Both the position numbers and the translations under genes were made by a program. A stretch of 53,776 nt of DNA, filler included, from Stramenopiles sp. TOSAG23-3 (taxonomy: Eukaryota), in the NCBI GenBank assembly GCA_900128585.1. It is 4 parts of 4 records of this genome, joined end to end, with 100 filler letters (N's around TTAATTAATTAA, not from the genome) between each part and the next. Parts side by side here need not be neighbours in the genome. Positions count along the whole stretch, not along the records: positions 13,506 to 26,888 come from LT642629.1; 3 more parts are not named here. One strand, given 5' to 3'. The first letter of the stretch is position 1, and each line of letters starts with the position of its first letter. The notes below the pieces were generated by a model that saw only the letters and a program-made list of their open reading frames with translations, was not told where the DNA came from and did not search any database. This document shows positions 1 to 53,776 of this stretch, piece after piece.

Positions 1-4
1 AGGC

Positions 5-3000
5 GTGGTCAAAATTGCTACGGAAGAATGGCGGGATATTGCAGAGTTTGCGGACATGATGACCCCTGAGCTTGCTGGTGCCGCACGAAACAAAGAGCAG
101 GCCGAACAAGCATTGACAAGCGTGCTGTTGAGCGCGGAGAAAACAGCGGTCAAGAACAACTTGACGCTGGAATATGTACGGAGTATTCAGCACAGCCGAA
201 TGACCATGGTCGAGTCGCGGGTTCTTGACAATATTCGCGCGGCAGAAGAAGTTTTGCAGAAAAGCCGGGGGCTGATAGAGATGAAGAAGTTCGCCCTTTC
301 GAATTTGCAGCATGTTGGGTCACTTGTCTCGGTGGCAGAGAACGCAGTAAGAATCTTGAAAAAGAATAGCCAGGTTGCCAGCAGCAGCGACGAGGAGTAC
401 AGCGACGGAGAGATGGGCAGTGGGAGCGGCGACGACGGTGGCAAAGTGTGCATAGACGGGAACAACGACTTGAAGCAACTGGACAAGCCATCCAAACACG
501 AGCGCGGTGAAATCGAAATGATGACTGCCATACAGCTTCGGGCAGAGAGAAATTTAAGGCAGGCGTTCAGTGCCCTGACCGCTCTCGAGAAGGACTACCA
601 GTATGCCAAATCCTTCTTGGTCTTTGACACAGATCGTTCCAAAGCCACGATGGAACACGTAGCGAAAGCAATCGAAAAGGCAGAGGCGGCAATTGCAATC
701 GCGGAGTGGCGACACGAACGACTCCGAGGCGTGGCCCCGCCAAAATTTTTGAACGCAGTCGACCAAGCTGTAAGTCAAGTGGAAAAGTTGGAATCTTTCA
801 TGGAAGTCATGTACCGGGTAAATCGTGACGACGAAATGCGTTCGCGCGAGAAATCGGCTCTTCTCGCCGAGGATTTTGAGACGGGACAATTTAGGGAAGA
901 TGAAGAGTACTACGAGCAAAACGAACGAAAGAAACTTCGCGGGCTAGTGCCCTCACTGTTCGCCAGAGAGAAAAGGATAGAGCAGCGATCCAGGGTCGCA
1001 GGCGGGTCTACCGCAGAGGAAGTGAAAAATGAGAGGCCCCTCCTGACGGTGCAAGCTCTTGGGCACCCAATTCGTGTCACCGGCGGCGGGGCAGAGGATG
1101 CCGCGTCTTTCTTTGACGAAGAAGAGCGTGTCTCGTGCGAGCAGAAGAAAAATCTACTGGAAGAGGCAGAACGGGCCCATCGTGTGATCCAACTTCGGGT
1201 AGAGGCAGAGGACAAGCGGCGGGCGGACAAACAAACAGATAGAGAACAGGCGAAGGCCCGGAAGAGCCAGGAAATTGTCGAGGGGAAGCTACAACAAGAG
1301 CGGGTGCGGAAACGAAAAGCCATCGTTTTCCATCGCGCGCAAGGAAATTGGATCCGCATGAAAGATACAATAATGCAACAACTCAGGTTAACTTGGAAGC
1401 GTCTGCAAAGGGCAAGGCAAACGATTGTGCGCCAGAAAAGAGATCGGGATGGAATGACAAACGAGGACAGCATTGCAAGAAGGATGCGCGCCGTCCAAAA
1501 TGCAACGAGCAGCATGATCGAGGCCAGCATTGATTCCGTGTGGCAAAGCCAAGGCGAGCACTTAGACAGAGAAACCGCGCTTGCGGTTGCGCTGCGCACT
1601 ATTCAACGTGACATGGCACTCGAAGAATCGGAAGAGAACGGCGATGTTCTGACGCTCGGGGTACTGGATTGTACCGACTTCGCGTCGGAGCGAATATCGC
1701 CCCGTCAGGGGGAGAAGCATGTGTACCCAGAGATAATGCTTGCCAAGTCGCTCGACGACACCTTGCAGAGAATGATTGAAAACGCACCGCAGGCGGACCA
1801 AGTAGGTATACGGAGGATTCGATTGATTCCCTTTCGATGCAATCAGGGTGAAATACCCACACGCCCACAACGGAAACGTTTTCACGGATTTGTGTTGACC
1901 TCTGCGCTGGCGCCGTCCACCCCGTACAATTACAGTGGTTTGAACCAAGGGAATCCTCGGCCACCCCGTTGGCAGACAGCGCTGAAAGCGTTTCTGCGGG
2001 ATATCATCGGCGAAAAAAGGCGTCTCTTGGCAATTGGTGGCGGGCACCTCTTTCTTGCCTCGGCGTTTCCGGGGCATAGAATTGTCCCGTACGCCCGCAA
2101 ACCTCCGCTGAATCTGAATTCATCCTTGACCCCCCCGACGCGCGCGGAAACGTTGGAACGGGCGTGGCAGTGCGGGAATATTCAGGCGACTGCGGTTAAC
2201 GCAGACGTGCCGGTGCTGTTTCAGCGATATTTGGAAGGGGGCGAACTTGTGTTGCCGTTTGCACGCGATGCAATCCTGGCAGAAGTTCCGGATAATTTCA
2301 AGACGCTTTTGGTTGCAGGAGCGCAAGGGAGCGCTGAAGGCTTGCTGCCGAGTATCGACTGTATGTATTACAAAACAAACGTGCTGTCGTACCAGAGCAT
2401 TCCACACATACCCCCTACTCTCATACGGCACCGGTTGAATGAAATATCCATGGAACTCCAAAGCCAAACCAAAGTTGAAGGTACGCTACCAAATGTGCCC
2501 ACCCGCACACAGTTGCAAAAGCCGTGTAATAAAGACCTGCTTGTCGAGATGGCGCTGGCATTTTTCGCGCTGGGGATACCCAAATCGGCGAACGCCCAAG
2601 CCCCGTCGTCCCCGGATTTGATGACAAAATCAGAGCTTACGTCCCAAAAGGCGGCCGTAATGGCACGGAAAATTCTAATCGAGGCGACAAAACGTGTGGT
2701 TAGTTATGTCAGCCCCTCCAAACAACATCCGGCCATGTCCCCTGAGAGAGCGATCGAGGACATGGATGATGAAACACTAATCACCGACGAAGCTTCCAGC
2801 GAGCCTGAAACGAAGGAGAGCACCTCGCCGTTGCGGATTGCGCAAATGCTGAGTAACCATCTTCCCGAGAACCCGCACCCTGTCTTCCGCCACTATACAA
2901 GCGTGCCCAAGGTTATCGCATGCGGCCATACTGCCAAAGAAACGCAAGATGACCTATTGTCTCCCCGTCAAAATAGCAAAGGGCGGTCTTGCGATGCTGT

Positions 3001-4513
3001 TGTTATCGGTATTGTACCCTCTAGTGATGGGACATTGATGGTGCTGCCTTCGCCTCTTATCTCCCGGTTCACAAACTTTGACTCCGTTTACTCCACGGTA
3101 GACGACTCGCTGGACAATATTCTGAGGAACAGAAAAGACAGTGCGGCAAACAGATTTTTGTCAAAATTCAGTCTCGTTGACCCAGGGAATTTCTGGCTTA
3201 ACCAGGCTGCAGAGCACGAAGTTGACTCCGCGACGGACGGGCTAAATCGAAGACACCTGTGGGTACACGACCTACCGACGTCTAAGCTTAAGACGTTGAA
3301 GGCATGCCGCCCAGATCATTGGAAACGGATGGAAGGGCAGATAGTCAACATTGCCAAGCCGTCCGAAGTATGCACCCTGCAAGAGTACTTGGAGAAGCTG
3401 GTCAGAATGAAACGAATTTCTTCATCAGAAACTGATTTGTGGGTGGTTCCCATCGGCGCGGAAGCCTATCGTGATATTCGGCTTGACGTCGCCGCACTGT
3501 TGGCGGAGCAAGCATATTCCGTGACCGAGAAACATAACATTCATACCACAATTGCAACGTTTGATGCGAAGGTTATTAAAGAGATGAGGCGCACCTGTGT
3601 GCGTTGGAAGTTTATCCAGATATTAAACAACAAATCACTCGAAACGCATGGGATTCGGCCTGGTGCAAACCCCAACATCTTGAGAGTCTTTATGCGGAAA
3701 ATTTCGCTCTACGCCGACGGTATATGCGTGCGCAAAGAGATGTTAATCCGAAGACCTGGCAAAGAGCCACCGAGAAAGATTATACAGATCAAGAATTTAA
3801 AAGCCGCTGTGCAGCAAATGCCCCACCTGATAGCATGCGCCCGGGCGGCGAGTTTGTCCGTTTTTTCCCATTGCTTTTCGTCTGATCAGGCCTCCCTCCA
3901 CCCGTGCTACAAAGGGTCCCCTTCCGAAGAGTATGCCCGTTTTTTTGCGCTTGGTGTTGACGGGCTAATAACACAACACGCCACGATGGCAGCCCGCGCT
4001 CGTAACTTGCATTGCAACAGGGTAAATATGCTGTCCAATGTAAAGCCAGTTGAGAGTCCCCGAGAAACCCTTCAGCAGCACAGGAAAAATAGAGAAAACT
4101 TAAGGAAGCTTGAGAAACAACGCAGTCGCAAACGTGAAGTTCCAGCGAACATCTGGGATCGGGCGGTCGAGTACGCTGAAAAACAACAACGGGATGAGGC
4201 GCAAATGCCGCTTATGAGGATCCCGCAATCGTGCCTTCCCCGGCCTCGAAAATCTCGAATTTCTGACCAAAAGAAGTTTGGGACCCCACGCCCTCCAACG
4301 ACCGCAGCGCCTAAATTTCGGCCCATGAGTACAAATGCGGGGAAGCGCAATACAAACGTTTATCGTCGAGGCATTGCCCGCATTTCTAAAAGAAACGAAA
4401 TGCACAAAAGGCCAAGGCAAACACACTTTTCTTCTGGCGTTCCAAGTGTACCGAAAGGCGTAATCAAAGACACGTACACAATTTGGACCGAACTGGCGGG
4501 TGAAAACATGTAA
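5..4513 (+). CDS. Large protein, 5'-truncated: coiled coils + degenerate class I glutamine amidotransferase-like domain + degenerate glycerophosphodiester phosphodiesterase (GDPD)-like domain
   Basis: 1502-aa ORF open from the window edge. GATase-like motifs at about 1645-2575 (LGVLDC, FHGFVLTSA, LAIGGGHL, SYQSIPH). GDPD-like motifs at about 2903-4000 (PKVIAC, SSDGTLMVL, DLPTSKLKTL, YADGI, YARFFALGVDGLIT). Confidence 0.75.
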   Translation: MVKIATEEWRDIAEFADMMTPELAGAARNKEQAEQALTSVLLSAEKTAVKNNLTLEYVRSIQHSRMTMVESRVLDNIRAAEEVLQKSRGLIEMKKFALSNLQHVGSLVSVAENAVRILKKNSQVASSSDEEYSDGEMGSGSGDDGGKVCIDGNNDLKQLDKPSKHERGEIEMMTAIQLRAERNLRQAFSALTALEKDYQYAKSFLVFDTDRSKATMEHVAKAIEKAEAAIAIAEWRHERLRGVAPPKFLNAVDQAVSQVEKLESFMEVMYRVNRDDEMRSREKSALLAEDFETGQFREDEEYYEQNERKKLRGLVPSLFAREKRIEQRSRVAGGSTAEEVKNERPLLTVQALGHPIRVTGGGAEDAASFFDEEERVSCEQKKNLLEEAERAHRVIQLRVEAEDKRRADKQTDREQAKARKSQEIVEGKLQQERVRKRKAIVFHRAQGNWIRMKDTIMQQLRLTWKRLQRARQTIVRQKRDRDGMTNEDSIARRMRAVQNATSSMIEASIDSVWQSQGEHLDRETALAVALRTIQRDMALEESEENGDVLTLGVLDCTDFASERISPRQGEKHVYPEIMLAKSLDDTLQRMIENAPQADQVGIRRIRLIPFRCNQGEIPTRPQRKRFHGFVLTSALAPSTPYNYSGLNQGNPRPPRWQTALKAFLRDIIGEKRRLLAIGGGHLFLASAFPGHRIVPYARKPPLNLNSSLTPPTRAETLERAWQCGNIQATAVNADVPVLFQRYLEGGELVLPFARDAILAEVPDNFKTLLVAGAQGSAEGLLPSIDCMYYKTNVLSYQSIPHIPPTLIRHRLNEISMELQSQTKVEGTLPNVPTRTQLQKPCNKDLLVEMALAFFALGIPKSANAQAPSSPDLMTKSELTSQKAAVMARKILIEATKRVVSYVSPSKQHPAMSPERAIEDMDDETLITDEASSEPETKESTSPLRIAQMLSNHLPENPHPVFRHYTSVPKVIACGHTAKETQDDLLSPRQNSKGRSCDAVVIGIVPSSDGTLMVLPSPLISRFTNFDSVYSTVDDSLDNILRNRKDSAANRFLSKFSLVDPGNFWLNQAAEHEVDSATDGLNRRHLWVHDLPTSKLKTLKACRPDHWKRMEGQIVNIAKPSEVCTLQEYLEKLVRMKRISSSETDLWVVPIGAEAYRDIRLDVAALLAEQAYSVTEKHNIHTTIATFDAKVIKEMRRTCVRWKFIQILNNKSLETHGIRPGANPNILRVFMRKISLYADGICVRKEMLIRRPGKEPPRKIIQIKNLKAAVQQMPHLIACARAASLSVFSHCFSSDQASLHPCYKGSPSEEYARFFALGVDGLITQHATMAARARNLHCNRVNMLSNVKPVESPRETLQQHRKNRENLRKLEKQRSRKREVPANIWDRAVEYAEKQQRDEAQMPLMRIPQSCLPRPRKSRISDQKKFGTPRPPTTAAPKFRPMSTNAGKRNTNVYRRGIARISKRNEMHKRPRQTHFSSGVPSVPKGVIKDTYTIWTELAGENM

Positions 4514-5021
4514 ATATAAGAGTAAAAAAAACAAATTTTATGAAACCAACGGCAGTTAATATTTAATAGCAACAAAAAGCCAAAGGGGCTTTATTTAATA
4601 AAATTATTTAAAAACAATCAACCCTATTATTATTAACTATAATATATTATAGTTTAATAAAAAGACGAATGAACTGCGCTGAAGTTGTTCTCCTTTCTTT
4701 CTTTTTTTTTGACTCCAACGGCATCTTATCTTTTTCACCACTGTAGTATTAATATTCAAAAGACAATACACGACGTAGTTGTGTAGAAATGATTCAAATC
4801 ATCTATTATCAACGCACGTGATAAACTTTCTTTCTTTTAACTCTCAGGTATTTGTTAACCAATTTGATCCTTTGTTTCGTATCATCACATTTGAGGGACT
4901 ACGTTTTTATACTCCATTTGAGCATTTTGTGTGTTTTCTTTTCTTTCTTTTCATTGGAAGGTAGAACGCTTACTTATTGTTCTACATTGGAGGAATATTA
5001 TTCAGTCTTGTAGTAAATATC

Positions 5022-7829
5022 ATGAGCCAATTTCAAATTGAAGACCGTGTCCTTTGCTACGGTAAACTTGCAGGGACCGTGCGGTTCATTGGCTCCACTG
5101 AGTTTGCAGATGGTACATGGGTAGGCATTGAGCTTGACCGCGGGAAGGGGAAAACGAACGGAACTGTAGACGACATGACATATTTTCAGTGCGAGGAAAA
5201 CCATGGTGCATTTCTTCGTGAAAACGTTTTGACCCCATACGACGAGCGTGAGCACGCTGCCAACTCGATCCAGACTGTCCTTTACCGTGGAAGAAAAGGC
5301 CGCAAGAAGGCGCGCTCCATGCGCAATGCCAGGGCATGGAATATTGTAGATAATAATTTTGAAGATTTACATGTAAGGAAGGGGAAGCTAATTATGGACG
5401 CATCCAACAAGTTAGCGCAGTCGCTTGGCGGGGACGGTCCATTGGGAGAAAAAAGGCGCCGCCGGTCGACTATTTTGCTCTCTAGAAACGTGAAAGACCT
5501 GGACTCTATTTTCGTCGAAAAAACGTACAAAGGCGTTCACGTTACATTCCCGCTTCAGCTGGAAACGGTACTCAAACTGTTGGAGCAGTTCAAAGCCGGG
5601 GTTCCGTTGCACTTTAAGTACGTAGCAAATTTGGTGGAGAATTTTCGCTCCTCGTCCGGCAAGGCTCCTACCGTGCAGCACATACCGGCAACTGAGAACA
5701 GTACGTTAACCGTCATTGGCGATCTTCATGGCCAGCTGCAAGACTTGTACACCATCTTTACTATTAACGGACTGCCCAGTGAATCCAATAGGTACCTCTT
5801 CAACGGCGATTTCGTGGATCGAGGCGAATGTGGGTGCGAAGTAGCGCTGATCATATTCTGCTTCAAGCTCCTCTACCCGGACGGCGTGTTTATTAATCGT
5901 GGGAATCATGAAGCTCGGGCGCAAAATAGCTGGATGGGGTTTGAGGAAGAAATCTTTGGCAAATATTATTCAGAGGACGACGAATCGCGCGCGCGCTCCC
6001 TGTACAACATGTTTCAGCATTGTTTCGACAACCTATCGCTGGCCTCAGTTATCGCTGAGAAAGTGTTTGTTGTTCATGGCGGACTGTTCCATGCTGACGG
6101 CATCACGTTGAAGCAACTGGGAGCCATTCGACGGAAACGCGAGCCCCCGATGGGCGGGGGCGGGGCATGCTTGGAAGATAGAATTTTTGAAGATTTGCTT
6201 TGGAGCGACCCGCGCCCTAGCCAGAATTATCCTGAAAAAATCACAGGGCGCGTGAAATCGGCCCGTGGTGCTGGCGTTGAATTCGGGCCCGACGTCACGG
6301 CGAAGTTCTGTGCCGAGAACAACATTGCCCTCGTAGTCCGGTCACATGAGTGCGTCCAAGAAGGGTTTGAAGTCCAGCACGATGGACGCCTGATCACGGT
6401 GTTCAGCGCGTCCCGGTACTGCGGGAAGCAGACCAACAAGGGCGCCTTCATTACTTTTGGGGCGGACATGCAGCCAGAAATTCAACAGTATTACGCGCAC
6501 TCGCTGGAAAGCAACGATTTTGGTGGGGACAGGAACCACGTGCGCGAGGCGGTTCTGGAGCAAGATTTAGTTCGAATGATCATAGAAATCATTTGCGATA
6601 GGAAAGCAGACCTGTACTGGTATTTCACCCAGCACGACAGTGATAGCTCTGGCTTCTGCAGCCGCTCGCAGTGGGCGGAGACGTTAAAGAACGTTCTTGG
6701 TCTAGACTTACCGTACCTTTCGCTGCAGCACCTGATCTGCAACCTGGACACGTCGAACGGGATGGTGAACTATTCGGAGTTTCTGGAGCGGTACCGCATG
6801 CAAATGAGTGGTGGGGGAAAGTGGATCGATACTGTCGTGCAAGGGATATGCCAAAAGTTATACCATATTTGCAGCGACGTCGAAGATGCATTTGGGTTCT
6901 TTGACGTAGATGACAATGGTAAAATTGAATACGATGAATTTTTGAAAGCATTTCAGGCTTTAAACGTTGGTCTAACGGACAAGCAATCGTTTGAGATAAT
7001 GCGAAGCATTGATACCGACAACAACGGGTATATTGGGTTGGAAGAGTTTTGCAACCGGTTCAAAATCGCGTTCGACCGTGTGCGAATCACGAAAGAGGGC
7101 GAAGAACTTGGGCGTAATGTTGGCCAAGACGCTCACCCAGAGCTCTCTGAAGTTTACGAATCGAAAAGTGATAGCCCGGTGCGGAACAAGCCCAGGCGCT
7201 CCAGCGTTCACGACGACAGCTGGGTACAGCGAAAACTCCACGAGATTGGCCACTTGATGTTCAAGAAGGCAGAGAGGCTCGACTTAGCGTTTGCAAAGTA
7301 CGATGCCAACGGCGAAGGCAGCATCAACCGTGAAGAGTTTTCTTCGGCCTTGGCCGATCTAGGCCTGCAATTTCAGGAGGAAGACGTGTTGCGAATTTTT
7401 GCGACCGTGGATCAGGCGAATTCCAACTCAATTAGCTATTTAGAGTTTGTGAATGCGTTCAAGATAGACGATTTGGGGCTGACCAATGGGGACGCATCGA
7501 GGACGAATTGGCAAGACAGTGTAATTCAAATGGTGGCCAACACCCTGTTCCAACACCGCGTCCAGCTCCGAAGCGCATTGCGGATATTTGACATGCAGCA
7601 CACGGGGAAAATTACCGGCGAAGAGTTCCGACAGGCCCTGATGATAATAAACCCGTGCATACCCCAGCCATTGTCTCAAGTCCAGGTTGATAGTTTACAA
7701 CGTGCACTGCAAAGCCCGGAAGATGGGTTGGTTGATTACAAGGAGTTTTTGGAGAGTTTTGAAATCGTTGACGTAGCTTGGGGTGGTGTAATGCCATCAA
7801 CCGCTGCCTCGCCTAACAGGAAAAAGTAA
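5022..7829 (+). CDS. PPEF: CAP-Gly + IQ-like + PPP Ser/Thr phosphatase with EF-hands (PPEF/rdgC type)
   Basis: CAP-Gly (GTVRFIG...WVGIELD..GKTNGTV..YFQC). PPP motifs GDLHGQ, GDFVDRG, RGNHE, HGG, LLWSDP, RSHE, TVFSASRY. Several C-terminal EF-hands (DVDDNGKIEYDEF, DTDNNGYIGLEEF). First ATG at 5022. Confidence 0.9.
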   Translation: MSQFQIEDRVLCYGKLAGTVRFIGSTEFADGTWVGIELDRGKGKTNGTVDDMTYFQCEENHGAFLRENVLTPYDEREHAANSIQTVLYRGRKGRKKARSMRNARAWNIVDNNFEDLHVRKGKLIMDASNKLAQSLGGDGPLGEKRRRRSTILLSRNVKDLDSIFVEKTYKGVHVTFPLQLETVLKLLEQFKAGVPLHFKYVANLVENFRSSSGKAPTVQHIPATENSTLTVIGDLHGQLQDLYTIFTINGLPSESNRYLFNGDFVDRGECGCEVALIIFCFKLLYPDGVFINRGNHEARAQNSWMGFEEEIFGKYYSEDDESRARSLYNMFQHCFDNLSLASVIAEKVFVVHGGLFHADGITLKQLGAIRRKREPPMGGGGACLEDRIFEDLLWSDPRPSQNYPEKITGRVKSARGAGVEFGPDVTAKFCAENNIALVVRSHECVQEGFEVQHDGRLITVFSASRYCGKQTNKGAFITFGADMQPEIQQYYAHSLESNDFGGDRNHVREAVLEQDLVRMIIEIICDRKADLYWYFTQHDSDSSGFCSRSQWAETLKNVLGLDLPYLSLQHLICNLDTSNGMVNYSEFLERYRMQMSGGGKWIDTVVQGICQKLYHICSDVEDAFGFFDVDDNGKIEYDEFLKAFQALNVGLTDKQSFEIMRSIDTDNNGYIGLEEFCNRFKIAFDRVRITKEGEELGRNVGQDAHPELSEVYESKSDSPVRNKPRRSSVHDDSWVQRKLHEIGHLMFKKAERLDLAFAKYDANGEGSINREEFSSALADLGLQFQEEDVLRIFATVDQANSNSISYLEFVNAFKIDDLGLTNGDASRTNWQDSVIQMVANTLFQHRVQLRSALRIFDMQHTGKITGEEFRQALMIINPCIPQPLSQVQVDSLQRALQSPEDGLVDYKEFLESFEIVDVAWGGVMPSTAASPNRKK

Positions 7830-8974
7830 AAGAACGAAAACGTGCGTTTCGAAACTATCTTTATCTCGATTAGTTAAAAGTGTATATCTTGTCTGTTTAC
7901 ATTTTTTTCGTAATCGATGATACTTTGTTCCCCTTTTTAAGTTTCATTTTACCTCTTCTCCTCTTCAACACTATATGTTTTGCATCCTTAAGGTCATCCG
8001 CATCTAACAGGAAAGAAAGTATTCAAATCCTAGTTTTATACAATGGTATTACAGACAAATAAAAAAGGATCCAAACACAGTATTCGATGCTGTACTAATA
8101 TTATATATTTACAAGAGTGTATTATAGTAATCACTCTTATGTTTCTAAACGTAAGGATATCTTATTATATCTTTTATGTCATAAAATTATAAACTTCATA
8201 TGATAATTCATTTCCTGTTAAAATTATAAAGAAAGAAATTTTTTTATTTATTCAAATACTGGTAATAAATCGATCATAAATCATCGATCATCGATCATCC
8301 ATCATCAAATTTGAAATCAACAAATATTTTATACTTAACCTTGTGTCCATGTTATTATTATTTATAAATTTAACGGCCGATCGATTATAAAAAAAATTGA
8401 AAGAAGATGATTTTATATCCTATTAAAAGCTTTTTTTTTATACTGTCCTCGTAGATAGTATAATAATGGAATACATGAAAAAATCCCTTTAACACAACTA
8501 CTTTAGATTAGATATTTATATACTATACATATGTTATATAAATTAATACCCTAAGATATTTAAGGAGTTTTAAAAATAGAATTCATCATATCTATATTTT
8601 ATGTGGTGATTCCATTACTTTGCTAAATACACACTAAAATTATACCATATGCTCTGTCTATATATATAAATAATTAAATAAAAAAATTTGTTGTTTTTTT
8701 CTTCTATCTTCTTCTTTGCGAAAATTTTATTATTAAGAAGAAGAGAAGAAGATGACACAAACAGTGCTGAGAGCTGAGAGAGCTGAGAAAAAAAGGAAGA
8801 GAAGAAACACTTCAATCCACAAACTCACGCACGCACGAAAAATATTTTATAGTAATATTTTAACGAAAGAATAAAGAACGGAAAAAGGTACGTTTGATGC
8901 AAAAGTTGATTCATGCATTTTTTAATATTGACAAAAATTGAACCATCGAAACAACCATTAAATAGTATAACAAT

Positions 8975-11900
8975 ATGATCGACGTGTCATCCTCACAAGT
9001 GTTGCAAAAGGCGTTCAACCTTGCCTCGAAAAAGTTCAAAAAGAACGTGACCTTGACGGACCTGACGAAAATATGGAAAGCGGTTGGCCAGGTCGTGGAC
9101 GATGAAATGTCCTCAAAGAGGGGGATACAAATTCCCAAGTTTGGAACTTTCACCTTTAACGCGGCAGGGAAGCCGATCTTTATCATCTCCGATATATTCT
9201 CAAGGAACTCGCGGTCCAAACAGACGAAAGTCTCGCTGGCAGGCTCTCGCCCGAAAGTAAAAATTAACATATCGAAGCTGGCTCTACTGACTTCCTATCC
9301 CAAGCGAATGATAGAGGACGCCATCGCCGCGGTGGTGAAGGCGTACGCCGAAGTCGTGAACAAAGGCCGAGGAGCCAGTGTCCGGCTGGGATTTCACCCT
9401 GTCGCAGAAATTACGTGCACCGACATGGACGTGCGCGTTGCTTACCTTACCGACTTTTTGGCCAGGCAGGGTGCGTCCAAACTTAACCCGCGGACACTTG
9501 CGCGGCTGGGAACGCAGCCCGCCCTTAGCACGTTTGCAAGGGACGTCATGAAGGGGGCTGCGGCCGTCGAAAGCTCCCGGGCATCGTCTACCCCTCGAAG
9601 CGTGCGGGAAACTTTTTCCCGCACCGAGTCCGTGCGAAGCCTGGTCAGCCCGGCAAGCAGCCGAGCCTCCTACCGCACCCCCACCCGCGCGGGGAACGGG
9701 AGCAGCAAAAACCCCGTCGTCGGCAGTCGTGCGACGCCTACAAGGTCCGGCACCCGAACGTCTGGTCGGATGACCAAAAAGCCCGGGTCAAACCGCTCTG
9801 GCCGATACAGCGTCGCCGGGTCCCCGGCGAAGCGCAGCGTCGGCACCCCGAGAAGTGGCCAAAACGCGGCATTGAGCGCCCACGGGAAAGGGATTGTTGA
9901 AAAGGTGAAGGAGACCATTATTCGCCGCGGGGGATCGCACGGCATCCATGCCATATCCCGGGTCCTAAAAATAATGGACGACAGCGGGGACAAAAAGCTT
10001 AGCCGCGACGAGCTGAAGTATGGCCTTCGAGATTACGGGATTGACTTGAACAACAAGCAGCTCTCTGCCGTGGTCGCGTACTTTGACAAAAACGGCGACG
10101 GGACGGTTGACCTGGACGAGTTCATAATTGGCCTGGCCCCTCCCATGGACGAACGTCGGTTGAAACTGGTGAACGCTGCGTACGATCTGCTGGACAGAAA
10201 CGGGGACGGGCGAGTCACCATTGAAGACATGAAAATGAACTATGACCCTTCCCACCACGAGGACGTCAAGTCCGGGAAGATAAAATCAGACGAGTGGCTT
10301 TTGCAGTACCTGGCCGAGTTTGAAACCATCGAAAAGGACGGCATCGTGACCCGGGAAGAGTTCACGCAGTATTACCAAAACCTGAGTGCGTCCATTGACA
10401 ACGCGGATTTCTTTGAGCTAATGATGCGGAACGCTTGGCACATGAGTGGGGGGTCTGGATGGTGCGCGAATACGACCAATCGCCGCGTGGTCGTTACTGG
10501 AAAAGACGGGAAGCAAACCATAAAAGAGTTGAAGAACGACCTCTGGATCCGCAAAGATGATGAGGCCGCGATTCGGAAAAACCTGGAAGACCAAGGCGTG
10601 GACGTTTCGAAAGTTGAGCTGTACGCAAAGATGGATGACGACCAGGCCTTTGGGAAGAAGAACGACCAGTTCAAAAGCAAACGGGCCCGGCCGACCGCTG
10701 CAAAAGGCAGGTCCCGGTCTAGGCCGAGTAATGACGCGCCAAGAGCTCCGCAAGCCGCCGCGAAAAGACTGGCATCCGCGCCGCCGCCGCCGCCAGAGGA
10801 CGACGACTGGCAACGCCTTCGTCGCATTTTGTACACGCCGCCTATCAATTTGCCAGGGCTGATGCAGAAGCTGGAAGTGAACATGTCCTGTGGAAGCGAC
10901 AAAATTTTTAAGTCCACTTTCGCCATGAGGCTAAAATATTTGGACCGAAAAATAAGCCCGAAACTGTCGCGGCAATTGGCCGAGACGGCGGCTCTTGGCC
11001 AGAAGGAAGTTGATGTGAGCGATCTGCACGACCATATGGTCAACCGGTTCGGAACCCGGGGCGCCGGAACTGCGGGAAAGGCCAGTGCCACGGGAGGGTG
11101 CAAGCCGGTTGGGAGCTCTTCAAACATTGTCGATAAAGTTAGAAAGAAAATCATTGCAAGGGCCGGCGGCCACGCCATTCACTCCCTCTACCGCGTTTTG
11201 AAAATCATGGACGACGACGGGAACAAGAAGTTGTCGAAAGACGAGCTCAAGTTTGGTCTGAAAGACTATGGTGTGGAATTAACGTCGACGGAATTGGACA
11301 ACTGCATGACGACTTTCGACCAGGATAGAGACGGGACCGTAAGCTTCGATGAGTTTGTTCTCGCCATGGCGCCTCCCATGAACGAAAGAAGGCTGAAATT
11401 TGTGAACTTGGCGTTTGACATGCTTGATCGCAACGGGGATGGCACGTGCACGTTGGACGATCTGAAGTACAATTACGACGCGGAGCACCATCCTTCGGTC
11501 AAGACGGGGAAGGTAAAGTCGGACGAATATTTGGCTGAATTTTTGTCCCAGTTCGATACCATTGAGAAAGATGGCATTGTCACGAGAGAAGAGTTCCATC
11601 AATATTACCAAAACTTGGCCGCCTCCATAGACGGGGATGACTACTTTGAACTGATGATGCGCAACGCGTGGCACATTAGCGGCGGAACGGGGTGGTGCGC
11701 CAACACGACCAACCGTCGAGTGTTAGTGACGGGTAAGGATGGCAAACAGAGCACCCAAGAAGTAAAGAACGATTTGTTCATTAGAAAGGACGACGAGGAT
11801 GCTATGAAGACGAATTTGAAGGACCAGGGCTTAGATGTTGAAAAGATGGATTTGTACGCCGAGATGGAGGAGGACAATGCGTTTGGTGGAAAGAAGGACG

Positions 11901-12373
11901 TGTTCAAAAACAAGCCGGACCGTCCGCGTGGTGTGCAAGGAAAATCTCGCAAAAGCAAAGAACGGAGACGGCCGGAAGCGGCGCGGCGGACCAGGCCCAG
12001 CCGGAACGGGACGGGCGCCGACAGATCTAAAAAGGAAAAACCCGACAAACGCAAGCGGAGCAAACAGCGCTCCTCGAGAAACAAGGACAAAGACAGGAAA
12101 GACGACCCTCTCAAAGCATTTCGAAGAAAAGGGGATAACTTTGACAGTATGAGCGATATGGTCTCTCGAAGACTTTTGCGCGCCAGAGCAGTCACGAGGT
12201 TGCAAAACATGTTCCGGGCGTTTAAAGCGCGGAAAGCCGTCGAGTACAAGAAGCGTTGCCTTGCCAGCAAGAAGCGAAGGAAAGAAGAAGCTGAGGCGGA
12301 ACGGGCGAAGGAGGCGGCAAGGATGAAGCGGCCGACCGGTAGCAATAGAGGAGGGTTTTACAATAAACGTTAA
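8975..12373 (+). CDS. CCDC81-type HU domain + two calcyphosin-like EF-hand modules + IQ-like motif
   Basis: N-terminal IWKAVG...KRGIQIPKFGTFTF resembles HU-CCDC81. Two copies (about 9890-10680 and 11120-11910) of MDDxGxKKL...EF-hands...FELMMRNAWH, the calcyphosin signature. C-terminal AVTRLQNMFRAFKARK. Confidence 0.85.
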   Translation: MIDVSSSQVLQKAFNLASKKFKKNVTLTDLTKIWKAVGQVVDDEMSSKRGIQIPKFGTFTFNAAGKPIFIISDIFSRNSRSKQTKVSLAGSRPKVKINISKLALLTSYPKRMIEDAIAAVVKAYAEVVNKGRGASVRLGFHPVAEITCTDMDVRVAYLTDFLARQGASKLNPRTLARLGTQPALSTFARDVMKGAAAVESSRASSTPRSVRETFSRTESVRSLVSPASSRASYRTPTRAGNGSSKNPVVGSRATPTRSGTRTSGRMTKKPGSNRSGRYSVAGSPAKRSVGTPRSGQNAALSAHGKGIVEKVKETIIRRGGSHGIHAISRVLKIMDDSGDKKLSRDELKYGLRDYGIDLNNKQLSAVVAYFDKNGDGTVDLDEFIIGLAPPMDERRLKLVNAAYDLLDRNGDGRVTIEDMKMNYDPSHHEDVKSGKIKSDEWLLQYLAEFETIEKDGIVTREEFTQYYQNLSASIDNADFFELMMRNAWHMSGGSGWCANTTNRRVVVTGKDGKQTIKELKNDLWIRKDDEAAIRKNLEDQGVDVSKVELYAKMDDDQAFGKKNDQFKSKRARPTAAKGRSRSRPSNDAPRAPQAAAKRLASAPPPPPEDDDWQRLRRILYTPPINLPGLMQKLEVNMSCGSDKIFKSTFAMRLKYLDRKISPKLSRQLAETAALGQKEVDVSDLHDHMVNRFGTRGAGTAGKASATGGCKPVGSSSNIVDKVRKKIIARAGGHAIHSLYRVLKIMDDDGNKKLSKDELKFGLKDYGVELTSTELDNCMTTFDQDRDGTVSFDEFVLAMAPPMNERRLKFVNLAFDMLDRNGDGTCTLDDLKYNYDAEHHPSVKTGKVKSDEYLAEFLSQFDTIEKDGIVTREEFHQYYQNLAASIDGDDYFELMMRNAWHISGGTGWCANTTNRRVLVTGKDGKQSTQEVKNDLFIRKDDEDAMKTNLKDQGLDVEKMDLYAEMEEDNAFGGKKDVFKNKPDRPRGVQGKSRKSKERRRPEAARRTRPSRNGTGADRSKKEKPDKRKRSKQRSSRNKDKDRKDDPLKAFRRKGDNFDSMSDMVSRRLLRARAVTRLQNMFRAFKARKAVEYKKRCLASKKRRKEEAEAERAKEAARMKRPTGSNRGGFYNKR

Positions 12374-12544
12374 AAGCCTCCTGGGTGAACATTTTATATT
12401 TTTAGAGAGGTGTTTAACATCATTTCTATATGATAGTTCGTTTGAAATAATTACATACATATCATGTCAGTTTACACTAAAAAACATTCACGCCGCTGGT
12501 CGGAAAATCACACGGGGAATTGTTTCATCTATGAGTGAGGCCAA

Positions 12545-13210
12545 TTAGCTGGCCAGTGCTTCGTTCACAGCATCCATGATATTATGTCTAATTCGGATGT
12601 TCGGAAAAGCGTGCTTTAAATCTATGCCTTTGCCACGATCAGTTGCGGAGGTGCCATTTGTCATCCTTGTCTTCTTCACGGCCGCCTCGAACGTATCGAT
12701 CATGTTTTCTTCCCTCCCCAATCGTTTTCGCAAGTTGCTCTCTCTGCGCGCCGATGCCCTCAAATCGCTTTTGAACGTTAGCAGCTTGGTGTCCTTGATA
12801 GCGAGTCGGGTTTTCAGTTCGTGGTAATTTTCCATGTAGCTGCTGTTCATTAACTTTATTAATCTTTTCAGTGTTCTTACCTGATCCTGTTCGTCCTTCA
12901 ATTCCTGCGAAAACGAGCACTTTTCAAAACTGTTGTTCACAAGAAAGAAAAAAATTAGTATAGCAACGACAATCCCACCGGCAACGTAGTATGCATTGTT
13001 CACCCGGAGGCCTTTACCACCGGCCTGTTTTTCTTTATTTACATCATATTTTAAAACCCCCGGATGATCGTCCCTACGCGCCTCCCTTCGTTGAGCATTT
13101 ACGAATGGCGTTCTCTCGTCGCTGTACAAAGGACCACCCGGTGTCTGGAAGGGAGTTGTCGGAGAATAATGTTTCGCATAATAGTTGTTCAACGCCCTGG
13201 TCTTCATCAT
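12545..13210 (-). CDS. Hypothetical single-pass membrane coiled-coil protein
   Basis: ORF with ATG at 13210, one hydrophobic segment (YYVAGGIVVAILIFFFLV), then heptad-rich sequence. Confidence 0.65.
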   Translation of the reverse strand: MMKTRALNNYYAKHYSPTTPFQTPGGPLYSDERTPFVNAQRREARRDDHPGVLKYDVNKEKQAGGKGLRVNNAYYVAGGIVVAILIFFFLVNNSFEKCSFSQELKDEQDQVRTLKRLIKLMNSSYMENYHELKTRLAIKDTKLLTFKSDLRASARRESNLRKRLGREENMIDTFEAAVKKTRMTNGTSATDRGKGIDLKHAFPNIRIRHNIMDAVNEALAS

Positions 13211-13405
13211 GTTTTCCCATGAAAATCTCTCGCCTTGACCACCAACCAACCTTTTGTGTGAAGGCTGTTATATCGTATAAAATTAGCAAAAAGCTCTGGA
13301 ATATTCAATGAACTTTTATACATACATATATATTATTCAATTGAAGACATGTCTTGCACTTTTGTAAATTTATATTTGAGAAGAAGAGAGAAGAAGAAGA
13401 AAGAA

Positions 13406-13505
13406 NNNNNNNNNNNNNNNNNNNNNNNNNNNNNNNNNNNNNNNNNNNNTTAATTAATTAANNNNNNNNNNNNNNNNNNNNNNNNNNNNNNNNNNNNNNN
13501 NNNNN
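13406..13505. other. Artificial contig-join linker
   Basis: N44-TTAATTAATTAA-N44, which places stops in all six frames. Identical at three positions in the window. Confidence 0.97.
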
Positions 13506-13897
13506 CAATAAACAACAGAAGACAAAAAACAGCTTTTTAATACACCAAATACCATACAATAAGATTGTTGTGATATTTTAACAACTAAAAGCTCTATAAT
13601 AAATCTCTTTCAATTCCTTCCTTCCTTCCTTCTTTCTTCCTCCTTTGTGTATAATTAATAGTATGAATTTGCCGATCTTCATAATGCGACATACTCTATT
13701 TTAAATAAGACAAAACTACTAAAACCATTTAAAATAAGTAAAGTGCACACCGATAAGAAATGAATTTATTTGTTCAATTGCTTAAGAGTATTTTCTATTG
13801 GAACAAGATAATTTGTTACTTCCATTTTTTCAAGTTTTCGTTTTTGAACGAGATTTAACTTTTTTCCTTCATTGTATTTTTGAGAGGCAGCAGCATC

Positions 13898-15679
13898 ATG
13901 GCGGAACAGACTCCGAAAATGACACAGCTAAACTATACAAACGGTGGTTCGTACATTGGGTACCTTCGAGGCAAAGAAAGGCATGGCCACGGTGTGTACA
14001 TCGACCGTCATGGTAACCGGTATGAAGGCGGTTGGGAAAGCGACCGGGCGCACGGGTATGGAAAGAAAGACTTCAAGAAAACCCAAGATGTCCACGAGGG
14101 GTACTACGAAAAGGACAAACGGCACGGCTGGGGAATGTACATATGGGCGAACGGGGACAAATTCATTGGAATGTGGAACAAGGGCATCATGCACGGGGAA
14201 GGGACCTTTATCTGGAGTCGCGGCGATGTCTACCAGGGCTCGTGGAACAAGGGGAAAATGAAGGGGAAAGGTGTGAAAAAGCTTGCCAACGGGGACGTCT
14301 ACGACGGGGAGTGGGAAAACGACAAGGCCCACGGGTACGGAGTAAAGCGCTTTGCGTGCGGGGACGTCCACGAGGGTTACTACGACCAAGACAATCGCAC
14401 AGGAAGCGGCGTGTACACTTGGCCTAACGGGGACAAGTTCGAAGGCCATTGGGTAGAGGGGAAAATGGCAGGGAGGGGTAGAAAGGCCATGGCGAATGGG
14501 GACGTGTACGTCGGGGAGTGGAAACTGGATAAAGCGCATGGGCGGGGCGTCAAAACGTTCGCGTGCGGCGATCGCCACGAGGGAGAGTACAAGGAGGACA
14601 ACCGGGAAGGGTATGGGACCTACCAGTGGAGCAACGGGGACACGTTCGAAGGCACCTGGGCCAACGGGAAAATGTGCGGCGTGGGGGTGAAAAAGATGGA
14701 CTCGGGAGACGTCTACGACGGGGAATGGGAAGACGATGCGGCGCACGGTTGGGGGATCAAGTACTTCAAGAACGGCGACAAGCACGAGGGGGAGTACCAC
14801 CAAGACCGGCGGCAGGGCTACGGCGTTTATACCTGGAGCAACGGGGACGTGTACGAGGGGCAATGGTCCCAAGGCGAGCAGTGTGGGCCGGGCATATACA
14901 AGTACGCGAATGGGGACGTGTTTTACGGTACCTGGCTGGACGGTGTCAAGAGCGGCGAAGGGGTTTACGTAACGACGCAAAACGTTTTGTTCGACGAAGT
15001 CTGGGAAGAGGGCATACGGACCTCGCGCGAGGCCAGGACCGCCCCGATCTGGGTGGACGAGTTTCTTGCCCGGGGCGGCGAATACAGCCAGAATGCGCTA
15101 GAGTCGAGGGCAGCCCAGCTGCTGTCTTCAGCCAAGGAATCTGTTAGAATGGGCGTTCACCAGACGGAAGCACCGTCCCACCAAAGCGGCGGGTTCCCTC
15201 TAAAACTCTCCGGGGTTGCGAGGTCTTCACAAAGCAGCGGGGTCACGAAGGGTGCGAACGACCAGGACGGAAGCCTGCAGACCGATGCGAACGATTCGGC
15301 CCTCTATGACGAGCTAAATACTTTTACCGCGCTCGTAGGAGGTTCTGGCGACGTTGGCAACGGGCTTAGCATTTATGAAGACGATGATGACGAGGAAGAC
15401 GACCAAGACGTATCGGAACGGCATCCGGCAAGGAAACGCACCATGACGGACCGCTCTTCGTTTCTAGACATAAGCTCTCAGCGCATTCGGAGTATCCGAA
15501 GGCATGAGGGCAATGACAATGATCTCTCAAGCTCTTTCGTCAGTCAGATCAGTCTGGACGAGCACGGGCAAAGTTCCCTTCTTCATGAAATTAGCGTTGA
15601 CAATGACGTTGAGAACGTGAATGACATTAGCGCTATCAGCGATCGAAGTGAAGAGGTAATTAGCGATGCGGAGGACTAA
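13898..15679 (+). CDS. MORN-repeat protein with acidic low-complexity tail
   Basis: About 16 consecutive 23-aa repeats of the form YxGxWxxxxxHGxG. First ATG at 13898. Confidence 0.92.
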   Translation: MAEQTPKMTQLNYTNGGSYIGYLRGKERHGHGVYIDRHGNRYEGGWESDRAHGYGKKDFKKTQDVHEGYYEKDKRHGWGMYIWANGDKFIGMWNKGIMHGEGTFIWSRGDVYQGSWNKGKMKGKGVKKLANGDVYDGEWENDKAHGYGVKRFACGDVHEGYYDQDNRTGSGVYTWPNGDKFEGHWVEGKMAGRGRKAMANGDVYVGEWKLDKAHGRGVKTFACGDRHEGEYKEDNREGYGTYQWSNGDTFEGTWANGKMCGVGVKKMDSGDVYDGEWEDDAAHGWGIKYFKNGDKHEGEYHQDRRQGYGVYTWSNGDVYEGQWSQGEQCGPGIYKYANGDVFYGTWLDGVKSGEGVYVTTQNVLFDEVWEEGIRTSREARTAPIWVDEFLARGGEYSQNALESRAAQLLSSAKESVRMGVHQTEAPSHQSGGFPLKLSGVARSSQSSGVTKGANDQDGSLQTDANDSALYDELNTFTALVGGSGDVGNGLSIYEDDDDEEDDQDVSERHPARKRTMTDRSSFLDISSQRIRSIRRHEGNDNDLSSSFVSQISLDEHGQSSLLHEISVDNDVENVNDISAISDRSEEVISDAED

Positions 15680-16018
15680 AGGGAACGTTCGGGAAAATCG
15701 AAAATCAGAGTGGTCAAAAGCTTTTTTGTAAAACCTTGCGAGGTCAATGCCGCGCGTGCTGGCCTCCTTGATACAGAGGGTAAAATTAAAGAAAATGACT
15801 GAGGGTAAAATTTAATTTTTAGAGCAAAAGATCTTACGCGTTAAACAATATTTTTGTGGTAAAAGCAGTAGATTTATAGAGGTGAATCTGAAGAGTACAT
15901 TTTTTAAAGAAGTAGCGCTCTTACACGATATATACGTAAAATGTCAATCTCCGAAAAGGTCGTTTCGTCGTTAGAGATTTGCACAATTATTCCAGTGAGA
16001 GCTGGTGCTATATGTTAC

Positions 16019-16477
16019 TTAATCCTCCAGGTCCGACGATTTTTTTTCCGGGAGCAGGGCGTAATATTTGTACGAAAACCACAAGCCGCATGCTTTTGCT
16101 AATATTTGGACTATACTGATTGCTAGTGAGAATTTGTGCATGCGCATGATCGCAGCCATAGACCCGGCGGCCATTTTTGGGATCTTACCAAAATCGTGCA
16201 GGTATACTCCGTGAGTACTCGTCCATACCAAATCAACAATAAGACTGAAGAACAACGTGCCTACGTATATTTTCGACAATTCTTTGTTTCTATGCAATAT
16301 TGAGAAGATTCCCAAGACAGCAATCCCAAACGTGCAGTCGGCACGAGCCATGCTATCCAACATCGCCAAAGCAAAGAAGGCGTAGCAAAACGATTTTGTC
16401 CATCCTCCAAAAAATGCAAGCTGCTCCTGTCGCCTTTCCGCGGAAAATGGGACATTGCCAGACAATTTCTGAAACAT
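16019..16477 (-). CDS. Small multi-pass membrane protein (possibly AGTRAP-like)
   Basis: 152 aa with about 4 hydrophobic helices and an SLIVDLVW motif. The family call is tentative. Confidence 0.6.
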   Translation of the reverse strand: MFQKLSGNVPFSAERRQEQLAFFGGWTKSFCYAFFALAMLDSMARADCTFGIAVLGIFSILHRNKELSKIYVGTLFFSLIVDLVWTSTHGVYLHDFGKIPKMAAGSMAAIMRMHKFSLAISIVQILAKACGLWFSYKYYALLPEKKSSDLED

Positions 16478-17520
16478 TGTATCCCTAAAGTAAGCTTATG
16501 TTATCCAATGTTTAAATATAAATCTTGTAAGCACAGTTAAAAAGATTCCTTTCGTAATTATTTACACCACTACGATAGGAAGAAAAGTCCGTTCCTTTCT
16601 TTTCTTCCTCACTTAACGAAATACAGCACAGATATATATAAACATATAAATGAAAGTGTGTTAATCTGGAGACCACCCAACCAACAAAAACAAAATCATC
16701 CCTTTTTTTTTATAATTTTTGTCTTACTGTTATAACGGTGGTTCTATAAGCTAGACTGACTATGATATTAAATTAATTATATTTTAGACTATATAAAAAA
16801 ATATGACCAAATCATTCAACTGAATTTTTTAAATCGTTATATATAAATCCAGCCGTCCCCCGCTCCTCCCCGCCCTGGCAACCGGCAAATCTCAATCATC
16901 TTTGGTTCAATTAAATAGGTCTTTTTACGTATTAATAGTAAGAATTACCATAGTAGATGATGCTTCTTCATCCAATTTAGACTGTTATTTATTTAATAGT
17001 CCTGTCTCAATAATTCTTCTATTTTTTTAAAACCTTAATGCTAACTCTTTTGTTTGTTCGTTATTTATATTCTTAAGTATTAAAACGTACTTATTACTCT
17101 ATATTTGTATACTGATACTTAAGAATCACCTAATATTAAATTGTACATGTAAACATGCCTGAAAATATCCTACTCAGGAGAATGGAGGAGGGGGGGGCGC
17201 TCGTTTAAGTTATAATAAAATATTATTACATACTACTGCCCAGCACTACTACTGCTCTATTATTATTATATTATTTATTATTAAGAATTATTTTTTATTG
17301 TATTCATATAGTACGGTAATAATAATATTATATTTTATTCTTCTTCGCGTTTTTTTTTTATTATATAATATTATTTTTTATACGATAATACGAGGTTTGC
17401 ATGTTTGTAATCTGTGGGATAATTTTTTTACATTGGAAAACGTTGCTAAGGTTTGAAAGTTGTAAGTGAAATGGACGGTGCGTATATAGAATAGATTCAG
17501 GAAAGCGTATAAACAGTACG

Positions 17521-18780
17521 ATGGCAGGTACTACTGCTTCGTTTCCCATGTCGGGACCCATCGCTTACCCAAGTTCGCTCTCGGCGGCTTTCCACCAAAA
17601 GGACAAGCTTCCGCGAGCTGGGCAAGCGACGGGGTCGACGCGTTACACTTTTTCAGAGGTTAGTCTCATTTTTACAACGGGGTGTTTGTCGTTGATTATA
17701 TGCATGCTGTGCCTGTTTCAGTTCATCACTCACCTGCGGCACTGGCGGCGACCGTCTTTGCAAAAGTGCTACTTACGGATCATACTCGTTGCACCGATAT
17801 ATGCGTGTTTCTCCTGGTTTGCCGTATTGTCTTCCAGAAACTCTGGGGTTTTTGACCTGTGCCGCTCCGTCTACGAAACATATGTCTTGTACACGTTCTT
17901 TGCGCTGATCATTTTAGCCGCTGGGGGCGAGAAGGCTGCGATCAGATTTTGGACCAAGCAAGTGGATAGCAAAGTAGACGAGTTTGGTTGCGTGCTGTGC
18001 CCGCCTTGCCGAAGCAAAGGTCTCTTTTCATGCGGCCTCTTCAGCTACTCTTCTCCGGAACGCGCCCTGTCCGTGTGGAAGGCGTGCCTTTGGCAGTTCA
18101 TTTTTATAAAACCCACCTGCGCGATTTTTACTGCCATATGCGAGCATCGCCATGTCGCAATCTACACCGACCCGTACGTCAAGCCGGTCGCGCTGATATC
18201 GGTGACCGTTGCGATGTGTGGTTTGCTGAACGTGTACGTCTCCCTGCGGAACCACCGTGCGATCAAAGTGCTGTCTGCCGCCGGGAAATTTATGGTGATT
18301 AAATTTGCCATCTTCTTGACTGTGTGGCAAGAAGTCGTCTTTCATGTGTTGGTTGGGCGCGGGGTAATACATTCCCCCTATTGCTACCTCGTTGGAAAAA
18401 AATCCACGCACTGTTTGGACTTGACAGGGTTCGCCACGCCCTCAGCCCAGCGTGGCGTCCGGACCGTCGCCACGCTGATCATCTTTGAAATGTTCGCCTT
18501 GAGCTTTGCTATGCTGTTTTTCTTTACTTACGCAGATCCCGCGCTCGGGAAAATTGGGCCCAGATCAAAAGTGCAATGCTTTCATTTAATTAAAGTGCTG
18601 TGCTTTGGCGATATTTTGCGGAATTTAGAACCTACTGAAGACGCCAGCAATGTGCTTTTCACCGGGCACATGGACGGGAAGAAGTCGGCCTTGCCGCATG
18701 GGGCCCGTGAAGCCAGGAGGGTCATCGAAAACGAAGAACAAAATCCCACAAGTGCAGAAGGTAGTTGCTGGAAGAGATAG
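17521..18780 (+). CDS. TMEM184: TMEM184 / organic solute transporter OST-alpha family protein
   Basis: HLRHW..PSLQKCYLRII..APIYA..SW, RSVYETYVLYTFF, QFIFIKP, KFMVIK.AIFLTVWQ, LIIFEM. Confidence 0.9.
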   Translation: MAGTTASFPMSGPIAYPSSLSAAFHQKDKLPRAGQATGSTRYTFSEVSLIFTTGCLSLIICMLCLFQFITHLRHWRRPSLQKCYLRIILVAPIYACFSWFAVLSSRNSGVFDLCRSVYETYVLYTFFALIILAAGGEKAAIRFWTKQVDSKVDEFGCVLCPPCRSKGLFSCGLFSYSSPERALSVWKACLWQFIFIKPTCAIFTAICEHRHVAIYTDPYVKPVALISVTVAMCGLLNVYVSLRNHRAIKVLSAAGKFMVIKFAIFLTVWQEVVFHVLVGRGVIHSPYCYLVGKKSTHCLDLTGFATPSAQRGVRTVATLIIFEMFALSFAMLFFFTYADPALGKIGPRSKVQCFHLIKVLCFGDILRNLEPTEDASNVLFTGHMDGKKSALPHGAREARRVIENEEQNPTSAEGSCWKR

Positions 18781-18989
18781 AGTAGATAGTATTGATGTGA
18801 GTGAGACGGCCTAAAAAAGCATGGTACGCAATTTGTAAATAAGAGGCCAACCTACTTGACAGACGTTTTAAACACACAGAAACGAACTCGTTGATAAATT
18901 TGTTTCAAGTTAGGATTAGGGTATGAGGACGCTAAATTTAATTACTTAAATAACAGCCAATAATTTTCTTGTTTTTAAAATTTGTTTCA

Positions 18990-20220
18990 TCACTTCTTCC
19001 CCTTCTTCTTTGGAGATTTCGGGGAACCTCTTTCGGGTGAACTTTCTACTTCATCAAGGCTATCCTCCGCCCCAATCCTTGTCTTTCCAAAACGTAAAAA
19101 TGCAGTCATAAAGGACTCTGGCGGCATTTCGCCCCCGTGATTTCTCCTGTACTCTAACACATTTTTTCTGGTTTGAATATCTCTCAAAATTCTGTTCCAT
19201 CTGTTCTCTCCCAGCGTTGCCTTTTGCAAGCTAAGCTGAAGCTTGAATATGGGGTAGAGGGTCATTGGATAGCGCTGGTTCATAGTTCTAAATTCATCAA
19301 AGTCAATTAAACCGTCGCCGTTAGTATCGAATTCGGACAGGGCCCTGGAAAAGTTTCCTGGAAGCAAGTTCCATAAACTCCTCTTCGTCTAGTGTACCCC
19401 CCCCGTCTAAGTCGAAAGCGTCGAAACAAAACTTCAGCGTTTCCTCTTTTGACCAACAGCAAAGAGTTCCACAGACGGCCACAAACTCGTCGAATTCAAG
19501 TTCCCCGTCACCATTTTCGTCTATCAGAGAATACACCTTGTCAGTAAACACTGTTCTACGCTCTCCCATGTGATCTAAGAATTCTAAATAATCTATTTCG
19601 CCCGATTCATCCTCATCAATATAATTAAAGTTTTTCCTCAGGACCCTTAGATCATCACCTGACAGATGCAATCGACGCACAGCTTCTAGGGCCACCGGCA
19701 GTTTGAGGTCAATGTTTAAGTTTGCGTCGCTCGAACAAATCATCCTGCAGTACTTTCCCACTGCACCAGTTTTTTTCTTGGCCGCAGGTTTATCTAATTT
19801 TGGCGTCGTGGTTTTCTTCTGGTTCTGCCCTGTTCTGCTATGTACTTTATATTTTCCACCCCTGCTACCGCCTCTCCCGTTCCTGCCTCCAGCGACTTTA
19901 GGTGATCCACCTTGCTTCCTCAATAGCATCTCTCGTTTTTCAGCAAGTTTGCTCGCTTTCGTACTCAAACGCTTTAATTTGGGGCGCTGCATTTTTGAAT
20001 CCGACGCAGTTCGGCGCATTGATTTCCCTCCGGCTTTTTTCTGGGGAGAAAAACTGTGCTTCCTCGACATTTTGCCTTTCGCGGGATGTGACGCGGACAT
20101 GTTTTGCTGCTCTACCAAAGAACGCAAAAGAAATAGTGTAAGGCGACAATTCAATCTGGTGTACCGTCGACTGGAACCACTGCTTGTGATGATTGAACAG
20201 GGTTGGCTTCTATTTTCCAT
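18990..20220 (-). CDS. EF-hand calcium sensor (calcineurin B/NCS-like) with basic N-terminal extension; frameshift near 19360
   Basis: EF-hands DEDESGEIDYLEF, DENGDGELEFDEF and DLDGGGTLDEEEF in ORF 19321-20220. A fourth EF-hand, DTNGDGLIDFDEF, lies in the overlapping frame 18990-19367. Start is ATG 20220 or 20100. Confidence 0.8.
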
Positions 20221-20728
20221 CCTTGCTTTGCTAATATTAAATCAACCCCTCCGCAATCCAATTAGTGTACGTTCCTTGTATAACTGACATGGCCGCACCA
20301 CACATTTTACAACACATATAATATGTTTAAAATATAATGGGGTTCTTCTTTCCATCCATGCTACTTGATGTATTATAAATATCAGATGTGAGTATTCACT
20401 CATTAGATGAGTCTGTTCTGAGTTCTCTGCTATGTGATGTATTTACATTTAAATAATAAATGAGAAATATGACTTGTTCGTTGAGTTTTTGAGGAATATC
20501 TATTCCTTCGATAATTAAGGTTATACGTTCGTACAGTTAGTATTATATATGTATCACATGTAGTGATACTAACTATATTATATATTATAAAAAATAAAAT
20601 ATTGTTCCCTTATAAATACATATATTCAGTATCCTTAATATTCGAAGTGAATGAGGGTGCAGCATAAGTACAAAAAATAAGAATCTCAACCCCTCCCTTT
20701 TGATAAAAAAACCTATGCGTCGCCAATT

Positions 20729-21481
20729 ATGTGTTCTTTTTCCCTTTATTTAGTGACTCGTATTTCATGGCTCGATGTACGCCGCTTGCCGGTATGGAAT
20801 GGGCCAGCCGCATACAGCCGGATCTTCCATTCTATGACGTTGCTAGAAGCTTTAAAATGTGATTGGGTGCCATCAGACACAACATTCCAATCCCTAAATT
20901 CACTGCCAAACCTTTCGACCTTAAAATTATGTTGGGCTGACACGCTGCAAGATCGTCGCAGATCACGCAAAATCAAAGCAATATCAGAAGACGCAATGGC
21001 GTGCTTGGCGGCTCCCAATGCGTACACTCTTACATCGATTACGTCACTCAGCCTTGGCGCTGGAAGCGGACTGACGACATCGTCGTTAGCGACTTGCTTG
21101 ACCGCCTTCACTCAACTAAAAAAGCTAAAACTGAATGAAGCGTACACGACGACAGACGATGCATTTGAGAATTTTCAGGAAGGAAAAGGGATTGTCTTTT
21201 TGAAAATTCCCGGAGATGTTCGGGGATATTTGGTTCGCATTGACGTTTTGACGGAGAAGTTTCTCCGTACGTCTTTTTTTCTTCATAAACGCATACCAAC
21301 CGCGATAAAGTTACAGGATGGCACGTTTGTAAACGTTCTAAAGAATGGCCTGCACTCTCAAATTGCACCGGAGCAGAAGATCGAAATTAGTCCATCATGC
21401 TTGAAACGGCTTGGGGTAAGAAAATATTCTCCGCCTGTGGTGATTTTAGTAATCAATATTCCCTTGTCACTTACCTCGTAG
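20729..21481 (+). CDS. Leucine-rich-repeat-like (RNI/F-box LRR type) protein; exon structure uncertain
   Basis: LNSLPNLSTLKL, LTSITSLSL and FTQLKKLKL motifs. A possible phase-0 GT-AG intron at 21416-21524 would extend the C-terminus to about 21635. Confidence 0.45.
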   Translation: MCSFSLYLVTRISWLDVRRLPVWNGPAAYSRIFHSMTLLEALKCDWVPSDTTFQSLNSLPNLSTLKLCWADTLQDRRRSRKIKAISEDAMACLAAPNAYTLTSITSLSLGAGSGLTTSSLATCLTAFTQLKKLKLNEAYTTTDDAFENFQEGKGIVFLKIPGDVRGYLVRIDVLTEKFLRTSFFLHKRIPTAIKLQDGTFVNVLKNGLHSQIAPEQKIEISPSCLKRLGVRKYSPPVVILVINIPLSLTS

Positions 21482-21846
21482 TCTTGACTATCATGTTCAG
21501 GTGTACTCCATGTTAAATTAACAGGTTAAATTTACGTATGAGATGGTACGAAATTTTGAAGATTACAATTGGGAACTGGGTCGAATAATACGATATCGTA
21601 GGAACGACAAAGGAGGCTGTACCGACCGACTTTAAGTGATATGAATGATATGAACATACTATATCATTTGTTTTTTTTAAATTTACGCAAAGTAAGAGTC
21701 TTAAAGCAGACTAGTCTATTATAACAGGATTATTATTTTTTTTTAAATGTACGTATTCTCTTCTTTCTTGCTCTCTTCTTTCTTTCTTTCTTTCTCTTCT
21801 TTCTTTCTTTCGCTCTTGTTTATTTATACATTTTCAATGCTGTTTC

Positions 21847-24800
21847 TCACCCGCAATCACCCACAATGCCTATGTTTGCCTTTTGAAGGGCAGATACAAA
21901 GTTTTCTATGCCCTGCCTTTCGTTGCCGTGAAAAGCGACGTTCAATTTAGTTTTCTTGCCAGATTTGACACAGAATCCTTCATAACAAGGTATACCAAAT
22001 ATTCCGTTTCTTACATTTTTCCTCCTTTCGACAAAGTGGTGGGAGGGAGCCTTGTCAGTGATATGAAACTCTTCAAGGCTGCATCCATCGTTTTTTTTCA
22101 ATTCCACAACGCAGGTATTTTCAAGTAGTTTCCATGTCATTTGACGCTCGCTCCACTTCCAGAATGGAACGTGCGTTGTTCTAACTTTTTTCTGAACATT
22201 GAAAATTTTCTTCTCCTCAGCACTGTCACTAACATGGTCTAATGTTGATTCCACGTTGATGTCCATTTCTTGTGTTTGGGCGTTAAAAATCTCTGTACGC
22301 TTGACTGGGGTTTCGAGGAACACAGTCGCATTACTTGTCAAACAGGAATACCCGCAGTTTTTAAGAGTAGAAACATGCTTGGGTCGCACCCAGTGAATAC
22401 TCAATGTGTTGTCTTCCGACACACGAACTAGCTTCTTTTCATGTTTTATGTCTGCCCACTCTTTCCTATCCTCTCCATCATCCGTAGTCAACAATTTTTT
22501 AATTACTTCGTAGTTCGTTTTACAGTAGCACTTTCAGTGTTTCCATCGTTCTCCATTTTTTGATTTAAATATGAAATCGTTTCTTTGACATCATCCGTAT
22601 CGTCCGGGTTGCACGCGACAATCTGTTCCATTTCTTCTTGATAAGTAAGTGCATTTTGCAATGCTTCCTGGATGTTAGTGCCAAATATACTGAAAGGTAT
22701 GGGGAGACCAGCAAGGTTTCCAAGTTTTGCAGCAGCAGAAAATATTTTGGCACAAATCAATAGCATTGGTGCCACCTTGACCATGAGATTCCCAGGCATC
22801 TCTATTGGTATTCCCTCTCCAGGGATAGGATCTCCGGCAATACGAGGCTCCTCTTCATTCGGGAGTAGAATAGGACCTTCATCTAGAATAAATAAACGCA
22901 TGTGCCGCTTCCATGTTACGATTTCCAAAGCCTTTTTTTTCATTTGTTTCACCAATGACAGAATTGGACTGCCTGTACACGACTTTGAATGGTCTGGCAA
23001 TAGCAAAACGTAACGGGGAAGCTCTGTCTTCGTAACACCTACCATGACCTTGAATAACCCTTTGACNNNNNNNNNNNNNNNNNNNNNNNNNNNNNNNNNN
23101 NNNNNNNNNNNNNNNNNNNNNNNNNNNNNNNNNNNNNNNNNNNNNNNNNNNNNNNNNNNNNNNNNNNNNNNNNNNNNNNNNNNNNNNNNNNNNTTTCGCA
23201 TCCACTTTAAGCAATACTTGACTGTTTTTAAGAATTTTACTCACCTTCTCAAAGACTGACGCATGAACAGAGCCCTGAAAATCGCTTATTGTTTGAGACA
23301 GTTTCTTGTCTAATTTATCAAACTTTTCCTTGAATTGTTTCGTTGTTAAACATCGCATGGCCCAATTTTTCCCACGGTATGTTTCCACCAAAGTGTAAAT
23401 CTTTACAAACACATCTTCTACCGCTTTAGCCTGCTTTAGGACATGTGATACATTTCCGCCGCCACGTTGTTGAACCAACAATTCTTCTAATACTACGCCA
23501 AACGCATCTTCCAGACCCTCGCAACGCTTTAGTACCGATTTACATTGCTCTTCGTTTTTTGTGCCACCATCAATTAAAGATTTTATCTCCAAGCCGACAG
23601 TAATGATTCCGCCGATGACAGGTGCAGCTTTTGCCACTTCGACCAAACCTGCAACGCCCGCTACAGCTTCGATTATTTTCCCTATTGGTGTATCGCCCGG
23701 TCTACTCGCTTTTTTGCCACTCGTTGACGTTTGCTTGGCATCATGTCCAAGATATTCATTATACGCGGCCTTCGTCTTTTGCAGCGATTCCTTTAACTTA
23801 TCTGCGCCGTCGTACGCATCCGTCAAGTTTGATTTGACTTTCATGGCTCTCTGTCCTGCTGCTTTTGCTTGCGCCCACCAATGATTCTTTGATAAGACAT
23901 TTTCCTTCACGATCTCGTCGCACAGCTTGGAGCCGTTTGTCACACCACTACCGCTTTCTGTAAGCCAGGAGAGAATGGTTGGTGCAGCCTCTCCTCCTCC
24001 CGCGTTCGAGTTGGAATTTATCCATCCACCCTTTCCCAAACGTTTCACACTACCGAGTAAAAAGGTTTCGTGTTCACCATTGTGCTTTCTACACAGGTAT
24101 GTGGTAGGCGTAAATTGCTCTCGATAGAACTGGTTGGACATATCGCGTATAATCCCTTCTATCTCTTCCATAGTATTTGGGCATGTCCTGCGCGGGTCAA
24201 TGTAAACGTACAAACAATGCTCTTTAACAGATTCTACGATCCAGAAGTATTGCATTCCAAGAAACAATCGCGCTCTTAGTTTTTCAATGCGTATACATTC
24301 TAGTTTCATGTCAATTTTGATTTTGTCTTTCATTGCCATCGACTCCCCCAATTCATAACAACGCTGCACCACAGTGGCTACAACTCTTGATAATAGTCCG
24401 GTAGGTATAAACGGGGCACGGCTGTCGTGGTATCGAAGCTCCACTTTAAAATGCAAGCTTTCCCCCCTGCGCAACTCCCCTACTTCGATGCTATCTAACG
24501 GTTTACTGCCCCTTTCCATGAATACACTGGGAACTAAAAAGTACTTCCCATCTTGATCAAGATTTGCAAGCAGTCCAAACCTCACCATCAACTCAACAAC
24601 AGCGTCGCGCACTGTCGCATCATTGTCCTTTTCTCCCCAAAATGGAAGATGTTCCAGCAACGCTTTTGCCAGAACGCCGTTCTTCTTTAACAACTCCATG
24701 TTATACGCTTGGGATCCATCCGTTTCTGCCTTTTGTTCACCCTTGAATGGAGTAATACCATGTTCACGAATCACAGCCCCGATCATATCAATCAACCACT

Positions 24801-26888
24801 GTGGGTCCAAAACAACATACCTTTTGACGAGAGATGAAAACGTGAAATGGAGAAACAACCCAAGTTTATCCAGGTAGAGTATCATACTCATGCATTCGTC
24901 GGGTTCTATCTGAAAAGTTGAAGCGAAGCGTTCTAGTTCTGTGTATTTAACGTATCGTTTCGTGGAGAAATGTTTTGAATTCTGGACCGCGTCGACAAAT
25001 TTCATCCAGTTTATCGGGACGTTTTTTTTCACATACGGCTCCTCTCGTATTTCCCTCACAATAGCACGATCCAGCATTCGTGTCGTTGCCTCGCGCTCGG
25101 CGTCTCCACTTGTTTTGTTGTTGATCGGAAAAAAGCAAAGCCCCCCTTCGTTTTTCGTACGATTGCAGTCAATGATCCGTAACTTTGAGCGGATACTTTT
25201 TCTTGTCCCTGGCTGCCCAAGGATAGTGTCGATTTCTTCGTGAACGGTTCGGATTTCTTCATCGGTCACTTGGTCTTTTCTACTTCCAACCAAAAAGACT
25301 GGAGCACTGCTGTGCTCCTCCCCACCTCCTTCGTTTTTCCCAGCGTGCATCATAATGCTATTTAACCAAAACAAAAGAAAAGTTTTGGCACGCAATTTTC
25401 GTTGATTCACTGCATCTTTCAATTCCTCGTCCCATTTTTTTGTCTGGAGTTGTTTGATCCAACTTCCATCTTGCTTCACGGCTGCCCCAAGCCATTCTAC
25501 ACTTGGATCTTCATTCAGCAACGAGCACGTTGCGCATACGGCATGGCCCTCTTGGAATGATACACATTGTTTCTTTTTGCAGCATATGGAGCCACAGAGG
25601 AAACAGTGTTTGTATTGAGAAAACAGTATATCCAACTTGAAGCGTTGCGTACAGCGTGGGCCTTCTCCATTTTTTTTCTCGTACACTGTGCATCGATTTT
25701 GCCCTTTCCTGTTAAAAAGGGACTCTGGCGCCTGTCGCTTCCCAGACGGGCACCGTGCGCGATTCCGGACAGCATTTCGCCGATCAGTGGGTGTGGCACC
25801 ATCTAAGAAATCGGTCATTTTGAAGACCAGCACGTAGGCACCTTCGCGTTTTAGAAAAAGATGGTGAAGGGCATAAAAGACCTGTTGACCTCCGTAGTCC
25901 CACGTTGATACGGTTAGCCCGGGCAAGCTGCTTTGCTTCGACTGTCGTTTTCTTTGCTCTACCACAACGTCGGCGAGTAGAAGGTTTACATCCTCAACGC
26001 TGGTGGCCGTCGATGAATTCGAACGCGCTGCGCTTTCTGTACGAAACACGCTTTCCTGCCCTTGTTGTTCTACCCCCTCGTCATCACCAAGTTCACGCGT
26101 TTCGACGCTTTCGCTTTGCTGCTGTACTCCCTCTTCCTCACCAAGTTCAGGTGCTTCGATGCTTTCCCCTTCGCCGGTTGCCTCCACTGTCGCTATGTCA
26201 GCAGTTTCTTCGTTGTGCCCATGATCGTTTTGTGTCGCCTGGGGCCCTGCGTCGACTACGTTGGAATCTTGTGCAGAAGGTTTGTCGAGTACGTTGATGT
26301 CTTCTGTCGGTACTACATCGGCAGCCTGTGTCGGCATCGACAAAGCCCGCAGCGCGCTTGTTACAACTTCGTTGGTATGCTTTGCAGTTCCCGCTCCAAT
26401 CGTTTCTTCTACCAGAAGCTCAGTGCGATTTAATTGAATTGCTGCCGTAACATCGTGTTGGTACGAAAATGCTTCGCCACACAGACTTTTTTGCACACTC
26501 GTCTTGCCCACACCACCTTCTCCAACAAACATGATTCGTGCCCGCATCCAAGGGGCTAAGTTTTCAGGGTCCATAAAATGTTTCAATTGATGCCGCAAAT
26601 TATGGTGCTGGGCAGTTTCATAGTGCCAAACACGGATCGTCTTGTCATAAGAACCGGATACGATACGTGACCCATCATGGTTGAAAGCCACAGAATAGAC
26701 CCAATCAGAATGGCCTTTCAACGTCGTCAAACATGTTCCTGTCGACGTATCCCAGACACGGATCGTCTTGTCATCAGAACCGGATACGATACGTGACCCA
26801 TCATGGTTGAAAGCCACAGAACGGACCAAACCAGAATGGCCTTTCAACGTCGTCAAACATGTTCCTGTCGACGTATCCCAGACACGGA
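21847..26888 (-). CDS. WD40-Roc(FYVE-like insert)-COR-MLKL/HeLo-like ROCO protein, 5'-truncated; internal N gap and a frameshift near 22510
   Basis: WD40 repeats at 26630-26888. Roc motifs GEGGVGKT, WDYGGQ..FY..H.LFL, VGSRKD. COR motifs VPINW and VVLDPQWL. Helical bundle at about 23200-23690. After the gap a ROCO-type C-terminal region continues (PRYVLLLP, RLFIL.E, KVAP.L, AGLPIP), then ORF 21847-22494 follows in another frame. Confidence 0.85.
23067..23193. other. Scaffold gap (127 N) inside the ROCO gene
   Basis: Run of N without the linker, with coding sequence on both sides. Confidence 0.97.
26630..26888 (-). repeat. 126-bp tandem repeat encoding WD40 units (two full copies plus the start of a third, cut by the contig end)
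   Basis: Units start at 26630, 26756 and 26882. The two full units differ at 5 of 126 nt. Confidence 0.97.
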
Positions 26889-26988
26889 NNNNNNNNNNNN
26901 NNNNNNNNNNNNNNNNNNNNNNNNNNNNNNNNTTAATTAATTAANNNNNNNNNNNNNNNNNNNNNNNNNNNNNNNNNNNNNNNNNNNN
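26889..26988. other. Artificial contig-join linker
   Basis: N44-TTAATTAATTAA-N44. Confidence 0.97.
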
Positions 26989-27067
26989 GAAGAAGAAAGA
27001 AGAAGAAAGAAGAAAGAAGAAAGAAGAAAGAAGAAAGAAGAAAGAAGAAAGAAGAAAGAAGAAAGAA
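26989..27067. repeat. (GAAA/GAA)n purine microsatellite
   Basis: Pure A/G tract at the contig start. Confidence 0.9.
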
Positions 27068-27516
27068 ATTAAATATTTATTCGTAATTGTTCGGGGTACC
27101 TGGTACGGTATTAATATTAATACCAGGACCGGTTCGGTCCGAACGGGTGCCTGTTGTTCCGTATTAATACCTGTTCTGATAACCGGTATAATATAATATT
27201 TACGCGGTACAACAGGCAAGGAGGGGGAAAAAAAATTTAAAAAAAAATCGTTCGAAAGAAAAAAAGCTCAGCTCTTGCGTGCCTCAAAATAATAATACAT
27301 AACGCACGAGAAGAAGAAGGTTTACTACAGAAACTAACGTCTTAACATTTTTGATAACGAAGAGAAAGAGTGGGGAGGGGATTGTTAAAGAGAAAAAGGG
27401 ATCGAATTGACTTTATTTATTTTGAGCACGCACGGGTTGTTGCGTTTTTAGAGTAGCTAGCTAGGCGAATACCGCAGGATATTTTGTTGGGTTGGACGGG
27501 GCCAACCATCCCATCC

Positions 27517-28899
27517 ATGCCGGTCTCTTTAAAAGCACCGGGGAGGGCAGCAAAGGACAACAAAGTTTTGATTTTTCTCGCCCTTGCCCTAAACCTTTTT
27601 GCTGGGGGTGTAGTGTTTGGTTGGGGGGCGCTTGTTGTTGTGCTGCAACGGTATGGAATTTATTCGTGGGAGTGTGCTCCGTTTAGTGAAAGCTCAGCTG
27701 GGCTTTTGAACGGGACAACAACTAGCACCGCCGCGCCGGTCACCACCAGTTGCACCGAGCAGCTGTTGCGGCTGAACACGGTATTTCTTTGTGGAACCTT
27801 TGGTTCCATGAGCATGAGCTTCCCTAGCGGGCTTTTTATGGACAAAACGTCCCCGAAGAGTACCATATTTTTGGGTATTTTTCTGCACGTCGTCGGTGCA
27901 TTTTTGTTCTCCATCTCCTCGTTTACCTTGGACCTGTACCCAGTTGGCTACTTTTTGTCCGGGGCGGCCGCCCCGTGCATACTGCTTGGGGGAGTCACTA
28001 TCGTCGCCACCAACGTGGAAGAGCGGAGGAAAGGTTTCGTCATTTCCATTTTAAACGGATGCTATGACGCGTCGGCCATTGTTTGGCAAGTGTACCTGTG
28101 GCTGGACAACAGTGTGGTTGGCGGGGTCAGCGTTACTGCGTGGTTCCTGGCATACATCTGCGTCGTGGTTGTCCTGGGCATATGCACGCAGTTGATCGTC
28201 CCTGGTGCGCCCGAGCCTGCCCAAGAAGCGGTGGAGGTGTCCGTGGAATTGCCGTCGCTGTCCCCGGATGCGGTGGACGTTGTGGAAACGCCGCAGGAGG
28301 CCGCAGTCTCGCTAAAGGACCAGCCACTGTTCGAGCAAATTAAATCGAAAGAGTTTGTGACGTTTACCTGTTTCTTCTGCGTCGGGCTCCTCCGCTTCAG
28401 CTATTACATTGGTTCGGTCGATGCCCAGCTGACATGGTTGGGCCAAGAGGACGGCTCCTACACCATGATTTTTGGGGCCATACTGCCCCTGGGGGTGTTT
28501 AGCACGCCATTTATTGGCACGCTGCTTGATCGGAAAGGCTTGAAGGCCGGCTTCATGGCAGTGTATGCGTTCAAATTCTTGCATTCGTTGATTGTCCTGC
28601 TGCCGAACATCGACGCTCAGGTTGCTGGTTTCGTCACGTTTGCTATCTTTCGCGGGTGCTTTTTTGCCGTCGCCAGCGCATTTCTCGTCCAAACGTTCGG
28701 GCCCAAAACGTTTGGAAGAATCTTTGGGATATCGGCAACGATAGGGGCCGTGTTTTCCTTGCTGCAATCGCCGCTATTGGCGTTGTCCGTGGGAACACAA
28801 AACTTCGCCATCAGCAACTTGATTGTACTTGGCATGACCTTGGCCATATTTACTATGCACCTGTTCGTTTACTTTCTTGCTCCAACAAAAAATGCTTGA
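27517..28899 (+). CDS. MFS transporter, SLC43/LAT3-FMP42-like
   Basis: About 12 TM helices. FAGGVVFGWGAL..VL...GIY...C, C.EQLLRLN.VF, NGCYDAS, FGPKTFGRIFG. First ATG at 27517. Confidence 0.85.
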   Translation: MPVSLKAPGRAAKDNKVLIFLALALNLFAGGVVFGWGALVVVLQRYGIYSWECAPFSESSAGLLNGTTTSTAAPVTTSCTEQLLRLNTVFLCGTFGSMSMSFPSGLFMDKTSPKSTIFLGIFLHVVGAFLFSISSFTLDLYPVGYFLSGAAAPCILLGGVTIVATNVEERRKGFVISILNGCYDASAIVWQVYLWLDNSVVGGVSVTAWFLAYICVVVVLGICTQLIVPGAPEPAQEAVEVSVELPSLSPDAVDVVETPQEAAVSLKDQPLFEQIKSKEFVTFTCFFCVGLLRFSYYIGSVDAQLTWLGQEDGSYTMIFGAILPLGVFSTPFIGTLLDRKGLKAGFMAVYAFKFLHSLIVLLPNIDAQVAGFVTFAIFRGCFFAVASAFLVQTFGPKTFGRIFGISATIGAVFSLLQSPLLALSVGTQNFAISNLIVLGMTLAIFTMHLFVYFLAPTKNA

Positions 28900-29383
28900 A
28901 AGTTTTCGCAAGGTGTGCCCCTTGTGGTTGCGTGGTGGTCGGACCAATACCTTGACCTCCCTTTTCGCGCTTGGGCCGATGGTGGACGGTTGTGGTGTGG
29001 TTTGGTGGATGGTGTTTCTTCTAATTCTTTTTAGCGAGCCCATTTACAAAATGATGCTGTAATCCTGTATAAAAAACAGTTCCTATAATACTATTATTAT
29101 ATTATTAATATTATAATAAGTTTTTTACCACAACAACAACAAACAACAACAACAAAGAAGAAGAAGAAGAAGAAAAAAAAGAAGAAAAAATTTAATAATT
29201 TAATATATCATATACCCCCCCCCCCTCCAACAAAAACAAACAACGGAAGAAAAGAAATGGGTTGTTGAATAAATAGAAACGAAACATGTCGATCCCTTCT
29301 TGTAATTGACCCGAACATGTCAAAAGTAATGCTCATCGAAGACATTCGCTCGTTGCCGTGACGCACCAAGCAAGAGTTTTAGC

Positions 29384-30748
29384 ATGGAGGCGGGGCCCAA
29401 AAGTACTGGCGGGCCGAGCGAGGCTCTCGTAATGGACGTGAAGGAAAACAACGCCGGGTCGACTAGTGGCAAAAAGTCAAGGTACAGAGTGGAGGTTGAT
29501 AATGACCAAACAATTCCAGAGGGGGTGTTGGAAACAGTGCCCAGCGGTCATTGTTACCAGTATATAGAGCACCCGCAGATGCACATGGCTGACAAACGGT
29601 CTCTTCGCCCGGAGGAAGAATCCTTTTGTAAGAAATTCGAAACCGTGTACGGTATATATGCGTGGTGCAACGCGTTGGTGTTTTTTGTATCACCAAACCT
29701 TGCTGTGCGCAGAATCGAGTTCTCTGGGCAACGCTTTAAACGTGGCATTTTTGTTGTTGGATTCCTCGGCTTTGGTTTTCACATCGCCATTGACATTCTC
29801 GAAAGCTATATGTACCGTACTTTATCCAGTTGCATTACCTTTTTCATACTGTTCATATGGCATATGGTATTGAACACTGTTAGTGCCTCTGCTTTCATGG
29901 AAATGTTTTATGACATTCGAAAGCTACGGAATGGAAAAAGTGATGCAATAGAACGGTCACAAACTATTACTGTCTTGAAACCAATAATTAAAAAGAATAA
30001 TCCCAAGTCAGTTGGTATCAAGGCACTCGTTAATGGTGCCCTTTGGATGGCGCTTTTGTATTCGGAGGGAATAGTAGGCATGGAACTAGAATCGTTTGGT
30101 GTGGGGTTCGTTGTTGCTCACGCAGTATTCACGACGATTAATTTCGCTTTCATGTCGTTTTCCGATGGATTTGAATTGTACAGCATTGGAAAAATTGGTG
30201 TTGCGGTAGACGCGTTGGCATCAGATGTACATGTTTTGTGGAAAGAAGCCTACAGTCTTGGCACGGTGGAAAAGAACGATGCTGCCTGCGAGACCGCCCT
30301 CATAAAAGCCCTGGTTCGGTTACGCCGTGGCTTGGCGAAAGCGGAACGAACGTCGGGTAGTCTCATTGGCCTTCGCTTTACAATGTATGTAATGGTTTGT
30401 GTTACAGTTAGCATAAGCATTGCCACACAAGACTATTCTAAGAAGAGGTTTGTGCTAATATACCTAGTCTTGATTTTGGGCCCTATGCTGGGGAAACCAA
30501 TGAACGTAATGGCCTATAGCAAGGTCCTCAAACAGTTGGCAAGTTTGGAACGGGAGTTAAAAGAACTGAGTTACATGGAGGGGCACTCAAGTCTTTCCAG
30601 ATACCTTCATGACACGGAAAGGATTACGTTTCGGCTCCTGGGGGCCTCCATTGATTCCAACTTGGTAGTTCGAATCCTTCTCGTCGTTCTCTCGGTGGGT
30701 GCTACTTATTTGCAATACTATTTGCTTCGTACCCGGACCGGATCGTAA
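29384..30748 (+). CDS. Seven-TM protein, gustatory receptor-like / 7TM ion channel (DUF3537-like) candidate
   Basis: Seven hydrophobic segments with a long helical loop after TM4. C-terminal ITFRLLGASID..LVVRIL...TYLQY resembles the TM7 hairpin and TY..QF motif. Confidence 0.6.
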   Translation: MEAGPKSTGGPSEALVMDVKENNAGSTSGKKSRYRVEVDNDQTIPEGVLETVPSGHCYQYIEHPQMHMADKRSLRPEEESFCKKFETVYGIYAWCNALVFFVSPNLAVRRIEFSGQRFKRGIFVVGFLGFGFHIAIDILESYMYRTLSSCITFFILFIWHMVLNTVSASAFMEMFYDIRKLRNGKSDAIERSQTITVLKPIIKKNNPKSVGIKALVNGALWMALLYSEGIVGMELESFGVGFVVAHAVFTTINFAFMSFSDGFELYSIGKIGVAVDALASDVHVLWKEAYSLGTVEKNDAACETALIKALVRLRRGLAKAERTSGSLIGLRFTMYVMVCVTVSISIATQDYSKKRFVLIYLVLILGPMLGKPMNVMAYSKVLKQLASLERELKELSYMEGHSSLSRYLHDTERITFRLLGASIDSNLVVRILLVVLSVGATYLQYYLLRTRTGS

Positions 30749-30756
30749 AGGATATA

Positions 30757-30862
30757 ATCCAAGTGATTCATGTCGCATTTTAAAATTATTTTGGAAACCA
30801 ACCCAATGATATGCCTATGTTATAAATATCCCATTTTAAAATGCGACATGAATCACTTGGAT
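30757..30862. repeat. Perfect 30-bp inverted repeat with 46-bp spacer (MITE-like / 3'UTR hairpin)
   Basis: ATCCAAGTGATTCATGTCGCATTTTAAAAT at 30757-30786 and its exact reverse complement at 30833-30862. Confidence 0.9.
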
Positions 30863-31282
30863 GATGATCTCTTTTTTTTTGTCTAGTAGTTGTACCACCA
30901 CCAATAAAATAGAGGAGTATTTTTTATTTTTATATACCTGCTGTACAGTGTTGTGTACCTGTACCGTATAATACCTGGGTACGGGTAGTATTACCTGGGT
31001 AACAGGTAGTAGAACCGTAATATATTTATTTTTAAAATAATAACTACAACACTCTCCTCTCTCCTCCCGGCGGACAACGGACGACGACCCCACCCCACAC
31101 CCCACACCTTTTTATACGACTACCACCTTGTTGGTGGTACCTGCAAAATATTTTAGATATCAAACATTAGAGTGTATGTTCCGTTCCACTGAAACAAACG
31201 TGTAATGTTAGTGTAATAATTTATATTCGAAAGGATTGTCGAATATGTATGTATAAATCGTCAAAGCAATCGTAAGTTTGGT

Positions 31283-32062
31283 ATGAAACGAGACGGCATT
31301 ATTCGTTTCGTACTCGCAGGCTTTTGGATACTTTTGTTAGGGGTTCTTTGTGCGGTGCCCGTGTGTTCGACGAACCCACGAAGTTTCGACAACAAGAAAG
31401 ACATGGAACTCTCGGAGGGTGGGGAAACTGCCACCGTGATATTTTCCCATGGTCTTGGGGACACTCCAAATGGTTGGTTCCCTGTAGCCAAGATGATGAA
31501 GCCTCTCCACGGGAATGTCCGTTGGATTCTGCCGTGTGCTCCCAACAATCCCGTCACCGTCAACGGAGGGATGAGAATGACGAGCTGGATGGACATACTT
31601 GAAATTCCTATTTCCATAAAGTCGCCAGACAATGGGAAAGATATTGATGCTTCTGTCGAAATCATACACAAAATTATTGACGCTGAGATCGAACGGGGCA
31701 CCCCCGCAAACCGAATCGTCGTCGGTGGGTTCAGCCAGGGGGCTGCCCTTGCACCAGTAGCCGCCCTGCGGTACACGAAAGCAAAGCTGGGGGGTATCAT
31801 CATGTTTTCAGGTTGGGCCTTGCCAAAGCAAAACTTGGCGGAACTTGCAGCGGCGAGCAAAAGCAATGGCATCCCTGTGCTAATTGGGCACGGAGACAGC
31901 GACCAAGTGGTGCTTTACGAAAACGCAGGAAACGTCGCCGAAATTTTCCATGGTGCTGGGTTCTCCGACGTCACGGTGAAAACGTACAAAGGCCTCGGGC
32001 ACGGCTCTTGCCCGAGCGAGACCGACGACCTATCAGCATGGATAGGCCGCGTTCTGGCGTAA
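31283..32062 (+). CDS. LYPLA: Acyl-protein thioesterase / lysophospholipase (phospholipase-carboxylesterase family)
   Basis: ATVIFSHGLGDT, PVTVNGGMRM.SW.DI, GGFSQG nucleophile, GHGDSDQVV, YKGLGHGS. Confidence 0.92.
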   Translation: MKRDGIIRFVLAGFWILLLGVLCAVPVCSTNPRSFDNKKDMELSEGGETATVIFSHGLGDTPNGWFPVAKMMKPLHGNVRWILPCAPNNPVTVNGGMRMTSWMDILEIPISIKSPDNGKDIDASVEIIHKIIDAEIERGTPANRIVVGGFSQGAALAPVAALRYTKAKLGGIIMFSGWALPKQNLAELAAASKSNGIPVLIGHGDSDQVVLYENAGNVAEIFHGAGFSDVTVKTYKGLGHGSCPSETDDLSAWIGRVLA

Positions 32063-32212
32063 AAAAATACTGAACGTGAGAGTGTTGAGATTATTTTTTG
32101 TAGATGATGTACGTACACTGAGAATAGAGATTATATTCATTAACTACAAAATGTTTTCAATAGAAACTACTTCTTCATACGGCGTGCAACGTTACCCGCC
32201 CCATTGGACAGC

Positions 32213-33262
32213 TTAATCGTCAAACCCATTGGGGTTCTCGGACTGCCACTTCCAGGCATGTGCGCACATTTCCTCCAGCCCCAGTGTTGCTTCCCACCCC
32301 AATTCTTCCTTCGCCTTGACGGGATCGCAGTAGACGCTCGCCAGGTCCCCCGGGCGGCGGTCCCCGATGACGTAAGGGATTTCTTTCCCAGCAGCCTTCT
32401 CCATGGCCTTCACCATGTCAAGAACGGAGTACCCCGTGCCAGTCCCAAGGTTGTACGTAAAGCAGCCGGCTGGGTCTTTGTCCAACTTCTTGAGGGCGGC
32501 CAAGTGTCCCGCGGCCAGATCCTCCACGTGGATGTAATCACGCACCCCAGTGCCGTCGTGCGTGTCGTAATCGTTGCCATACACGGTTAGCTTCTCCCTC
32601 CGGCCGACCGCCACTTGCTGGACGTAGGGCATCAAGTTGTTCGGTATCCCATTGGGACTTTCTCCAATCGTCCCGCTTGCATGGGCCCCGACGGGGTTGA
32701 AGTACCTAAGCAGAACAACGCCGAAAGTTTCGTCCGAGCGCACCACGTCTCGAAAAATCTCTTCCAGCATAAACTTTGTGCGGCCGTACGGGTTGGTGAT
32801 TCCAACCCCGGCTTGGCTCGACTCGGTCAACGGTGGCGCGGCGGTGCCGTACACGGTGGCGGAGGAGGAAAATACTACCTTGGTGCACCCCTGCTTTTTC
32901 AAAGCTTCCAGGAGGAAAAACGTGCCAGTCAAGTTGTTGTGGTAGTACAGCAATGGCAATTTGACCGACTCTCCCACTGCTTTAAGCCCCGCGAAGTGGA
33001 TGCAAGAGTCGATCTTTCCAGCGGGCGAGAGTGCGGCTTCCAGGGCTGGTTTGTCGACCAGGTCCGCTTCGATAAAGGTCAAATTCTTCGCACGCTCCTC
33101 CCCAACCAACGCACGGACCCTGTCCAAAGATTTGGGGCTTGAATTTACCAGACTGTCGATGACGGTGACTTTGTAACCAGCGTTAAGCAACTGGACCGTC
33201 GTGTGCGAACCAATGTAGCCCGACCCCCCCGTCACCAATACGTGCTGCTGTTGACCACTCAT
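32213..33262 (-). CDS. GALE: UDP-glucose 4-epimerase
   Basis: [62 protein letters not shown]. Confidence 0.97.
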
Positions 33263-35298
33263 GCTGGCTGTTACTACCGTAGAAGTATGTATTTTAATTT
33301 GTCAAATAAAAGTAACTAATTGCGAAACAAAATACTCACCAATACAATTTAATTCACAATCGTATTTGATTTGATTACTTGAGTCATTTATTAGTTCGCG
33401 TTTTTAATTCCACTTCTACTTCACTTTCCACAAAATAAATAATAATAATTAATTATTATAATTTAATAATAATATCTTCTTTCTTCTCTTCTTTCTTCTT
33501 CTTTCTTTTTCTTCTTCTTCTCGCTTTTTTCTTCTCTATATCTATCTACTATCTACCGTACGACGATGAGAAGAGAAGTGAACTTCGTAAAAGCCTTCTT
33601 TTCTTCTTCCTTCTTCTTCTTGCTTCTTCTTTTTTTCATTGTGTACCGGTACCGGTATTTATTCGTAGAGACTTTTAGGGTACTACGGTAATACGGCGGT
33701 GGCTGGCTGACCAATCTACTAATTTTTCACTTTTTCTGTTTTGATGATAGGGATTTTTTGTTTGTTTTCGTACTTCTATTGTAAAATCGAATGGACAACA
33801 TCCTCCTCCGTGCAGTATCTTTGGCGCAGAATTGAAAAAGTGCAAACAACTTTGTGTTAACTATTTCAAACAAAGAGATCTTTATGAAAAAAGGATAATT
33901 TTCACAATCTTAAAAAGTTAAATGCCTTTTCAGATACTTAAAATTGTGCCCCTATGCTTCGTTTTTCCAATCCCACAAATGAATAAATGTTTGCCCAGGC
34001 GATATTTGGTCCAAATCGTCCATTTCACACAAAATTGTCCCTAGGAACCGTAATTCCAAGTCATTAGAGGGCAAACAATTTGTAAACGTTCATTGACGGT
34101 CACACATGGAAAGCGGAACGATTGCCTGGTCTAAACTTATGTATTTAGGCATCCCCCTTGCTTTCGCTCATCGTTTTAGGCCGGAACGCTTCCATACTTT
34201 GAAAATCGAGTTGGATTTTTTTTCGCGCCACGGACACTGAACACTTTATTGAACAGGTGTCTATCAAAGCCTTTTACTTAAAAAAAAACAACGACGGTCG
34301 TGTTTCTTCAGTTTTTAAGAAAATGGGAATTTATTTTAAGAGATGCTGTGATCATATAAAAGACCGATTGCAAAAACAAAAAAAAGTTGCAAAAAAGTTG
34401 CAAAAGAACAATTGTTGTTGGTACATTGCAACAAAAGTAGTTTTTTTTTAGTGCTGTGTATATGTACTTTACTTTTACCAAAATTTATTCTTTGTTGTAA
34501 CTTTTGTGTTGGAATCTATTTCTTTCATTTTCATAACCTAACGAAGAGGCATGTTACTTTATTTTAAGAAATGCTGTGTGCATATATTAATATAAAATAC
34601 TCATTGTAATAAATAATAAAAAAAACAAACAAAAAAATGAAAAGAAGTCATTTGTTGTGGAACAAAATTGATACCTTAAATTGATGCTTGGTTTCAACAC
34701 AACCTTCAAATGGTCTTTTGTTTTCCTATTAAAGTATACATTAATTTTTTACTACAAATGGCTTAACTCAAACCTGCAAACCAATAATTAAGGAAATGTG
34801 TTAATAGAGATAACGATATGAGATCATTTGGAATTATAAGGCCATTGTAGATATAGGGATTTAGATGAAATCATTTCTCAAAATTAATAATAATAATTAG
34901 ACTACTATTATAAATAGAATTAAAAAAGTGATAAAATATACCTCTTTTATATAAACACAGTATATATAATTATTATATAGATACATATCCTTAATTATAG
35001 ATGGATTCTTTTTTTTTCTTCCTTCTTTTTATTGTTGTTCGTTGGGTCGTTCGTTGGGGGCGACTGACTATTTATTTGGAATTCTACATAAGTAAATATG
35101 ACAATAATAATATGACATGACCCTTCGTGGTACGTACTCTACAAATTAAAAAGTTGTTTCTTCATTCGGTTGTTCAATTATTATTTAGGAAGTTGTTGTT
35201 TCCATTCATAATCAGATTTCTTTCTGTCGGGTATTTGTTTTAGTGCGATGCGGAAAGAGTTGTTTGTTTGTGTGTAGTTAGTTCGCTAGTACTTACGT

Positions 35299-36285
35299 AT
35301 GTTTTCAAACTTTTTGAAAGCCGTGGACTCCACGGTCAAACGGACTCTCCAGAGTTCTCAGAAGCAAGTGCCGACTCCGAACAACACGTCGCCGGAGAGT
35401 TCTGGGGGGGCGTCGGGGACGGACAAGGGTTCGATCGGGAAGGGAAAAAATGGTGGGCGGGGTAGTAGTAAACTGTCGCCGCGCGGGTCCGCGGGAGGTG
35501 TGAAAGACATCGCTCGTAGAAGCAGCAGCATTGGTAGCATTGGGGACCTCTTGAAAGAGAAGATGTCCTCGTTTGAACGGCGCCCTGCAAGGGCCGATGA
35601 GGAAGGGCGCGCCCTGGTCGAGAGCAGGTCGGAACAATTAAACCGGGCAGTAGAAAACCACAAAATTGTTGTGGTGCAATGTGAAGATATAACGAAACGA
35701 ACCACTGCAAAGTGCTTCAAGGTAAAGAAACAGTTTGACGAGGCCAACCAGATGGAACACGAGCTGAAAGGCCTGCGAGAGACGGCTGCAACCATAAAAC
35801 AAATATCGATACAGGTCGATCATGTCCAGAGCAAGCTAGTGGACGTCGAACGGCTGTTGAAACAGGTGTCGGTGCTGGATGTTTCTGTCCAGCACCTGCG
35901 TTGGGAGAAACGCCTGGAGAGAGATTTGAACAACTTTAGAAAAAAGAAGAAACAAGCGTTGGCGGTAAAGAAGGGAAAGCAACGCGTCGAGAAGGTTACC
36001 AGCGGTTTCCGCAGTGACATGTCCCGGTTCTTTCGCGCCGTCTCGTCCGATGGCCCCCGCAGTGTGTCCCCGTCGGAACAGGCGGGGGTGGCTCCGAAAA
36101 CGAGTGATTTGGTGGAACCTGGTTCGGCCGTTGCCAGCACTGGCACGGCCTCGCCTGGAGGTAGCAAGGCGGGTGGTCCGATCGTTGAAGAAGGGACGGG
36201 GGGGCAAGCGGCGTCCGGGGGGGAGGAACAGGAGGAGGAATCCGACGATGATTTTGATCCCACGAGCTTGTACAACGAAGAGTAA
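35299..36285 (+). CDS. Coiled-coil protein, dysbindin (BLOC-1 subunit)-like
   Basis: Heptad pattern EL..L...I..I...V..V...L..VE..L...L......RW.....L..F.KKK resembles the dysbindin coiled coil. Acidic tail. Confidence 0.6.
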   Translation: MFSNFLKAVDSTVKRTLQSSQKQVPTPNNTSPESSGGASGTDKGSIGKGKNGGRGSSKLSPRGSAGGVKDIARRSSSIGSIGDLLKEKMSSFERRPARADEEGRALVESRSEQLNRAVENHKIVVVQCEDITKRTTAKCFKVKKQFDEANQMEHELKGLRETAATIKQISIQVDHVQSKLVDVERLLKQVSVLDVSVQHLRWEKRLERDLNNFRKKKKQALAVKKGKQRVEKVTSGFRSDMSRFFRAVSSDGPRSVSPSEQAGVAPKTSDLVEPGSAVASTGTASPGGSKAGGPIVEEGTGGQAASGGEEQEEESDDDFDPTSLYNEE

Positions 36286-36318
36286 ACTGACCGCCGTAAG
36301 ATGGTTTGTAATTCTTAT

Positions 36319-36381
36319 ATTTAAGTAATTAAAATTAATGTACTGCGAACTGAAATCTACTAAACATTCGAGGTTTACATT
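36319..36381 (-). repeat. Copy of a dispersed short intergenic repeat
   Basis: Reverse complement AATGTAAACCTCGAATGTTTAGTAGATTTCAGTTCGCAGTACATTAATTTTAATTACTTAAAT closely matches 48786-48863. Confidence 0.8.
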
Positions 36382-36599
36382 AATGTACGTACGAAATAAA
36401 TATGTTGTACATTCGTGAAAGTAGTTCTCTTCTTCCTTCTTATTATTCTAAAAAACAAATTATATAGTATGTTTATTCTTAATGTTGAAATACCTTTTCC
36501 TACACGTATCGCCCTAGAAATTTGTATTCAAAAACGTGCGTGAGGAGACTCGCCCGCGCGCGGACCCTGCCCTGCGCCGTCCCGCTCGACCAATACGCT

Positions 36600-37475
36600 T
36601 CAAAGGCCGAGCTCTTTGGCGTGGAAACGAACGTGGTCCTCCACAAAAGAAGAGATGAAGAAGTAGCTGTGGTCGTACCCGCTCTGCATGCGCATGTTCA
36701 AGTCGACGTCTGGGTTTTCGGTACTTCCGGCAACCAAGGACTCTGGCAGGAGCTGCCCGTCGGTAAAGAAACTATCGTCCGTGCCTTGGTCGCACAGAAT
36801 CTTCAACGGGGCGCCCGTGGTCGATTTGAACGCTTTGACCAGCTTCGACGCGTCGTGGGCGTCCCACATGCTCTTGTCGTCTTCCCCAAAGTAGCCCGTG
36901 AACGCCTTCACGCCCCACGGGCAGCCGCATGGGTTGCAAATTGGTGAAAACGCGGAAACCGATTTGTACATTCCCGGGTTCTTCAGCCCCAGCGTCAGCG
37001 CGCCGTGTCCGCCCATGGAGTGACCAAAGATGGATGCACGGGCGGTATCGGCGACCGGTAGCGACTGGCGAAGAAGCTCCGGGAGCTCGGTTGTTACGTA
37101 CGAGTACATGTTGTAGTTCTTCGAAAACCCTTCGGTGGTCGCGTCAACGTAAAACCCTGCCCCTGAACCAAAGTCCCAGCCATCGTGCTCTCCCGGGATG
37201 TCCGTGCCGCGGGGCGAGGTGTCCGGGCACACAAGGATAACGCCACACTCGGCGGCAACCCGCTGGGCCCCAGCTTTCTCGATAAAGTTTAAATGGGTAC
37301 AGGTCAAGCCGGACAGCCAGTACAAGACGGGCGCCTTGGTCGTGTTGTCCGCCACTTGCGGTGGCAAAAACACCGACATGGTCATCTTTGTGCCCGTTGT
37401 CTTAGACTCGTGGTCGTAGACATTTGTCAGCCCGCCAAAGGCCTTTTGCGACTTTACTAAATTCAACGTCGACAT
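36600..37475 (-). CDS. ESD: S-formylglutathione hydrolase (esterase D)
   Basis: LYWLSGLTCT..NF..K, PDTSPRG, WDFGSGAGFYVDAT, GHSMGGHGAL, CPWG.KAF, GYDHSYFFI. ATG at 37475. Confidence 0.97.
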   Translation of the reverse strand: MSTLNLVKSQKAFGGLTNVYDHESKTTGTKMTMSVFLPPQVADNTTKAPVLYWLSGLTCTHLNFIEKAGAQRVAAECGVILVCPDTSPRGTDIPGEHDGWDFGSGAGFYVDATTEGFSKNYNMYSYVTTELPELLRQSLPVADTARASIFGHSMGGHGALTLGLKNPGMYKSVSAFSPICNPCGCPWGVKAFTGYFGEDDKSMWDAHDASKLVKAFKSTTGAPLKILCDQGTDDSFFTDGQLLPESLVAGSTENPDVDLNMRMQSGYDHSYFFISSFVEDHVRFHAKELGL

Positions 37476-37480
37476 GTTAA

Positions 37481-38260
37481 TTCTCAAAGCTCCGTGCAAA
37501 CGTTTGGAGAAACCGTATTTGTATCTTCTCTTCGTCAAGTAGTGGTATTTCGTACACGTACTTGTACAAGTTTTCCCCGTGTGGGAAAGTTTCTGCGAAG
37601 GGTTTTGTTTGTGCAGATGACCCTGACGGAGTATTGCAGGGAACGGCAGTCCAAAAAGCCGCAGTGGACCCGGACGACAAAAAATGCTGGGTGCTGGGAC
37701 AGTTTGACGAAACTGTTTCACAGGATAATTGGCAAGTCTTGTTCGACTCCAAGAAGAAAGTGGACGGGGTTCAACTCAGCACGGACAATGGCACCGGGAA
37801 CCAGTGCAAGGACGGGTTGCCAAGGAAGCTGCAAATTCAGTATGTTTGTGGTAACAACCTTTCCCCGGCTGACAATTCTTGGAAAGTTACACAACCTTCG
37901 CCATGCTTCTACAGCATCAAGTTTCCGACCAACATAGCGTGCGTCAATGGAGAGACGCCGCCGGGCGGTTTAGGGTTCGGGACAATCGTTCTGATCGTAT
38001 TTAGTTCCAGCCTGGTCCTTTACACCATCGTTGGCTTTGCCATCAAGTCCCGGGGGGGAGCCACGGGGATGGAAGCACTCCCAAGCTTCGACGTTTTGAA
38101 CGCGTCGAGGGAGGGAAGTGTTTTCTTCTTCTCCAAAGTAAAGGAGGTTGTAGCTCCAGGAAGCGTGGACAACTCCTATGACAATTTTGGTGCGGCCGCG
38201 CCCGACAGCAGCTCCCAATCGTACCAAAACCAATACGACAAGGAGTACGGTGACTTTTAA
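37481..38260 (+). CDS. Mannose-6-phosphate receptor / ATG27-like type I membrane protein (MRH domain); 5' end missing
   Basis: YKFSPCG, CWVLGQF, GNQC...RKLQIQYVC, PSPCFY.I.F.T..AC, GLGFG + TM helix, GMEALP cytosolic motif. The frame is open back to 37481 but has no upstream ATG or signal peptide. Confidence 0.75.
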   Translation, partial: FSKLRANVWRNRICIFSSSSSGISYTYLYKFSPCGKVSAKGFVCADDPDGVLQGTAVQKAAVDPDDKKCWVLGQFDETVSQDNWQVLFDSKKKVDGVQLSTDNGTGNQCKDGLPRKLQIQYVCGNNLSPADNSWKVTQPSPCFYSIKFPTNIACVNGETPPGGLGFGTIVLIVFSSSLVLYTIVGFAIKSRGGATGMEALPSFDVLNASREGSVFFFSKVKEVVAPGSVDNSYDNFGAAAPDSSSQSYQNQYDKEYGDF

Positions 38261-38799
38261 AGAGATTTGTTCGTCTCTTTTCTTCTTCATCTCCTCCTCC
38301 GACGTGATGAGATGTCGATCGACCGACGGCACCACCGAATAATAATATATTTTAAGCACAAATTTTATTAATATTATTTGTACTTTATTTAATACAATAT
38401 TTATAATATAATAATGACATATAATAATATAATAATGGATTATATTTACTCTTTGTTTTAATAAATAATATTTTAATCCTTAAGTTAAGTTATATAAAAG
38501 ATACGCTAAACAACAATCACCACCGACCACTAAAAAAAAACATATTATAGAAGATATAAGAAGAAGGTTTTTTTTACAGCAAGCAAGCAATAAAAAGACA
38601 TCTTCTATATGTATTTGTAGATTAATAAATGTTGAAAAAGAAAAAATGACATATAATAATTGTTATGGAGAAACGATTAGAAACATTCAGGGAAAATAAT
38701 AGTAAAGAAAACCAACACATGCACTGAGAATCTGAACAGAAACATTATTAAACCGCGTAGTATTACTCTTCTTCTTATTGAAAACAAAATTTCATCGTC

Positions 38800-39980
38800 A
38801 TGGCCTCTCTAACTTCAACTGAAGGACAGACCATTACTTGCAAGGCCGCCGTGCAGTTCGAACGGAAAGGGGAGTAAACGTCGCGCCCCCGAAACGGTTG
38901 GAAGTGCGCATCAAAATTATTGGGAGTGGTGTGTGCCATACGGACTACTCGGAGCCCTTGTACGCGTCCCAACAGTTCCCAGTCATTTTGGGCCACGAAG
39001 GAGGAGGTATTGTCGAGAGCGTTGGTGAAGGCGTTACACAGTGCAAAGTGGGGGACCACGTCATCCCACTGTACATCCCAGAGTGCCGCAACGAGTACGA
39101 GAAAGACTATGGCCACTGCCCTTATTGCAAAAAAGAGAACTTCCACAAGACGAACCTCTGCGGAGCCATCCGCATCACGCAAGGAAAAGGCCTGATGCCC
39201 GACGGGACGTCGAGGTTCAGCACGACGGACGGCCAAACAGTTCACCATTTTATGGGCTGTTCGTCGTTTAGTCAGTACACCGTCTGCCCGGAAATCGCCG
39301 TTGCCGTCGTGCCGAAGGAAGCCCCATTGGACAAAATATGCCTTTTGGGCTGCGGGGTCACCACAGGATACGGCGCGGTAATGAACACGATCAAGGCAGA
39401 ACCAAATACGACCGGGGCGGTCTGGGGCCTGGGGGGCGTTGGCCTGGCCGCCGTCATGGGCTTGAAGGCGGCGGGTGCGACGCAGATCATTGCGATCGAC
39501 ATCAACGAGGCCAAGTTCCCGATCGCGAAAGAGTTCGGTGCCACCGTGTGCATCAACCCAAAGGCGTTGCCGGAAGGGACCTCCCTTGGGGACAAGCTGA
39601 ATGAGCTCTGCGGTGGCTACCCTGGCGCTGGGCCAGATTACACGTTCGAGGCGATCGGCAACATCGTTACCATGCGCCAGGCCCTCGAGTACGTACACAA
39701 AGGCTGGGGGAAATCATGTATCATTGGCGTTGCGCCCGAGGGGCAAGAGATTAGCACTCGCTCATTTCAAATGGTGATCGGCAAGGAGTGGCACGGAACC
39801 GCTTTTGGTGGTACCCGGGGGCGCACTCAACTGTCCGGCTACGTCTCCAAGTACTTGGAAGGGACCTTCAAAGTTGACGAATTCGTTACCTTCACCTTCC
39901 CCCTTGCAGAAATCGAGGAAGCCTTCCACAAGCTTCATAGTGGGGAAGCATTGCGAAGCGTCATTTTGCTCCACGAGTAA
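38800..39980 (+). CDS. ADH5: Class III alcohol dehydrogenase / S-(hydroxymethyl)glutathione dehydrogenase-like; frameshift near 38872
   Basis: ATG 38800 gives MASLTSTEGQTITCKAAVQFERKGE*. A second frame continues VNVAPPK.LEVRIKI, GVCHTD, ILGHEG, TNLC..IR.TQGKGLMPDGTSRF, HFMGCS.FSQYTV, GLGGVG, HKGWG.S, GTAFGG. Confidence 0.9.
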
Positions 39981-40347
39981 GCAGACGATGGAAGAGAGAA
40001 AAGAGACATTGAAATTTGACGAGTTCGTATTCTACATGCTCGCGAGAAGTTTTAAAAAAAAAACCGCTTTAAATTGGACCGAAGGTGCGTTTACAAATGT
40101 TTTTGCGGGGTACGGTGGATAAATATAAATATAACGAAAAAGCAATTTTTTACTTTCTTTCGTAATAATAATAATAAAAAAATAATAATTTAATCTACTC
40201 CTCCTCCTCCAGCACCCCCCTGCTGCTCCTCCTCTGCTGCTCTGTGGCAAAAGAAAAAAAGATAGAAGATAGAGTAGAATACATTAAAGATGATCTTTTG
40301 TTTTAAAAATATTATTAATTTCTATTCTTCATTCAACAATTTTTTCT

Positions 40348-40447
40348 NNNNNNNNNNNNNNNNNNNNNNNNNNNNNNNNNNNNNNNNNNNNTTAATTAAT
40401 TAANNNNNNNNNNNNNNNNNNNNNNNNNNNNNNNNNNNNNNNNNNNN
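40348..40447. other. Artificial contig-join linker
   Basis: N44-TTAATTAATTAA-N44. Confidence 0.97.
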
Positions 40448-41968
40448 GATACTGTCTGGCAAGGCGGTGATATTATTGTGTTTCGCGTCAAGACCGACTA
40501 GATCACGTAGACGACCAATGCTTTCTGGTATTGCTTTCAAACGATTGCTTGCCAATGTAATTCTTAACAACCTTTTGACGTCCCCAATATTGTCCGGCAA
40601 GTACACTAAACGGTTTCGTGTAATAAACAAAACCACCAAACGCTTATGGTTGTCTGGCATGTTGGATGGCAACGATTCAAGGTTTCCAGAATATATCTGT
40701 AGCTTTATAAGAGACTTCATAATTTCAAACGATGTTGGCAATGTACGATTTTGATAGTATGGTATTGTCAGTACGGCACAATCGCATCGAGGCACGTACG
40801 GATTTTGACAAAACGGAACTTCTAAACGACAGGATTCCCATATGGTATCGATTTCGTACAGGTCCGTGCATTTCTGTGTGTCTATATGCCCACTGTGAAC
40901 GACTGTTTGTGATACTACTAAGCTTGCGTAGAATAGGAAAAACATGGAATTGACGATGGTGAGAAATATCTTTCTACCTTTTGTCATGCATCCAATCTGT
41001 ATAGACATTGAAGCTACCGACAGTCGACCCCTAGAGCTGGTCTTTATTAGTTTTTGCTTTTGCTGTGCCAACGTCAAAGCATTCTCCATCAGTGCTGTTA
41101 TCTTGGACATTAAACCATACATGGGAATGCACGTCAACCGAACCATTTCCCAAATATCAACGGGAACATCGTGCGCAAAATAAATGAAAGACAAGGGAAA
41201 AGCAAGGCAAAACGTGTCGACAAACATATCGACAAGTATTTGTCGATCTCGCTGGGCAGACGAGTTCATTTTGAACACGTCCCGCGTAGAGTATGCAATC
41301 TCAAACATCATAACGGCGATCAAAATGTAGAGTGCAGTCGTATCAAGCTGGCACACATACAAATTCAACATGTTATAGACTTGATTTGCACGTTCTGCGA
41401 TTTCCATAGAGTACATTTTAAACAAGAAATACTTTCCATTGATTTTGAAGTAAGTTTGGAACCGTATGAGCTTTCCTATATATAGTAAACAGTCGTTAGG
41501 CAAAGCAGAGGTGGAGTTTTTTGTTGAAATTGTACTTTTGCGCTTTCTATGCCTGTTGTTGCAGAAAAACTTTATGTACTCCCTTGCAAACTTGAGTATT
41601 AACCCCCCAAAACAAATTCCCCAGAACAGAAAAACTTCCGCGCCCTCTCTACCAAATAATATAAACCTCGGGTTATACATTGAATACAGGTAGAACGACA
41701 AACCACAAAGGATTCCGGTGTAGGTAAGCAAAACCACTGTGTCAACACGTAAACATGCAATACAGTTCTTCTTCACGGTCATGGTCATTTCTGAGTTATT
41801 TATTATTTGTTTTCTTCGGACATTAATCGTAGTGCCGCCTTGGTCGTCTAGACGTGTTTGCGTTTCCACGGGCTGATCGTTCGTGCCTTTGTCTTCTAGA
41901 AGAGCAGAGGGTGTCTCCGTAGGCACCATCTGCACCTGAACGTTATCGGTACGGAGGGGAAAGGCCAT
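40448..41968 (-). CDS. Multi-pass membrane protein with Cys-rich linker and C-terminal LRRs, 3'-truncated
   Basis: Several TM segments, CRLEVPFCQNPYVPRCDC, then LxxLxxxxNxLxxLPxxIG repeats running into the gap. Confidence 0.85.
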
Positions 41969-42617
41969 GTTCTAAGCTTCCCTTTGGCCATAAACAAGCA
42001 AACACTTTGAGCCTTCTAATTAGTTTGAATACTGAACTCAAAACTAGAACGGTTTTACCTTCTAGATTTGTAATAAATGGAAGAAAACCATCGATAAATA
42101 ATTGGCTGTGACCGTTTGTTATTTCTACTTTTCTTGGTGGTGGTATTATAATAATAATTATTATTATTACAAAAAACAGAACACGCACTACAAGGTACAA
42201 GTAGGAGATCTTTTATTAAAATAATTGTTGCATACTACTACTACGATATTATATACCGGTACGAGGTATTGGTACCCGTACCAACGTTGAAAGGTTGTGG
42301 CTGTGTTGAGGAAGCGGTGTACCAACCGTGCTTCTTCGTGTGCTTACCGGTACGGTATAATACAGGTACCTGTACTAATATTCGCTCTTACTACTGCTGC
42401 GGAAAAAAAATAATATTACAACATACTATATATATATAAAAACAAGAAAATTGGCTGTTATTTATATATAAGATTGTTTATTTAAAAATTCTCTTTTCCA
42501 TTTTCAGTTCATTTTTCTGGTGCATAATTACAAACCGTTGAACTCCGAGAGAGAGTATTTCATTATTCTATAATCGCTTTAATTCATTTTAATCAAAAGT
42601 CTCAAGCAACGATTTTA

Positions 42618-45215
42618 TCACTCCTCCGCAGTTGCATTGGTTTCCATAGGTTCAGGACTAGAGTCCGCTGAGGATTCACTCCCTTCCCCCTCGCTGTCCT
42701 CGTCGGATTCCTCCGCGATTTCCATTTCCATCCGGTGACTCGTATGGCCTTGTTCAGGGTAATTGTGCTTGGTGCCCTTCACATGGAACCCTTCTTTAAT
42801 ATAAAGTCCCTTGGCATTGCCATTCCTTTCGTTCACGTGCAATTTGATCTTTTCACAATGGGGGAACTCCTCCCGACAAACGTCCCGCATGTACTTAATC
42901 AACGCACTGCCGATCCCTTCGCGCCGTCTATTGGGGTGAACCAAAAGCCAAAACAGTTCTACGTGTTTGCCATTCTTGCTTTTGTAAAATATTGCAAATC
43001 CAACTTGCACGCTATCGTATTGTGCAACAACCGTCCGGTAATCCACGTACGATTCTCGAGGTGAGTTGCACATTTTTGAAAATATCTCGTTTCCAAACAT
43101 CCGCGTCGACATCTCGTTGTTGACGACTATATCCATATCGACCAGTACTTGTAAATCTTCATTGGCATACGGCCGAACAGACAATTCCCCCTTGGCGTCC
43201 AAGAAGACTTTGCCTGTTATCGACGAGCGCGCACTCTCCAACAATTCACGAGGGATCTCTATGCGAGGTTCTTCCTTTACAACCCAACCCCTCGCTGTTC
43301 GAACTGTTTGCACCTCCTCTGCAGGAACTTCCTGCGCCGACAGCTCCATAATCATCTTTAATTGCTGACGCTCTGTGAGGTGCACAATATCGCGCATCGG
43401 CACATTTTTCTGTGTCCCCTGCAAAAGCGGTGGCGCCGAGCAGGTTCGGTTGGGAAGTACGACTGCCTTCAAATCCACAACTGAACCACTGGAAGGCACG
43501 GTCTCTTTCCCCCCTTTCTCATGCTGCGCATCCTTTAAATGTTTGCTTTCCTCGGGTGCCTTCTCGGTGCCTTTGGGCTTGGTCGCTTCGGCCACGTTAC
43601 CTTTCGACATCGACATTTGCTTTGCCAGCCGCGTTTGCTGTCGAAGGGAAAGCCTGGCAGCAGGCGATTCCGGGGCCTCTGTTTTTTTATCAACTTTACT
43701 CCGTCTTTTGCGTGGCACCGGTTTTTCTTGTTTTGGAATGAGCTGTACGCGCTCGTGCTTCAGGGCAATGTCTTCCGTTTCGTTGTCAAACGACCACCTT
43801 ACCGTGTGCATGCCCGTCGATTTATTGTAGGCCGTCAGCTCCCCCGCGTAGTAGGTATCGTCGTCGTCCCAGAGAACTCTGACTTGTCTGCCCACGATCT
43901 GCTCGTTGATCATCTCTGGCTCCAGCCGAAAGCATGAATCGCTGTCTAACACTATGCGTTGGAGGGTCACGTTGTTTTCCGTGTTAAACCGTTTGTTTCC
44001 AGGGTACCTAATGCAAAGGGTTTCTTTGACGTCGTTGCCCGAGACTACTTCTCCTATGTACGTGCGCTTCTTCCACAACACCTTCACCAACTGCCCTACG
44101 TGAAGATCGTACTTTTGCAGCACCGTTTTCGGGGCTTTCTTTTCGCGCTTCCTATGTTTCTTTTTCTTCTTTTTCTTTTTCTTCTTCTTTTTCTTCGCCT
44201 TTTTGCTTTTCTTTGTCGACTTCTGTTTTTCTTCAGTACGTGGAGCGTGGGCCTCTGGGACAATGGGCGCGGGCAGCTTTGCGAGAACGGGCGTCTTTGC
44301 GGGCGGTCTAGTTGCTTTAAATACATCGAGGGTTTCATTCGCCCGAAGCGGCTCCGCAAGCTTTCCAGGCTCCGGCGTTGCCTGGTGCTGTTCGAGTTTA
44401 GCCAAAAGCAGTTGGGTGGCAGAAGACAGTCCCAAAGATTGAAAAAGGGAGTCATTCTCGGCATGCTCGGGGGACGGTTGCGGCGGTATATCCGGCGGTA
44501 AAATTGCCCTGTTGCGCGGAGCCTCTGGCTGCAAAATTGCCCTACTCCGTGGGGCCTCTGGCTGCAAAATTGCCCTACTCCGTGGGGCCTCCGGCGGCAA
44601 AATTGCCCCACTCCGCTGGGCCTCTGGCACGCTGGCATACCCTCGGTTAGCTCTTGCTGCAAAGCCAGGGTTTGGGTAATAGTCTGCCGTTGGCGTCGTA
44701 GCGTACCCTTGTCTATACTGCATGGGGGGACTTTGGGCCGGCCTTTGTTGCAGGGGCGGGGGGGGACAGGAAGGGGGCGGTGGAATGGCTTTCTTCGGGA
44801 GAGACCGCGCGGAAACATTTTTTGGCGGGGGAAAAGCTGGTGGAGGCGGGGGCGGCTTCCTTGAGCGGTTATCTCTCGAATATGCATTGCCCATGCCACC
44901 GTTTGACCTCCCTGGTGTACTTGACCTTGGGGAGGGTGCAGACCTGGGGGGACGGGGGATAAACGGCCGTCTATCCGCCGGGCGGCCAGCGCTGCCCCTA
45001 TGGTGACTATTGTTTTGCGTTGAATGCCCTGACGGCCCCGGCCCGCGATGGTGGTAGCCAGTATTACCAAAACCCGACATAAGAAAAGTCTTTGCATTGC
45101 CACCTTCCCGTTGACCATAAGGGTCATTCCTACTACGTTTTCCCAGCACCCTAGGGGACGCCGGGGACACGGCCCGTGTCCTCCCCGAAGGCGAACCAAA
45201 GCCAGGACGGTCCAT
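42618..45215 (-). CDS. Pro-rich + two Tudor-like domains + UIM-like motifs + GNAT acetyltransferase
   Basis: VGQLVKVLW...YIGEV and IVGRQVRVLWDDDDTYYAGELTAYN..TGMHTV (Tudor). LTERQQLKMIMELSAQE (UIM-like). LLVHPNRRREGIGSAL...LHV...N..AKGLY.K.GF (GNAT). Confidence 0.85.
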   Translation of the reverse strand: MDRPGFGSPSGRTRAVSPASPRVLGKRSRNDPYGQREGGNAKTFLMSGFGNTGYHHRGPGPSGHSTQNNSHHRGSAGRPADRRPFIPRPPRSAPSPRSSTPGRSNGGMGNAYSRDNRSRKPPPPPPAFPPPKNVSARSLPKKAIPPPPSCPPPPLQQRPAQSPPMQYRQGYATTPTADYYPNPGFAARANRGYASVPEAQRSGAILPPEAPRSRAILQPEAPRSRAILQPEAPRNRAILPPDIPPQPSPEHAENDSLFQSLGLSSATQLLLAKLEQHQATPEPGKLAEPLRANETLDVFKATRPPAKTPVLAKLPAPIVPEAHAPRTEEKQKSTKKSKKAKKKKKKKKKKKKKHRKREKKAPKTVLQKYDLHVGQLVKVLWKKRTYIGEVVSGNDVKETLCIRYPGNKRFNTENNVTLQRIVLDSDSCFRLEPEMINEQIVGRQVRVLWDDDDTYYAGELTAYNKSTGMHTVRWSFDNETEDIALKHERVQLIPKQEKPVPRKRRSKVDKKTEAPESPAARLSLRQQTRLAKQMSMSKGNVAEATKPKGTEKAPEESKHLKDAQHEKGGKETVPSSGSVVDLKAVVLPNRTCSAPPLLQGTQKNVPMRDIVHLTERQQLKMIMELSAQEVPAEEVQTVRTARGWVVKEEPRIEIPRELLESARSSITGKVFLDAKGELSVRPYANEDLQVLVDMDIVVNNEMSTRMFGNEIFSKMCNSPRESYVDYRTVVAQYDSVQVGFAIFYKSKNGKHVELFWLLVHPNRRREGIGSALIKYMRDVCREEFPHCEKIKLHVNERNGNAKGLYIKEGFHVKGTKHNYPEQGHTSHRMEMEIAEESDEDSEGEGSESSADSSPEPMETNATAEE
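44491..44628 (-). repeat. 33-bp coding minisatellite, about 4 copies (AILxPEAPRSR)
   Basis: AAAATTGCCC recurs at 44500, 44533, 44566 and 44599. Confidence 0.9.
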
Positions 45216-45440
45216 GCCCTAGAGAACGGAAGCGACAAAAACGTTCACCAATAAAAACCAACCTACTACACTGTTATACCTTATCTCTTGATCATTAAGC
45301 CATATATTAATTTATCAAATACAACATCTTTTTCTTTCTAGTTTCACTTGTATCTATATCTATATCTTTCACTCGTATCAAATTAGAAGAAATAGAAATG
45401 CTTAGTATAAATAAATATAAGAGAAACTCTTGGTGTGGTG

Positions 45441-45557
45441 TCTCTTCTTCTTTCTTCTTTCTTCTTCTTTTTTTTTCTCTTCTTCTTCTTCTTCTTCTTT
45501 TCTTCTTCTTCTTCTTCTTTTCTTCTTCTTCTTTTCTTCTTTTTTTTCTTCTTTTTT
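45441..45557. repeat. (TTC)n pyrimidine microsatellite
   Basis: Near-pure C/T tract upstream of the GNAT gene. Confidence 0.9.
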
Positions 45558-46108
45558 ATTAATCGATGATTTTAAATATATTATTTATACTTTTATAGGT
45601 AATATTACTACTAAATATTAATAGGTAATGAAATTAATTATGAATCAAAGAGAAAGTGGCATTGATTTCAATTCTATTGTTATATAAATAGATTTATTCT
45701 GCCGCCTAAATCTTACTCTTTTTAATTGATTTGTTATACTTATAGTTTGTATCATATATCGATGTTTGGCTATTAAATTATTATTATAACCCTAACCCAA
45801 CTCCTCTTTTCGATTCATTAAATATAATTTAAATAAATAAAAAATCAATGTTGTACTTTGTATGTTATATTAAGGTACATTTATATATGATAATAATATG
45901 GTATTCATTAAAATAGGTTATAAATATTAAAAAAACAATTATCAATACCCATATCATCCTTAATTGAGTACATAATGTGATGATCAGCATTATTTGTTTT
46001 GATTTGATTATTATTGTTGGCGCGCGATCTAAAAATCTGCTCCTCCCTATTTTTCTTCATACCACCCCCCCTCACACGCATAAAAACCATAGGATGCGAT
46101 TTTCAAAT

Positions 46109-46857
46109 TCATGAATCTTCTTCTTCAACATATTTTTTTCCATCGTCTGTACTGAACCATGATTCATTGTTCCTTCTTGGTCGCCAATCATATACACGAA
46201 CGTTATCGCTGCTGGGCTTGGAACTTTGCGATCCCTTGGCTTTCGCCTTCGGCCGCCTTTTCGTAGTAGATTCGCTGCTGGACTTGGAACTATGGACTGC
46301 ATTAATTTTCGTCGCCTGCCACCTTTTCCGAGGACTCGCCACTTCAATGTTTACCACCGGCTTTAGCGGTTCTATCGTTTTTTCGAGGGCGGGGGGGATA
46401 TTTCCTACTACCACACTTTGCTTAGACAGTGCAATAAGTTCCTTACTGCTTTCATCTTTAATTACAGGTTTCGATGGCTGTAGCGCCCTTTGACCGGGGA
46501 CAGGATCGGCAACCGTGTCTCTTACTTTGAAATCAATTTGGGGTGCACTGTTCACCAGGGCCACACTATCTGTGATCGTATCTTTTCCACTCCTTTGCAC
46601 GACAGTATCGGCCGCGCTTTCCAGTTGCTCTGCCACAAGCAAACGCTCTTCAGCTATACGTTTTGCCTGCCTTCGTCGCTCCAACCATGGAGCTACCTCA
46701 GTTGTCAAAATGGCCAAACCTCCAGCCTACATAACAAGAAGAAAGAAAAGGACAAACGGATTGTTAGTAGCGAAAAGGATGAAAAAGAAGAGAAAGTAAC
46801 GCCTTGACTTACCGAAAGAAAGGCACCACCTAAAAACTTTCCAGTCACTTTCGCCAT
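46109..46857 (-). CDS. Two-exon hypothetical protein with N-terminal hydrophobic segment; exons 46857-46813 and 46726-46109
   Basis: GTAAGT donor at 46812, TACTAAC branch point near 46765, pyrimidine tract, TAG acceptor ending 46727. Splicing gives in-frame MAKVTGKFLGGAFLS|AGGLAILTTEVAPWL. Confidence 0.75.
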
Positions 46858-47408
46858 TTCCCCCTGTAACTAAAATAAAAACTACTATTGACAACGGACT
46901 TTCTTATAAACAATCCAATGCAAACTATTGGGGCCTAAAAACCGATCGAATTGACGAAGGGTTAAAATGCCTGGTTGGCACAATCGATCAAGATCTTTTC
47001 TTCTGTAATATCTATATCAAAGGAACAACTATGAAATAGTTTATACTAAAATATATGGAACGAATGGCCACATCTCAATGCCGCCGACAACAGACAGCTG
47101 CTGCTGCAGATCGATGATGATGATGAGGGTGACGACGTCGATTTTTTAAAGATTATGCTTGCTATCATGATGTACGTAATATAAAGTACAATATAACATA
47201 TTCATAAATATTAGTTACTATAAAGACAACCTACATAACTATTCTTATCGATACAGTATATTAAACAAAAAAATTACAATGAATTAGTTCCCTATTTAAT
47301 TATTATAAAAAGTACCTTTTTCATCGATATCCGGGCGAGGTCGGTCGGTCGGTCGAGGCGGCCGTTATCAATCAAATTCAACAAAATAATAACGCTGCGG
47401 CTGCGACG

Positions 47409-47586
47409 CTTCTTCTTTTCTTTCTTTCTTTCTTCTTCTTCTTCTTTCTTCTTCTTCTTTCTTCTTCTTTCTTCTTCTACTTCTTCTTCTACTTCTTCTT
47501 TCTACTTATTCTACTTATTCTTCTTTTTCTTCTTCTTCTTCTTTTTCTTCTTCTTCTTCTTCTTCTTCTTCTTTCTTCTTCTTCTT
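47409..47586. repeat. (TTC)n microsatellite
   Basis: Long C/T tract between divergent genes. Confidence 0.92.
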
Positions 47587-47894
47587 AAAAAAAAAACGGA
47601 CTATAATATTATACGTATTATAGTTTGGCGGCGGCGTCATTACCTACTATAGTATAGTAATAGTACCACAACAAAGTATTATTATTTCTTCTTCTTCTTC
47701 ACTTTGGTTAGGTGGTCGGGTGGTGACTTCGATTTTTTATACAAAAAGGAATGAAAGAAAATGTTATAACTTATGCATTTTGAATAGTAATTGAAACAAA
47801 CCAAGAAGAGAATTAAACATTATATATATAATAACGACAGTGTGTGTTTGTATACTTGGGAAATAGCTTTCATTGTTCGGTTGGTGTTGGTATA

Positions 47895-48662
47895 ATGAAT
47901 TTGACGGACTATGAAACCTGTTCACGCGATGACCTGCTGGAGGAAATTCAAACCCTAAAGGGGAAAATTGGGATTCAACAGAAACGTAACGAACGGTTAA
48001 ACAATGAATTCAAACGTCAGGAACGTCGGTTGCTGTCAGAAAATAGAAAGTTAAAAACGACTTTGCGTGCGCTAGGAGGCAACAGTCGAGGGGGAAGAGA
48101 GAATTTTGAGGCCCTACGGAAAGAGAACGAAATGCTCCGAGCTACGATAAAGACGTACCACGATGAGCTCCGACAGCCGGATCTTCACGGGGAGGACGAG
48201 ACGAGTTCACGGCAGCCAAGCCAGCGCATAGCACACAAGAAGAAGACCAACCGGGGGAGAGAGAAACAGACATTTGAAGAGCGAATGCGCCGTAGAACAA
48301 ACATGCTGTCAAAACGAGCACACGACCGAAAAAAGAAATTGGCTGCGGACAACGAGTTGAGACGGTCGAAAGAATACAAAAAAATACTACTAACAAAATC
48401 GAAGAAGCAAGAAGGTCTTGCCCGAAGCAAGGAAAGGACGGAGAAAGCGTACCAGTCGAATAGAGAAGCCGCCATAGCAAAGCTTCACCAACAGTTCAAA
48501 GAAGATTTGCGTGCATACGACGAAAACATGCACTTAGACGAAGAAAAACAATTGCTTTCTATGCGCGAACAGAAATCAAAATCTTCTTCCAACCGGCGAC
48601 GTTGTTCGGAAGCACTGTCCATCGATGATATTTTCTCCCGACTGGACGTCGAGGAACAATAA
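47895..48662 (+). CDS. Hypothetical coiled-coil protein
   Basis: ATG at 47895. Highly charged, heptad-rich 255-aa ORF. Confidence 0.7.
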   Translation: MNLTDYETCSRDDLLEEIQTLKGKIGIQQKRNERLNNEFKRQERRLLSENRKLKTTLRALGGNSRGGRENFEALRKENEMLRATIKTYHDELRQPDLHGEDETSSRQPSQRIAHKKKTNRGREKQTFEERMRRRTNMLSKRAHDRKKKLAADNELRRSKEYKKILLTKSKKQEGLARSKERTEKAYQSNREAAIAKLHQQFKEDLRAYDENMHLDEEKQLLSMREQKSKSSSNRRRCSEALSIDDIFSRLDVEEQ

Positions 48663-48758
48663 ACGAGCGCCTGTATGTAGCGCGGTCCGTAGAGAACCAG
48701 AGAGAGAGAGTTTTGTTGTAGTAGTTTTAAGATTATTATAAATTCATTTTCGCGGTAC

Positions 48759-48957
48759 ATGAGAAAGCTAAATTTTAATTACTTAAATGCAAACCTAGAA
48801 TGTCTAAATCTAGATCTCAGTTCGCAGTACATTAATTTTCATTATCATATATGATACTTAAATAACAGCCAATTTTCTTGTTTTAATAACAGCCAATTTT
48901 TTGTTTTTAATACAGACAATTTATTGTTTTTAATGACAGCCAATTGCCTGTTTTTTT
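48759..48957 (+). repeat. Longest copy of the dispersed intergenic repeat, ending in four tandem ~24-bp AATAACAGCCAATTTTCTTGTTTT-like units
   Basis: Shares sequence with 18923-18978 (+), 36319-36381 (-) and 42438-42464 (-). Confidence 0.8.
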
Positions 48958-48994
48958 ATAAAATCTTATTCTTTCCCTTAATCCCAAGGTGCCC

Positions 48995-50269
48995 TCAATG
49001 GTAAGAGAACTCGTCCTGTTTGTCCTCGTCTTTGGCACCCCCGTCGAGCAAATGCTGGTAATAATTGCAGTGGAGTGGGTCAACCTGCGTGAGCTTTGAG
49101 ATGACCATGTACCGTTCCTGTTTGAGCTCCTCTAGGGTCACCCCGCCGCACTCGTTGCCTGGCATACTGCTAAGAATTTCTATTTGTTTTCCCAGCAAAA
49201 AGTCGATCTGGATGTTCGGCCATACCAAGTCTTGCTCAACCTCCAACAGGCCTTTGAACTTTTTTATTTCTTTGCTAATGCTCTCAAAAATCACCGTGGA
49301 AGGATTTTCCACCACGCCACTGCCCACTTCTTTCGTAGCCCTGGGCGGCGGCACAGACGTCCCTGTGGCTTCCAAAGGGAACGCCCCGTACGCATTGCTC
49401 TTCAGACGGCTCAGGTAACATCTGTAGTACTGTAAATCCAAGTCGGGCCCCGAGGTACTGCTGTTGCTCGCTGTTTTAGAACCAGCCGAACCCAAACACT
49501 TCATCGCAGTCTCGACCAGCCATCGGTGGTATATCCAAGCAGACTGGTCGTCCGGCTCGGTGAAGATAGCTTCGTCCACAAAGTTGAGCTCATGCAAGAC
49601 CATTTCAAGGTCCCCCTCCCAAATTTTCGAACGCTCGTGCCAGGCAGAATAATTACTGAAGTTTCGAGCGATCAGCTTGTCTGTAAATTCTCTCTCCAGC
49701 TTCAAATCTGGCCGCCCTACGCTCATCACGCACCGGCGGTAATTCCAACAGTGAAAGTTTCGCTCATCGTGTTTTAAGAAGGTTTCGGTGAGGCCCAACT
49801 CTTTTTCGTAGTCTTCGATTGCACCAATCGACAACAGCCATTTTCTGTGCTGCCACACGTAATAGCACTTGGGGTTGCGGGCAGATAGGGCTTTCTCCGT
49901 CAGCACTAATTCGCTCTGGAGTAAGGACTCTCGGCTCAACCCCGCTGGGGCTTTCCCGCAGCCTATGTCGGTGAATGCTTTCCGCATAATTTCGCGCCGA
50001 TATCCCCAAACGGAATAAAAGTCGGGGTTGGCAATAGCCATCTTCTCCGTCAAAGCGAGCATTTTAATAGAAACGTCGGACTTGCTCATTTTACTAATTA
50101 CAACACCCGCAAGCTTCTTGTAAGCTGCGAGCTTCGCGGCTTTCTTTGCCAGTTCCTTTGGCGATGGCTCATCCGTCTTCGAAACACGTTTGCGGCCGTG
50201 CACTAGAGTGTAAGTCAAATGTTAGCAACAGGAAAGTGCAGAGGGAGGGAGGGCGGTTTAAAACTTACT
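48995..50269 (-). CDS. RABGGTA: Rab geranylgeranyltransferase alpha subunit; start codon split by intron 50203-50268
   Basis: HGRK N-terminus, NPDFYSVW.YRR, NPKCYYVW.HRKW, DERNFHCWNYRR, NFSNYSAWH.RS, AIFTEPDDQSAWIYHRW, VDPLH.NYY. Splicing A|GTAAGT...TGCTAAC...TAG|TG restores ATG-CAC-GGC-CGC. Confidence 0.93.
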
Positions 50270-50506
50270 GGTTGCTCTTTATATAGGATGTAACAAAAGG
50301 CGCTGTATAATTGCACAACAATTTATAGACGACGCACACGCTTGTAATATTCGATAAATAGAAAGACAAGTTTGCTTGGCAGTGATCAAATAAATAGACG
50401 GGATAACCAATGCAATAAATAAAATCATATAATAACAACGAACCGACGATTCGACGACGACGCGGAAGACGACCGCCGCCGCGACGACGACGGACACGAC
50501 GACGAC

Positions 50507-50525
50507 GAGAAGAGAGAAGAAGAAA

Positions 50526-50558
<33 letters not shown>

Positions 50559-50700
50559 AGAAGATGAAGAAAAGAAGAAGAAGATGAAAGAAAGAGAAAG
50601 AAGAAGAAGAAGAAGAAGAAGAAGAAGAAGAAGAAGAAGAAGAAGAAGAAGAAGAAGAAGAAGAAGAAGAAAAAAAAGAAGAAGAAGAAAGAAGAAGAGG
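50507..50700. repeat. (GAA)n microsatellite
   Basis: Long purine tract between the divergent RABGGTA and METTL13 genes. Confidence 0.95.
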
Positions 50701-50990
50701 AGGAGTAGTATAATAGTTCTTCTTTTTATAATAATTATTATTTTTTTTTCTTGGTGGGTGTTGTTGTTGTTGGGTGGTGGTTGGTGGTGGGTGGGCTCTC
50801 CTCTCTTCGCTATTGATTTGTCATTGATGTTTGAGATGTATGTATAATTTTAATACAGTAGAGAGAAGAAGTGCTTTGGAAATTCAAAAGCGTCGTTGAA
50901 TGTTATCTTGGAAGGAGAAAAGGCATTACCCGTTGCGTGTCTGTTTGCGATTTAGGGAGACATACACACACACAGTGAGAGAGAGAGACC

Positions 50991-53115
50991 ATGAGTGGGT
51001 TTGCGTCCGCACCGACCGACTTGCTTCCAAAGTCCCACGCGGAGTTTCGCGAAAAAGGCTTTTGGGACGAATTTTTTATAAAACGGAATTCAGAGGCGTT
51101 CGAATGGTATGGGGCATGGGATGACGTTGCACCCCTTATGCAACAGTACCTTCCCGCATCGAAGGAGGCGTCTGTCCTCGTCGTGGGGTGCGGGAACTCT
51201 TCGACGAGTGAGGAAATGTTCGACGCTGGGTATGGATCGGTCAGGAGCATAGACTTTAGTACCGCCGTTATTCAAGAAATGGAGAAGAAAACCCCCTTGG
51301 CGAAGAAGCGAGGGGGGTTGAAGTATGAGCTGATGGACATGCTGATGATGACGTACAACGACGAGACGTATAACGCCGTCTTCGACAAAGGTGCGTTGGA
51401 TGCGCTGATGTCCGACGAAAGCGCTCAGTCCACCGAAGAGGCGAACCAAATGTTTTCCGAAGTGGCCAGGGTCCTGACCCCGGGCGGGTTCTACCTGTGC
51501 GTCACGCTAGCGCAGCAGCAGATCATGTCGGCGCTGTTCCGGTTCTTCCGTGTTGGGTTTAACATTCATATCCACACATTTTCTCCGCAAGACGGGTCTG
51601 CCCTGTGCCCGTTCTTTTTCGCTGTCCAGAAGTGGGCGACGTCGGAGCAAGGGGGCGCCTCCCCGAACATTGTCACTTACTTCGACGGCACGGCGGAGGC
51701 AGCGAATTTAGGAGAGGCCATAAAACGGATTCGAAAGGCGCAGCAGGTTCACAACATGCTGGGCGGCCCTATACGCTCCTCGAGCACCCGCGTTCTCCCG
51801 CTGCAACTATGGTCTCAAAACAACGAAAGCAAGGCAGAGAGAGATAGCAACAATAGTTCCCCCCGTTACGAAGTGAGCCTGATGGACCCCGAAATCAAGG
51901 CGACCCAAGGGCTGTGCTGCGTTTGCATAGTGCCCATTGGCCGGGAGCACGAGTGGATGTTTGCCGTAGAAGAGGGGCAAATGCAGCTGGCAGAGAGCGC
52001 GGGGTACGCACGGTTTATCCTCGTGCGGATGAACCGTGGTCACGAGTACGAAAACATGGAGAGCATCCAGAAAGAACTCTCTGCCCACATGTCGAAACTG
52101 GCCCCCCCGGGCACATCTGTGGCGGAGTCGCAGGCAGGGACAAAGATCCCGTTCGTCACCATCAGTCAGGACATCGGTTTTCGCGATTGCCTGGACCGTG
52201 GGATTTCTTCTTTGAGCGGGGAATACGTTATAGAAGAGGTAAAGGGCGACGACGACGGGGAGCGCCGGCGAAGGCTGGTGTTCCTCAGCAACATGGGAGC
52301 GATCCAGTCGGAAGCGCGCATCAAACGCGTCAAAATCAAATCGGGGAGGAGCGGGAACAAGAAAGGGAAGAAGAAAAAGGGTGGCAAGGGGAAGAAGAAG
52401 TCTTCCGTTGGGAACCAGACCGCGATCGTTGTTGATCATGGATTTTTGGCGTTTGAATACCACCGGGCTATGCTCATTGCCCCAATATTCCTGCAAACCA
52501 ATTTTGAGGGCGGCGCAAAAGCCTGCGTCATTGGGACGGGGGGGGGGCTTGTTTGCCATGTTTTTGCAGAAGCACGTCCCACGATTGGTGTTGGAGACGG
52601 TGGACTTGGACCCCGAGATGCCAAAAATCGCGAAAGAGTGGTTTGGTATGAAAGAGTCGGCCGGGCTGTCCAGCTTCGTAGGTGATGGGATCGAATTCTT
52701 GCAGGCGCAGCACGATGCTGGCTCAAAGTACCACATGGTTTTTGTTGACGTGGATTCCAAAGATTTGACAGAGGGCCTCATGTTTCCCCCAAAAGTTTTC
52801 TTAGATAATAGTTTCCTTCAGTTGGCGAACGATTGCTTATTGCCAAACGGCGTGCTGGTCATCAACTTGGCGGCAAGGGCAAGTAAAACGTTTACGGATG
52901 CGATGGAAAAAATACGTGGCGTGTTCTCCGAAGCCCACGTAGTGCCCATTGCGGGTGACGTGAACAGAGTGGTGCTTGCCCTGAAAACTGGGCTGGGGAA
53001 AGCCCCATCCAGTCTGAGCAAGGCAGGGGAGCGAACGTTGAAGCTGATGAAAGTGACCGAAGACATTGCGTCCGACGTGATGAATTACCTTGCCAGTGTA
53101 GAATCTACTGCGTAA
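50991..53115 (+). CDS. METTL13: eEF1A lysine and N-terminal dual methyltransferase; frameshift in the G10 run at 52538-52547
   Basis: LLPKS..EF....FWD.FF..R...FEWYG, VVGCGNS, DKGALDAL, VPIGREHEW.F...GQ, RRLVFLSN...IQSE. The second, spermidine-synthase-like MTase domain (IGTGGG|LFAMFL, DLDPEM..IA..WFG, VDVDSKD) is restored by removing one G. Confidence 0.93.
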
Positions 53116-53156
53116 AATACAAAACCAGTGTAGAATCTACTGCGTAAAATACAAAA
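53093..53156 (+). repeat. Exact 32-bp tandem duplication spanning the METTL13 stop codon
   Basis: CCAGTGTAGAATCTACTGCGTAAAATACAAAA at 53093 and 53125. Confidence 0.92.
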
Positions 53157-53776
53157 AGGTCCCCAGGAAAATTAGCCGTACCATTATAATGGACAAAAAA
53201 GTGCCTTCATCCCTATTATAGGATATAATTTCGTAGTCTATTAACTACAGGAAAATAAATTTACCTTTTAAATATTTTTTTTCATGTTTTTTATAAAAAA
53301 AAAAAACTTTAATATATAGTATGAAAATCGTTCAACACCTCCTTCATCAACCTTGAACACATTTCATCAGAAACATCACCAGGGACATGTGCCTGTCTGA
53401 AATCTATCAATAGTTGCTTGAAGTTGGCATGTAAAGTCTCCATGAATTAAGTCTCCACACAAAACTGGCCTGCCTGCCAAAAGCTGTAGGACCTCGCCGA
53501 TACCTTCCTGGCAGGGCGGCAGCGGGCTCGGCGGGCAGGGACGTTTAGATGGAATTAAACCTCTATATACTCTTCAGAGAACGTTGTCGGCGGTGGTGGT
53601 GGGCTCGGCGGCGACGGCTCGGTGGCAGCGGCGGTTGCAACGTTGAACACTGCCAACTGGTTGTTCCAAAATTCGAATTTTGCACCCACCACAAAACCCC
53701 CCGGTTGGCCCTTACAAAAAAAAATTATATGAATGCAACACTTATCTTGCACTGATTTAGGTCTATAACCACTACC

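Follow-up and report, generated by a model that had tools for sequence, protein, structure and literature searches.

A hallmark of receptors that diversify rapidly is a set of near-identical repeats whose binding-face residues are hypervariable, and such repeats have been documented so far mainly in fungal NLRs and filamentous bacteria. In the HNWD/NWD proteins of Podospora anserina (HET-E, HET-D, and HET-R) and other fungal HIC-WD40 NLRs, the WD40 units are near-identical and 126 bp (42 amino acids) long (PMC1805685, PMC4986451), and their differences flank the conserved valine after GH and the conserved aspartate of GS-x-D, a predicted interaction surface (PMC1805685). In these fungal receptors, the repeat sensor is combined with an NTPase as the switch and with a domain of the cell-death type (PMC1805685, PMC4986451, PMC12222747), and short-read assemblies break or collapse inside their arrays (PMC12222747). 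All four traits have a likeness in the gene described here. In Podospora, four codons of the HNWD repeats are reported to be under strong positive selection, based on the 69 repeats analyzed by Paoletti 2007 (PMC1805685).

A second group for comparison comprises the brown-algal LRR-ROCO proteins (Ectocarpus, Saccharina), which also possess Roc-COR, diversify their N-terminal repeats by unit shuffling, carry positively selected sites on the ligand-binding face, and are proposed immune receptors of a non-plant, non-animal eukaryote (PMC11378527). Their repeats are LRRs, each with its own exon, and these exons are shuffled and alternatively spliced; an effector domain is not described for them (PMC11378527). 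The WD40 units reported here, by contrast, lie side by side in a single ORF, and COR is followed by an MLKL_N-like domain. A Roc-COR tandem in which the P-loop and DxxGQ are intact is likewise found in LRRK2, Dictyostelium, and bacterial Roco proteins, a family in which WD40 repeats occur; LRRK2, however, has old, diverged WD40 repeats in a C-terminal position and a kinase after COR, whereas the array described here is N-terminal and near-identical, with no kinase. The post-COR domain matches Pfam MLKL_N, the family of MLKL, to be compared with the four-helix-bundle executioners of plant MLKL and RPW8 and fungal HeLo-like type. In contrast to MLKL, it is internal, not N-terminal, and is followed by ~450 residues without an assigned family instead of a pseudokinase or kinase.

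Compared with the fungal HNWD receptors, the switch is a Roc-COR GTPase, not NACHT, and no HET domain is visible; the array precedes the switch and the death-type domain comes after it, which is the reversed order. The gene comes from a marine protist, and the evidence consists of two units and a sister lineage, compared with the 69 repeats of Paoletti 2007. We analyzed it in a DNA stretch of 53,776 nucleotides from Stramenopiles sp. TOSAG23-3 (GCA_900128585.1), here called the window.

WD40 units at the contig end

Spacers of the form N+TTAATTAATTAA+N (3 matches versus 0.04 expected) link the four contigs that make up the window, so that position 26888 is a genuine contig end. Tandem Repeats Finder reported a repeat at 26626-26888 with a period of 126, 2.1 copies, 95% matches, no indels, and a score of 484. 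The units are arranged as follows:

26763-26888, minus strand: WD40 unit 1, 126 bp, at the contig end (Tandem Repeats Finder, unit alignment, Pfam)
26832-26830 GGT (G), 26829-26827 TTG (L), 26823-26821 CGT (R), 26775-26773 GAT (D), minus strand: variable codons of unit 1
26637-26762, minus strand: WD40 unit 2, 126 bp (unit alignment, codon comparison)
26706-26704 GAT (D), 26703-26701 TGG (W), 26697-26695 TAT (Y), 26649-26647 TAT (Y), minus strand: variable codons of unit 2
26626-26636, minus strand: 11-nt partial copy, the end of the last blade (..IRVW), with unique sequence next to it

Pfam WD40 (PF00400) matched two stretches with 90.6 bits (cutoff 27), which, together with the 126-bp period, places the units in the WD40 family. 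Aligned on the minus strand, the two units share 38 of 42 residues (90%) and 121 of 126 nucleotides (96%). In a codon comparison with the frame starting at 26886, where a unit comprises 31 synonymous and 95 non-synonymous sites, the five differing bases fall in four of 42 codons and all are non-synonymous: codons 19 GGT/GAT (G/D), 20 TTG/TGG (L/W), 22 CGT/TAT (R/Y, 2 nt), and 38 GAT/TAT (D/Y). This bears out the earlier note on this DNA, which had counted five nucleotide differences in four codons, all changing the amino acid. It had also seen no synonymous difference, which is correct for the two full units, whereas the partial copy carries a single one at 26629 (GTT versus GTC, Val of RVW), just outside the span it had considered. 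The array is homogeneous down to synonymous sites, and the differing residues belong to the propeller top face (GH+2, GH+3, GH+5, GS-x-D).

The minus-strand ORF is still open at the contig end 26888, and its first visible residues (RVWD...) belong to the closing strand of another blade upstream, in agreement with the earlier claim that the array continues beyond the contig. Within the window, no further unit core was found at ≤3 mismatches beyond the two occurrences, and the contig carries 263 nt (~87 amino acids) of repeat, compared with the 100-amino-acid length criterion for HIC repeats (Dyrka 2014). The best explanation is that a longer array, made of near-identical WD40 repeats, ends with units 1 and 2 as its final blades.

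The changed positions, GH+3, GH+5, and GS-x-D plus the neighboring GH+2, flank the conserved valine after GH and the conserved aspartate of GS-x-D, as hypervariable sites of the HNWD type do and as the earlier note had proposed. Three of the four changed codons coincide with codons 7, 9, and 25 of Paoletti 2007 and the fourth adjoins; the probability that at least three of four would fall among the four strongly selected codons is 0.0014. At least four of five changes lying within 12 nt has a probability of 0.009 (simulation). With two full units, dN/dS alone is not significant, all five changes being non-synonymous by chance with a probability of (95/126)^5=0.24. When the five hot codons were compared with synonymous sites anywhere, non-synonymous changes affected 5 of ~13 sites versus 0 of 31 (Fisher P=0.0012; P=0.0042 with the partial copy's synonymous change counted in; P=0.0021 restricted to the four a priori codons), the site set of these hot-codon tests being partly post hoc. 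Top-face residues are the least constrained positions of any WD40 propeller, and for this reason the confinement of variation to them is no proof of positive selection. The diversifying selection proposed earlier is putative, with five changes against 0-1 synonymous in the Fisher tests (P=0.001-0.004) and a unit-wide dN/dS that is not significant.

Architecture of the ROCO gene

The domain order of the gene, whose host is a marine eukaryote, is WD40(n)–Roc–COR–MLKL_N-like domain–C-terminal region without a Pfam family, with the following features after the array:

25270-26540, minus strand: Roc GTPase domain, containing a long acidic insertion (49.5 bits for Pfam Roc PF08477, cutoff 27; 23.5 bits for Ras PF00071)
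26523-26500, 25899-25885, 25284-25273, minus strand: Roc motifs GEGGVGKT (P-loop), DYGGQ, and SRKD (G4-like), respectively
24523-25017, minus strand: COR-A domain (Pfam PF16095, 62.6 bits, cutoff 35.3)
23224-23613, minus strand: MLKL_N-like domain, four-helix-bundle type (Pfam PF22215, 27.7 bits, cutoff 27)
23067-23193, no strand: run of N, a scaffold gap inside the gene, with a different reading frame on either side
21850-23066, minus strand: C-terminal continuation of the same gene, no Pfam family (BLASTP colinearity with P0150)

Roc is directly followed by COR, which defines a ROCO protein, both in the window and in the relative P0150. The predicted nucleotide-binding motifs GEGGVGKT, DYGGQ, and SRKD occur in order, corresponding to the P-loop GxxxxGK[ST], DxxGQ, and G4 of Roc domains. 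A PDB sequence search with the relative P0002 (E≤1) returned 36 sequences, all Roc or small-GTPase, the best being bacterial Roco proteins (4wnr, 3dpu, 6hlu, 8r4b) and LRRK2 Roc; at this threshold, MLKL was not among them. NACHT/NB-ARC was absent from the best 25 of 45 Pfam families for the 1231-amino-acid visible protein and separate scans of the Roc-COR half and the C-terminal half did not find it at E≤1 either. The earlier likening to HET-E accordingly needs revision in two respects, since Roc-COR takes the place of NACHT and the array comes before the switch, not after it. The repeats are thus not in the fungal HNWD/NLR order, as far as the visible part extends, the true N-terminus being beyond the contig end; nor do they agree with the brown-algal LRR-ROCO type, being WD40 and contiguous in one open frame.

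The MLKL_N profile (PF22215) exceeds its cutoff by only 0.7 bits in the window and scores 39.1 bits in P0150. In the Atlas, the MLKL_N-like domain scored 0.93 and 0.92 (201 and 194 shared features) to MLKL_N-carrying clusters, in which 36% and 26% of members, respectively, carry MLKL_N, and lower-ranked clusters were RPW8 or MCAfunc. A glycine-rich hydrophobic stretch (~23572-23667), nearly invariant between the two lineages, overlaps the start of this domain and reaches upstream of it. The AlphaFold2 model of the segment is all-helical, with a mean pLDDT of 46.1, which makes it unusable.

The C-terminal continuation is colinear with P0150 in two parts, 22506-23066 with residues 1219-1404 (BLASTP, 44% identity, E=9e-50) and 21850-22494 with residues 1416-1616 (29% identity, E=6e-21), and three-frame reading showed an apparent frameshift near 22505-22520. 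Given the N gap and this frameshift, the window's copy of the gene may be broken or mis-assembled. For the C-terminal region, the Atlas gave no usable match and Pfam found no family in P0149; the AlphaFold2 model of the C-terminal 391 amino acids is unusable (pLDDT 43.6). Its last ~100 residues show about seven strands and a helix at pLDDT ~55-70, only a hint of a small beta domain.

Judged by title and the start of the abstract, none of the publications listed describes a combination of WD40, Roc-COR, and MLKL, and the term 'MLKL' occurs 0 times in the brown-algal LRR-ROCO paper (PMC11378527). The nearest literature match by terms concerns sea cucumber RIPK/MLKL.

Relatives and other sequencing runs

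Among 5.8 billion proteins, the sole full-length relative cluster is that of P0002, 42% identical over 99% of the query. Its members are assembled with no unit (P0002, P0142), one (P0148), or two (P0150, P0146, P0145), differences that may reflect assembly collapse. Units of this sister lineage, scored on the protein only, so that synonymous sites are not part of the comparison, vary only at GH+2 (E/S), GH+3 (T/S/Y), GH+5 (Y/A/N), GS-x-D (E/W/D/A/H), and D-x-T (N/K), that is, at all four Paoletti 2007 codons plus GH+2. The variable sites thus form two clusters, codons 19-22 and 38-40, ~60 nt apart. Five variable positions falling in the predefined set of 5 out of 42 has a probability of 1.2e-6. 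Among four assemblies there are at least five residues at GS-x-D and three each at GH+3 and GH+5, with the scaffold unchanged. In support of the earlier note, the sister lineage varies at the same positions as the window and, beyond these, at D-x-T alone. Four scaffold positions (T/A, K/T, S/A, I/V) are alike in both units of each lineage and different between the lineages (two units each), which suggests concerted evolution of the WD40 units. P0146, P0148, and P0150 begin with MSHVTRSDD immediately ahead of one or two units; if this start is real, these arrays are too short for a propeller, and if it results from a collapsed assembly or a missed exon, it is uninformative on array length.

With the 95-amino-acid repeat segment, 7761 of 8000 scored candidates matched at E≤1e-10; the 120 matches listed were at most 69% identical and mostly fungal NLRs and cyanobacterial proteins, and a close-relative search gave 18 of 629 candidates at E≤1e-36, with a best identity of 68%. 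Because the best identities are only 68-69%, the protein collection searched holds no more near-identical units of this gene. The Roc-COR-MLKL_N query (1136 amino acids) matched 2679 representatives at E≤0.001, 619 at 1e-10, and 21 at 1e-30. One of them, P0151, is a 236-amino-acid fragment 96% identical to the query; in the other matches listed, the best stretches are mostly in the Roc-COR part, and none of 149 listed relatives (P0152-P0300) has two or more WD-like motifs detectable by a regular expression. P0013 has 14 WD40 repeats N-terminal to Roc. A metagenome scan with a degenerate pattern for VAFNHDGSRIV yielded six loci, none of which is the window's gene; they encode WD40 proteins with other partners. 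In marine metagenome contigs, related WD40 units are fused to TIR_2 (L005) or to an ADP-ribosyltransferase domain (L001), and the five hot codons of the marine metagenome arrays show pN/pS of 1.2-1.8 versus 0.40-0.45 in the other 25 codons.

Logan contigs of four runs were also aligned to the window, and the figures given here rest on the contigs listed. In two data sets, the depth of unit-core contigs exceeds that of the flanking gene ~8-10-fold: X1 (176.7 for a 62-nt unit-core contig versus 22.9 for a 2845-nt gene contig) and X7 (79.2 and 58 versus 5.3-8.1). Such depth adds up contributions from paralogs and other organisms and does not give a copy number; X1 also contains a paralogous contig. 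Because the unit cores are several-fold deeper than the flanking gene, an array of only two or three copies, which would have spoken against the earlier note, is unlikely. Other variants at the variable codons of unit 2 among the contigs listed are 26705 T>C, 26696 T>A, and 26697 A>T (plus strand), in codon terms GAT>GGT, TAT>TTT, and TAT>AAT. In X7, a synonymous TCC>TCT at 26656 accounts for 79.2/87.3 of the depth, where each of the two window units reads TCC. The D-W-V-Y combination of unit 2 was not among the listed contigs of the four runs, which break at the variable cluster; its lack and the uncovered unit parts in X1 and X12 are no evidence of absence. A 535-nt X7 contig links the unique flank to unit 2 as far as 26691, and 36 nt present at 23880/23881 in all four runs are missing from the window. 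Repeat shuffling, part of the earlier proposal, was not observed. In an oligo-dT RNA run, contigs match the gene body at 0-1 differences, a weak hint of gene expression.

Origin and possible role of the variable array

With moderate confidence, we propose that a hypervariable WD40 array is the N-terminal sensor of a large ROCO-MLKL_N-like protein, homogenized and yet diversified at its binding face. In this marine unicellular eukaryote, the array would form the sensor of a very large ROCO-type protein, and unequal crossing-over or gene conversion would homogenize its units by concerted evolution, while selection would favor or preserve differences at the binding face, giving many recognition surfaces as in fungal HNWD proteins. 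More tentatively, a ligand on the propeller might release the Roc-COR switch, standing in for the NACHT/NB-ARC module of NLRs, and the switch might expose the MLKL_N-like domain and the conserved hydrophobic stretch, leading to membrane damage. The outcome could be regulated cell death or defense against a virus, parasite, or non-self cell. Putative elements of this proposal are diversifying selection, the shuffling of repeats, and a role in immunity.

The pattern could also come from an ordinary regulatory WD40 propeller, as in LRRK2, in which gene conversion acts and surface loops change neutrally, with neither diversifying selection nor a recognition repertoire. ROCO proteins commonly have WD40 repeats (PMC11378527), the older, more diverged arrays L001, L002, and L005 also vary most at top-face positions, and unit-wide dN/dS is not significant. 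Neutral hot positions, however, predict a similar synonymous rate, whereas changes were seen at 5 of ~13 sites versus 0-1 of 31-34 (P=0.001-0.004); the residue diversity of the sister lineage at GS-x-D, GH+3, and GH+5 on an unchanged scaffold and the cell-death-type domain in the same protein also speak against this reading, which we consider rather doubtful. Very recent tandem duplication followed by five random substitutions is highly improbable. The sample is small, and about three quarters of random changes are non-synonymous, but the clustering (P=0.009), the coincidence with a priori HNWD codons (P=0.0014), and the replication of the site set in the sister lineage (P=1.2e-6) argue against chance, as does the depth, which suggests many more than two units.

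A collapsed or chimeric repeat path, perhaps mixing paralogs or cells, would make the adjacency of the units and the pairing of their variants unreal. Several observations fit such an artefact: the contig breaks inside the array, the Logan contigs listed break at the variable cluster and lack D-W-V-Y, the number of units (0, 1, or 2) differs among assemblies of the sister lineage, and the window is without the 36 nt at 23880/23881 that all four runs have. Moreover, short-read assemblies of such repeat arrays are described to drop or invent units (PMC12222747). An artefact would nevertheless scramble variants among units, not restrict variation to top-face codons; the 535-nt X7 contig runs from the unique flank into unit 2 and reaches 26691, and independently assembled sequences of the sister lineage show the same positional pattern. 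We therefore regard it as unlikely.

The sensor reading preferred here leads to a broader possibility, which we put forward only tentatively: marine protists may possess NLR-analogous receptors in which Roc-COR replaces the STAND ATPase, WD40 units supply the repertoire, and an MLKL-like domain causes necroptosis-like death, e.g. in abortive infection against viruses or in allorecognition. From its predicted domains, the protein looks like an immune-receptor design made from unusual parts. If true, this mode of receptor diversification would also operate with a switch module and in a branch of eukaryotes that are both new to it, the latter represented by an abundant marine protist, and regulated cell death in marine plankton would have a concrete candidate gene. 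The system would also represent a third, independent assembly of sensor-switch-executioner logic and would be evidence of MLKL-type killing in free-living unicellular eukaryotes.

Two WD40 units at a contig end

The window comprises four contigs, the spacers between them consisting of N, TTAATTAATTAA and N (3 matches vs 0.04 expected by chance), and the WD40 repeats lie at the extreme end of contig 2, with N from 26889 on. No further copies of the unit were found inside the window.

26626-26888: tandem array (Tandem Repeats Finder: period 126, 2.1 copies, 95% matches, no indels)
26763-26888, minus strand: unit 1, a 126-bp WD40 unit
26637-26762, minus strand: unit 2, a 126-bp WD40 unit
26626-26636, minus strand: 11-nt partial copy, which closes the last blade

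The earlier note described two full units differing at five nucleotides in four codons, all amino-acid changing, and base-by-base comparison found this exact: five bases and 4 of 42 codons differ (GGT/GAT, TTG/TGG, CGT/TAT and GAT/TAT), giving the non-synonymous replacements G/D, L/W, R/Y and D/Y over 31 synonymous and 95 non-synonymous sites. The partial copy has a synonymous GTT at 26629, vs GTC in both full units, a difference just outside the stretch covered by that note. The proposal that the contig ends inside a longer array was also borne out: the array runs on past the contig, because the frame is still open at the contig end and starts in the closing strand of the preceding blade (RVWD...).

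That all five changes are non-synonymous is not significant alone ((95/126)^5 = 0.24); four of the five lie inside 12 nt (simulation, P = 0.009). According to Paoletti et al. (2007; PMC1805685), codons 7, 9, 25 and 27, which flank conserved positions 8 and 26, are under strong positive selection among 69 Podospora WD40 units. With the V conserved after GH and the D in GS-x-D as anchors, a mapping made here from the consensus, these codons correspond to GH+3, GH+5, GS-x-D and D-x-T. Of the four changed codons, three coincide with them (hypergeometric P = 0.0014 for three or more of the four falling among 4 of 42), and the fourth, GH+2, adjoins; we refer to these five positions as hot codons and to the rest as scaffold. 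Non-synonymous changes at hot codons (5 of ~13 sites) exceed synonymous changes at all codons of the unit (0 of 31; Fisher P = 0.0012, 0.0042 counting the synonymous change of the partial copy, and 0.0021 with the four a priori codons alone), the placement and Fisher tests comprising very few events and the site set of the first Fisher test being partly post hoc. The two-unit difference is confirmed, and its placement is non-random.

Copies of the unit in sequencing runs and in a sister lineage

A near-identical protein fragment was absent from the protein collection (best identities 69% and 68%). Logan contigs of four sequencing runs were aligned to one unit and the gene body: a 62-nt unit-core contig in run X1 reached a depth of 176.7 vs 22.9 for a 2845-nt gene contig, and in X7, an unrelated metagenome from seawater, unit contigs reached 79.2 and 58 vs 5.3-8.1 for gene-body contigs. 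Unit-core words are thus about 8-10 times as frequent as flank words in both of these independent data sets, an excess read as word abundance only, because Logan contig depths also sum paralogues and other organisms. In X1, a small data set, the third record is a 1934-nt contig with three pieces on the Roc-COR region (24513-25740) carrying 7, 24 and 31 differences; a paralogue is the suggested source, and the repeat units may then be common to a small gene family.

Three of the four differences shown inside the unit fall at hot codons:

26705, T>C: GAT to GGT, hot codon
26696, T>A: TAT to TTT, hot codon
26697, A>T: TAT to AAT, hot codon
26656, G>A: TCC to TCT, synonymous

Both window units have TCC, and in X7 the 26656 change is carried on 79.2 of 87.3 depth; a synonymous difference common to most copies in another population is what concerted evolution predicts, here at a single site. 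The D-W-V-Y combination of unit 2 was not reproduced among the listed contigs of the four runs.

The sister lineage, cluster P0002, has 11 members from different assemblies, and those reaching the N-terminal side hold 0 (P0002, P0142), 1 (P0148) or 2 units (P0150, P0146, P0145). At the protein level, these units vary only at GH+2 (E/S), GH+3 (T/S/Y), GH+5 (Y/A/N), GS-x-D (E/W/D/A/H) and D-x-T (N/K), and the chance that five variable positions of 42 coincide with the five fixed in advance from Paoletti and the window is 1.2e-6. Four scaffold positions are split by lineage, with both units alike (T/A in TTL/ATL, K/T before GH, S/A after GH and I/V before RVW), which would be a small but clean signature of within-lineage homogenisation. 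Three sister members start with MSHVTRSDD immediately before the first unit, and if this is the true start, their arrays would not be long enough for a propeller. The disagreement between assemblies on unit number points to array collapse rather than to true short arrays; SPAdes assemblies collapse Podospora HIC repeats, as shown by Ament-Velasquez and colleagues (PMC12222747).

Gene architecture, relatives and host

On the minus strand, the frame from 26886 downward is open for 1336 codons, across the N run 23067-23193. Pfam matches follow in this order:

WD40: 90.6 bits (cutoff 27)
Roc: 49.5 bits (cutoff 27)
COR-A: 62.6 bits (cutoff 35.3)
MLKL_N: 27.7 bits (cutoff 27)

Beyond the N gap the frame differs and the gene continues, its visible extent being ~21850-26888, with two C-terminal segments colinear with the C-terminus of P0150, the longest member of the sister cluster:

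22506-23066: 44% identity, E = 9e-50
21850-22494: 29% identity, E = 6e-21

An apparent frameshift lies near 22505-22520; at 22495-22525 (minus strand) one frame ends in ...ATVKRTTK*, and the P0150-homologous continuation (..NYEVIKKLLTTDDGEDRKEW..) is in another. Possible causes are an assembly error, a genuine lesion and a very small intron that escaped recognition. At 23880/23881, all four runs (X1, X12, X7, X15) carry the same 36 extra letters (12 codons, in frame) relative to the window, and X1 contigs break exactly there.

The Roc part shows a P-loop (GEGGVGKT), DYGGQ and SRKD, the motifs being separated by a long acidic insertion, and neither NACHT nor NB-ARC was among the Pfam hits shown. 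The product belongs to the ROCO proteins and not to the HET-E-like NLRs: it has Roc-COR, and the array is N-terminal to this switch. The analogy with Podospora HET-E/HNWD drawn in the earlier note stands for the repeats (3/4 changed codons) and fails for the protein, a ROCO with an MLKL_N-like domain. A ~32-residue glycine-rich hydrophobic stretch (23572-23667, minus strand), almost invariant vs the 42%-identical sister lineage, overlaps the start of the MLKL_N-like match and reaches upstream of it. No other part of the C-terminal half is as well conserved, and the stretch is a possible membrane-inserting element. AlphaFold2 models were of low confidence (pLDDT 46.1 for the MLKL_N-like segment, 43.6 for the C-terminal 391 residues).

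Among 5.8 billion clustered proteins, the Roc-COR-MLKL_N part had a full-length match in the single cluster P0002 (42% identity, 99% of the query), whose member P0150 contains two WD40 matches, Roc, COR-A and MLKL_N (39.1 bits). Scanning 1.84 billion representatives without a profile yielded 2679 hits at E<=0.001 and 21 at 1e-30, the listed matches being mostly Roc-COR aside from one 96%-identical fragment. The best listed Roc-COR match outside the family, P0152 (1621 aa), has two Roc-COR modules in tandem, and the segment after each of them is TIR-like by eye. When the MLKL_N-like segment of P0150 was searched by Atlas features, the top two hits (0.93 and 0.92; 201 and 194 shared features) were fungal clusters with MLKL_N in 36% and 26% of members, and lower hits were plant proteins with MLKL_N, RPW8 or MCAfunc.

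Neighbouring ORFs encode eukaryotic domain sets (CAP-Gly with metallophosphatase and EF-hands; CCDC81; MORN; prenyltransferase alpha repeats). Among 24 runs listed, some of the gene was present in 20, and at least half of its words in 14; those that are metagenomes have marine or seawater labels, the others bear a coded organism name, and 6 of the 20 are RNA libraries, several oligo-dT or polyA. We call the host a marine unicellular eukaryote. The window also contains an ORF of 1503 residues (2-4513, plus strand), which is open at the start of the window and has no Pfam family at E<=1e-6, and long intergenic microsatellites (GAAGAAA, TCT, CTT, AGA) in several of the four contigs (26989-27067, 45443-45553, 47409-47586, 50508-50698), one beginning right at the start of contig 3.

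Related arrays and the reading of the array

A degenerate-pattern scan of JGI metagenome contigs yielded six loci, none with the same gene. In L001, a marine contig, two neighbouring genes (1350-2903 and 1-1197, both minus strand) both specify 6-7 related WD40 units and, after these, an ADP-ribosyltransferase exoenzyme match (PF03496, 37 bits, cutoff 23.4), the first also having a lysine-proline-rich linker. L005 (47-2197, plus strand) encodes seven related units and a C-terminal TIR_2 (56.5 bits); a signal-like N-terminus, a Ser/Pro-rich stalk and a hydrophobic membrane span, read by eye, make it a predicted secreted or membrane protein of Toll-like layout with a WD40 ectodomain, and L002 and L006 are similar. 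P0013 (1437 aa) has 14 highly similar WD40 repeats N-terminal to Roc-COR, another WD40-before-Roc architecture; its N-terminus is TIR-like by eye, and the variation among its units is concentrated after GH and at GS-x-D. Fusions of such WD40 arrays to immune- or toxin-type output domains thus recur, which fits a sensor role.

Fungal NLRs are known to carry highly internally conserved WD, ANK and TPR repeats whose binding-face sites are under positive selection (16% of all annotated repeats, 21.6% of WD repeats; PMC4986451), and such repeats have also been reported from filamentous bacteria. In brown algae, ROCO proteins whose LRR exons are shuffled and under diversifying selection have been proposed as immune receptors (PMC11378527); that paper lists WD40, TIR, death and CARD domains in other ROCOs and never mentions MLKL, and nothing relevant on Roc-COR combined with MLKL was found in open-access literature text.

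Neutral loop variation in an ordinary regulatory WD40 propeller would account for the unit differences, and the non-synonymous excess alone agrees with chance; in the older metagenome arrays, pN/pS is 1.49, 1.22, 1.84 and 1.30 at the five hot codons vs 0.42, 0.45, 0.40 and 0.40 at the other 25, which shows top-face variability to be a general property of the WD40 repeat, and we consider this explanation rather unlikely. That assembly artefacts lie behind the units, which sit at a contig end, appears improbable. We lean, with some reserve, towards a WD40 sensor array that evolves in concert and has a hypervariable binding face, mounted on an NLR-like, GTPase-switched receptor that may trigger membrane damage.
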